Positions 1 through 64,000 of a stretch of 64,000 bases of DNA are shown piece by piece. The translations under genes and the position numbers were made by a program. Under the pieces are notes generated by a model, which saw only the letters and a program-made list of their open reading frames with translations, had not been told where the DNA came from and ran no database searches. How positions within the stretch are numbered: position 1 is the first letter of the stretch; each line of letters opens with the position of its first letter. Location: assembly GCA_030390025.1 (NCBI GenBank), contig CM059431.1:147748001-147812000 (forward strand). Direction: 5' to 3'. The DNA comes from Squalus acanthias. Taxonomy: Eukaryota.

Positions 1-33
1 GCCGAACGCGCTAACCGATTGCGCCACAGAGAC
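1..33 (-). tRNA. tRNA-Asn, 5' part (runs off the window edge)
   Basis: Reverse complement GTCTCTGTGGCGCAATCGGTTAGCGCGTTCGGC matches the vertebrate tRNA-Asn(GTT) 5' half; the anticodon lies outside the window. Confidence 0.9.
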
Positions 34-208
34 ATTCAAGTGCTGGGGACTAAAATTCCCTAAACCAGGCTGTCAGTGCGTTAAAGTTTTAGATTGCTGC
101 GACCGGAATAGCAATTGTCCACTCTCAGTTTTATATTTCCAAATTAAAGAATGGGACATTCATTGTGAACACACAGAGACTGTCTGGTCCGCACACTGCA
201 GACACATC

Positions 209-297
209 CATGTCACCGTGAACCAGCTCTCATGCTAACGGTGCGGTCTCCCTACCAGCCTTTCCGTGCCTTGTTTGTTCCGAATTACTCTGATTGT
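209..297. repeat. ~89-bp inverted repeat, left arm
   Basis: Near-identical reverse complement of 1858-1946. Confidence 0.9.
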
Positions 298-589
298 ACC
301 GAAACCAATGTTGCGCTTGATTTCCTGATCTGCAGTAACGAGAATCCTTTAAATGTCTCAGTGCAGTTAATGGCACCGATATCATCAGAGAAGATGTTCC
401 AGCGTCTGAAACCAGGGAGCGGTGTCTTGACCGCCTCTGGTCAATCGGGCGGATCGTCCTTCGTTCTCCTCTGATTCCGTCTCCTGAAGCGAATCTAAAG
501 ATTCACAAAGATGGCGACTGTGTTTGCTTTTTTGTTTTCTTTCGAACTTCACCGCTCCCAAATGGCAATATTTTCCAAACCTCCGCCTT

Positions 590-935
590 GCATCATGTCC
601 AGGGATGAGGGAATTCAGTTATATGGAGAGACTATCGAAGCTGGGATTGTTCTCCTTAGAGCGAAGAAGGTTAAACGGAGATTTAATTGAAGTGTTCAAA
701 ATTATGGGTTGCGCGGGGGTGGCGGGGTATTAGCGCAGAGAGGGTGAAACTGTTTCCACTGACAAGAGGGTCCGTAACAAGAGGACACTAATTTCAGATA
801 ATTGGTAAAGTGGTGTGGGGAGATTGTTCTTTACTCAGCGAGTTGTTACGAAATGGGTGAGAGAGCGTGCTCTGTGTGAGAGGGCGGGGAAAGCAGATTC
901 AATAATAACTTTAAAAAGGGAAGTTAAAATGGAAT
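590..935 (+). mobile_element. CR1 LINE 3' fragment
   Basis: ORF 524..733 contains SYMERLSKLGLFSLERRRLNGDLIEVFKIM, typical of the CR1 ORF2 C-terminus. Confidence 0.8.
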
Positions 936-1857
936 TTGAAAACATGGATGAGAATTTTGATATCGAGGCATTGCTTAACCAGGAGACAATGTAGGTCAGC
1001 GAGTACAGTCGCAATGGGTGAACGGGACTTGATGCGTGTTAGGGCGAAATTCCAAATCCACGCGAACTTCACACAATTGATTAATAATCCGTGGCTGAGT
1101 CACTCGGCCGCCGCGGCCCAACAGAACACTTAAACCAACTGCTTGTGCCCAATATTACTGAAGTTGTAATGTTAAGTGTCAGTGGCACAAAAGCTAAATA
1201 TTCTTCCTCACGCACAAGCCTGCAACCAAAGCATTGATAAAGACCAACTCCACCTTGAATGTGATTCGTTGAATCAAGAGAGATGAACTTGGATTATAAT
1301 TACCATTAATATTTTCATGGCATTTAGAAGACTGTTTGGAGAATGTGGGTGCGGAAACTGAAAAATTGTTGAGTGCCGGTCATTGAAGATTTGTGATCAT
1401 TTTATTCAACAACTGGGTCAGAACTTTCATAACTTTGAATGAAAAAAGTAGGATAATACCAAACAATCCACACAACAGTACAGAAGCAGGTATCCGGTTC
1501 AGACTAGCTTTGACTCAGTTCCAGCACTCGCATCTCCGCGTCAGAAGATCATTGAGTGAAATTGGTCTACGCCAGCAGCGAACCGGCGGTCAACATTTGA
1601 ACAGTTGAAGCCAGGAACCACTGTACAAGTAGCTCAAGTAGATTAAGTTTGCAGGAGGGAATATCTGTGCTGTATTACACAGTATTACACAGTATTTACA
1701 GCAGGGAAACAGGCCATTCAGCCCAACAGGTCATGCCCGTGTTTTTAGTCTCCTCCTGAGCCGCCTCCCACCCTACTTCATCTAACTCCATCAACCTATC
1801 CAGCAGGTTAGACAACATCTGTGGAGAGAGAAACAGAGTTAACGTTTCAGCTCGATG

Positions 1858-1946
1858 ACAATCAGAATACTTCGGAACAAACAAGGCACGGAAAGGCTGG
1901 AAGGGAGACCGCACCGGTTGCAGGAGAGCTGGTTCGCGGTGACATG
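1858..1946. repeat. ~89-bp inverted repeat, right arm
   Basis: Reverse complement of 209-297. Confidence 0.9.
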
Positions 1947-2075
1947 ACTTTATGTAAAAGGTTACTGATGTAAGTCTGAAAACCAGCACCCGGGGATTGT
2001 CGATTCCCTAGTGATGAATTTGCAGAGAGAGGAATTGAGCATCTCGCTGAACAGTGTGTGTGCGGTGAAGCGCTG

Positions 2076-2142
2076 ATTTCCGGACCGGAGAGGTTATCAC
2101 CTTCGCCTCACAAGCGGAATGTCCCGGGCCCGGGCGGGAACA
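2076..2142 (+). pseudogene. degenerate tRNA-Val(CAC) pseudogene
   Basis: tttccg...ggttatcaccttcgcctcaca...gggcgggaaca resembles tRNA-Val(CAC); the T-loop is deleted. Confidence 0.7.
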
Positions 2143-2441
2143 TTGTGTCAGAGAATATTATTTTCTGAGAAATTACCGGTCCTGTTAAGTTTAACAAAAG
2201 TTGCCCCAGATTCCTGATGTCAGAAGCAATGAACATTTTAAACCAGACTCCTGTGTGTGAAATGAGATGAGGGTCACAGTTCATCACAGAAAAAATATTG
2301 AAGTATCGACTCTTGGTTAGTCATCATTTCTTTAATTCTGCAAAACAAGGTCATCAGTTCATCAATGGGGATTAAAACAATTGTTTTTTTTTTCTCTCAC
2401 AACAGATACATGCAGATAATTGAATTAAAAGCTGCGCTTTA

Positions 2442-2513
2442 GCCTCTGACTGGGACTCGAACACAAGCCGTAATAATAAAAACGCCGAACTCTAACTACA
2501 AGATCACCAAGGA
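2442..2513 (-). pseudogene. degenerate tRNA-Glu pseudogene
   Basis: Reverse complement tccttggtgatcttgtagttagagttcggcg...gtgttcgagtcccagtcagagg aligns to tRNA-Glu; the anticodon arm is decayed. Confidence 0.65.
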
Positions 2514-2994
2514 AAACTAAATTATATGCTTGCGATGATTTTAAATATAACTGAGTTTAGCTATTTTGGATGCAAAGTTATGTTGACTTGTTTTACATGT
2601 AAATGCATTTCATGACGCTGCTTTTTACAAATGTTTTCCCATATACCTGTAATAATTATTCCTTTATTGGGGGACATCTGTCTTCATTCCAAATGTATTT
2701 TGTATATATTTATTTCTCAATATGGTACTTTTAAATTACACACAAATATATGTATACATAACACATGCACACACACACAAACAATGATAACTAACACAAA
2801 GATACACACAAATATATTTAAAACTAGCACACAGATACACCCAAGTACATTTAGAATTATCCCAGCTGCAATTATATAAATTGATATTTTTATAAAGGAT
2901 TTATCATTTTATAAAAATAAAATTTAAACTGACCCACATATAACGCATCGCACTCATCAAATAAACACTAACTTTCAACATAAATATCACACAC

Positions 2995-3400
2995 AGACAG
3001 GAGGCTTGTTAGGAAGATGGAAGCCCATAGAATTAAGGAAAAACTGATGGTATGGATACAGAATTGGCTCAGTGACAGGAAGTAAAGGCTGGTGATGGAT
3101 GGGTGTTTTTCAGAAGGGGAGGTGGTTTGCAGTGATGTTCCCCAAGGGTCTGTTTTGGGTCCGTTACTCTTTGCAACTTTTATAAACGAACTTGACTCGA
3201 GCAGCATTATAAGGTTTGCAAATTTCACGAAACGTGGCACCTTAATAGATAATGATGAGGATAGTTGCCGACTTCAGGATGACACAGACAGGAGGGTGAA
3301 ATGGGCAGAAGCATGGCAGATGGAGGTCAATCCCGAGAAGTGTGAAGTGATGCACTTTGGGAGGACTAATATGGAAATACAGCGCGGCTGCTCTTTCTAA
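2995..3400 (+). mobile_element. CR1 LINE RT fragment
   Basis: VPQGSVLGPLLF and W-QMEVNPEKCEVMHFGR motifs. Confidence 0.85.
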
Positions 3401-3609
3401 GCCAGCACAGCCACGACGGGCCGAATGACCTCCTGCTGTGCTGTGAGTTTCTATGATTCTATATACACACCCACTGCTTATATTTTCACACGGCCTTGTT
3501 TGTAGTTCTAACTATTGTCTACACGCCGAAAGTTTAATTGTTTTTCGGAAGCTGCTCTACCTGTGGTGTATTTTGAGCAGTTTACTGCTTTATTTTTGCG
3601 CGCTCCTGT

Positions 3610-3681
3610 GGCCTGGTGGCGCAACGGTAGCGGGTCTGACTCCAGATCAGAAGGCTGCATGTTCAAATCACGTCGCGGTCA
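3610..3681 (+). tRNA. tRNA-Trp(CCA) variant, probable pseudogene
   Basis: 72 nt, ggcctggtggcgcaacggtagcgggtctgactCCAgatcagaagg...gttcaaatcacgtcgcggtca; mismatches in the acceptor and D stems. Confidence 0.85.
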
Positions 3682-4043
3682 GAGCTCTTTTGAGCGTTGA
3701 TTGGAGTCTGGATAATTCCGTAACAATATTTTCTTTGCTTTTTCACAATAAACAGAACCTTGCTGTAAAGTCTGTCTCACTAGTTCCCCAGTGTCAGGGA
3801 GAGAAGCGCCAGATGCCCTCATTTATTTACTGTAACAAAGTGACACCTCCGTTTTCACATCCGAGGCCGCTGTTAAAGGGCGTGTCCTTTGTGGGAGGGA
3901 GTCTGTTCCTGAAGTGAAGCCGGTGGGGGCAGTCAATCTGCGTTTGTGAGAGAAATGCACAGTACAGGCGGGATTACTGGACAAGCAAATGCAATTGGTT
4001 GAGTGAGCCAATGAAAGTCGTTGTATAGCCCACCGGCGGCCGA

Positions 4044-4116
4044 TCCCGGATAGCTCAGTTGGCAGAGTATCAGACTTTTAATCTGAAGGTCCAAGGTTCA
4101 AGTCCCTTTTCGGGCT
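4044..4116 (+). tRNA. tRNA-Lys(TTT) variant, probable pseudogene
   Basis: cccggatagctcag...tcagactTTTaatctga...gttcaagtccc...cgggc followed by a T-run; several stem mismatches. Confidence 0.85.
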
Positions 4117-4186
4117 TTTTAGTAAATCGCGATTCTCATCTCCACTTTCGTGCAGCACCTTGAAACACGATCATTTCACACTCATT

Positions 4187-4717
4187 ATTGGAACAGGAGT
4201 GAGCCATTTACCCCCTCGAGCCTGTTCCGACATTTAATTAGATCATGTGTGATCTGTGACCCAGCTCCGTTTATATCCCTTTTCCCGATATCCCGGAGGT
4301 TAACAAAAATCGATCAATCTCATGTTTAAAATTAACAATTGCCTCAGCATTAACTGCAGATTGCGGAAGTGAGTTACACATTTCTACCACCCATTGCATA
4401 TAGAAGTGTTTCCTAACTTCACTCCTGAAAGGTCTGGCTCTATTTTTTTAGACTCTGCCCCCCTGTCCTGGACTCGCCAACCATCGGAAATAGTTTCTCT
4501 CTTTCTACCCTATCAGTTCGCTATAATATGTTGAATACGTCAATCAAATCACCCCTTAAGTTTTTAAATTCCAGGGAATACAACCCTAGTTTGAGTAATC
4601 TCTCCTCGCAATTTAACCCTTGGAGTCTATGTATCCTTCCGTTAAATCTAGGCTGCTCTCCCTCCGAGGCTAATAAACCCTTCCTAAGGTGTGGTGACTA
4701 GAACTGAACAAATTCAA
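4187..4717 (-). mobile_element. CR1 3' fragment
   Basis: Reverse-strand CR1 3' end; paralogous to 9130-9617. Confidence 0.7.
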
Positions 4718-7040
4718 CCTGATCCTTCGCCTCATCCGGCGCTTAAACAAAACGTTTCAGCAGCACCGATTCACTCCATCTCAAAGCTGTCCTGGCCCGC
4801 AGTTCTATTTCATCCTTCGCCTCATCTGGCGTTTTAATAAAAAACTTGTTTTCTTCCTTTCAGGTGTCAAGGATGGTAAGTTTCAACAACTCTAGGACAC
4901 CAACACCCCTCCGGAACCTTTTTCCCCTTCAGGTTCCTCTGACCCCATCACTTCTACCAATCTCACCCGCTGCCGTGTTCTCACTATCCCCTCTGACCTT
5001 CCCCTCTCTGACCCCGAACGATCAGTCCTCAGCAAAGGTCTGAGCTTCATCCCCTTACGCCCCCATCGTAATGAATTTCGAGCTCGGCACGATGCTGAGC
5101 TATTTTTCTGCCGCCTTCAGCTCCGTGCCCACTTCTTTGGCTAGGAGTCTTCCCCCCGCACAGCTGACCCTTTCTCCCGTTTTCAGAATTCTCGTTCTGC
5201 CTGCACCCGTTCCTCTGGCCTCTTAACCTCTCTAGATCTTTTCATTGCTACCGGCATTGTCCGTCTCAATTTCTCTGCTCCCCTCACTCACTCCAACCTA
5301 CCTCCCACTGAACTTGCAGCACTCCATTATCTCAGATCCAAACCCAACATTGTCATTAAACCTGTTGACAAGGGTGGTGCTGTTATTGTTTGCCGAACCG
5401 ACCTCTAGCTAACGGATGTTGAACGCCAACTCTCTGATACCTCATCCTACCTCCGCCTGGACCATGACCGCACTACCGAACATCAAGCCACCGTTTCCAA
5501 CCGTCACTGGCCTCATCTCCTCTGGAAAGCTTCCCTCCACGGCCGCCAACCTCATAGTTCCGCAACCACGCACAGCCCGCTTCTACTTCCCTACTTCCCA
5601 TGATTCACAAAAAGGCCTGCCCTGGTAGACCCATCGTTTCAGCCTGTTCTTGCCCCACGGAACAGAGCTCTTCCTATCTCGACTCAATTTTTTCTCCCCT
5701 TGTCCAGCCTCTTCTCTCTTGCATCCGCGAATCTTCCAACGCTCTCCGCCACTTCAACAGCTTCCAGTTTCCTTTCCCCAACCGCCTCCTTTTCACTATG
5801 AACGTCCAGTCCCTCTACACCTCCATCCCCCACAAGGAGAGCCTGAAGGCGCACCGCTTCCTCCTTGAACAGAAGCCCAACCAGTCTCCAACAACCACCA
5901 CCCTCCTGCCCCTGGCTGAACTTGTTCTAACATTGAACAACTTCTGCTTTGACTCCAATCACTTCCTCCAGCTTAAAGGTGTTGCTATGTGAACCCGCAT
6001 GGGCCCAAGTTGTGCCTGTCTTTTCGTGGGATATGTGGAACATTCTTTGTTCTAGTCCTATTCAGGACGCTCCCTCACCTCTTTTTGTTGGCACATTGAT
6101 GGCTGTATCGGTGCTGTTTCCTGCTCTCGCCCTGAACTACAACATTTCATTCACTTTGCTTCCAATTTCCACTCATCCCTCACCTTCACATGATCCATCT
6201 CCGAATCTTTCCTTCCCTTCCTCGACTTCTCTGACTCCATCTCTGGGGATAGGTTATTGATAATCATTCATTACAAGCACACTGACTCCCACAGCTACCT
6301 GGACTACACTTCCTCCCACCCCACTTCCTTTAAGGATTCTATTCCATTATCCCAGTTTCTCCATCTCCGCCGCATCTGCTCTGACGATGCCACCTTACAT
6401 ACTAGTGATTCCGACATGTCTTCCTTTTTCCTTAACCTAGGATTCCCCTCTACTGTGGTTGACACGGCGCTTGACCATGTCCATTCTATTTCCCGCAGTT
6501 CTGCTCTCACCCCTGCCCGTCCCTCCCCGAACCACGATAGGGTTCCCCTTGGCCTCATCTTTCACACCAGCAGCCTCCGCATTCAACGGATCATCCTCCG
6601 GCATTTCCAGCACCTCCAGCGTGATCCCACATCCAAACACAGCTTCCCCTCAACTCCCCTTTCATCAGTCCGAAGGGACGGCTCCCTTCGCGACACCCTG
6701 GTCGACTCCTCTAACACCCCCAACCACCATTTCCCTTCGCCCGACACCTTCCCGTGCAAGTGCAGGAGTTGCAACACATGCCATTTTAACTCCACCCTTC
6801 CCACTGTCCAGGGCCCCAAACACTCCTTGCAGGTGAAACAACGATTTACTTGTACTTCTTGCAATTTAGTATACTGTATTCGCTGCTGACGATGCGGTCT
6901 CCTCTACATTGGGGAGACCAAACACAGATTGTGTGATCGCTTTGCAGCACACCTCCGTTCAGTCTGTAAGGTTGACCCCGAGCTTCCGGTCGTCTATCAC
7001 TTTATTTCTCCGCTCCCCTCCCACTGAGACCTTACCGTCC
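4718..7040 (+). mobile_element. Penelope-like retroelement, degraded (RT + GIY-YIG)
   Basis: Frameshifted fragments PGRPIVS, DVQSLYTSIPH-like, KGVAM, YKxTDSHSYLDY, LVYCIRC; homologous to the 36689..38698 ORF. Confidence 0.92.
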
Positions 7041-8590
7041 TCTCTCTCTTCTCCTCTTAGGCAGTCCCTCGGAACCGAGGATGACTTGCTTCCACATTAT
7101 AAATGAGTTCGCAGGTGACTGATTAGTCCAATGCGGGACCTACAGTCTCTGTCACAGGTCGGGCAGACGGTGGTTGAAGGGGCAGTTGGGTGGGTTGCTT
7201 GGGTTGACGTGGACTCCTTGCGCTGTCTGTGCTTGGCTTCCGCTTGCTCCCGGCGAAGAGACTCGAGGTGTTTGGTGCCTTCCCAGATGCTTCATCTCCA
7301 CTTTGTGCGGTCTTGGGCCAGGGATTCCTAGGTGTCGGTGGGGATGTTACACTTTTTCAAGGAGGCTTTGAGGGTGACCTTGAAGCGTTTCCTCTGCCCA
7401 CCTGGGGCTCTCTTGCCGTGTTGGAGCTCCGAGTAGAGCGCTTGTTTTGTGAGTCTCGTATCGGGCATGTGGACAATGTGACACGTCCATCGGAGCTGAT
7501 CAACCGTGTTCAAATCTTCGATGCTGGGCATGTTGGCCTGAGCCAGAACACTGACGTTGGTGTGCCTATCCTGCCAATGGATTTGCAGCATCTTGCGGAG
7601 GCAGCGTTGGTGGTACCTCTCTAGTGCTTTGAGGTGCCTGCTGTACATGGTCCATGTTTCTGAGGCATACAGCAGGGCGGGAATCACTACTGCTCTGTAG
7701 ACCATGAGCCTAATGCCGGTTTTGAGGTTCTGGTCTTCAAACACTCTGTTCCTCAGGCGACTGAATGCTGCGCTGGCACACTTAAGGCGGTGTTGGACTT
7801 CGTCGTCGTCGTTTGCCCTTGTTCACAGTAGGCTCCCGAGGTATGGAAAATAGTCCACGTTGTTCAAGGCCTTGTCGTGGATTTTGATAATCGGGGGGCA
7901 GTACTATGTAATGGGGTACAGGTTGTTAGGGGACCTTTGTCTTACGGATGTTTAGTGGAAGGCCCATGCTCTCGTACGCTTCGGTGAAGGTAATGATGAT
8001 GGTTTGGAGTTCGACCTCTGAGTGAGCGCAGACGCAAGCGTCGGCTGCATACTGTAATTCGACGACAGAGGATTGGACAAACTTATATCTGGACTGGAGG
8101 CGACGGAGGTTGAACAGTTTCCCGTTTGTTCTGTAAATTAGTTCCACTCCAGCGGGGAGCTAACTGAGGGTGTGATCGAGCATTGCAGCAAGGAAGATCG
8201 AGAAGAGCGTTGGTGCGATGACACAGCCTTGCTTAACCCCGGTTCGTACCTGAATTGGGTCTGTGGTGGAACCGGTGGTCAGGATCACGGCTTGCTTGTC
8301 GTCGTGCAGCAGGTGGAGGATGGTGACAAACTTTTGAGTGCAGCCAAATTTGAGGAGGACACTCCTTAATCCCTCATGGTTGACAGTGTTGAAGGCCTTT
8401 GTGAGATCAAAGAAGGCCATGTACAGCGGTTGGTGCTGTTCCCTGGCTTTCTCTTGTAATTGACGTGCGGTGAAGATCATGTCCATTGTGCCCCTTAGTG
8501 AGCGGAATCCTCATTGCGGCTCTGGGAGGAGCTCTTCGGCCACTGGGAGAAGGCGATTGAGGAGGATTCTTGTGATGCAGACAGCATGGG
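7041..8590 (-). mobile_element. RTE-clade LINE, 5'-truncated and degraded
   Basis: DMIFTARQLQEK, FFDLTKAF, GVKQGCVIAPTLF, LQYAxD and RLTKQALYSEL motifs. Confidence 0.9.
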
Positions 8591-8684
8591 AGACGGGATT
8601 ACTGGAGAAGCAATTGCAATTATTGGAGTGTATAATGCTGTCCATAAACCAGTGAAAGTCATTGTATTGGTCGTCAAAAGCAGA

Positions 8685-9062
8685 GCCCGGATAGGTCAGT
8701 CGGCAGAGCATCAGACTTTTAATCTTTGGGCAACATGGTGGCATAGTGGTTAGCACTGTTGCCTCACAGCGCCAGGGACCCAGATTCGAATCCGGCCTCG
8801 GGTGACTGTCTGTGTGGAGTTTGCACATTCTCCCCGTGTCTGCGTGGGTTTTCTCCGGGTGCTCCGGTTTCCTCCCACAGTCCAAAGATTTGCGGGTTAG
8901 GTTGATTTGGCTATGATAAATTGACCCTTAATGTTAGGGGGATTAAATACGTTGGGTTCCGGGGATAGGGTGGGATATGTGTCGGTGCAGGCTCGATGGG
9001 CCGAAATGGCCTCTATCTGCACTGTGGGGATTCTGTCCAGGGTTCAAGTCCCTGTTTGGGCT
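8685..9062 (+). pseudogene. tRNA-Lys(TTT) split by a SINE insertion (5' half 8685-8725, 3' half 9035-9062)
   Basis: gcccggata...agacttttaatct | SINE | gtccagggttcaagtccctgtttgggc + T-run. Confidence 0.9.
8726..9034 (+). mobile_element. tRNA-derived V-SINE (HE1-like)
   Basis: tRNA-like head (gtggcatagtggttagcac...ttcgaatcc), V-domain core gtctgtgtggagtttgcacattctccccgtgtctgcgtggg...tccggtttcctcccacagtccaaaga, CR1-like tail gggccgaaatggcct. Confidence 0.88.
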
Positions 9063-9129
9063 TTTTTTAATCGCGATTCTCATCTCCACTTCCTTGCAGC
9101 ACCTTGAAACACGATAATTTCACACACAT

Positions 9130-9617
9130 TATAGGAACAGGAGTGAGCCATTTACCCCCTCGAGCCTGTTCTGACAGTTAATTAGATCATGTGTGATCTG
9201 TGACCCAACTCCGTTGATATCCCTTTTCCTGATATCCCGGAGGTTAACAAAAAACGATCAATCTCAGGTTTACAATTAACAATTAACTCAGCATCAACAC
9301 ATGATTGCGGAAGTGAGTTAAAAATTTCTACCACCCATTGCATGTAGAAGTGTTTCCTAACTTCACTCCTGAAAGGTCTGGCTCTATTAATTAGTCTCTG
9401 CCCCTCGTCCTAGACTTCGCTTTAATATCTTGAATACTTCAATCAGATAACCCCTTAAGCTTTTAAGTTTCAGGTAATACACACCTAGTTTGAGTAATCT
9501 CTCCTCGCAATTTAACCCTTGGAGTCTATGTATCATCCCGGTAAATCTAGGCTGCCCTCCCTCCTAGGCTAATAAACCCTTCCTAAGTTGTGGTGACCAG
9601 AACTGAACACATTCAAA
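9130..9617 (-). mobile_element. CR1 3' fragment (duplicate of 4187-4717)
   Basis: Direct sequence similarity to 4187-4717. Confidence 0.7.
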
Positions 9618-12438
9618 CTCATCCTTCGCCTCATCTGGCGCTTTAACAAAACTCTTCAGCAGCACCGACTCACTCTATCTCAAAGCTGTCCTGGTCCGCA
9701 GCTCCATGTTCATCCTTCGCCTCATCCAGCGCTTTTACAGAAAACGTATTTTTTTTCCTTTCAGGTGTCAAGGATCGCAAGTTTCAACAACTCTTGGACA
9801 GCAACATCCCTCCGGAACCTTCTTCCCCTTCAAGTTCCTCTGACACCATCCCTTCCTCCAATCTCACCCCCTGCCATGCTTTCGGTATCGCCTCTGACCA
9901 TCCCCACTCCGACCCCGAACGATCAGTTCTTAGCAAAGGCCTGAGCTAAATCCCCTTACGCCCCCATCTCAATGAATTTCCAGCTCGGCACGATGCTGAG
10001 CTCTTTTACTGCCGCCTTCATCTCTGTGCCCAGTTCTTTGGCCAGGGGTCTTTCACCCGCACAGCTGACGCTTTCTCCCGTTTTCAGAATTCTCGTTCTA
10101 CCTGGACCCCTGCCTCTGGCCTCTTTCCCTCTCTAGAGTTTCTCATTGCAAACTGCCGGCGTGACATTGGCCTTCTCAATTTCTGTGTTCCCCTCACTCA
10201 CTCCAACGTACCTCCCTCTGAACTTGAAGCACCCCATTCTTTCAGATCCAACCCCAACATTGTCATTGACCCTTCTGACAAGGATGGCGCTGTTATTGAT
10301 TGACGAACCGACCTCTACCTAGCGGAGGCTGAACGCCAACTCTCCGACATCTCCTCCTACCTCCGCCTGGAGCATGACCCCACTACCGAACATCAAACCA
10401 ACGTTTCCAAGCCCGTCACTGACTTCATCTCCTCTGGAAAACTTCCCTCCACGGCCGCCAACTTCATAGTTCCCCAACCCCACACAGCCCGCTTCTACCT
10501 TCTTCCCAAGATCCACAAACAGGACTGTTCTGGTAGACCCATGGTTTCAGCCTGTTCTTGCCCCACGGAACTTATCTCTTTCTATCTCGACTCAATGTTT
10601 TCTCCCCTTGTCCAGTCTCTTCACACCTACATCCGTGAATCTTCCAACGCTCTCCGCCACTTTAACAGTTTTCAGTTTCCTGGCATCAACTTCTCCTTTT
10701 CACTATGGACGCCCAATTCCTCTAAACCTCCATCCCCCACCAGGATAGCCTGAGGGTGCTCCGCTTCTTCCTGGAACAAAGGCCCAAACAGTCCCCAGCC
10801 ACCACCATCTTCCTCCAGCTGTCTGAGCTTGTTCTCACATTGAACAACTTCTCCTTTGACTCCATTCACTTACTCCAAATTAAAAGTGTTGCTATGGGAA
10901 GCCGCATGGATCCCAGCTATGCCTGCCTTTTCGTGGGATAGGTGGAACATTCTTTGTTCCAGTCCTACTCAGGTCCCCTCCCTTACATCTTCTTCAGGTA
11001 CATTGATGGCTGTATCGGTGCTGATTCCAGCTCCCGCCCTGAACTAGAAAATTTCATTCACTTTGCTGACGTTTTCCACCCTTCCCTCATCTTCACATCT
11101 CCATCTCTGACTCTTCCCTTCCCTTCCTCGACTTCCCTGACTCCATCTCTGGGGATAGGCTATTGACAAACATTCACTACTAGCCCACTGACTACCACAG
11201 CTACAGGGACTACAATTCCTACCACCCCGATACCTGTAAGGACTCTATTCCATTCTCCCAGTTTCACCATCTCCGCTGCATCTGCTCTGAAGATGACACC
11301 TTCCATGCTATTGCTTCCGATAGGTCATCCTTTTTCCTTAACCGAGGATTCCCCTCTACTGTGGTTGTCATGGTCCTTGACCGAGTCCACTCTATTTCCC
11401 GCACTTCTGCTCTCACCCCTTCCCCTCCCTCCTGGAACCACGATAGGGTTCCCCTTTTCCTCATCTTTCACCCCACCAGCCTCCACATTCAACGGCTCAT
11501 CCGTACCATTTCCACCACCTCCAGCGTGATCCCACCATCGAACACATCTGCCCCTCACCTTCCCTTTCAGCAGTCCCAAGGGACCACTCCCTTCACTCCT
11601 CAATCACCCCAAACACCCATTTCCCTTCGCCCGGCACCTACCCGTGCAAGCACAGGAGATGCAACACATGCGCTTTTACCTCCTCCCTTCCCACTGTCCA
11701 GGGCCCCAAACACTCCTTCCAGGTAAAACAGCGATTTACTTTTCCTTCTTGCAATTTAGCATACTGTATTCGCTACTCACGATGCGGTCTCCTCTACATT
11801 GGGGAGACCAAACGCAGATTGGTTGAACGCTTTGCGGAACACTTCCATTCAGACTGTAAGGTTGACCCCGAGCTTCCGGTCGCCTGTCACTTAATTCTCC
11901 GCTCCACTGCAAGTCTGACCTCTCCGTCCTCGGCCTCTTACACTGTTCCAATGAAGCTCAACGTAAGCTCGAGGAATAGCACCTCATCTTTTGATTAAGC
12001 ACTTTACAGCCTTCTGGACTCAACGTAGAGATCAACAATTTCAGACCATAACCTCTGCCCCTATCCTTTTTTTTCCATTTTTTTTTCTCGCTCCCACATG
12101 GCAGCTGTCTTTCAGTCAGCCAGTGCCATTTGCACTTCATCTAGAGCCATCTTTTGTTTCTTAACTTGTCGCATTACCATCTGTTTTTGCCTTGCACCAA
12201 CTCTTAATCTCTCTTAATTACTCTAATTTTTTCCTGCCATCCATCATATCACAAACCTTCCCTTTTTTCTATCCTCCCCTCCTCCCTTTCCCTGCCCTTA
12301 CACTTGCTTAATATCTGTTACATCTCCAGCTTTTTCCAGTTCTGACGATTTGTCATCGACCTGAAACGTTAAATCTGTTACTGTCTCCACAGATACTGCC
12401 TGACCTGCTGAGTATTTCCTGCATTTTCTCTTTTTATT
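9618..12438 (+). mobile_element. Penelope-like retroelement, degraded, with 3' end
   Basis: Same RT/GIY-YIG fragments as 4718-7040, plus a 3' tail with a decayed hammerhead motif at 12338-12374. Confidence 0.92.
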
Positions 12439-13099
12439 ACAGGTTTCCACCCCTGGTTATGATCCATCAGTGATGTGTTACTTTGGGCGGAGCTGGAGTT
12501 GGCAGCTGATATTGTAAGTGAGTTCCGTCCCTTTCAACAGGGGCAAGGAAAGAAAAGAAAAATCTAATATTAAATAAGCAATTCAATCAACTATCATTAA
12601 TGGTAAATATATTCAAATTAATTGTATTGATAGTCGCAAAATTAGTCCCATTGTTTTTGAGTAACAGATTCCAGAATTAACGAATGATTTTGGTATTAAA
12701 AGGTTCTCGGAGTGAACATTATCTCAGGAAGATGGAGAGAACAATGCTGAATCAGCAACACACTAACTGCGACTCGAGAAAGTTCGCTGGTTTCACAGAG
12801 CATGTCTGATGGGACCAACACTCTCATTGAACAAGACGGGATTAATCAGGAAGCATTCTGAATTATTGGAAAGGCGAGGAGCTCCACTGAGTATCCCATC
12901 ATTACAGGATTTTTTCATGGTGAGAGTCTAACACGCTGTTGGGTGCCGTTTAATTTCTTGCAAAAGGCTCGGCTTTTGATGCGGCAATTTGACTGGGGAT
13001 TCACTGGGATGCAAAGCTCGCCCATACCTCACCTGGGTGTGCGTGATGGTTACATGTACATGGACTTCTGTCCTGTATTCATACCGTGCTTTACGTGAG

Positions 13100-13530
13100 A
13101 TAGTGTGATTCATTGGGTCGTTTCAGAGGAGCTGCACTCTGCATTGGTCACATGCTGTATCTGAGTTCACTGTGCTTGATGAACGATAATACAGTGATAA
13201 TTACACTGTTTCTAACTCCTGTCTACCTACCCTGTGAGTTTCAGATGGGACAGTTTTGCGGGAACTTTGCTCTGTATTTACCCATACTGTTCCTAACCTG
13301 GGAGTGTTTGATGGGACAATTTACAGGGAACATTACTCATTATCTATCTCGCGGTTGACTTGAAGTGGGAGTGTTTTATGGGCACTTTAAATATGTTTTA
13401 CACTGTATTTAAGCCATGCTGTTCCTGACCTGGGATTGTTTAATGGACGGTGTAGCTGTTGATTTAATCTGCATGTCTGTCATGCCGTACCTGGACTGCG
13501 AGTGTTTGATGGGACAGTGTAGACGGATCA
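13100..13530. repeat. degenerate ~64-bp satellite (ctgtacctg..ctgggagtgtttgatgggacagtgtaga..)
   Basis: Recurring gggagtgtttgatgggacagt motif. Confidence 0.7.
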
Positions 13531-14714
13531 TTAACTATTATTGCCCATGATTTCCCCTCCAATTATTGTTCATATGTCCCCAACCATTTATAGCCCTGAT
13601 GATCCCTACAATGTGTCTGACGACCCTTCCTGTTACAGGGAATAGACTAGTTTTTGAACACAGATGAGATGGTTGTTATATCTTCATCAACGCACCATTA
13701 CCCCAAACTGCATTTCACTATAGAGAAAGGAGGGAGACGCATTACTTGATATTATGTGAGGGAGTGTTTGGGGTGTATAAATCAAAAGGTGGACATTTGG
13801 GCCATTGAATAGTGGGACCTCATATTTTGAGGATGGGACGGAGAATGAGTAAGGGGCAATTTTGCATGTATGTGCTCTTTGCCTGGGATTTCAGTAGATG
13901 GAACGGGTCGCAGTCAGGACTGAATGAACAACATGTGTTCATACACAGTGAGACTGCACACCAGGAACAGAGCATGATCATGTGACCCTGCTACAGCTCG
14001 ACTGGGCGGAGTTCCGGCTGCTGTGTGACATTGTTACTGGCTGCTGTATGATATCACCTGGAGACAGGTTTCCGCACCTGGTTATACGCCATCAATGGTG
14101 AGTTATTGTGGGCGGAGCTGGAGTTGGCAGTAGATATTGTTAGTGAGTACAGTCCCTATAAATAGGGGCAATGACAGAAAATAACCTGTTAATATTAAAG
14201 TAAGTTATTCAACCAAATATTATTAATTGTAAATATATTCAAATGTAATATATTCATAGTCGCAAAATTAGTCCCATTGTATTCCGATCACAGTTTATGG
14301 AATTAGCATGAATCATTTGTATATATTGGTGGTTCCTCGGAGTCAGCAGTATCTCAGGACGGTGGAGAGAGAGAGAAGGCGAATCATCACCACACTAACT
14401 GGGATTGGAGAAATGTCATTGGTTTCACACAACATATCTGGTGCTACCTTGGCCCCCAGAATCAAAGACGGGATAAAACAGAAAGCTTCAGCAATGATTT
14501 CATGAATGGGAACTTTCCTGAGAATCGAATCAGTCCAGAATTTTGCCGAGGTGAGAATCGATCCCAAATCGGCAGTTGTTCAACATTTGCCACAAGGCTC
14601 GGCTTTTAATCCCGCAATCTGACTGGGGATTCACTCGTGTGTGAATCTTGCCCATACCTCACCTGGGAGAGCTTGAAAGTTTCATGTACACAGAATTTTA
14701 TCCTGTCACCGTAC

Positions 14715-15125
14715 CGTGCTGTACCTGAGTTGATTTGCTTCATTGGGCAGTGTCTGAGGAGCTTTACGCTGCATTGAGCACATGCTGTAACTGAGTTGGC
14801 TGTGCTTGCTGAACCAAAATACAGCGAGATTTACACTGTATCTAACCCTTGCTGTATCTGCCCTGGGAGTATATGATGTGACAGTGTAGAGGGTACATTA
14901 ATTTGTATCTAACCCGTCCTTTACCTGCAGTGGGAGTGTTTGTGGGGAGACTGTAGATGGAGCTTTACTCTGTAATGAACCCGTGCTGTACCTGCCCACG
15001 GATGGTTTGATTGCACGGTGTAGATGGAGCTATCCTCTGTGTCTAACCCATGCCATACCTGCCCAGCGAGTGTCTGATGGTACAGTGTTAAGGGCACTTT
15101 ACCTATATCTTACCCGTGCTGTTCC
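14715..15125. repeat. degenerate ~64-bp satellite
   Basis: Same motif as 13100-13530. Confidence 0.7.
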
Positions 15126-16329
15126 TAACTCGATGATTAAACCACTTGATACTACTGATGATCCCCCAAATGTTGTCTCTGATGCTCCTCATTGTTAAAG
15201 CGATACGACTACTTTCAGAAGACAGAGGTGGTTGTAATATCGCTGCCTCATCTCAGCAATATTACCTCAAACTGCCTCTCACTGCCAAAGCAGGAGGGAG
15301 AGACGCTGCCTGATATAGAGAAGGGGGACGTTAAAATTTATAAACAAGTGTTAGACATGGGGTACATTAAATAGTGGGACTTCGCATTTGGATGATGGGA
15401 GTGCGAATGCGTAAGGGGTAATTCTGGTGGCTGTGATCCCTACCTCGAGTCACAGTAAATGGGGTCGGGCGAGGAGACAGTAGCGATAGCACAACACGTG
15501 TTCATGCCCAGCGAGATTGCGCACCAGGAGCAGAGCATGGCCATGTGACCCTGGAACACATCGAGGGGGAGGGGCACCGGCTGCTTTGTGACATCGTTAG
15601 AGGCTGATGTGTGACTGTCTCCTGACTCCTTTATGATGTCACCTGGAGATAGCTTTCCGCCCCTGGTTACGCCCCATTAGTGGTGTGTTACTGTGGGCGG
15701 AGCTGGAGTTTGCAGCAGATATTGTGAGTGAGAACAGCCTCTATAAATAGGGTCAATCAAAAGAGCTATTCATTATTAAAGTAAATAACTAAAACAATTT
15801 GTAAATTTTTTCAAATTAAATATATTTACACTCACAGAAATTGTCCCATTGTCTTCCTGTAACAGTTTCTCTTATTAAGATGAATCATGTTTATATTAAA
15901 AATGTATATGATTGAGCAGTATCGCAGGAAGGTGGAGAGAGAGAATTCGAATACTCACTGCATTAACTGGGACTGGAGAAAGGTCGCTATGTTCAGAGAG
16001 GAGATCTGGTGGGATCAAAACCCGGGATTGAAGACCGGCATCGGGAAGCTTCCGTTGTAATTGATCTGATTGCAAATATGAGGAAGTTTACGGAGAATCC
16101 CTTCAATCGATGCTTTTGCGAAGGTGAGAGTTGAACAAGCTATTGGGAGAAGTTAAGCTTTGGGCGTAAAACTCAGTCTTTGATGCGACAAATTGCCTTC
16201 GGATTCAGTGATATGTAAGGCTCGCCAATATCGTTAGTTCTTTACCCACTCGTGTGAGGGAATTGTTTTTCTCTATCAAAGCTCACATCATCTTGCAAAA
16301 CTCGATCAGTTTTTTTAATTCCTTCACGG

Positions 16330-16918
16330 CCTCTGGGCGTCGCTGGCAAATCCAAATTCTTGAGTGTTGTTGGAGATGCACTCATTCAGGCAAGTGGAGA
16401 GTTTTCCATCATACTCATTTCTTGTGCCTTGTTGATGCCGGAAAGGCTTTGGGGAGTCAGGAGCTGACAACACTTGCCGCAGAATACCTAGCATCTGAAC
16501 TGCTCTTGTTGCCACAGTATTTATGTGGATGGTCCAGTTAAGTTTCTGGTCAATGGTGACCCCCAGGATGTTGATGGTGGGGGATTCGGCGATGGTAATG
16601 CCATTGAATGTAAAGGGGCGGTGGTTAGACTCTCGCTTGTTGGAGATAGTCATTACCTGGCACTTGTGTGGCGCAAATGTTACCTGCCATTCATTAGCCC
16701 AACGCTGAATGTCGTCCAGGTCTTGTTGCATGCGGGAATGGACTGCTTCATTTGTCTTGCTTTTTTTGGACAGGACATATCCGGGCAATTTTCCACATTG
16801 TCGGATGGATGCCAGCATTGTCACTGTACTGGAACAGCTTGGTTGGAGGCGAGGCTAGTTCTGGAGCACAAGTCATCAGCACAACAGCCGGGATATTGTC
16901 GGTGCCCATAGCCTTTGC
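16330..16918 (-). mobile_element. CR1/L2-group LINE RT fragments
   Basis: MQQDLDDIQRWANEWQVTFAPHKCQ, ILGVTIDQKLNW and KAMGTDNIP motifs. Confidence 0.8.
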
Positions 16919-18260
16919 TTTTCTTAACATTCTCTGTTCCAAGGAGAACAGTCTTAACTTTTCTAACCTCTCCTCATAACTGAAGTTCCTCATCCCTGGT
17001 AACATCCTGGTAAACTTCCTCTGTTCTCCTGTTGCCTTTCTAAGCCCTTCACATCTTTCCTGAAGGGTGGTGCTCAGAATTGTCAACAATATTCCAGCTG
17101 AGGATTTACCAATGATTTATAAAATTCCCGCATGATCGCTTTGTTTTTATATTATATTCCATTATTTATAAACCCAATAAAATCATGTAATTTTTAACCA
17201 ACTTTTCAACTTGCCCAGCCACCTTTAAGGATTTGTATATATGGACACCAAGTTTCCTCTGATCATTTAAACGTTTCAATATTGTGCCATTTACAGTTTA
17301 CTGTCTTTCCATTTTAGTCCTCCCAAAGTGTCTCACTTCACACTTCTCTGCATTGAGCTCCATCTGCCCTTCTTCCCATTTCACCATCCTTGCTCTGTCA
17401 GCCTGAAGCCTGTTAGTACCTGCATCACTATTTACTTTTTTTCCAAGATTCATATCATCTGCTAAGTGTATAATGTTGTTTATAAAAAATGAAAAGTGTA
17501 ATGGACCCAAAATGACCCTTGGGGAACAGCACGGCAAACTACCTGCCAGTCTGAAAAAAACATCCATTCACGACCACCATTGGCTTCCTATCACTGAGCA
17601 TATTTTGTAGCCATCCGCCACTTTCCACTTCATGACATGGGTTTCCATCTTCTTAACAAGCCGCATATCCAAACCAGATATCCAAGTTTGCAGATGGAAG
17701 CATGAAATTATAAAGAGATATTAATAGATTAACTGACTGGACAAAACTTTGGCAAATTATTTTAATCTATGCAAGTATGAGATTATCGACTTTGGACCCA
17801 AGTAAGATAGATCAGAATGATAAACAGTGAGAGGCTGGACACAGTGGAGGTCCAAAGAGATTTAAGCTTCCATGTACATATATCATTAAATATCATGGAC
17901 AGGTACAGAAAATAATCAAAAAAGGTTAATGCAATGCTGATATTTATATCTAGTGAACTACAGTATCAGGGGAAATGTTATGCTACAGCTATACAAAGTG
18001 CTGGTTAAACTGTATTCAGTTCCGGGCATCACACATTAGGAAGGAAATATTAGCCTTAAAGAGTGAAGCGTAGATAAAGAAAGATCAGAATACATTCAAA
18101 ACGAAGTAAACCCGGAACCAGTGGCTGTCCAAAGATACTTAAGAGTCCATGTACATTTATCATTAAATTGTCATGGACAAGTAAAGAAAATAATCATAAA
18201 GGCTAATTGAATGCTGGTCTTTATATCTGTAGGATAACAATATAAGGGGGAGAAATTATG
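16919..18260. mobile_element. mosaic of old CR1 fragments (minus, then plus)
   Basis: SYEERLEKLRLFSLEQR and MELNAEKCEVRHFGR motifs. Confidence 0.7.
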
Positions 18261-19160
18261 CTATGTCAGAGCCATAACAGCTCAGAAGGAGGCCATTCGG
18301 CCCATCGAGTCCGTACCGGCTCTTTGTAGAGCGATCCAGTCAGTCCCATTTCCCGGCTCTATCCCCGTAGCTCTGCAAGTTTTTTTTCCCTCATGTGCCT
18401 ATCCAATCTCCCCTTGAAAACATTGAGTGTCTCCGCTTCCACCACATCCATCGGCAGCGAATTCCAGGTCATCACCACTCGCTAAGTACATTTTTTTCCT
18501 CACGTCCCTCCTGTATCTCTTGCCCAAAACCTTAAATCTGTGTCCCCTAGCCCTTGTACCATCAACTAGTGAGAACAGATTTTCCCCGTCTAGCCTATCC
18601 AAACCCGTCATAACTTTGTACACCTCTATTAAATCACCCTTCAACCTCCTTTGCTCTAATGAAAACAAAACCAGCTTATCCAACCTGTCCTTATAGCTAA
18701 GATCCCCCATCCCTGGAAACATTCCATTAAATTTCATCTGCATCCTCTCAATGGCCTTCATATCCTTTCAAAAGTGTGGTGACCAGAACTGGACGTAATA
18801 ATCCAGTTGTAGCTCACCAGCATTTTATAAAGGTTCAGCATAACTTCTCTACTTATGTGCTCAATACCTCTATTTATGAAGCCCAAGATCCCACATGCTA
18901 TGCTAACCACTCTCTCTATGTCCTGCCACCTTCAGGGACCTATGCACATTAACTCGCAGGTCTCTCTGTCCCTGCAAACTCTTTAGAACTGTGCCATTAT
19001 GTGTATATTGCCTCTCCCTGTTCCTTCTGCCAAAATGCATCACCTCACACTTCTCTGTATTAAATTCCATCATGATGCGGAGATGCCGGTGTTGGACTGG
19101 GGTGGACAAAATTGAGAGGTCGCACAACACCAGGTTATAGTCCAACAGTTTTATTTGAAA

Positions 19161-19202
19161 TCACAAGCTTTCGGAGCTATCGATTGCTCCTTCCTCAGGT
19201 GA
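19161..19202 (-). ncRNA. minimal hammerhead ribozyme motif (mirror arm)
   Basis: Exact reverse complement of 19208-19249. Confidence 0.65.
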
Positions 19203-19207
19203 AGTCT

Positions 19208-19249
19208 TCACCTGAGGAAGGAGCAATCGATAGCTCCGAAAGCTTGTGA
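19208..19249 (+). ncRNA. minimal hammerhead ribozyme motif
   Basis: tcac-CTGAGGA-a-ggagc[aatcgata]gctcc-GAAA-gc-TT-gtga: core boxes, stem II, stem I tcac/gtga, palindromic aagctt stem III. Confidence 0.65.
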
Positions 19250-19411
19250 TTTCAAATAAAACTGTTGGACTATAACCTGGTGTTGTGCGACCTCTCAATT
19301 AAATTCCATCAGCCATTTGTCTGTTTGCCTTCTATGTCCTGCATAAATGTAACGGCTGGACAAGGGACGTGTCGTTTGGAAAGCATCGCCTGAATTATTC
19401 AAACATAGCCG

Positions 19412-19455
19412 AGGCACGGAAGGGGATCGAACCCTTACTACTTGGTCACCGCGCC
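19412..19455 (-). pseudogene. tRNA-Thr-like pseudogene with internal deletion
   Basis: Reverse complement ggcgcggtgaccaagtagtaag/ggttcgatccccttccgtgcct; anticodon arm missing. Confidence 0.65.
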
Positions 19456-19624
19456 CACTTACGTAGCACTCTACATTTATCATTATATTGTCATGGATGG
19501 TAAATAAAATAATCAAAAAGGCTAATTAAATGGTTGTATTTATATCTATAGAATTATAATATAAGGGGGAGAAATTATACAGCAGCTATACAAAGCACTG
19601 GTTAAACCACACCTGGAATACTGT

Positions 19625-19789
19625 ACGATAGCAAAATACTGCAGATGCTGGAAATCCGAAATAACAACAGAAAACGCTGGAAAGACTCAGCAGGCGAGGC
19701 AGCATCCGTGGAGAGAGAAACAGAGTTAACGTTTCAGGCCAAAGATGCTGCCTCGCCTGCTGAGTTTTTCCAGCGTTTTCTTTTGTTAT
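19625..19789. mobile_element. inverted-repeat mini-element derived from the Penelope 3' end, 13-bp TSD
   Basis: Arms match 39003-39083 in inverted arrangement; TSD cctggaatactgt at 19612-19624 and 19790-19802; empty site near 21688. Confidence 0.85.
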
Positions 19790-20380
19790 CCTGGAATACT
19801 GTGTTCACTTCTGGGCATTACACCTTCGGAAGGTAGTATTAGGATTAAAGGGTGAAGCGTAGATTTACCAGAATGATACATAGAGTCCAAGGGTTCAATT
19901 ACAATGGGAGATTACAAAAACCTAGGGTTATCTTCACTGGAATTTAGAAGCTTAAGGGATGAAATGATTGAAGTATTCACGATATTAAGGGGAACTGATA
20001 GGGTATATAGAGAGAAGCTATTTCCGATAATTGGCGACTCTAGGACTAGGAGACACAGCCTAAACATTAGACCCAAGCCTTTGCAGGAGTGAATTTAGGA
20101 AACACTTCTCCATGGAATGGATGGTAGAAATTTGTAACTCACTTCCACAAACATCAGTTAATGTTGGGTCAATTGTTAATTGTAAACCTGAGATTGATGG
20201 ATTTTTGTTAACCAAATGTATTAAGGAATCTGGAGCAAAGTGATGAAAACGAGTTACATCACAAGATCTCACTGAATGACAGAAAAGGTCGAGGGGTTAA
20301 ACGGCCTCCTTCTGTTACTACTCTCATTGTTAATAGATCAGAGCCCGAATATGGCGAAGAGAACCGCGATTTGAAAGCAG

Positions 20381-20453
20381 CAACTGTGTAGTGACTTGAA
20401 TCCTGGACTCTCAAATTAAAAGTCTGATGCTTTACCGACTGAGCTATCCGGGC
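20381..20453 (-). pseudogene. tRNA-Lys(TTT) pseudogene
   Basis: Reverse complement gcccggatagctcagtcggtaaagcatcagacttttaatttgagagtccaggattcaagtc; 3' acceptor strand decayed. Confidence 0.8.
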
Positions 20454-21465
20454 TCAAGTAGGCAAAAGCTCACGAAAGATCTTTCATTTGCTGCCGTGCA
20501 TCATTGCAAACTCTACAAATTCAATTTTCTTGTCCAGTAGTCCAATGTATGACTTAATCATAGTCATAGTGTCATAACGGCACAGAAGGAGGAGATTCGG
20601 CCCATCGAGTCTGTGCTGGCTCTCTGTAGAGCAATCCAGTCAGTCCCATTCCCCCGCTCGATCACCGTAGCTCTGCAAGTTTATTTCGCTCAATTGCCTA
20701 TCCAGTCTCCCTTTGAAAAGATTGAGTGTCTCCGCTTCCACCACTTCCGTCGGCAGCGAAGTACAGGTCTTCACCACTCGCTGCGTACTTTTCTTTCCCT
20801 TCACATCCCCCCTGTATCACTTGCCCAAATCCAGAAATCAGTGTTCCCTAGTCCTTGAACCATCAACTAGTGGGAACAGCCTTTCCGCATCTATCCGATC
20901 CATACCCGTCATAATCTTTTACACCTCTATCAAATCACCCCTCAAACTCCTTTGCTCTAATGAAAACAAATCCAGCTTCTCCAACCTGTCCTTGTAGCTA
21001 AGAACCCCCATCCCCGGAAACATTCTGGTAAATCTCCTCTGCACCCTGCCATGGGCCTTCACATCCTTTCTAAAGTGTGGTGAGCAGAACTGGACGCAAT
21101 ACTCCAGTTGTTACCTTACCAGCGCTTTATGAAGGTTCAGCATAACTTCTCTACATTTGTACTCAATACCTCTATTTATGATGCCCAAGATCCCATATGC
21201 TTTCTCAATTTGTGCCGCCACCTTCAGGGACCTAAGCACATTAACTCCCAGGTCCCTCTTTCCCTGCACAATATTTAAAAATGTGCTATTAAGTGTATAT
21301 TGCCTCTCCCTGTTCCATCCGCCAAAATGCATCATCACACACTTCTCTGTATTAAATTCCATCTGCCACTTGTCTGTTAGAGTTTCTATGTCCTGTAGAC
21401 ATCAAGCGGCTAGACAATGGACGTTTAATTCGGAAAACATCGCCTGAAATATGCAAAACTAACCG

Positions 21466-21530
21466 AGCCACGGACGGGGATCGAACCCGCGCTCTTCGGT
21501 TTACAAGACTTACCGTTTGGCCACCATGCC
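21466..21530 (-). pseudogene. tRNA-Thr pseudogene
   Basis: Reverse complement ggcatggtggccaaacggtaag-tctTGTaaaccgaagagcgcgggttcgatccccgtccgtggct; small deletion. Confidence 0.75.
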
Positions 21531-22217
21531 CACGTAAATAGCCTTGCACATTTATCATTAAATTGTCATGGACAGGTAGAGAAAAGAATCAAAAAGGCTA
21601 ATTGAATGGTGTTATTTATATCTATAGGATTACAATATAAGGGGGAGAAATTAAGCGAAAGCTTTACAAAGCCCTGGTTAGACCACACCTGAAATACTGT
21701 GTTCACTTATGGGCATTACACCTTCGGAAGGTCGTATTAGGATTAAAGAGCCAAGCGTAGATTTACCAGAATGATACATAGAATCCAAGGGTTCAATTAC
21801 AAAAAACTAGGGTTGCAATCACAGGAATTTAGAAGCTTAAGGAATGATATGATTGAAGTATTCAAGTTATTAAGGGGAACTGATAGGTAAAATAGAGAGA
21901 AGTTATTTCAGATAATTGGCGAGTCTAGGACTAGGGGACATAGCCTAAAGATTAGGTCCAAGCCTTTGCAGGAGGGAAATTAGGAAAGACTTCTCCATGG
22001 AATGGGTGGTAGAAATTTGTATCTCACTTTCACAAACAGCAGCTAATGTTGGGTCAATTGTTAACTTTGATTGATGTTAACCACAGGTATTAAGGAATCT
22101 GGTGCAAAGGGAGTTTGTTCACAGATCTCATTGAATGGCAGCACAGAATCGAAGGCCTAAATGGTGCACACCTGATGCCATTATTAAATAATCTGAGTTT
22201 TACGTTACTGCATGAAT

Positions 22218-22290
22218 GTGGGGGATGAGGACTTGGACCCTGGACTGTCAGATTAAAGGTGTGATACTCTACCAATTGAGCTATCCGGGC
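22218..22290 (-). pseudogene. tRNA-Lys pseudogene
   Basis: Reverse complement gcccggatagctcaattggtagagtatcacacctttaatctgacagtccagggtccaagtcc. Confidence 0.75.
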
Positions 22291-22349
22291 TCCTGTAGAA
22301 CCAGCGTCACTAAAGGACCTTCACTGGTTGCCCTTCATCATTACACTCT

Positions 22350-22812
22350 CAGATAGATCATTCAAATATCATGCACATGTAAAGAAAATAATCAAAAAAG
22401 CCAATAGCATACTGGCATTTATATCTAGAGGTCAAGAATACAAGGGGTAGAAGTTATGCTGCAGCTATACGAAGCGCTGTTTAGACCACACCTGGAGTAC
22501 TCTGAGCAGTTCTGGGCACTACACCTTAAGAAGGATATGTTGGCCGTGCAGGGAGTGCAACGAAGGTTTACCAAAATGATACCCAGATACAAAGGGCTCA
22601 ATTATGATGAAATAATACACAAATTCGCATTGTATTGCCTAGAATTTAGAAGGTTGAGGAGTGATTTGATTGACGTTTTCAAGATATGAATAGGAACAGA
22701 TAAGGTAGATAGAGAGAAGCTAATTCCGCAGGCTGGGGATTCTAGGACTGGGGAGCATAATCTGAAAATTAGAGCCAGGCTTTTCAGATTTGCAATTAGG
22801 AAACGCTTCTAG
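22350..22812 (+). mobile_element. CR1 3' fragment
   Basis: LYEALFRPHLEY...QRRFTKMIP motif. Confidence 0.8.
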
Positions 22813-22900
22813 TCACAAAACAGTCATTAATAATGGCATTCACCGTTTGATCCATACAAGGCCAACACATCGGCTGCAGTAGCCTTTGAACTAGCTGTAG

Positions 22901-23870
22901 AGAGTGCAGTTTGTCACGGAGTGCAGATTGGAATAGAGTGTTAAGCTGTGAGTTTGGTGAATGAGGGAGTAAATCTTAAAGGTTAATCTCTTATTTTTAT
23001 AAATTCTAGTCGTGTGTGCTTACAATTAGCATTTATATTTACTGTTTCAAGTTTTAAGTTTCTTCCAGGCTTGGGCAGGGCTGAGCAAGCTCTGTGCTGG
23101 AGAGCAAGTGAGAGTAATTAATTAATTAACTGGTCTAATCTGGTTCTGTAACTGCCAAAGAGCTCACTTATTTAAATCTCAGCAGTATAAATAAGGGAGA
23201 CTAGAGTGCAGTTTGTCACGGAGTGCAGATTGGAACAGAATGTTAAGCTGCGAGTTTGGTGAGTGAGGGAGTAAATCTTAAAGGTTAATCTCTTATTTTT
23301 ATAAATTCTAGTCTTGTGTGCTTGCAATTAGCATTTAAATTTACTGTTTCAAGTTTTAAGTTTCTTCCAGGCTTGGGCAGGGCTAAGCAAGCTCTGTGCT
23401 GGAGAGCAGGTGAGATAAATTATTAATTAACTAGTCTAAACTGGTTCTGTAACTGCCAGAGAGCTCACTTACTTAAATCTCAGCAATATAAATAAGGGAG
23501 CCTAGAGTGCAGTTTGTCACGGAGTGTAGATTGGAACAGAGTGTTAAGCTGCGAGTTTGGTGAGTGATGGAGTAAATCTTAAAGGTTAATCTCTTATTTT
23601 TCTAAATTCTATTCTTGTGTGCTCGAAATTAGCATTTAAATTTACTGTTTCAAGTTTTAAGTTTCTTCCAGGCTTGTGCAGGGCTAAGCAAGCTCTGTGC
23701 TGGAGAGCAGGTGGAGTAATTAATTAATTAACTGGTCTAATCTGGTTCTGTAACTGCCAGAGAGCTCACTTACTTAAATTTCAGCAGTATAAATAAGGGA
23801 GACTAGAGTGCAGTTTGTCACTGAGTGCAAATTGGAACAGAGTGTTAAGCTGCGAGTTTGGTGAGTGCGA
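22901..23870 (+). repeat. three ~301-bp tandem monomers plus a partial fourth in the CR1 5' UTR
   Basis: Units start at 22901, 23203, 23504 and 23805; each ends ...tataaataagggagact. Confidence 0.95.
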
Positions 23871-24199
23871 GAATGAGGGGAGGGAGGTGTTCCTTCCTTT
23901 TTCCATCTTTGTCAGCTTCCTGGTGCGGCGGCGGACCTGCGTGAGGCGAGGCGGTGGCAGAGGGTTTAAAAGGCTCCAGAGACCAGGTAAGGCGGGACCA
24001 GTCTCCGAACTCGGAGGGAGGGAGAGAGATAAAAATAATCGAGGTGTGACGTCACCAGAAAGCAGGTAAGTAATTGGTTGGTGTGTATTTCTCTCTTTTT
24101 AAAATTAAACTCTGTGGTTTACAGTTTCTCAGGTGTGATATTCATCAGGCGGGGCAGAGGGTATTTAAAAATATTAATACATTTTATTAATTACATAGA

Positions 24200-25156
24200 A
24201 TGGGAGAGCAGGTGATGTGTTACTGCTGCAATATGTGGGAGCTGGTGGACACCATTGATGCTCACGGTGATCACATTTGCAGTAAGTGTTGGCTGCTCGA
24301 GGAACTCCGGCTCCGTGTTGATGAGCTGGAGTCTGAGCTTCAAACACTGCGACACATCAGGGAGGGGGAGAGTTGCCTGGACTCTGTGTTCCAGGAAGTA
24401 GTCACACCAATTAGATTAACTAATTCAGAAGTAGTCCGTGGTCTGGGACAGGAGGGTGTGACTATGAATGAGACAGGTACGGGGATCCAGGAGGTAGTGT
24501 TGGAGGAGCCGCAGCCCTTGCTCTTGTCCAACAGGTTCGAGGCTCTTACTCCCTGTGAGGACGGGAGCAGGGACTGCAGGGAGGATGAGCATCCTGTCCA
24601 CAGCACCGTGGTACGGGGAGCCATTCAAGTGGGGGGAGTAAAAATAAATGTTGTAGTGGTAGGGGATTATATCATAAGGGGGATAGATAGGGTTCTTTGC
24701 AGCCGAGAGCGAGAGTCCCGAAGGTTTTGTTGCCTGCCCGGTGCCAGGGTTAAGGACATCTCCTCTGGGCTGGAGATAAACTTGGAGTGGGAGGTGGAGA
24801 ATCCAGTTGTCGTGGTCCATGTTGGTGCCAACGACATAGATAGGACAAGGAAAGAGGTTCTGCTGAGGGAGTATGAGCAGCTAGGGGCCAAATTAAACAG
24901 CAGAACCATAAGGGTAATAATCTCTGGATTACTACCTGAGCCACGAGCAAATTTGGCTAGGGTAAATAAAATCAGAGAGTTAAATGAGTGGCTCAAAGAC
25001 TGGTGTGGGAGAAATGGGTTTTGCTTCTTGGGACACTGGCACCAGTACTGGGACGGGAGAGAGCTGTTCCGTTGGGACGGACTTCACTTGGCCAGTGCTG
25101 GGACTGGAATCCTGGCGAATCGAATAACTAGGGCTGTAGAGAGGGCTTTGAACTAA
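24200..25156 (+). CDS. CR1 ORF1 protein (Cys motifs, coiled coil, SGNH esterase-like domain)
   Basis: Open 318 aa; CYCCNMW, CSKCWLL, LEELRLRVDELESEL, VVGDY, VHVGAND, WDGLHL. Confidence 0.88.
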   Translation: MGEQVMCYCCNMWELVDTIDAHGDHICSKCWLLEELRLRVDELESELQTLRHIREGESCLDSVFQEVVTPIRLTNSEVVRGLGQEGVTMNETGTGIQEVVLEEPQPLLLSNRFEALTPCEDGSRDCREDEHPVHSTVVRGAIQVGGVKINVVVVGDYIIRGIDRVLCSRERESRRFCCLPGARVKDISSGLEINLEWEVENPVVVVHVGANDIDRTRKEVLLREYEQLGAKLNSRTIRVIISGLLPEPRANLARVNKIRELNEWLKDWCGRNGFCFLGHWHQYWDGRELFRWDGLHLASAGTGILANRITRAVERALN

Positions 25157-25339
25157 TTAGTGGGGGGGAGCTTTCAAGAGAGCGAAGAACAAAAATGTCA
25201 TCGGAGAAGGCAATAGAGCAAATTAGCAGTGGGGGAAATTAAAAACCAGAGCGTGTCAGGAAGGGACAGAATATATAAAGATAAAGGTAATGTAGTAAAG
25301 GGGGTAAAAGCAGGAATAAATTGTCACAAAACATGTTAA

Positions 25340-28300
25340 AAAGTTCTTTATCTGAATGCACGCAGCATTCGTAACAAAATGGACGATTTGTCGGTACAAA
25401 TAACTACACATGGGTATGATCTGGTGGCCATTACAGAAACATGGCTGCGAGGTGACCATGACTGGGAACTAAACATCCAGGGTTATTTGACTATTAGGAA
25501 GGACAGACAGGAAGGAAAGGGAGGTGGGGTGGCTATGTTAATAATGCGGAGATGCCGGTGTTGGACTGGGGTGGACAAAAATGAGAAGTCGCACAACACC
25601 AGGTTATAGTCCAACAGTTTTATTTAAAATTACGACCTTACGGAGCTGCTGCCCCTTCGTCAGGTAAAGGTACCTGACGAAGGGACAGCAGCTCTGAAAG
25701 CTCGGAATTTTAAATAAAACTGTTGGACTATAATCTGGTGGTGTGCGACTTCTCATTTATGTTAATAAAGGATGGGATCACTGCAATAGTGAAACATGAT
25801 ATTGGGTCAAAGGATCAGGATAGTGAAACAGTTTGGGTGGAGATAAGGAATAATAAGGGTAATAAGTCACTAGTGGGCGTAGTCTATAGGCCTCCTAACA
25901 GTTGTAACTCTATTGGTCGGAGTATAAATCAGGAAATAGTTGGGGCTTGTAATAAGGGAACAGCTATAATCATAGGAGATTTTAACTTTCATATTGACTG
26001 GACAAATCAAATTGGGCAGGGCAGCCTTGAGGAAGACTTCATAGAGTGTATTAGGGACGGGTTCCTTGAGCAGTATGTTACTGAACCAACCAGGGGGAAG
26101 GCAATCTTAGATCTGTTCCTCTGTAATGAGACAGGATTAATAAAAAATGTCCTGGTAAAGGATCCCCTTGGAATGAGTGACCATAACATGGTTGAATTCC
26201 AAATTCAGATGGAGGGTGAGAGAGTTGGATCTCAAACCAGCGTACTAAGCTTAAATAAAGGAGACTTGGAAGGTATGAGAGCAGAGTTGACTAAAGTGGA
26301 CTGGAAAAATAGATTAAGGTGTAAGACGGTACAGGAGCAGTGTTGTACATTCAAGGAGGTATTTCACAACTTTCAAGAAAAATATATTCCACTGAGGAAA
26401 AAGCGGCGTAAAAGAAAAGACAGCCATCTGTGAATAAGTAAAGTAATAAAGGATAGTATCCGACTGAAAACAAGGGCATATAAAGTAGTCAAATCTAGTG
26501 GGAGGATAGAAGATTGGGAAGCATTTAAAAGCGAGCAAAGAATAACTAAAAGATTAATTAAGAAGGGGAAGATAGATTATGAAAGTAAACTAGCAAAAAA
26601 TATAAAAACAGATAGCAAGAGTTTCTCCAGTTATATAAAAAGAAAAAGGGTGGCTAAAGTGAATGTTGGTCCCTTAGAGGACGATACCGGGAAATTAGTA
26701 GTGGGGAACACGGAGATGGCAAATACGCTGAGCAAACATTTTGTATCAGTCTTTACAGTAGAGGTTACTAAAAATATCCCAACACTGTACAAACGGGGGG
26801 CTATGGGGGGGAGGAGCTAAACACGATTAAAATCACTAAGGAGATGGTACTCGGTAAGCTAATGGGACTTAAGGCGGATAAATCACCTGGACCTGATGGC
26901 TTACATTCGAGGGGCTTGAGAGAAGCAGCGGTAGGGATTGCGGATGCATTGGTGGTAATTTTCCAAAACTCCCTGGATTCGGGAAAGGTCCCAGCAGATT
27001 GCAAAACTGCTAATGTAATGCCCTTATTTAAAAATGGAGGTAGACAAAAGGCTGGACACTATAGACCAGTTAGCCTAACATCTGTGGTTGTTAAAAGGTT
27101 GGAGTCCATTATTAAGGAAGCAGTAACAGGACATTTGGATAAGCATAATTTAATCGGACAGAGTCAGCATGGTTTTATGAAGGGGAAATCATGCTTGACA
27201 AATTTGCTCGATTTCTTTGAGGACGTAACAAACAGCTTGGATAATGGGGAAACAGTGAATGTGGTGGTTCTGGACTTCCAAAAGGCATTTGATAAGGTGC
27301 CACACAAATGATTACTGCACAAGATAAAACATCACTGGATTGGGGGTAATATACTGGCATGGGTGGAAGATTGGCTATCTAACAGAAAACAGAGAGTTGG
27401 GATAAATGGTTCATTCTCGGGTTGGCAATCAGTAACTAGTGGTGTTCCGCAAGAGTCAGTGCTGGGACCCCAACTCTTTACAATCTATATTAACGATTTG
27501 GAGGAGGGGACCAAGTGCAACGTAACCAAGTTTGCTGATGATACAAATATGGGAAGAAAAGCAGTGAGTGAGGAGGACATAAAAAACCTGCAAAACGACA
27601 TAGACAGTCTAAGTGAGTGGGGGTAAATTTGGCAGATGGATTATAATGTAGGAAAGTGTGAGGTTATACAATTTGGCAGAAAAATCAAAGAGCAAGTTAT
27701 TATCTAAAATGAAAGAAACTGCAAAGTGCTACAGTACAAAGGGATCTGGGGGTCCTGGTGCATGAAACACAGAAGGTTAGTATGCAGGTACAGCAGGTGA
27801 TCAGGAAGGCCAATGGAATATTGGCTTTTATTGCAAGGATGATGGAGTATAAAAGCAGGGAAGTCTTGCTTCAGCTATACAAGGTACTGGTTAGGCCACA
27901 CCTGGAATACTGCGTACAGTTTTGGTTTCCATATTTAACAAAATATATACTTGCTCTCGAGGCAGTTCAGAGAAGGTTCACTCGGTTGATTCCGGAGATG
28001 AGGGGGTTGACTTATGAGGAAAGGTTGAGTAGGTTGGGCCTCTACTCATTGGAATACAGAAGAATGAGAGGCGATCTTATCGAAACATATAAGATTGTGA
28101 GAGGGCTTGTTGGGGTGGAGGCGGGGAGGATGTTTCCACTGATGGGTGAGACCAGAACTAGGGGGCATAATCTTAGAATAAGGGGCTGCCGTTTAAAAAC
28201 TGAGATGAGGAGAAACTTCTTCACTCAGAGGGTAGTAAATCTATGGAATTTGCTACCTCAGAGAGCTGGGGAAGTTGTGACATTAAATAAATTTAAAACG

Positions 28301-28369
28301 GAGATAGACAGTTTCCTAGCTGATACGGGAATTGAGGGTAATGGGGAGCGGGCAGGGAAGTGGACGTGA
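25340..28369 (+). pseudogene. CR1 ORF2 (APE endonuclease + RT), with stops, frameshifts and an insertion
   Basis: Fragments 25379..25609, 25723..26433, 26844..27311, 27363..27626, 27758..28369. Confidence 0.9.
25545..25757. mobile_element. palindromic hammerhead mini-element, copy 2, 11-bp TSD
   Basis: Same leader tgcggagatgccggtgttggactggggtggacaaa and inverted arms; CTGACGA...GAAA core; TSD tatgttaataa at 25534-25544 and 25758-25768; interrupts CR1 ORF2. Confidence 0.85.
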
Positions 28370-28466
28370 GTCTAGGTTCGGATCAGCCATTATCCTATTG
28401 AATGGCGGAGCAGGCCCGAGGGGCCATATGGCCTACTCCTGCTCCTACTGCTTATGTTCTTATGTT

Positions 28467-28730
28467 TATGAGGAGGATTTTTTTAACCAGAGTGTGGTGA
28501 ACCTGTGGAATTCTCTACCACAGAAGGCAGTGGAGGCCAATTCATTAAATATATTCAAGAAGGAGTTAGATATATTTCTTAAGGCTAACGGCATCAAGGG
28601 ATATGGGGAGAAGGCAGGGACGGGGTACTGAATTTGGATGATCAGCCATGATCGCATTGAATGGCGGAGCAGGCTCGAGGAGCCGAATGGTCTACTCCTG
28701 ATCCTATCTTCTATGTTTCTATGTTTCTAC
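28467..28730 (+). mobile_element. second CR1 3' end (different subfamily)
   Basis: NLWNSLPQKAVEA motif and ttctatgtttctatgtttcta tail. Confidence 0.8.
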
Positions 28731-28937
28731 CACAAGGACAACGTTGAGGTGACTAGTATTGACGCATTTTAAGGGAAACTAGAAAAAGTACCGACTACCA
28801 GTCTGAACCCCAGCTCCGTGTGGGGGATGGTTAATTCAGATATAAGCATTGAAACATGATTGACATCTGGACTGTGACATCTGGGGTGTGGCATCTGGAG
28901 TGTTATGTCCAGAGTCACGGATGATACGTGTGGAGGC

Positions 28938-29009
28938 GTCGCGGTGATGAAGCGTTAAGCAGTTGGTCTTATAAACCGCAAAGCGCGGGTTCATTCCCCG
29001 TCCCTGCCT
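28938..29009 (+). pseudogene. degenerate tRNA-Thr-like pseudogene
   Basis: gtcgcggtg...ggtcttataaaccg..gcgcgggttcattccccgtccctgcct resembles the Thr copies at 19412 and 21466. Confidence 0.6.
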
Positions 29010-29749
29010 CTGCTAGTTTTGAATATTTAACAGTTTCAGTGGTTTACATATTTCAATATTTAAGGCGATGTTTAAGCTGCACCAACTTCAACGCCAATAT
29101 GTCCTTCCTGAGGTGCAGTGCCATAAATCGAATGAAGCGCTCCAGATGGGGTCTAACCAAGCCTCGTTACAACTGAAACATAACTTGCTCCACGTTCTAT
29201 TTTATCCCGCTTGAGATAAAAGCCAACATTCTTTCAGCCTTTTTGACTGGGCCGCTAGCAACTTACTCAACAAACATTGAATTGAATGGGATCCTGCGGG
29301 ACACTCACAAGATTTATTTTTGGCGTTTTTGTAGTGATGTAGAGTTTGTTAGTAAGTGAGATTTCCGGACTGAAATTTTAGTATCAGTGAAAGTCTGCTT
29401 TGTATTATATACAGGCCTAAGATAGAGACTGTTCGATTCTGTATTGAAATTTGTAAACCATTAAACTAATGACCTCAGCACCAGAAGATTAATTAATCTT
29501 TTCATATTAACAATCCTATGAACAGTACACAAAAAATCACAGGAATATCCGGGACCTGAATGTTTGCGAGACACTGCTCTTTATCCACTCGATAAGGTGG
29601 ACCATGACGAGCCTTTCACCTTGTCCAGAACAGTAGAACTAGAGGACACGACATGAGATTGAAGGGGGTAAATTCAAAACTAATCTCTGGAAACATTATT
29701 TCAGTGAGCGACTGTCTATCTGTGGAACAGGCCTCCTTCCTAATCTTCA

Positions 29750-30330
29750 TAATTAAAACTAGAGGACAGGGGAGTTCAGGGGAACACGGGCAGCAAAGTT
29801 AGAAATAGAATAAAGGGAATTTAGGGGAACACTATAAATGTTTAATTAGAAACGGAGAACAGGAAAATTAAGTGGAACAAAATAACTGTTAATTAGAAAT
29901 AGAATAAAGGGAATATAGGCGAACACAGTAATGGCTTAATTAGAAATAGAGGAATGGAGAATATGGCAACTGATATTAGAAATAGGGCCCAGTGTAACAC
30001 ATTAATCCTTCATTTAGATGTAGGGGACAGGAGAAGACATCAACTGTTCAATTATATATAGAGCACAAGGGAATTCGGGGGAATAAATCAACTTTCTGAA
30101 TAGAAATGGAATAAAAGGGTTCATAGGTGTAACACGGTAACTGTTTATTTAAAAGTACTGGGCTGGGGAGACAGTAAATGTTTTATTAGAATTAGATGTG
30201 ATGGGAATTTCAGGGAAACACAGTAATTGTTTAATTAAAATAGAGAAACACAAGGGAATACAACAACTGGTTAATTAGAAACAGGGGACGGAGAATCAGA
30301 ACCAAATTAGACTGAATTTGACACGGTAAT
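29750..30330. repeat. degenerate AT-rich tandem repeat (~45-50 bp)
   Basis: Recurring taattagaaatag...gggaa...cacagtaactgtt. Confidence 0.7.
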
Positions 30331-33300
30331 GTAATGGTTAATTATTCATGCCTTTCCTTTCTATTTTGCCTGTGGAGTTTGGATGATGTGGTTGACTGCA
30401 GGTCGCCTTCTCAGGATTGTAGCTGGGTGCAGAACATCGGTGACTGATGGAACTAAAACCTCTGCCGGCTGCCTGACTCGGGCCTTAAATATTGCTGGTT
30501 GTCTGCATCAGGTAAATGAGAATGTGGCTCTTACACAAAACCACCCGCCACTAATCACCACTTCCTCCAGAAGCTGGATCCCAGCCGGACTGGCAGAGCC
30601 CGGGCTCCACGGGGTCCTGCAACCAAGAGGACTTTGGTTTTGGAGAACGTCTGGGTCAAGTGGAACGTTAAAAAGTGACGGGCAAAGGGGGCTCTTAATC
30701 ACAGAAAATGAATGAAGTCCATTCACAATTAAATTACAGAGGCTATTGTTAGCATAACATTTTCAATAATGTTCTTGAACATTGGCGTGAGGTGCCATGG
30801 GTTTATTAAGCACAGAATGCATGCAATAGTTCTTACACACACACTTAAAAGGCAGAAATTAGAATCACACCTAATGATGGTTGGATGGAGACCCAAACAT
30901 GTCACAGTCCTGAACTCCTATTTTATGCTGTACCAAACCGAATAATACATTTTCTCACTCCCGGCACTTGACAATCCATACAATTCTGCACTGCATAATA
31001 ATTTGAACGTTAAAATTAAACTCCACATGAAGATAATTTAATTGACTTATCTTATCGATAGTTTCACTCTTGACCAAATAATTGCAATTGTACCAAGTGA
31101 AACGTTTAACAGTAATTCTGTCTGTTTCTGTATCTATTGTACTAATTGAAAATGATGATGGATGTCCAGATGTTTTCCTTTGCAAAACTGCATGTCTTCC
31201 CAAACTGTTACCAAATGATGAAAATCCCTGAAATTGACGAATCTTCTTGCAATGACATGTGTTTAATTAAATCGCTGATTACTTCATCCTGAAACTGACC
31301 ATTGTTGCATGGTCTGGCCTGGCCGAACCGCCCAGTGGTACTTTAAACAGACGTGTAATTCCCTGCTTAACAGGACAAGACTAAAGGTTAACATTGCTAC
31401 ATTATAAAACGAAAACAATACTCCATAACATTACCATTCGTTCGGATAGCCTGATTAATCCTTTCCTTACAGCGCCCCCTTCGTTGGCGTTAGAGTATTT
31501 AAGGTGAACACAAGACAATATCTCCTCAGCATCATAAATCTATCTCGGCCTATTCTATTGCGCAGATCTCCGTCAATTGATTTTACATAAGTTGTCACTA
31601 TCCAGAACCACAATAACCATTTCATGTAATGGTGTTGTCTGCGTGACGTACCATGTTTTTGGATCCGTTCCTCAGAATACCTTCATCACGCATAGAGTAT
31701 GCTGGTTGCTCATGTAAAAAGCATCAGGAGGTTTCGGGCATTTGCCAGGCTATCAAATGTATTATTTTATTTCTTCAGCCAAATCAAGGATTCACACATC
31801 ACCAAGAGAAATCTAGCAATTAACCATCTTAACTACACTTTCCAGACTTTAACTAGACTGTGTTTTGATTCCAGACTCATATCTTTAGGCGAGTCGTACC
31901 CAGGTGGTTTACTTTAAGAAAGGATGGCACAGGATAGTTGGAAGCGAAATCTTCCGTTAGCTGAAGGATCAGGAAATAACGGCCAGAGATAAAATGACAA
32001 ACGTAAGAGATTTAGAACTAAAGGTATGAAAACCCCTTTACATGGAGAGTTGTGAGACGATGGAAATAACGGAGGCAGAAATAATATCAATATTGAAGAT
32101 TAAGCTGTATAGACGGCTCAATAAAAATAGGTTGAAGTGATGTTGCGACCGGCTGGGTGAAGTGTGTGGAACAATTGCCGCGGGTGGAGGGTAAAAGTCG
32201 ACAAGAACTGATTGGGTCGAATTGACTGTCCCCTGTTATAACATTCCAACATTGTGATGACCAGTTGAGATTTTCAGTAAATATCTGTGAACAAAGATGT
32301 CTAATGTCACATTGACGCGTCAAGTTCCTACTGTCTCCATCATTAGACACTGATCAGGAGACAGGGCCCCGTTCTATTGCTCCAGGAGACAATGGGGGGC
32401 GGAGTCTGATGGGGAGACCAGCGCCTGCAACATTCACACCAAGATTACAGACTTAAAGATAACCACCATTGTAAAACATTGTTTCTACACTAATGAAAAT
32501 GTATCTGTTAATTAAACTGGGGCGTCTCATTCCAGTACCTGCGGTGTGAGGCAGTTAACGCTGACGCCCACATGTTCTACTCCACTGCTGAAGCTCAGTC
32601 ATGACTGTTCTCTTTGAATCTTGAGCGGGAAGTGCGCTGTTTTACGGGAATCCATTATGACCACTCGGGGAAAGCAGCAGACATTAAACACCCAGCACAA
32701 AGTGGGAGAAATGTTTTCTGATTCTTGTTCATTTTCACAATAACAAACCGCTTTCCGTCCGGGGTCACTCAGATAAATCTCACAGCATATTGTGGGGAAA
32801 TGTTCAGATATGTCCCTAATTAGGGTTATGCACACGGATTTTTATCATGAATATAGGCGAGGGTTAATGTATTTTGTTTAACATAAATTATTCATTGGAC
32901 ATTCAATATAGAGGGGCTGAAAATCCATCATCCTTCCAGCATAATTCACTAAGTCTTTGTCAAATATTAAAAATAATTTCACGGCAATTAATGGAAAGAT
33001 ATAATTCAAATGAAACACTCAGCTGAGATAAAAACTTTCAATCTATGTTCAAATTCTGCCGAGGGGAGTAGAGCATCTTCTTGAGTGGAAATTATTTCTC
33101 AAAATATCTTTCAAATTCCTCTGTTGGGTGGAGGTGGCTGCAGTCCGAGGAATTATCACATTGATATAGACAAGGAACAACGGCACAAATGAGGTGAATA
33201 TTATACAGACTGAGCAACACGTTCTTTAGTGATCTATGCACGGTTGGAGAGCCCGGGAATTAGCCTCGCCCTCCCTCAGTATAGGGAGGAAGGTTGAGCG

Positions 33301-33478
33301 CCCGGTACAAACGATCTGCCCACCAGAACAGCGGCCGCGCGGTCTGGTCGGATTGCTGCTGATATTCAGCGACTGGTGCCGGGGGATGAATGAATCTGCA
33401 ATGAGGACATTATCGGAATATGTTGCATTAACACTGAGATAGTCAACAGCTATTAGGCAAAAGGATATATTGACTTAC

Positions 33479-33548
33479 CGGGAACGCCAAAGGCTGCGAG
33501 AAAATGATAGTAAATGTCCCTTATCTGTAGAATTGCTGGCCGTGCCAT
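33479..33548 (-). CDS. coding exon 1 of a GPR139-like GPCR gene
   Basis: ATG...MARPAILQIRDIYYHFLAAFGVP G|GTAAGT; 70 nt, phase-1 donor; IYY..LAAxGVP is the TM1 start expected before the (V)NLVAIVI exon-2 start seen at 62350. Confidence 0.75.
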
Positions 33549-33626
33549 TGCTTTGCAGATTTTTATGAAGATTGAGCGGGTTTACGGTTCCGACTAGAGT
33601 CAAAGGCGATCCGTAAATGCTACCCC

Positions 33627-33632
33627 TTTATA
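33627..33632 (-). promoter_or_regulatory. TATA box upstream of the GPCR exon 1
   Basis: cctTATAAAgggg-type box on the minus strand, about 80 bp before the ATG. Confidence 0.5.
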
Positions 33633-35495
33633 GGACCGCCGCTGCCCCTGTGAGAAAATCATGTGACACAATAATTGGCGTTAGTTATAGTCACTTAACA
33701 AACAAGGGGCGATTTTCCCCTTCAGTGTGCCCCGGCCGCCACTGGGGAAATTGTACAAGTTAGTCCATGAAACTCCGTCCATTAAAATCAATGAACGGAA
33801 AGTAATCCCAGAGGGAATGTGCTCTGCGAATCTCTGGTGAGAAATGAAGGCAATATCCCTCCCGGACTCTGCATTAGGTTCTTGAAGTCACATGTTAATT
33901 TGGTAAAATCGTCACTCATCCATTGTATAAAGATTTGTTTTCTACTGTGATGATGAATGAAGATGAATTGGCTCTAACATGACTGACGATGATTCTAATC
34001 TTACATTACTGGTGGTGACCCTACTCTAACATTACTGGTGGTGACACTACTCTAACATTACTGGTGGTGACCCGACATTAACATTACTGGTGGTGACCCT
34101 GCTCTAACATTAATGCTGGTGGCCCTACTCTAACATTACTGGTGGTGACACTACTCTAAAATCACTGGTGGTGACCCTACTCTATCATTACTGGTGGTGA
34201 CCCTACTCTAACATTTACTGCTGGTGACCCTACTCTAACATTACTGGTGGTGATCCGACTCTAACATTAATGCTGGTGACCCTACTCTAACATTACTGGT
34301 GGTGACCCTACTCAAACATTACCGGTGGTGACCCTACTCTAACATTACTGGTGGTGACCCTACTCAAACATTACTGGTGGTGACACTACTCTAACATTAC
34401 TGGTGGTGACCCTACTCTAACATTCATGGTGGTGGCCCTACTCTAACATTACTGGTGGTGACCCTACTCTAACATTCATGTTGGTGGCCCTACTCTAACC
34501 ATACTGGTGGTGACCCTACTATAGCAATACTGGTGGTGAACCTACTCTAACATTACTGGTGGTGACCCTACTCTAACATTACTGGTGGTGACCCTACTCT
34601 AACATTACTGGTGGTGACCCTACACCAACAATACTGGTGGTGAACCTACTCTAACATTACTGGTGGTGACCCAACTCTAACATTACGGCTGGTGACCCTA
34701 CTCTAACATTACTGCTGGTGACCCTACTCTAACATTGCAGGTGGTGATCCTACTCTAACATTACTGCAGGTGACCCAACTCTAACATTACTGGTGGTGAC
34801 CTTACTCTAACATTACTGGTGGTGACCCTACTCTAACATTACTGCTGGTGGCCCTACTCTAACATTGCTGGTGGTGATCCTACTCTAACATTACTGCTGG
34901 TGACCTTACTCTAACATTACTGGTGGTGACCCTACTCTAAGATTACTGGTGGTGAGCCTACTCTCACATTAACGGTGTTGACCCTACGCTAACACTACTG
35001 AAGTTGATCCTACACTCACAGTACATGCCATGAATCTACGCTACCATTGCTGGTAGTGATCCTACTGCTTCATTATTAGTGGTGATCCTACTGTAACATT
35101 ACTGGCGGTGAAGCTGCTCTAACATTACTGGTGGTGACCCTACTCTAACATTACTGGTGGAGAACCTGCTCTAACATTACTGGTGGTGAACCTGCTCTAA
35201 CAGTACTGGTGGTGACCCTACTCTAACATTACTAGTGGTGACCCTACTCTAACATTACTGGTGGAGAAATTGCTCTAACATTACTGGAGGTGACCCTACT
35301 CTATCATTATTGGTCCTGACTCTTCTCTAACAATACTGCTGGTGACCCTACAATAACATTACTGTAGTCGTGCCCACTCTGAAATTAATGGTGGCGATTC
35401 TACTCTAAAATTAATGGTGTTGTTCCTACGCTAACATTACTGGTGCTTTTTCACTCTAACATTACTGGTGGTATCTCTAGTCTATCATTAATGAT

Positions 35496-35672
35496 CATGA
35501 TGCGAAGATGCCGGTGTTGGAATGGGGTGGACAAAAGTGAGAAGTCGCACAACACCAGGTTATAGTCCAACAGGTATATTTGAAATCACAAGCTTTAGGA
35601 GCAGCTGCTCCTTCGTCAGGTTTCAAATAAACCTGTTGGACTATTACCTGGTGTTGTGCGACTTCTCACTTT
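35496..35672. mobile_element. palindromic mini-element, copy 3 (asymmetric centre)
   Basis: Same leader and arms as 19073-19297; one hammerhead-like core on the minus strand; degenerate TSD. Confidence 0.8.
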
Positions 35673-36688
35673 TATAATTAATAATGGCAATCCTGTACTA
35701 ACATCATTTGTGGTGACGCTACTCTAACATTACTGGTGGAGATTCTACTCTAGCATTACTGTAATGACACTGCTCTATCATTACTGGTGGAGACCCTACT
35801 CTAACCTTACTGGTGGTGAATCACTCTAACATTAGGTTAGCTGACCCTACTCTAACATTAAATTTGTGGTTTCCCTACTCTAACATTATTGGTGGCCATA
35901 CTCGAACATTACTGGTGTAGACTTTACTCTAACATTACTGGCGGTGAACCAACACTTAAAGTACTGGTGGTGCCTCTACTCTAACGTTTATGGTTGTGAC
36001 CAAATTCTAACATTATTTATGGTGACTGTACTCCAACATTGCTGGTGGTAACACTATTCTAACGTTGCATGTGGTGAAACTACACTAACACAACTGATGA
36101 TGACACTGCTCTAACATAGCTGATTGTGACTGATTCCAACTAAACTTCCACCCTTCGTGTTTCGGATCAACCCAGGATTACAAATATCTCCAAGATATTC
36201 ATCGTTCCTCGAACTACTGCTCTCGCCGCATCTTGAGATCCACGCTCAACGCCATGCAGCGCCACATGAACACTCTCGACATCTCTCTTCAGCATCACCG
36301 ACGCACTCTATCTCAAAGCTGTCCGGGTCCACTGTTCCATTTCATCCTTAGACTCATCCGACGCTTCAACAAAAAACTTTTCTTCTTCCTTTCCGATGTC
36401 AAGGATCGCAAGCTTCAACAACTCTTGGACACTAACGCCCCTCCGGAACCTTCTTTCCCTTCACTTTCCTCTGACCCCCCTTCTCCCAATCTCACCCCCT
36501 GCCGCTGATTCACTATCCCCTCTGACCTTCCCCTCTCTGACTCCGAACGATCAGTCCTCAGCAAAGGCCTGACCTTCATCCCCTTACGCCCCCATCTCAA
36601 TGAATTTCGAGCTCGGCACGATGCTGAGCTCTTTTTCCGCCGCCTCCGTCTCCGTGCCCACTTCTCTGGCCAGGAGTCTTCCCCCCGC

Positions 36689-38698
36689 ATGGCTGACCCT
36701 TTCTCCCGCTTTCAGAATTCTCGTTCCACCTGGACCCCTCCCTCTGGCCTCTTACCCTCTCTAGATCTTTTCATTGCTAACTGCCGCCGTGACATCGGCC
36801 AGCTCAATTTCTCTGCTCCCCTCACTCACTCCAACCTACCTCCCTCTGAACTTGCAGCACTCCATTCTCTCCGATCCAACCCTGACATTGTCATTAAACC
36901 TGCTGACAAGGGTGGCGCTGTTGTTGTTTGGCGAACCGACCTCTACCTAGCGGAAGTTGAACGCCAACTCTCTGACACCTCCTCCTACCTCCACCTGGAC
37001 CATGACCCCACTACTGAACATCAAGCCACCGTGTCCAAGACCGTCACTGACCTCATCTCCTCTGGAGATCTTCCCCCCACGGCCGCCAACCTCATAGTTC
37101 CCCAACCGCGCAAAGCCCGCTTCTACCTCCTTCCCAAGATCCACAAACAGGACTGCCCCGGTAGACCCATCGTTTCAGCCTGTTCTTGCCCCACGGAAAT
37201 TATCTCTTCCTATCTCGACTCTATTTTTTCTCCCCTTGTCCAGTCTCTTCCCACCTACATCCGCGACTCTTCCGATGCCCTCCGCCATTTTAACAGTTTC
37301 CAGTTTCCCGGCCCCAACCGTCTCCTCTTCACTATGGACGTACAATCCCTCTACACCTCCATTCCCCACCAGGATGGCCTGAGGGCGCTCCGCTTCTTCC
37401 TTGAACAGAGGCCCAACCAGTCCCCATCCACCACCACCCTCCTCCGCCTGGCTGAACTTGTTCTCACATTGAACAACTTCTCCTTTGACTCTACCCATTT
37501 CCTCCAAATTAAAGGTGTTGCTATGGGTACCCGCATGGGTCCTAGCTATGCCTGCCTTTTCGTGGGATATGTGGAACACTCTTTGTTCCAGTCCTACTCG
37601 GGTCCCCTCCCTCACCTCTTTTTCCGGTACATTGATGAATGTATCGGTGCCGTCTCCTGCTCTCGCCCTGAACTAGAACATTTCATTCACTATGCTTCCA
37701 ATTTCCACCCTTCCCTCACCTTCACATGGTCCATCTCCGACTCTTCCCTTCCCTTCCTCGACTTCTCCATCTCCATCTCTGGGGATAGGTTATTGACTAA
37801 CATTCACTACAAGCCCACTGACTCCCACAGCTACCTGGACTACACTTCCTCCCACCCCGCCTCCTGTAAGGACTCTATTCCATTCTCCCAGTTTCTCCGT
37901 CTCCGCCGCATCTGCTCTGATGATGCCACCTTCCATACCGTTGCTTCCGACATGTCTTCCTTTTTCCTCAACCGAGGATTCCCCTCTACCGTGGTCGACA
38001 CGGCCCTGGACCGTGTCCGTTCTATCTCCCGCACTTCTGCCCTCACCCCTGCCCCTCCCTCCCGGAACCACGATAGGGTTCCCCTTGTCCTCACCTTTCA
38101 CCCCACCAGCCTCCACATTCAACGGATCATCCTCCGCCATTTCCGCCACCTCCAGCGTGATCCCACCACCAAACACATCTTCCCCTCACCTCCCCTTTCA
38201 GCATTCCGCAGGGACCGCTCCCTCCGCGACAACCTAGTCCACTCCTCTACCACCCCCAGCACCCCTTCCCCTTCGCCCGGCACCTTCGCGTGCACGCGCA
38301 GGAGATGCTACACATGCCCTTACACCTCCCCTCTTCCCACTGTCCAGGGCCCCAAACACCCCTTCCAGGTGAAACAGCGATTTACTTGTACTTCCTGCAA
38401 TTTAGTATACTGTATTCGCTGCTCACGATGTGGTCTCCTCTACATTGGGGAGACCAAACGCAGATTGGGTGACCGCTTTGCGGAACACCTCCGTTCAGTC
38501 CGTAAGGGGGACCCCGAGCTCCCGGTGGCCTGTCACTTTAATTCACCGCTTCACTCCCACTCTGACCTCACCGTCCTCGGCCTATTACACTGTTCCACGG
38601 AAGCGCAGCGTAAGCTCGAGGAACAGCACCTCATCTTTCGTTTAGGCACGCTACAGCCCTCTGGACTCAATATCGAGTTCAACAATTTTAGATCATAA
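36689..38698 (+). CDS. Penelope RT + GIY-YIG endonuclease
   Basis: 669 aa: KPADKG, LPKIHK, MDVQSLYT, GVAMG, RYIDE, FLD, LVYCIRCSRCGLLYIGET. The frame extends upstream to 36134 through one TGA at 36506-36508. Confidence 0.93.
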   Translation: MADPFSRFQNSRSTWTPPSGLLPSLDLFIANCRRDIGQLNFSAPLTHSNLPPSELAALHSLRSNPDIVIKPADKGGAVVVWRTDLYLAEVERQLSDTSSYLHLDHDPTTEHQATVSKTVTDLISSGDLPPTAANLIVPQPRKARFYLLPKIHKQDCPGRPIVSACSCPTEIISSYLDSIFSPLVQSLPTYIRDSSDALRHFNSFQFPGPNRLLFTMDVQSLYTSIPHQDGLRALRFFLEQRPNQSPSTTTLLRLAELVLTLNNFSFDSTHFLQIKGVAMGTRMGPSYACLFVGYVEHSLFQSYSGPLPHLFFRYIDECIGAVSCSRPELEHFIHYASNFHPSLTFTWSISDSSLPFLDFSISISGDRLLTNIHYKPTDSHSYLDYTSSHPASCKDSIPFSQFLRLRRICSDDATFHTVASDMSSFFLNRGFPSTVVDTALDRVRSISRTSALTPAPPSRNHDRVPLVLTFHPTSLHIQRIILRHFRHLQRDPTTKHIFPSPPLSAFRRDRSLRDNLVHSSTTPSTPSPSPGTFACTRRRCYTCPYTSPLPTVQGPKHPFQVKQRFTCTSCNLVYCIRCSRCGLLYIGETKRRLGDRFAEHLRSVRKGDPELPVACHFNSPLHSHSDLTVLGLLHCSTEAQRKLEEQHLIFRLGTLQPSGLNIEFNNFRS

Positions 38699-38981
38699 CC
38701 TCAGCTCCAATCACATTTATATTTTATTTTTTCCACCCTTTTATTTGCCCCCCCCCACCTTTTTTCCTTTTTTCCTCCTAGAAGCTGGCATCTGTCCTTC
38801 ATTCTGCTAGTGGATTTCACGCTTCTTTCAGCCTTAATCTGTCACATTTACACCACCTCTAGCCTTGCATATCTCTTAATGTCTCTTAATGTCTCTTCAT
38901 CTCCCCCTTTGTTCTTTTATCCCCTCCCCCTTTTCCCAGCTTTACTCTGGCCTTAAATCTATTTGATTTCCGGCTCTTCAC

Positions 38982-39018
38982 AGTTCTGATGAAAGGTCAT
39001 CGACCTGAAACGTTAACT
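38982..39018 (+). ncRNA. minimal hammerhead ribozyme in the Penelope 3' tail
   Basis: agtt-CTGATGA-a-aggtc[atc]gacct-GAAA-c-GTT-aact: stem I agtt/aact, stem II, palindromic aacgtt stem III. Confidence 0.75.
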
Positions 39019-41995
39019 CTCTTTCTCTCTCCACGGATGCTGCCTGGCCTGCTGAGTTTTTCCAGCGTTTTCTGTTGTTATTTCATAGCTGATTGTGACC
39101 CTACTCTAACATTACTGGTGGAGACCCTACTCTAACATTACTTTGGTGAAACTACTTTAACATTACTGTTTGTGTCCCTGTTCGAACATTACTGTTGGTG
39201 AACCTACTGTAACATTATTGGTGTTTACCCTGCTCTAACATAACTGGTGGTGACCCTACTCTAGCGATACTGCTGTTGAAACTATTCTAACATTACTGTT
39301 GGTGACCCTGGTCGGACATTACTAATGGTGAACCTAGTCTAGCATTACTGATGGTGATCCTACTGTAACATTACTGGTGGTGACTCTACTCTAACAATAC
39401 TGACTTTGACACGGTGATTACATTACTCTAACATAACTGGTGCTGTCTCGACTGTAACATTACTGATGATGACCCTACTCTAACATTACTTGTGATGACA
39501 CCATTCTTACATTACTGGTTGTGGACCTACTCTAACATTACAGGTGGTGATCCTACTTTAACATTAATGAAGTTGATCGTACTCTCAGTGTAAATGTCAT
39601 GACACTAGTCTATCATTGCCAGTAGTGATCCTACTCCTACATTACAAGTGGTGAACCTACTCTAAAATTAATCGTTATATCCCAAATCTAACCTTACTGG
39701 TGTTGATCCTACTTTTACGTTACTGTTGGTGACCTTACTCTAAAGTTTCTCTTCGTGAAACTAATTTAACACTACTGATGGTGACCATTCTCCAACATTA
39801 CTGGTGGTGACAGTGATTTAAAATTACCTTTGGTTACCCCACTCTGGCATAACTGATTGTAACCCTTCTGTATAATTGCTGTTGGTGACCCTACTCTAAC
39901 ATTATTGGTGGTGAATCTACTCCAACATTAATGGTGGTGACCCCACACTAACATTACTGGTGCTGACTGCACTCTAACATTACTGGTGGTGACCCTACTC
40001 TAACATTACTGTTGGTGTCTCAACTCTAACATTACTGGTGGTGACCCTACACTAACATTACTAGTGGTGACCCTACTCTAACATTACTGTTGGTGACCCT
40101 GGTCGAATATTACGGGTGGTGGACCTACTCTAACATTTTTGGTGTTTACCCGGCACTAACATAACGGGTGATAACCCTATTCTATCGTTACTACTGTTGA
40201 AACTATTCTAACATTACTGTTTCTGACCCTGGTCAAACTTAGTGGTGGTAAACCTAGTCTAGCATTACTGATGGTGATTCTACTGTACCATTACTGGTGG
40301 TGACTCTACTTTAACAGTAATGATGGTGATCCTACTGTAACATTACTGATGGTGACGCTACTCTAACATTACTGATTGTAACACGATGATTACATTACTG
40401 CTGGTGACTCTACGCTAACTTTATTGGTGGTGAACCTACTCTAACATTACTGATGGTGACCCTATTTTAACATTACTGGTGGTGAGCCTATGATTAATTT
40501 ACTGGTATAAAAACAGAAAATGCTGGAGAAACTCAGCCACATGCTGTTTAATCTGATTACAGTCAGACTGTAATCATACATTTCTCTTGGACGCAATGAG
40601 AAATTATTCCACTTCAAAATTAACCGTACAACAAATGGGAGACATTAGCATCACCAATAATTAAACAGTAACTGTTACAAAGCAAACAGAGAGATTTTTA
40701 TTCGAGGGACATTGCATTGGTTGGTGATGCTGAATGCCCTGTTACATTGTTCCGGACAATGAGTGGGTATGACGGTGTACTCTGAGACTATGTCATCATA
40801 CCCCTTTGAATTATGATACAAGTTCGGGATTTCCGCGCATGCGCTAAATCCTGATCTTGCGTTCTTGCCTTGAAAGATCCTGCTGTGAAAAAACAATTAT
40901 TGGCGCAGAGTTGGGCTGTTTGCCCACCAACTACCCATCAATTACCGAGTTGTTTCTTTTGCTTGGTGAAAGCAAGTGAAGGAGCCTGTTTCACATCGTA
41001 AAAGAAGATCTGCAGTGGAAAAATCAACATTTCGCATTTCCTGATACCAAGACAAACATGGGATAGCGCCGTTTACATCTGCTCAATCAATTTTGATTGG
41101 AAAATGATTAGTCCTCCCTTGCATGTTTTCTTAACAATGCTACAAATCAATTTTAGGAACAAATACAGAGAGAAAATACCTGTCACTTGCAATGAAAAAG
41201 TTTCCTGAATATTGGTGGAGAAAATGTGGCAAACAGACTCCTCGCTTAAAAGTAACTGACTGCAGAGAGGTTTGATTTGATTTGATGCAGATACAGAGGA
41301 CAAGAATCTTATTCATCCTGTGAGGTTTCTGTGTGATGAATAAAGCTTTTTAGAGCAAAGAACCCAGCACACAGACGGTTAGACGGGTTGAGGCTGATTT
41401 ATTAATAGCAGAGCTACATTGTGCAGGTTTAGGTGGAGGAGACTTTTTTTCATCGACCGTGTTTCATTTTAATTACTTGGGAAGTTGAACAAGAAACTTA
41501 AATAAAGTGAACATCTGTCAGATTTCAGAGACCAATTCTGTCCTTTTAACTCAAAAATGAACAACATAACAAACAATATAATGCATCCATAACAAGGAAA
41601 AAAGATTGTTTCCTATTACCACTATAAATTATATATATTAATCCTGAAAATTAACATTGAATATCTGGCTGTGAATCTCTTTCTGAAGTTCAGCCACATT
41701 ACATTTAGGAGGTATAAAACATTGTTAGTCATTTAGTGAGCATCAGAACAGGAAGTTATAAACATAGGGATTAGTAAATTGTGAGTTTGATGAAAAAAAG
41801 CAAATGCTGATCTATGAAATAAGTCCAAGTAGCAGTTTAATTAGAAGGTTTTAACAGCTTAGGTCTTCCCAATATCTAGCTGGAGGAAATTCCTGTTTAT
41901 CCAGGACTGGATGGCGGACAAGCTGTCTGACAATTTAGAGACCGTGCCTATTTGGAGCAAATAATGAATCAGACAAGGGCAGCCTTTCTATTGTA

Positions 41996-42461
41996 GCTCT
42001 TTTGGTGGAGACAATAAACAAATAAACTGTAACTTAACAAAACACATTAAATGAAAATTACCAACTTAAAGTAAAATCCTGTTGCTGGGGGTGATGATGC
42101 TCTCCAGTCCCTCCGGTGCCCACTGGTCGCGGGAGGCCTCGAGCGTGCCGGCAGACACCACGTGCTCCATCTCCAGGGCCACCCGGGCGCGAATGTGGCC
42201 GCGGAAGAGAGGCAGGCAGTCGGGCCGAACTACCCCCTCGACCGCCCGCTGCCTGGACCAGTTAATGGCCAATTTGGCCAGGCTCAGGAGTAGTCCTATA
42301 GAGAGATCCCCGGCCTGCCCTCTACCCTCCGCACCGGTTGACCAAAGATCAGGAGCTTGGGACTGAAGTGCAGCCAAAAATCGAGGAGCAGCCGCTCAAA
42401 TATTGGAAGAGGGGCTGCAACATCTCACATTCTATATAAACATGGAACACGGACTCATCCA
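41996..42461 (-). mobile_element. L1/Tx1-clade LINE 3' fragment with 18-bp TSD
   Basis: LLLSLAKLAINWSRQ...FRGHIRARVALE C-terminus; TSD ggcagc(c/a)tttctattgta at 41978-41995 and 42462-42479. Confidence 0.75.
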
Positions 42462-43156
42462 GGCAGCATTTCTATTGTACTGAGAATAGTGTGAAACACC
42501 CATTGCAAAGCATCTCGTTTGAAAAACAAATTCATAATCTTCTGCTGTATTTAAAACCAGTTTGGCCGTAGATTGTTCGTCCACTCACCGTGAACACAAG
42601 TATTACAGTACTGCTGAGTCACTTTACAATGAAATTAAAGCTAACATCTTTCCTATATCAAGTTATTGTGCAAGCGCTCACTAACTCTCACTAACTCCCA
42701 ATACAAAGCAAACAGTTTGTGCGCTCAATGCTAATCGCATCACTGGAGCGCTCCTTCAGTCTGGAACCAGAGGAGCACGGCCAGCCCGGGGCTGGATTCA
42801 GGCAGCGAGCTCAGATCTTTCTTTGCATCTCCGCTGAACTGATTCCAAATCAGCCTTGATAAACTCTTGAAAAATAAAAACAATGTAAACGGTCGGAAAG
42901 CATTTCAAATCCCACAATTCTGCAATTTCACTTGAATAATACATCACTGAGGCAGTGTGCAGCGATAGAACTGGAATCATCCGTTATTATACAGTCAATA
43001 GCGATCTCGTCTCGAAGTCCATTTAAATAGATTCTACATGAGTTTATAACAGGGCCTGAATCTACAACAGGTCATCCGTGTGCTTGGGACTCCAGGCGGT
43101 GCAAGCTTGGCTGCTACCGGGGTCTCACACCAATGACCTCCCTCGGGTGGGGAGCG

Positions 43157-43877
43157 GATTCTTCCACTATTCTGATACAAAAGCAAAACACTGCGGATGC
43201 TGGAAATCTGAAATATAAACAGAAAATGCTGGAAACACTCAGCAGGTCAGGCAGCATCTGTAGAGAGAGAAGCAGTGTTAACGTTTCAGGTCGAGGACCC
43301 TTCGTCAGAACTGGAAAAAGTTGGATATAACAGATTTTTAAGCAAGTGTAGGGGCAGGGAAAGGGAGGAGGGGAGGAAAGAACAAAAGGGAAGGTCTGTG
43401 ATAGGATGGAAGACAGGAGAGATTAAAAGACAAAAGGGATGATGGTGCAAGGCAAGAGGAGATGGTAATGGGACAAGTTAAGAATCAAAAGATGACTCTG
43501 ATGAGGTGTCAATGGCAATGTCAGAATCATCAACAGCTACCTTGTGAGATAAAGAAAATAGGGGCCGAGGTTATGATCTGAAATTATTAAACTCGATGTT
43601 GATTCCAGAAAGCTATAAAGTGCCTAATCGAAAGATGAGGTGCTGTTCCTCGAGCTTACGTTGAGCTTCGTCGGAACAGTGTAAGAGGCCGAGGACGGAG
43701 AGATCAGAGTGGGAGTGGAGCGGAGAATTAAAGTGATAGGCGACCGGAAGCTCAGGGTCACACTTACGGACTGAATGGAAGTGTTCCACAAAGCGTTCAC
43801 CTAATCTGCGTTTGGTCTCCACAATGTAGAGGAGACCACATCCTGAGCAGCAAATACAGTATATTAAATTCCAAAAG
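43157..43877 (-). mobile_element. Penelope 3' fragment (GIY-YIG + tail)
   Basis: LIYCICCSGCGLLYIVETKRRLG...RKLEEQHLIFRLGTL. Confidence 0.9.
43277..43311 (-). ncRNA. minimal hammerhead ribozyme motif
   Basis: Reverse complement gtt-CTGACGA-a-gggtc[ctc]gacct-GAAA-c-GTT-aac. Confidence 0.7.
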
Positions 43878-44413
43878 TACAACCTCGAGTGGGAGGAGTT
43901 CCAGCTGCTGTGTGACATTTGCCTTGGCTGCTCTGTGATTGGCTACTGGCTCCTTTGTGATGTCACGTGGAGACAGGTTTTCAGCCCTGGTTCAACAGCA
44001 TCTATGGGATATTATTGTGGGCGGAGCTGGAGCTGGCAAAGTACATTGTTAGAGAGTTCAGTCTGCAAAAAGAGTACTTCAAGCAAATGCAATTAATTGT
44101 AAATAGGTTCAAATTAAAATTATTCAAACTCGCAAAATTAGTCACATTCTTTTCGACTAACAGATTCTGGAATTAATATCAATCATTTTATATTAAATGA
44201 TTCTGGGAGTCAGCTTTATCTCAGGAAGGTGGAGAGAGCAGATTCGAATCAGCACCACACTAACTGGGACTGGAGAAAAATGTCTCTGGTTTCACAGAGC
44301 AGATCTGGTGGGACCAACACTCCCATTGGACAAGACGGGATAAAACAGTAAGTTTCATCAATGTTTGGAAAGGCTGAGAATCCCATCAGTACAGGATTTT
44401 TTCAAGTGAGAGT
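43878..44413 (+). repeat. fourth copy of the unidentified 1.6-kb unit, truncated by the ERV LTR
   Basis: Colinear with ~13995-14555 and ~12439-12927. Confidence 0.85.
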
Positions 44414-44899
44414 TGTTGTGGAGAAATTATTTCACTCCATTCTGTATCATAGGTACAAGCAAACATTTTATTAATGTTCAAAGATCTTCGGGAGAAGATC
44501 TCATTATCCCCTTGGCTTAGTGACTACTTCTTCTCGAAATTACAGCGGTATGAGATTCCTTTTATACATTATTCATGCAATTACATAGCCTTAGCAACAG
44601 ATTTCTAATTATAATATGTACGTTAGGTTCAAATGTTACTTCCCTACCGAAACTACAAGCATAGCGGGTTGCCTTACATTTGTCATTCGGACTAGCCGGT
44701 CTAGCCGGTCATGCGGTGATTGTGTAATCGTTGTACTATTATTGCCTTGGTGGCCTCCTTGGTGGGCCTCAATGTTGACCACAGACATTACTCATCGCAC
44801 TATCAGCGAAACCATTCTCTATTTACGAATTTACTTCTTATGGCACATTCTTTAATTTTACATTTCTTATTAAAACCCTGTAATAAATTTCCTCCTACA
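44414..44899 (-). repeat. ERV 3' LTR
   Basis: TG...CA termini; minus-strand TATAAA (44561-44566) and AATAAA (44467-44472); purine-rich tract ACAGGAGGAAT adjacent at 44900-44910. Confidence 0.95.
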
Positions 44900-45009
44900 A
44901 TTCCTCCTGTTGGTCCCTGATCAAAACTCCTTTGCTACAGGGAACCAGCATCAGACGGATATCTGGTAATGTAAGTAGATATGTTTACATTCCAGGAGCT
45001 CACAGTCCA

Positions 45010-46347
45010 TCAGTCAGACTGTGACATTCTTGTATAGGGACTCATATCCATACATCTCTCTCTGGGTGTCACTTGATTAACCATCATGACACTTACAGCA
45101 GTCCGTGACATTTGAGCGCAATAATATTTTAACAATAGGACCAGACCACACATCATTAATATTATAACAAAGAACAAAATCAATCCTTGTACTACTGATG
45201 TCCCGAGTGATCCTAACCATCCAGTTGCCCAGCCCCAAAGGGTGGATGCCGGAGGTTGTTTTAATTTCTTTACTTCCTCCTGTATGTGTTCTGCCAAATT
45301 AGTTATTGCTTCCGAGTTATCTGGTATGTAGGTACAACATTCTGTACCTATTAGGGCACAGGTTCCCCCTTTTTCGGCCAATACATAGTCAAGGGCCATT
45401 CGATTTTGTAGAGCTACTGTGCGGAGGGCTACCATCTCTGCATTAACCAAAACTAAGGCTTCAGCTGTATCGTTGGCCACCTATTCCAAGACGGAGGCCA
45501 GGTTAATGGATTCCCTTGACAATTTACCCGCTCCATACCAGGGGAACGCAATTGCCCAGAATCTTTCAGTCCCTGAGATGGCTCGTCTGGTTCTCCCGTG
45601 GAGGTCCTTCAGCGAACCCATGTGATGTATGTAGGGTATGACATAAGCCAGATAACAAGAACCCGACCATTCTCGAGGCAACCAGGGATAGGCCCTATGA
45701 ACGCACACGAAATGAGTCCCGTTGTAGGGGGTATACTTATTTATCTCTGGAGGGTCCCATTGTACTGAGAAATCACTGCTTTCGTTTAGTGATGGGAGTT
45801 TCACACTACCCGTCTCACCAGGCAAGGCAATGTTATATGTGCAGTTACTGTAGCCCACAATTTGATCTGTCGGTCGTCCCCTCTTTACGAGACATAGTCC
45901 CCCCTCTTTTTCCCTTCTCACTCCTCGTTCTCAGGAACGGTGGTAGATAGGAACCGTTATATGTTGACCGTGTCCACCCACTACAATATTCTGGGTCGTA
46001 CCCATGACGTTGGAGCTTTACTATAGTGCTGCTGTCTGTTTCAGCTTCATAACAGCCGACACTTGTGCATCCTGCTCTAACTCCAAACATCCAACTGACC
46101 GTCCATCATCACTAAGTGGGATTGGTTGTAGGGGGACTCCTTCCTCCGAATGTTTCGGGACATGGGCGCAGACCCAACATCTGGCAACATCAACTCTCTT
46201 AGCATATGTGTATGACATATATAAAATTGTGTTTACCCGTAACTCTCTTTTGACCCGTGGGGGTACTCTAACCTGAGTATTCCCGAAACTACATATTAGG
46301 ATTATACAGACTAACAAACTACATATGATATTGCATAACACGTTCAT
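45010..46347 (-). pseudogene. env: ERV envelope, gamma-type, disrupted
   Basis: Signal peptide, CWVC, furin site RTRR, ISD LQNRMALDYVLAEKGGTC, CALIGTECC (CX6CC) and TM helix; split over several frames. Confidence 0.93.
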
Positions 46348-46680
46348 CTTATCACTTTATGTTAACAATGTCCCAAAGGCTATATCGCCAACCGAACCGC
46401 TTTGTTGCTTGTAGATTCTATTTTCCTGTGGGGGTGAATAGAATACTATCATTAGGCTGGTTCCTCAATCACAACCATCTGGATTTCTTCCCGTGGATCA
46501 ACCGGTCGGAGTTGACGGGACCGTTCCCATACATATTTCAGGATATATCCCTATTATATCCTATCAAGATAATACATATTATCCAAACCAGTGTTTGCGT
46601 CAGCGTTCATTCCCATTCGTCATATTGTCTAGCATATTCTTCACTTTCTACAAAAGGTACTTGTTCTGGTGCAGCCATTC

Positions 46681-49600
46681 TTAAATTGGTGAAGGGTCAT
46701 AGACTTTTAGCTGTGTCCAGGGCTTCCATCGTCCCATGCCCTTCATATCAATGCAAGCACACGTATCCCCACTAATTAAAATCTGATATGGTCCTAACCA
46801 TTTTGGGGCAAACCCTGGTTTCCCTGGTAAACCTTTAACCATTACCTTAGTCCCGGATGGAGGGATATATGGGAGCGCGGTCAATTCTAATTCCTTATCC
46901 TTTTCTTCCTGTCTGTCCCGCGTTTGCTGCCTCATTTCCTTTAATTGACTGCTTAATTCGAGGACATACCTTCGGAGCTTATCCTTTAGAGGACCCACAT
47001 CCTCTCCTCCAGTTATTATGCCATGGGGGAGTTGCATTGCCCTCCCCGTCATTAGCTCATATGGTAATAAGCCCGTTGTTCGGTTTGGGTTGGCTCTTAG
47101 TTTCATTAAGACTGCTGGTAACACATCTACCCACTGTTGATGTTTGTCCCCTAAAGCCTTGGCTAAGTCTGTTTTCAAGGTTCGGTTTATTCGTTCCACC
47201 ATTCCAGAACTTTGGGGATGGTACGGAATGTGGAATTTCTGCTTTATGCCCATCCAATTGCATACATTCTTAACTACTGCTCCCGTAAAGTGAGTTCCCT
47301 GATCTGAGTCAATTTGGATCGGTATTCCCCACCTGGGAATTATTTCCTTTGCCATTATTCATGCCACGGTAGTGGCAGTACAGTCCCGGGTTGGGAATGC
47401 CTCAACCCACCTAGTAAACTGATCTATTATTACCAGGCAATACTTCTTACCCCTTGATGTGGGGAGGGGTCCGGTGAAGTCTATTTGTATATTTTCCCAT
47501 GGGCCCCTCGGCCGTGGTTGGTGGGCCATCCGTATCTTAACAGGTCGTCTTGGGTTGTGCTGGGCTCATGCAATACACCGCTGGCAATGTTTTGCCACCT
47601 ATCTTCCCAACCCAGGCCACCACCATTCTTTACTTATCAGGTCAATCATCGGCCCTCTTCCTGTATGGGCGTCTCCATGGTGTAGTTCTAAGAGCATCTG
47701 CCTGATACATGCGGCAGCTATCACCTTCCCATTTTGTCCGCCATATAGCTTCCTTGTCTGGTCTACCTCCTGTGCGCTACCTTTCCTGTTTCTCCCCTTC
47801 TTGGGTCTCTTTGTGTAATTTCCTAATATCTATTTCTTCCACCTGTGCACTTCTTACGTTTCCTATAATTCTTTCTGTTTTAATGCTTGTTGTGCTGCTA
47901 GATGTGCTGCTCGGTTTCCCTCCTGTTGAGGGTTCTCTATCTTCTGGTGGGCTTTTATCTTTACTACTGCCGCTCGTGTGGGAGACTTTGCGGCTTTCAA
48001 AAGGGCTTCTATTCGTTGTTGATGTTTAATGTGATCTCCTCCTGTTGTGACAAATCCTCGTCTCCCCCAAGCTGCCATGTAATCATGCACTACCCCAAAT
48101 GCATATCTGCTATCCGTATAGATATTAGACGTCTTTACTTTTGCCAAATTTAGGGCTTCTGTCAGTGCCACTAGCTCCGCCACCTGAGCCGATAGTCCTC
48201 CATCTAATCTGCCTGATACCAACGTTTGTCCCTTTTCATTAACTACTGCCCACCCCGTCCTGGGTGACCCGTCTATGTATTTTCGAGAAACGTCTACATA
48301 TAGGGTTAATTGTGCCTCTTCCAGTGTTTCGTCATCTAAGAGGTCGTTATCGTCCTCATCGTCTATTTCAGTGCATTCATGAGGCTCTCCCGTTCCCAGA
48401 ACGCCTTCCGCCGGGTTTTCCCCTATGACTCTAATGATATTTATTGATCCATCCCTGGGTAATAAAACTGCTTCCCAACGTGCTCTTCGCATGTTGGACA
48501 CTGACCGTAGCTTGTTATTAATTAACATTTCCACCAATGTATGTTTGGTGTGTAAGATGATATCTCCAGTCATTACCGTGGGTTCACTTACTTTCACAGC
48601 CCACGCTGCACAGTCTAGTGCTGTCACACATCGTGACATGCCTGCAACTACCGGTGACTGTTGAGTAGAGTAATACACTGCCGGTCGGCTTTTATCGCCA
48701 TGATGCTGGGTTATTACCGCAGCATAAAATCCCCCTTCATTCTCACAGTGAATGTGGAACGGCCTTTTCATATTGGGTAGTCCGAGACCGGGGGCTGATA
48801 TTAACGCCTGTTTTAGTTTCCCATATGCTTCCTCTTGTTCCGTACCCCATTTGATAAGGGCATTACCCGGATTTCCCCCTTTTACTAACCTTTGTATTGG
48901 TTCTGCTATTGCCGCAAAGTTAGGTATGAAGTTCCTACTGTAATTAAAGATGCCCAAAACTTTCCTAATCCCTCTAACTGACACCGGTCGGGGCATCTCT
49001 TGTATTGCCTTCCGACGGTCGCTATGCATTGTTCTAACTCCCTGAGATATTTGTTGTCCAAGGTATGTAACCTCACCTTGTCCAATTTGGACTTTCTTGG
49101 GATTTACCTTAAACCTCCCTTTCTCTAAGGTCTGTAAAATTACAGTTAGGGCGGCCGCATGTCCGCGCTCGTCTTCTGAGGCAATTAGCAGATCATTCAC
49201 GTATTGCAAAACAGTACTGCGATAAGGGGCGATGTCTGCTGTTTCCAGCAGTGAACTCATTATCCGGTGGAATATCGCCGGGCTATTATGGAACCCCTGG
49301 GGCAGTCGAGTCCATGTGTATTGTCTATTCCCTACGGTGAATGCAAATTTATTTTGGGATTCAGGATCCAAGGGTAAGGACCAAAATCCATTAGCTATGT
49401 CCAAAACTGTAAAAATCTTATGCTCTGGGTTCAATGCATGTAAGATTGTGGATGGGCTCGCCACTATTGGTTGTAATTTGGGCGTCACCTTGTTTAATTC
49501 GGTGTAATCAATAGTCAGTCGGAATGACTTATCTGGTTTGGGAACTGTCCATACGGGCGAGTTGGTTGTCCTTTCGGTAATCCTAATTATGCCTTTCTCT

Positions 49601-50214
49601 TCCAGCTCACGCACTATGCCTTGTACTGCTTCCCGTGCTTCGGATTTAATAGGCTATTGCTTATGGGGCTTGTGCTCCGGACCTGGAACCATGATTGGCT
49701 CTATTTTTACCTGTCCGGTGTCTTGTTTTGTCTTTGCCCAAACCCCGTCCATGATCTGGCATATGGCCCCGTATGGTGTCCGTTCTAATTCCCAATCCCT
49801 GCTTAAAGATGTTGCGCTTCCTACCTTTGCCAGGTTAGTGCATGGTTTATCTATGCTAACTTTGGACCCATTTCCTTTGGACCAAACAATCTTATTTTGC
49901 GCTGAGTCTACCAATATATTGAATTCTTTTAGCAGATCTATTCCTAATATGGTACCTTCGTTGTTTGGACACACGTAAAACTGTGCGGGAAGGAGTTTCC
50001 CTGTTAACTCTAAAACTTGTACTTCACTTTCATAGGCCTTAATTTTTGTCCCCCCCAGTCCTACTATATATATATATTCCTTAGTTGTCGGAAGGGTTAA
50101 ATCAGTTAAAGATGCTGATGCTCCGGTGTCAACTAGCATTTCACACGGTTGGCCCCCCAATAATGCCGCCACGTAGACTCGGTTATCCGAGTCTCCCTTT
50201 GCTGGGGGTTCCAC
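46681..50214 (-). pseudogene. pol: ERV pro-pol (protease, RT, RNase H, integrase), disrupted
   Basis: LVDTGA; LDIANGFW, LPQGFHNSP, YVND (D>N); LYVD, AELVAL, YTDSRY; DSDQGTHF, VERIN, WLGPY. Confidence 0.95.
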
Positions 50215-50217
50215 CCG

Positions 50218-51524
50218 TCATTGACCCTTTCCCTTTAACTTGAGGTACTCCACAAAGTCCCTCTTATCCTCCGGACTGAGATAAGCGACCTGTGTCTGGT
50301 CCACGTCTCCTTTCTTCTGCCAGCAGTTGTGGCTCTGGTGTCCTAGCTTTCCACAGTAGTCACATCGCCCCCCTTTTCCACTCCTGCAGTCCTTTGCCAT
50401 ATGTCCCATTTTTCCACAAGTATAACAGCTCCCCTGGATCCTCCTGTATGGTTGCGATGTCTGCCCTGCTGCTACCTTCTCCTGTTTGATTTTTACACCT
50501 CCCTTTCCTGTGGGTTCAGGTCCCTTAGCATCTATCTGACATGCCCATTGAACCGCGAGATCGTATGTAGGGGCAACCGACACTCCCAACTCTAGGATGG
50601 CTTGGTGTGCCGATGAGAGTCCACCTTAAACAGCTGGATAAAGGACTGGTCTGTTCGCTGTGGATTTGCTTGCCCTGACGATTCACAATAAGCATCAAAC
50701 AATCGCTTTCAATACTCACTACTAGAATCTCCCTTTGATTGTTTTACTGATTGGATTTTTCCCCAATTTATAGTAGGACCACCAAGTGCTGCTTCTACTG
50801 CGATTTTAAAAGGACCAAATGCTGCGTGTTGTGCCGCCTGTGCGGCACCCGCAGCCACTGCATCTGCCGATGCTCCATCCTGCATGCCTACAGCGGGGTT
50901 TACATTTCTCCATTTGTCGGCTGGGCATGAGGCCCTAACTAACTGAGGGATATGCTTACAGTGTATATCATGGATGTCCCACATTCCCTCTAGAATTCTC
51001 CAGAACTCGGCGTTCTGACTGCGGGGTTTGACGGTTCCCAAATGTTTGAGAACGGCTTGTTTTTCAAAAGGCGTGAAAGCCCGATATCGACTGTTGGCTG
51101 CCGCTGGGTATCGTATTACGGGTGCCATCGGCACTACCGGAACGTCCCCTTCGTTTTCGATTGGGGGCGAGGCATACGGTGGGGGCCTTTCTTTATCCTC
51201 ACCATTTCTATTCCCTCTATTTGTCAATTCCATCAGTTCTATTATACTTTCAATTTCGGCTATTCTCTTTCCTTGTTCTTCCATCTTACTGGTTTGTGTC
51301 TTAACCCCTTTTGTTATCATTATCAACTGATGTATTAAAATTACTCCTGCCTTTCTAGTTTTCTTTTGTTTCTGCTTCTCCCACCACTCCCGTTGCGCCA
51401 TTAGGTTTCCTAGTGGATCCCATCCATCCTTCTTCATTATCTCAATAAAACCCTTTTGGTCCTCGGCGTAGAGCCGACTCATGGATCCTGGCGGGCCCCA
51501 ATCTGGTTCCTCGCCCGCCGCCAT
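50218..51524 (-). pseudogene. gag: ERV gag, disrupted, with two CCHC zinc knuckles
   Basis: PPPY late motif; CYTCGKMGHMAKDC and CDYCGKLGHQSHNC. Confidence 0.9.
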
Positions 51525-52131
51525 AATGTATTATTCTTTGTCACTAGTTTACCGCGTTCCCGTCCGCCCTAGCAACTCGTTCTCAGAGGGTCTGCCTATC
51601 GTCCACCACTTGTATGATGGCGGCCTGACTTGTAACTATCTTGCTCTCAGAGGTGAAGGTTTCACTTGTCTCAGAGGTGATTATTTCACTTGCCTCAGAG
51701 GTGATGTTTCACTTGTAGCCATTAATACATTATCACAATTCTTCACGTAATACCATCCAATAGATCCCGCAACACAACGCAGCAGAGAGGTTCTTACACA
51801 TTCTTTGTCTGTCTCGGATTCCCAACTAACTCTGGCCGTCACGTGGGGCCCAATCGCCCTCTTAATTTCAGCTCGGCATGGGTCCTCGAGACATTTACAT
51901 TCCGAAATAACGCATCAGGCTTCAATCATCTTAACTACGATTAATAAATTACAAACACTTCATGTGCCACCTAGGTTTTAATAAAATGTTTGCCCACCGT
52001 CACAGACACCAGATTCGTTTGATACTGCGTTGCCGAACACACCCCCCTTCCGAGTGACCCAATTTCTGGGCGGTCAAAGATTTGACTACTCGCCCTGTTC
52101 ACTGGTGCAGGCGGTTTTCAGCTCCGAAGTA

Positions 52132-52148
52132 TCCTGTTCGTGACGCCA
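52132..52148 (-). promoter_or_regulatory. primer-binding site, tRNA-Lys(TTT)-like
   Basis: TGGCGTCACGAACAGGA 2 nt after the 5' LTR, versus TGGCGCCCGAACAGGGAC for the Lys(TTT) 3' complement. Confidence 0.75.
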
Positions 52149-52150
52149 TT

Positions 52151-52628
52151 TGTTGTGGAGAAATTATTTTACTCCATTCTGTGTCATAGATACAAGCAAA
52201 CAGTTTATTAATGTTCAAAGATCTTTGGGAGAAGATGTGATAAACCCCTCAGCTTAGTGACTGTTTCTTCTCTAAATTACAGCGGTATGAGATTCCTTTT
52301 ATACATTATTCATCCAATCACATAGCCTAAGCAACAGATTTCTAATTATACTGTGTGCGTTAGGTTCAAATGTTACTTCCCTACCGAAACTACAAGCATA
52401 GCGGTTTGCCTCACATCTGTCCATTCGGACTAGCCGGTCATGCTGTGATTGTGTAATCGTTGTACTATTATTGCCTTGGTGGCCTCCTTGGTGGGCCTCA
52501 ATGTTGACCACAGACATTACTCATCGCACTGTCAGCGAAACCATTCTCTATTTACGAATTTACTTCTTACGGTACATTCTTTAATTTTACATTTCTTATT
52601 AAAACCCTATAATAAATTTACTCCTACA
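52151..52628 (-). repeat. ERV 5' LTR
   Basis: Direct repeat of 44414-44899; roughly 6% divergent by hand count plus a 9-bp indel. Confidence 0.95.
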
Positions 52629-53250
52629 GTCAGTGAAATATACCATGGGCTACCTCAGTCCCCAGTTTCCCAGTGAGTCTTGATTGTGAGGAGCCCTCGA
52701 CGGACAGTGAGAGTTACCATGGGGTAACTCAATCCCGAGGTGAACACTGAGTGTAGATGTTGAGGGACACTCGATGGTCAGTGAGAGATACCATGGGGTA
52801 TCTCAGTCCCCAGTTCAACAGAGAGTGTTGATTGTGAGAAGCCCTCGATGGACAGTGAGAGTTACCATGGGGTATCTCAATCCCCAGGTGAACACTGAGT
52901 TTAGATGGTGAGGAGCACTCGATGGTCAATCAGAGATATCATGGGGTATCTCAGTTCCCAGGTGAACACTGTTTGTAGATGGTGAGGGACACTCGATAGT
53001 CAGTGAGATATACCAAGGGGTATCTCAGTCCCCAGGTGAACACTGTGTGTAGATGGTGAGGAACACTCGATATTCAGTGAGAGATACCATGGGGTATCTC
53101 AGACCCCAGGTGAACACTGTGTGTAGATGGTGAGGAACACTCGATTGTCAGTGAGAAATACCATGGGGTATCTCAGTACCCAGTTGAATACTGATTGTAG
53201 ATGGTGAGGAGCACTCGATGGTCAGAGAGAGATACCATGGGTTATCTAAG
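52629..53250. repeat. 74-bp tandem repeat (~8 copies) with an internal hairpin
   Basis: ccatgggg recurs about every 74 bp; gagatacc-atgg-ggtatctc palindrome. Confidence 0.92.
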
Positions 53251-53254
53251 TCAA

Positions 53255-54845
53255 TGTTGGATCTAACTGGTCAGTTTACATTGGATCCTATGGGCTTTTA
53301 CTTTTCTTACCACTTTGCCATATGGAACATTGTCAAATACCTTGCTAAAATCCAGGTAGACTATATCACCGCGTTACCCTCAACAACCCTTCTTGTTAAT
53401 TCCTCAAAAATTCACACAAGTTAGTCAGCCGCAAACTTCCCTTAACATGCTGACTGTCCTTGATTAATCCATGCCTTTCTAAAAGACGATTTATACTGTC
53501 CCTCAGATTTATTTTACAATAATTTGATCACCACAGAGGTTAGCCTGACTGGCCTGTAATTACTAGGTCTATCCCTTTCTCCGCTTTTAAACAACGGTAC
53601 AACGTTAGGAGTACTCCAGTCCACTGTCACCACGCCTGTAGCCAGAGAGGTTTGGAAAATGATGGTTAGAGCCTCCGCTATTTCCTCCCTTGCTTCTCAT
53701 AAAAGCCAGGGATACATTTCATCAGGGCTTGGCGATTAATGCACTTTCAAAGATGCTAAACAGATTAATATTCCACTCTTAATATGTTTATCTTATCTAA
53801 CATTTCACAGTCCTCCTCCTTAACTATAATGTCTGCATCGTATCTCCAGTCTTTGAAGACAGCCGCAAAGTATTCATTAAGAACCATACCCACGTCTTTT
53901 GCCTCCAGACACAGGTTAACTTTTTGGTCTCTAACAAGACCTACACTTTCCTTTGTTATGCTCTTGCTACTTATTTATTTAAAACACATCTTTGGGTTTG
54001 CCTTGATTTTAGTTACATATATTTTGCATGCCCTCTCTTTGCTTTCCTAATTTCCTCTTTTATTTCCACCCCTGCACTTTCTATACTCCTCTAGGCTTCC
54101 TGCAATATTTAGCTATCTGACATACGCTTCACTTCTTTGATTTATCCTACCAGGTATGCCACTTGATATCCAGGGGGATATCCAGGGGGCTTTAGATTTG
54201 GCAGTCCTGCCATATTTCTTGTGGGCACATATTTGCTCTGGACACTCACTGTCTCCTCCTTGAATGTTCCCCACTGCAATGACGCTGATTTACATTGAAA
54301 TGGCTGTTTTCAGTCCACTTCTGCTAAATCTCATCTCAGCTTCGTAAAATTGGCCTCTCCCCATTCGAGAATTGCTTCCACTGGTCAATCTGTGTCCATT
54401 TCTAACCACTATAAATCTAACTGAATTATGATCTCCACATTCAACATGCTGCCCCACTGATACCCCTTCCACCTGCACAGCTTCATTCCTTAAAACTAGG
54501 TCCAGAATCGCCTACTCTCTTGAGAAGGCTGAGTGGTGACCTGATGGATGTCTTTAAGATTATGAAAGGGCTTGATAGGGTAGACGGAGAAAAGATGTCT
54601 CCACTTTCGGGAGAGAACAGAACCAGGTACCATAGATGGAAGATAGTCCTTAATAAATCCAGTAGGGATTTAAGGAGACGTTTCTTTTAAAAAAAAGAGT
54701 GACTAAATGTGGAAAAATCTACCACAAGGATAGTTTATGTGAATAGCATAGATGCATTTAAGGCGAAGCGAGATAAGCACATGAGGGAGAAAGGAATAGC
54801 AGGATATTTTGATTCGGTTTGATGAAGGAGTTTGGGAGGAGTCTC
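53255..54845. mobile_element. old CR1 fragments (minus to ~54520, then a plus-strand 3' end)
   Basis: Decayed ORF2 similarity (e.g. GDHNSVRF) and CR1 3' sequence. Confidence 0.7.
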
Positions 54846-55024
54846 CTGTGGAGGAGAGTGTGTGATTGACAGCTGCAGGGTGTAAGGCGAGAGATAAGTG
54901 CAGGAAGTTAATTGACAGTTCCCGGGAGGGGGTTGTGTGATTGGCAGCTGCAGACAACATATAGAAATTGCAATACAAGACCGCAAAAAGAAATTGCATC
55001 AGGCAGATGCAACGTAAATTAAAG

Positions 55025-55084
55025 GGGTTGTCAGCTCAGTTTGTAACAACGCCAGGGTCGAGGGCTCAATCCCGGCACAGAGCA
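55025..55084 (+). pseudogene. highly decayed tRNA-like remnant (Ile-like)
   Basis: cagctcagtt...aacgccagggtcgagggctcaatccc. Confidence 0.3.
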
Positions 55085-55330
55085 ATGATTTTCTTTGGGT
55101 GCGGAAAATTTCTTATTTTTGTTCTCAACTTAAAAATGGAAAACATTGAAAGGAATTCACAAAAACAAGCCTGAAATTATGATTCTTATTAATATATTTA
55201 TTAAAGCATTTCAATAAACCACATACATTAAAGTAATTACATAGAAAACTATATAAAATTGATGATATCTTCAAATAAAAGATGTAATGTTTTGACATTC
55301 AAATATGAACGACAGCACTCCACACAAAGA

Positions 55331-55902
55331 TCTTCGTCTTCTTCTTCTTAGGTAGTCCCTTGCAACCGAAGATGACTTGCTTCCGCATTAAAAATGAGTT
55401 CTCAGGTGACTGATGAGTCCAATGTGGGACCTACAGTCTCTGTCATAGGTGGGTCAGACGGTGGTTGAAGGGGCGGGTGGGTGGGGTGCTTGGGTTGATG
55501 TCCGCTCCTTCTGCTGTTTGCGCTTGGCTTCCGCTTGCTCCCGGCGAAGAGACGCGAGGTGTTTGGCGCCTTCCCGGATGCTTCTCCTTCACTTTGCGCG
55601 GTCTTGGGCCAGGGATTCCCAGGTGTCGGTGGGTTTGAGGGGCTGCTTGAAACGTTTCCTCTGCCCACCTGGGGCTCTCTTGCCGTGTCGGAGCTCTGAG
55701 TACAGCACATGTTTTGGGAGTCTCGTATCGGGCATGCAGACGATGTGACCCGTCCATCGGAGCTGATCGAGCGTGGTCAAAGCTTTGATGCTTGGGGATG
55801 TTGGCCTGAGCGAGAACACTGACGTTGGTGCGCCTATCCTGCCAATGGATTTGCAGGAGCTTGCGGAGGCAGTGTTGGTGGTACCTCTCCAGTGCTTTGA
55901 GG
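55331..55902 (-). mobile_element. RTE LINE 3' fragment (same family as 7041-8590)
   Basis: Direct similarity; RLPKHVLYSELRHGKRAPGGQRKRFK. Confidence 0.9.
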
Positions 55903-55995
55903 ACAGCAGGGAAACTTCTCTTTAATTAACGCAATCGGACTTGTCACCTTTCCTGAAGATGGTCACAATTAAGGCATCTCTGAGATCGCCTGGCA

Positions 55996-56830
55996 TGACA
56001 CAAACATGTCCTTTGTAGGTGACACAATCATGGCCGGCTGTTGGTGACACAAACATGGCCAGCTGTAGGTGACACAAACATGGCCGTTGTAGGTGACACA
56101 ATCATGGCCGTCTGTAGGTGACACAAACATGGCCGTCTGTAGGTGACACAAACATGGCCGTCTGTTGGTGACACAAACATGGCCGTCTGTAGGTGACACA
56201 AACATGGCCGTCTGTTGGTGACACAAATATGGCCGTCTGTAGATAACACAAACATGGCCGTCTGTAGTTGATACAAACATGGCCGTCTGTAGGTGACGCA
56301 AACATTGCCGTCTGTAGGTGACACAAACAATGGCCGTCTGTAGGTGATACAATCATGGCCGTCTGTTGGTGACACAAACATGGCCGTCTGTAGTTGATAC
56401 AAACATGGCCGTCTGTTGGTGACAGAAACATGGCCGTCTGTAGGTGACACAAACAATGGCCGTCTGTTGGTGACACAAACATGGCCGTCTGTAGGTGACA
56501 CAATCATGGCCGTCTGTAGGTGACACAAACATTGCCGCCTGTAGGTGACACAAACATGGCCGTCTGTAGGTGACACAATCATGGCCGTCTGTAGGTGACA
56601 CAAACATTGCCGCCTGTAGGTGACACAAACATGTCCGTCTGTAGGTGACACAAAAATGGCCGTCTGTAGTTGATACAAACATGGACGTCTGTAGGTGATA
56701 CAAACATGGCCGTCTGAAGGGGACACAAACATCGCCGTCTGTAGGTGATACAATCATGGCCGTATGTAGGTGATACAAACATGGCCGTCTGTAGGTGACA
56801 CAAACATGGCCGTCTGTATGTGATACAAAC
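55996..56830. repeat. 25-bp minisatellite (gacacaaacatggccgtctgtaggt), ~33 copies
   Basis: Directly visible. Confidence 0.97.
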
Positions 56831-57039
56831 TACAGAGTGGCTGTCAGTTCTTCTTAAAAGGATACACACATCTTTCAGCTCAGTTTGCATTTATGCTTCT
56901 GGACTAGATTTTTTTCGGTTATTGAAGTAGTGGCGTGGTGCAATATATGTTTAAAGTATTTTTGAGAGTGCAGAGAGTGCAGCGTTTGCTGCTGGACGCT
57001 TGCAAGGCCGAGGATGGTAAAGGAAGTCCTCTGAGAAGA

Positions 57040-57160
57040 CATAAACTAATTGAAATACTCAATAGGTCAGGCAGCATCCTTGGAGTGAGAAACAGAGTTC
57101 ATCTTTCAGGCCGAGATGTTGCCTGACCTGCTGAGTATTTCTAGCACTGTCCATATTTAT
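57040..57160. mobile_element. older inverted-repeat mini-element from the Penelope 3' end
   Basis: Same architecture as 19625-19789. Confidence 0.7.
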
Positions 57161-58117
57161 TTCCTAATTACATCTTTTGCTCGTAGATGGACGAATACAA
57201 ATTAGAAGTGGAAGACGCAGAAGAGGAAGACACAGAATCGGAGGAAGCAGAAGAGGAAAAAAATGAAGAGGTGGATGCAGAAGGAAAGATGCAACCCAGA
57301 TAGTCCATTCTGGTTGTGATATCCGGGATGGAAAAATCCACCTGCGGTACCAGTGACCACAACCCCAATTCCCCTTTCAGCATTAGTCCCACTTTACCTT
57401 CCCTCTGTTACTCACCATCACAGCGTCATCTTGGCCACAATGCTGAAATAAAAGCCACCACAAAGTAGACTTTCCAATCCAACTTTATACATCTATTCTT
57501 CCAATATACTTCAAGTACTGAACTAATCAAGCTTATGCATTCCCTTAGTGATTTTCTTGTGTGTGCCTTTGCCTATCATACTGAAGTCACGCAGTGCTAC
57601 ACCAGTGGCTGCAGCATGGCTGATGGAAGGCTGCTGAATTTCAGTGAGGGAGACTGCAAATCGACTTGCTGGTCTACTCTGCGAGTGTGAAATCGAGTGC
57701 CTGTGTTTCTTCCTCTTCTTCATCTCCTCTCCCTCTTCTTGTTTAACCACTAGCTGGGCAGGCTGTATTTCTTTGGTGTGTGAAATGTTTGATGCACAAG
57801 TGTGAAGTTGTGGTGAGGGGAGAGCGAGAATGGAAGTGGCGCAAGCAAGAAGGAGAGTAACATATCAGGACACCAGCATCTTTCATCCATTCAGCCCCGC
57901 CGCTGGCCAAATGCTCAACCATGCCGCTGTCAAGAATGTCCTCCACCGACTCCTCCAAGGGGGCGAGGTGAAGCTCGGAATGAGAGATGTGCCTTGTGTT
58001 TGGTACAGATTGTTGGTAGGTGAGAGATTGGGATGGCGGTCGTATATTGAGAAATGTGTGAGGCTCGTAGTGCAGTTGGTAGGAGATGGCGTTTGAGGAT
58101 GCATTCACTGACCTTAA

Positions 58118-60120
58118 CATAAGAACATATGCAATAGGAGCGGGAATAGGCCACTTGGAACCTCGAGACTGTTCCGCCATTTAATAAGATCATGGCTGCT
58201 CTTGGGCTCAAAGCCACTTCCCAGCCCGCTCCCCAGAACCAGTCACTCCCTACCTTGCAAAAATCTGTCTATCTCCACCTTAAATGTATTTAATGACCCA
58301 GCCTCCACAGTTCTGTGTGGCAGAGAATTCTGCATGCTACCTTTTTGTGTTTCATGCACAAATACCCCCGTCCCTCTGAACTGTAGCATTTTGTAATCTC
58401 TCCACCGTTTAAGTAATAATTTGCTTTTTTATTTTACCTGCCAAAGTGTATAACCTCTCACTTTCCCACGTTATACTCCAGCTCCATAAAGAGGAATCAG
58501 TGGATGTGGTGTATTTGGACTTCCAAAAGGCATTTGATAAGGTACCACACAAAAGATTACTGCACAAGATAAAAAATCACGGGATTGGGGGTAATATACT
58601 GACATGGGTGGAAGATTGGCTATCTAACAGAAAACAGAGAGTTGGGATAAATGGTTCATTCTCGGGTTGGCAATCAGTAACTAGTGGTGTCCCGCAGGGG
58701 TCATTGCTGGGACCCCAACTCTTTACAATCTATATTAACGATTTGGAGGAGGGGACCAATTGCAACGTATCCAAGTTTGCAGACGATAAAAAGATGGGAT
58801 GGAAAGCAGTGAGTGAGGAGGACATAAAAAGCCTTCAAAAGGACATAGACAGGCTAAGTGAGTGGGCAGAAATTTGGCAGATGGAATATAATGTTGGAAA
58901 GTGTGAGGTTATGTACTTTGGCAGAAAAAATCAAAGAGCAAGTTATGATCTAAAAGGAAAGAAACTGCAAAGTGCGACAGTACAAAGGGATCTGGGGGTC
59001 CTGGTGGATGAAACACAGAAGGTTAGTATGGAGTTACAGCAGGTGATCAGGAAGGCCAATGGAATCTTGGCTTTTATTGCAAGGGGGATGGAATATAAAA
59101 GCAGGGAAGTCTTGCTTCAGCTATACAGGCTACTGGCGAGGCCACACCTGGAATACTGCGTACAGTTTTGGTTTCCATATTTAAGAAAAGATATACTTGC
59201 TCTAGAGGCAGTTCAGAGAAGGTTCACTCGGTTGATTCCGGGGATGAGGGGGTTGACTTATGAGGAAAGGTTGAATAGGTTGGGCCTCTACTCATTGGAA
59301 TACAGAAGAATGAGAGACGATCTTATCGAAACATATAAGATTGTGAGAGGGCTTGATCGGGTGAATGGGGGGAGGATGTTTCCACTGATGGGTGAGACTA
59401 GAGCTAGGGGTCATAATCTTAGAATAAGGGGCTGCCGTTTCAAAACTGAGATGAGGAGAAACTTCTTCACTCAAGGGTAGTAAATCAATGGAATTTGCTA
59501 CCTCAGAGAGCTGGGGAAGCTGCGACATTAAATAAATTTAAAACGGAGATAGACAGTTTCCTAGCTGATACGGGAATTAAGGATTATGGGGAGCGGGCAG
59601 GGAAGTGGGCGTGAGTCTAGGTTCGGATCAGCCATGATCCTATTGAATGGCGGAGCAGGCCTGAGGGGCCATATGGCCTACTCCTGCTCCTACTTCTTAT
59701 GTTCTTATATTCTTATCTGGCAAATGTTTTCCCACTCAGTTAGCCTGTCTATATCCCTTTGCAGATTCTTTGAGTCCTCTGCACAACTTGCTTTCCCAAC
59801 CATCTTTGTATTATCCGCAAACTTGTCTACATTACACTCGGTCCCTTCATCCAAGTAATTAATGTAGATTCTAAGTACTTGAGGCCCCAGCACCGATCCC
59901 TATGGCACCCCACTAGTTACCGTTTGCCTACCGGAAAATGACCCATTTATCCCGACTCTCTGCTTTCTGTTATTTAGCCAATGTTCTATTTATGCAAATA
60001 TATTACCCCCAATTCCATGAGCTCTTATTTTATGCAGTAATCTTTTATGTGGCACCTTATCGAATGCCTTCTGGAAATCCAAATACACCACATCCACTGG
60101 TTCACCTTTGTCCACCCTGC
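58118..60120. mobile_element. nested CR1 fragments (minus; plus 58480-59707; minus)
   Basis: 344-aa RT ORF 58446..59480, very similar to 27240-28466, flanked by minus-strand CR1 pieces. Confidence 0.9.
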
Positions 60121-60121
60121 T

Positions 60122-60215
60122 CGTTACCTCGACCATTGTTCACAGGTCATGAAACTTCTTTGGGCACTGGAGCCAGGTCGTGGGGGCGGCACTGCTGGCA
60201 CTGCCCGCCTCAGTG
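60122..60215 (-). mobile_element. Myb/SANT-like remnant, probably PIF/Harbinger transposon
   Basis: Reverse translation ...TTWLQCPKKFHDL*TMVE resembles the WxQCxKKFxDL motif. Confidence 0.5.
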
Positions 60216-60789
60216 ATGTGATTTCACTTCGTTCAATCTGGAGGGCCCCATGGACCTCTCGCCATTGTTGCCCCCCTGCACAAAGCTGGAGTGCTGCGTG
60301 AGAGCCCCTGGGTGCAGCTTCCCTGACTTGCTGAACATTTGTGTTGGTGCTGACACAGTTTTCCCATTTTGTTAAGAGCTGAATTCAATTCAGCTTACAG
60401 AGGTGGAGATTCCTAATTTTGAATTTTTATATTTGGTTTCAGAAGGCAGTTGTGTTGTAAGGTCTAAAAACTGCCTATTTTCATTGTTTTTTTCATTTTA
60501 GAATGCAGTTCTCCTTTAAAGGACCGCACTGCTGTCTAAAAAGACAGCCTTGCTTTAAGAGAAGACTGATCTTGCTGCAATGTCGCTACGGACAGGCTAC
60601 ATTGCGGCCTCCTGCTGGAACTAGCGCCAGGAAAACGGCCGATGTAAGTTCAGCGCTGGCCTAATGTTAATCGGCAATCGGCACCAATTTACCCGTTCTA
60701 CCAGCGCCATTAATTTCGGCGGCCGGTTGTCAGCGATCCCGAATATCTTGGCCAATGTCTCCAGTCTTCCCAATGTATAGTTGGACGGC

Positions 60790-61245
60790 ACCAGTACTGA
60801 GAGATTTCAGCCACCGGGAAGATTGAACATGTTGGGCCTTTTTATTTTAGAAGTGGGAAGATTTAGAGGAAACCTGACAGAGGTTATTAAATTATGAATG
60901 GGTTGGACAGGATCGCTGTGGAGAGAATGTTTAGACTTGTGGAAGAATCCAAAACAAGGAACAATAAATGCAAGATATTTACTGATAAATCAATAGGGAA
61001 ATAAGGAGCAATAATCAGAGTGGTTGTAATGTGGAACTCGCCGCCTTGGCAAGTGGTTGATGCAAATAGCTTCGGTCCTTTTCAAGGGAAACTGGACGAA
61101 TACTTGAGAGAAAACGGAACAGAAAGATATGCTGAAAGGCTGAGATGTGAGAGATGCAATGGGAGGAGTCTCGTGTGGAGCATAAACACCAACACAAACT
61201 AGTTGGACCGAATGGCCTGTCTCTGTGCTGTACATTCTATGTAAT
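60790..61245 (+). mobile_element. CR1 3' fragment
   Basis: CR1 C-terminal motifs and a ggaccgaatggcctgt...gtgctgtacattctatg tail. Confidence 0.75.
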
Positions 61246-61607
61246 ATAATCCTCTGAACTGCAGCTCAGCTTCGTCTGCCTACCTACTGGCGAGGCTGTT
61301 ACTCCAGCAGGTGACATTGAATTGCTGCGCTCTATAGCTGAAGGATTTCTTTACAGAAGAGTTTAGATGGAATGCAACAAACTAGTGGTCATGTCCTGAA
61401 AGACAATGTGAGAACTGTCATTCAGTAATAGTGCCTTGTCCTAAACACAGTGCTTGCCCCGCCGCTGCTTGTATTTTCAGATCACCGCCGATTACTGGTG
61501 TAATGCAGTTGAAGGAAGTCTGAGGCTGAATATTACATTCCTGGGCTGGAAACACTGGGACCCGCTTCTGGGCTGCAATCAGTTGTTCTGATTATTAATT
61601 AATTGAA

Positions 61608-62350
61608 TTATCGTAATAATTCAAGATCTGTTCCTGAAATGTAATAGTATATTAAATATATAACATATACCAACCACAGAAGTATGAAGCTGGCGGATAT
61701 GGTGAGGAGTAAAATCACAGACTTCCTTCTGGTCTCCATCTCTGGGTCTCTGCCATTCTCTCCCTTGCTCTCACCCCTCAGTCCCTTACGGACTCGACCG
61801 GCCACTAAAATGTTTTTGACTGTCAGAGCGTTGAGCAACAGAATTAAAGCGAATGGGAGCAATGGGTTTAAAACCGTATCAAACCAGTCAAAACCCACCC
61901 ATCCGGGCTCAGTAAAATAGCTTGGCTTTACAACACAGAACAGTGGCACATTGTCAATTTTCTCTGCAGGTTCGTTTATAAAGTAGAAGGGAACGTTTTT
62001 TAAACAGAGCAATATGCCAGTTGTTGCTAGAACCACAGCCGCAGTTTTCTCGGTGATATATTTTGTTTTAAGCTTCTGGCAACAAATGGCCACAAATCCA
62101 TCAAAGGTGAAAGTGATGGTGAACCAGACAGAACAGTCTGCAGCTGCACGAGTCAGGACAAGGATAACACTACACACAGGGGTGATGTCCAGGAAAGACA
62201 AAGGGAAATAATACCAGTTGATCTGCCTCAGTATCACCTCAGTGATAATAACCAGTAGATCCGCCGCTGCCATGGCCACCAGGTAGCGAGTGGTGCAGTT
62301 GGAGAGCCCACACTTTCACCAGGACTGGATCACAATCGCCACCAAATTAA
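61608..62350 (-). pseudogene. GPR139-like class A GPCR, exon 2, pseudogene
   Basis: Acceptor tttttacAG at 62351-62352; NLVAIVIQSW*KCGLSNCTTRYLVAMAAADLLV...TFDGFVAICC...LPFALILLLNAL...RRKSVILL; in-frame TGA at 62316-62318; TM7 absent. Confidence 0.88.
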
Positions 62351-62944
62351 CTGTAAAAAAGAGAAGGGAAAAGAGACTGGAAATTACTGATCACACATTC
62401 ACCGTGTCTGAGCCCAGTCAGTCAGAGCTGGATTACAGTACTAAAAATGGGTGGGTTGGGGGTGGGTCAGAGTTTAAAATTTAAAAAATATCATACCGAA
62501 CCCAAGCCTCCAATCAGCCTGCTTCCCACTATAACGGAGACGGGACACGGGCGGGCAGCTAACCGCTCCCTGGAGGCGGGTTGGCAATTTCAATATTTTA
62601 ATGAGGCTGCAGCCACTGATTGAACCTGTTTTACAGCATTAATTCTGGCCTCGGGAAATCCGGGACACGAAGGGAGGCCTGGACAGCTTCGTGGACAATG
62701 TATTTGCCGCCACAGCACTGCTTGCTGGCCAGGGGGCGGAGGAATTCTTCCTGAATGCGCCACTAGCTCCCCCTCCCCTTAGACCAACCCCCATACAAAG
62801 AAACCCGCGGTCGGAGCCCCCGAGTCCTGGAGAGGAACCCCCTGAATCCGAAACTCCAACCCCTCCTGTTCAACCCGCCCCTGCTTACATCCAGGCCTAA
62901 GTATTTGAGCAAATCAAAATAGTGAGACTGTTATCAACCTGTTA

Positions 62945-63290
62945 ACAAACAGAGAACTCTGCAAACATTCAGCAGTTCAGGCAGCATCTGTGGAGAGAGA
63001 AACAGAGCGAACATTTAATGGGAACATTCAAGAATCAATATATTGGTCCAGAGGCATTTTGGAAGTATTGGGTTGGCAAGTGGCATCGTCAGAACATGTG
63101 CAGCGGAGATGGAGAAACAGGGAGAATGGAATAGAGTCCTTCCAGGAAGCGGGGAGGGAGGATATATAATAAAGGTAGCTGTGGGAGTCGGTGGGCATAT
63201 AGTAGATATTGGTGAGCAGCCTATTCCCTGAATCTGAGTTAGAGAAGTCGTGGAAGGGACGTGTCAGAGAAGGACAATGTGAAGGCGGGG
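62945..63290 (-). mobile_element. degraded Penelope fragments
   Basis: Tail sequence ggcagcatctgtggagagagaaacagag, plus reverse-strand similarity to the YKPTDSHSY region. Confidence 0.7.
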
Positions 63291-63589
63291 CAGGGGCTCA
63301 AATAACACGCAAATACCGCATGGGGCCTTCGGAAAGTGCCAGCGGGAGAGGGTGCAGGTAAACTGGCCGGGAAATGACCTCATGGTGTCTGTCAGGTAAG
63401 ATCCCGTCCGCTGTGAGTTTGGGAGAAGTCGGGTTTCCTGGCCTTTTGATCAGCGAGGTGCGGACTGACAGCTCCGAACCCAGAAGGAAGGGAGTCCCGC
63501 GTGTTGTAGGACAGTAGGCTCATCAACCAATTCCTGAGGATTCAGAGCCCGAGAAAGGGAAAGAGATCTGTGAGGTTATATTAAACATA

Positions 63590-64000
63590 AATCAACCTTG
63601 GTTACACCACACTGAGCGAACTTGTGATCTCCATCTTAGAAAAAGCCGATCAAGGCACTGGGGAAGGTGCAACATCTTTTCCAAGATGATACCATAACTG
63701 AGAGATTTTACCTTCAGTAAAGTCTGAACTGGCTGTGGCCCTTTTCACTAGATAAGAGAAGGCTGAGGGTGACCGAATAGAGACTTTTGAAATTGTGAAT
63801 CGGTAACATAGGGTAGATGTCAAGAAGATATTTCCATTATTGAATGAGTCAAAGTCTAGAGATAATCAATATAAGATAGACACCAATCAAATCAATCAGG
63901 AAGTCAGAAGAAATTTCTTTATTCAGAAAGTGCGTAGAATGTGGAACCTGCTACAACAAGGAATAGTTGAGGTGAACAGCATAGATGCAATTAAGGGAAG
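63590..64000 (+). mobile_element. CR1 3' fragment
   Basis: Decayed CR1 C-terminal sequence (agaagaaatttctttattcaga...gtggaacc). Confidence 0.7.

Follow-up and report, generated by a model that had tools for sequence, protein, structure and literature searches.

A short palindrome with a ribozyme motif on each strand may be a mobile unit in its own right or a remnant left by the integration of a larger element, and an insert of 225 bases in Squalus acanthias raises the question of which of the two it represents. It lies in a 64,000-nt stretch of DNA (assembly GCA_030390025.1, contig CM059431.1, positions 147,748,001 to 147,812,000; hereafter the window, to which all coordinates refer). The initial annotation, made from the letters of the sequence, described it as a member of a non-autonomous, retrozyme-like family. 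The structural part of that description held, as the perfect 95-bp arms, the leader of about 37 nt (here a 37-nt tail) and both copies of the 14-bp target site duplication (TSD) were located, and a separate regex search, run over all of the window, recovered the pattern stemI-CUGAGGA-stemII-GAAA-GC-UU-stemI on both strands of the insert (copy 1). Element positions are given with the prefix q, q1 being window position 19204 on the minus strand and q0 position 19205. The features of copy 1 are the following:

18486 to 19070, minus strand: decayed LINE remnant (CR1/L2-type RT), the insertion target of copy 1 (tblastn E-values 5e-38 and 2e-32, with a pair of LINE frames from the window as queries)
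19059 to 19072, no strand: left TSD, 14 bp, the final 3 nt also fitting the arm end
19073 to 19109, minus strand: Penelope-like element (PLE) 'tail', 37 nt, q96 to q132, spanning the gap between two putative RT start sites
19110 to 19205, minus strand: long tail-bearing arm, sense on this strand, q0 to q95 of the leader/pLTR
19161 to 19202, minus strand: minimal type I hammerhead motif, cut predicted between 19165 and 19164, after CUU
19205, minus strand: palindrome centre, initiator A (q0), presumed to be the base at which the capped RNA of the element begins
19206 to 19300, plus strand: short tail-less inverted arm, q1 to q95
19208 to 19249, plus strand: second copy of the hammerhead motif (regex scan)
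19298 to 19311, no strand: right TSD, 14 bp

The 225 bases are two head-to-head copies of the start of one element's leader. On the minus strand, inverted q95 to q1 is followed by direct q0 to q132 (q135 including the 3 nt common with the TSD); the arms 19110–19204 and 19206–19300, 95 bp each and 100% complementary, are separated by 1 nt, and the 14-bp TSD overlaps either arm end by 3 nt. We use 'tail' as it is defined for PLEs (PMC8557442, PMC11167929); in intact copies the ATG of the ORF comes directly after this stretch. A 27-mer of the arm had 53,523 exact matches in the 3.7 Gb genome searched, against 0 for the reversed control, so that chance is no explanation, and the matches were often arranged as minus/plus pairs, with spacings that ranged from tens of bases up to 2.9 kb.

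The derivation from a Penelope element, suggested initially together with a search for the parent ORF, was borne out. The long arm is identical, over 19070–19205, at 135 of 136 positions to the leaders of two loci, L132 and L031, the first of which is an intact RT + GIY-YIG element encoding 892 aa from the ATG after the tail, directly behind this leader. Its protein has an RVT_1 match, a CX4CXXC linker (CHGKLCKTC) between RT and EN, and a C-terminal end which, read from the sequence, resembles GIY-YIG (VVY..YIG with CCHH, two cysteines between the motifs); Pfam gave no GIY-YIG call on the L132 protein itself, and this end aligns with that of a paralogue in the window having a weak Pfam GIY-YIG match. 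A CX2-5CxxC linker between RT and EN is described as a feature of the Neptune and Nematis clades (PMC8557442), and by its linker and GIY-YIG features the parent would be a Neptune/Nematis-type EN+ PLE. L031, the ORF of which is frameshifted near its end, contains an inverted arm, pLTR, ORF, 3' UTR, pLTR and tail, all inside a TSD, and the hallmarks of EN+ PLEs (pLTRs, partial tandems, an adjacent inverted 5'-truncated copy) are present in this and other loci. An open frame of 921 codons occurred in about 25 of the 150 best RT matches, 20 such loci being examined, and intact RT + GIY-YIG copies carry the copy-1 leader directly before the ATG, 30–32 nt behind a TATA box. Copy 1 is a recent stub, of known layout, of a PLE with a Neptune-type linker: it is not a new ribozyme family but an ordinary recent transposon scar.

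Two related copies had been reported in the window; their places and the 11-bp TSD of copy 2 were confirmed, but their hammerheads proved damaged or missing:

25545 to 25757, minus strand: copy 2, older and of a different subfamily, with an 11-bp TSD at 25534–25544 and 25758–25768
35496 to 35672, minus strand: copy 3, older and of a different subfamily, in a 26-bp minisatellite, its inverted arm ending at q45

Copy 2 sits inside a LINE endonuclease frame, and its hammerheads have mismatched stems on one arm while the opposite arm reads GTAA in place of GAAA. In copy 3 a single hammerhead remains, with G12 changed, as the other arm ends before the motif; the duplication of this copy is degenerate (11/13). 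Copy 1 alone among the three has two intact motifs, and no ORF in the 64-kb window carries this end, in line with the early statement that it contains no such autonomous element. The 26-bp minisatellite containing copy 3 comprises about 100 units (~33840–36500 and beyond).

The copy census proposed at the outset was run on the tail stretch, which lacks the hammerhead, yielding 34,669 exact matches genome-wide; details were taken from the first 100 of them, which exact-match patterns located within the initial 9 Mb of a single contig and which represent 97 distinct sites (the other 3 were identical and merged, or not recovered). Mini-palindromes accounted for 49 of these 97 tail-bearing sites (95% interval 40–61%), while an inverted arm lay 249–3515 nt off in 30 and farther in 2, and 16 had none within the DNA examined around the site; sizes form a continuum from mini-palindromes to kilobase arms and full elements. 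The mini-palindromes have TSDs of 10–16 bp in 48 of 49 cases (mode 12–13, 70% AT), compared with 4–9 bp in 193 of 194 mismatched (shuffled) flank pairs, a variable length that differs from the fixed short TSDs by which an ordinary MITE was to have been recognized. Their outer ends are near-fixed, at q92–96 in 34 of 49 and at q132–136 in 39 of 49. If the sample holds, half of the 34,669 matches, at least about 17,000 inserts, would form hairpins and could supply double-stranded RNA in host transcripts; for copy 1, the long hairpin anticipated earlier is indeed predicted for transcripts crossing the insert. By raw count, ten insertions (L034, L066, L098, L131, L132, L139, L154, L178, L213, L243) occurred at one word of a LINE repeat, CTCTATTTATGA, an empty site of which lies in the window near 18870. 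They may reflect a preference for this target, perhaps aided by the likeness of the word to the element's own q-9..0.

The centres of the palindromes differ from copy to copy, with 43 different junction coordinates among the 49 mini-palindromes and an overlap of 0–6 nt in 34 or an insert of 1–37 nt in 15. The pattern of the window's subfamily (N7=G) matched 781 palindromes genome-wide, and in the first 50 of these the centre seen in the window was found four times and another centre nine times. The two loci with the window's centre that were read, L152 and L157, differ from copy 1 in stem-II allele, ends and TSD, and another recurrent centre occurs with five stem-II alleles; since the same centre appears in different subfamilies, it has likely been rebuilt at each insertion rather than inherited. 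Certain complex centres are nevertheless common to insertions with different TSDs (L043/L044, with the tail on opposite arms, and L046/L047/L048). Genome-wide they are found at only 2 and 3 places, within 0.1–0.55 Mb, and such sharing among near neighbours fits ectopic gene conversion between nearby hairpins, which is its likely source.

The two arms of an insertion generally come from one source, because they almost always agree in subfamily letters (36/36, 34/34 and 44/44 at three sites) and because long arms are mostly closer to each other than to any other copy. Stem-II alleles nonetheless differ between arms in 8 of 23 older copies, for which a single template is insufficient unless conversion followed or RT made errors. 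The mismatch suggested that each insertion might have used two different RNA templates, against which stand the close match between most long arms and the visible traces of local conversion.

The 5' ends of the arms are concentrated at one place in the leader. The per-base stop rate was 0.036–0.039 in q12..-6 and 0.004–0.008 on either side (about fivefold), the peak being present in both arm types, and 24 of 176 ends fell at q0/q1. A TATA motif is located at q-30..-37 in all 25 tail-picked arms that reach so far (27 rows, 2 of them too short), 20 of which have it at -30 to -32. The base at q0 is an A within an initiator-like word, with pyrimidines on its flanks. Solo pLTRs with a TSD, joined straight to target DNA, also begin exactly at q0. 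Each of the two arm types was seen without a partner or extending in full to q0, with a TSD and with an extra G. A TATA box and initiator have been described in a rotifer pLTR (PMC3846280), while for a Drosophila Penelope-like element a TATA-less internal promoter is reported instead (PMC2377424). Among 20 intact-ORF copies only 5 end within q+8..-26, the other 15 extending 124–4820 nt upstream, which means that templates often reach past the q0 promoter and that read-through RNA is a common template. One raw poly(A) RNA run had 0 reads mapping to the element.

The extra letter at these ends was followed through several comparisons. A non-template purine precedes q0 at 3,182 sites and is G in 85 of the first 100 (judged by eye); no G was present at q-1 among upstream regions picked by the TATA motif, and control arms starting at q1 had G 20, T 25 and C 55 times as the non-template letter (100 listed, by eye). 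With the 42 rows explicable by a 1-nt overlap left aside, the excess of G was 43:15, with p = 1.5e-6 against genome composition; it was not significant (p = 0.14) under a null in which a G-rich partner arm supplies the letter at 2:1. Full reading of 58 loci identified 18 arms with a letter from neither target nor partner, 14 of them G and 4 A (by eye, p = 0.003); in the remaining arms the letter was templated or of uncertain source. For L1 and SVA, an untemplated G at full-length 5' ends is interpreted as the copied cap (PMC4859970), and by the same token the extra G at q0 junctions is likely a reverse-transcribed cap. A literature search (mostly without subscription journals and Repbase reports) found no report of a cap-derived G or of run-off at the start site at inverted PLE junctions. 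This clue is our sole addition to published knowledge, the inverted pLTR with tail and TSD as well as the pLTR hammerheads having already been published.

The stub is probably the product of one insertion, in which the first 95 and the first 132 bases of the leader were copied as both cut DNA ends primed RT on a likely capped RNA. RNA polymerase II would start at the initiator A (q0) and the RNA would be capped; the endonuclease would cut the two strands about 12–13 bp apart, as the TSDs suggest, and RT would start internally at ~q92–96 and ~q132–136. With priming on the first pLTR, both cDNAs would run off the 5' end at ~95 and ~132 nt, in many cases with the cap copied into an additional G, whereas long arms would result when a read-through RNA is primed at one of its later pLTRs. 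End-joining would then link the two cDNA ends, leaving a short overlap or a small templated insert, and the product would be a dead-end stub, in which the hammerheads are passengers of the parent leader and predicted to be locked in the hairpin. A precedent is given by the Poseidon protein of a lizard, which in vitro cuts and extends both target strands, with two internal RT starts bounding the tail and uncleaved RNA as the template (PMC11167929).

The hammerhead itself was compared across 215 arms, partly picked by core-containing patterns. The core was conserved at 90–100%, as expected initially, with N7 at 46%, and CCGA stood in place of CUGA in 20 of the 215 arms; H17 was U in 182 and C in 33. 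Non-core bases adjoining the core were equally conserved, and variation fell on N7, loop II, H17 and paired stem positions. Stems I and II covary, with 97.5% of cells paired and 0 of 500 shuffles reaching this, the alleles being related and the independent events few; C-G/U-A swaps occur in stem I in 9 of 31 alleles and in stem II in 3. The variant core, CCGACGA rather than CUGANGA, belongs to a subfamily tied to intact ORFs (L039, L041, L077, L138, L139). Young intact copies carry U17, a slow hammerhead variant; the C of H17 lies in a CpG, and U may stem from deamination followed by fixation. A U is permitted by the NUH triplet (PMC2238771). The core and stems fit the minimal, dimer-type motif of pLTRs described in PMC4209133, as proposed in the initial annotation, and minimal pLTR hammerheads are there reported as inactive in monomers and of low activity in dimers. 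The suggested profile search, made against Rfam, gave no hammerhead match at E ≤ 1 and only a generic hairpin match below the gathering score.

Folding predictions argue against the cleavage of host transcripts in either orientation that had been envisaged. In the full palindrome the predicted probability of both hammerhead stems was 0.000 on either strand, the antisense arm coming first, and each strand has one sense motif where a dimer is thought to be needed, which makes such cleavage unlikely; for read-through RNA the probability of both stems was likewise predicted to be 0.000. In the first 60–140 nt of the parent RNA, stem II was predicted at 0.87–0.96 and stem I at 0.41–0.79, with a drop to 0.02 at 300 nt. 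Two units cofolded in the model via the loop-II palindrome, not as a hammerhead dimer, a result with no bearing on activity. Templates cut by the hammerhead were also considered and found no support: 5 of 97 tail arms end at q40–42 against about 2 expected (p = 0.057), and in the first 100 of 308 junctions at q30–47 (by eye) 3-nt overlaps at q35 (23) exceeded 2-nt overlaps at q41 (11), while overlap-free junctions (7 at q41, 10 at q38) had no excess at the cut site. We lean slightly towards reading the stubs as a fossil record of Penelope integration, in which both arms would be first-strand copies of uncut, capped sense mRNA, each primed at one of two fixed internal sites, and the extra G would place the cap at a single base lying 3 nt ahead of the hammerhead. 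On this reading the ribozyme would serve as a decapping switch at the start of the mRNA and not as a tool for making templates, and antisense self-priming would fail for this family.

The origin of tandem and inverted PLE structures is described as still undefined (PMC8557442), and the junction census discriminates between models of PLE insertion and yields a prediction of the transcription start to one base. Antisense self-priming has been proposed for such structures (PMC3846280), and here a fold-back, in which a cDNA ending at the RNA 5' end folds and serves as the DNA template of its own second arm, or else self-priming on an antisense template, would account for arms that are usually near-identical with private changes in common (L075, L097, L039), for several centres that form a perfect palindrome or fall within a self-complementary word, and for the similar arm lengths frequent in long copies. 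We consider it improbable, however. The tail arm was shorter in 27, longer in 12 and tied in 10 of the 49 mini-palindromes (p = 0.024), and a tail-less arm that reaches further 5', as in 27 of 39 untied cases, is beyond what simple fold-back of the tail-primed strand can produce, with the caveat that later deletion at palindrome centres could obscure which arm was longer; moreover, arms of either type are found unpaired, with a TSD and an extra G, and the ends pile up at the sense-strand TATA/initiator position.

The pile-up at q0 could also have arisen after insertion, with long perfect palindromes collapsing by deletion towards the hairpin-rich hammerhead region. Long palindromes are unstable, and many junctions use overlaps inside the hammerhead stems; yet the base at q0 is also where solo, non-palindromic pLTRs with TSD begin, and arms with an inverted partner of kilobase length (L002, L031) share this start, and the extra G is not predicted, so we give collapse very little credence. 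It is just as hard to maintain that the palindromes are copied whole, as a non-autonomous retrozyme-like or MITE-like family. The high numbers (781 places for one subfamily pattern and, if the sample holds, about half of all tail matches), the recurrence of some centres and the two complex centres common to insertions with different TSDs speak for such a family moving as a unit, but the recurrent centres cut across subfamilies, the shared complex ones are at just 2 and 3 neighbouring places, as local gene conversion gives, junctions are mostly distinct, the 10–16-bp TSDs and asymmetric ends are unlike those of a MITE, no head-to-tail tandem occurs, and sizes grade up to full elements. Priming of both cut ends on one capped RNA remains our preferred reading.

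Known systems resemble this one to different degrees. The two parts produced in L1 twin priming are adjacent pieces of the RNA, whereas in our element one stretch is represented in both arms, copied from two fixed sites. The L1 case is similar in that inversion results from two priming events and that an untemplated G occurs at full-length 5' ends (PMC4859970). Insertions of EN+ PLEs (Pen2a_Av, PMC3846280; scheme in PMC8557442) have the same head-to-head inverted pLTR, one-sided tail of 30–40 bp, TSD of about 9–14 bp, TATA and initiator in the pLTR and strong 5' truncation, but in the present case only two pLTR stubs remain, about half of the sampled insertions are stub-sized and the copy number reaches tens of thousands. 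PAc, a Poseidon element of Anolis (PMC11167929), shares the two RT starts bounding the tail, the cutting and extension of both strands, the AT-rich targets and the use of uncleaved RNA as template; it differs from our element, which has a Neptune/Nematis-type CX4CXXC linker and a hammerhead and tail wholly before the ATG, in having the latter two inside the ORF. The hammerheads of metazoan PLE pLTRs (PMC4209133) agree with ours in the type I core, in the unpaired base that precedes stem II, in G10.1-C11.1, in the palindromic 15.2-16.2 and in a stem I of 4 bp, and in Schistosoma they occur as opposite-strand pairs 100–700 bp apart; stem II is 5 bp here and 7–8 bp there, the triplet is mostly CUU here, and the CCGA subfamily is a further difference. 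Animal (non-LTR) retrozymes (bioRxiv 10.64898/2026.07.22.740005) are likewise non-coding, derived from PLE pLTRs and equipped with a type I hammerhead, but they are defined there as tandem repeats with two consecutive hammerhead units, in contrast to the arrangement described here, in which the pair is inverted and either strand has a single sense motif.

The window also contains a second Penelope-like family at 36509–39085, with a 729-codon frame (36509–38695; RT and a weak Pfam GIY-YIG match) the protein of which is 35% identical to that of the parent element of copy 1, and with a hammerhead motif of its own at ~38982 (CUGAUGA, GAAA-CG-U); related pLTR pieces are found elsewhere, one of them at ~19650–19770. 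A retrovirus-like element on the minus strand (45013–51530) has separate RT/RNase H, integrase and env (TLV_coat) frames, a frame of the rhodopsin family of GPCRs (7tm_1) is located at 61611–62315 on the minus strand, and tRNA-like sequences that exceed the gathering score in Rfam lie at 3610–3681 and 4044–4116.
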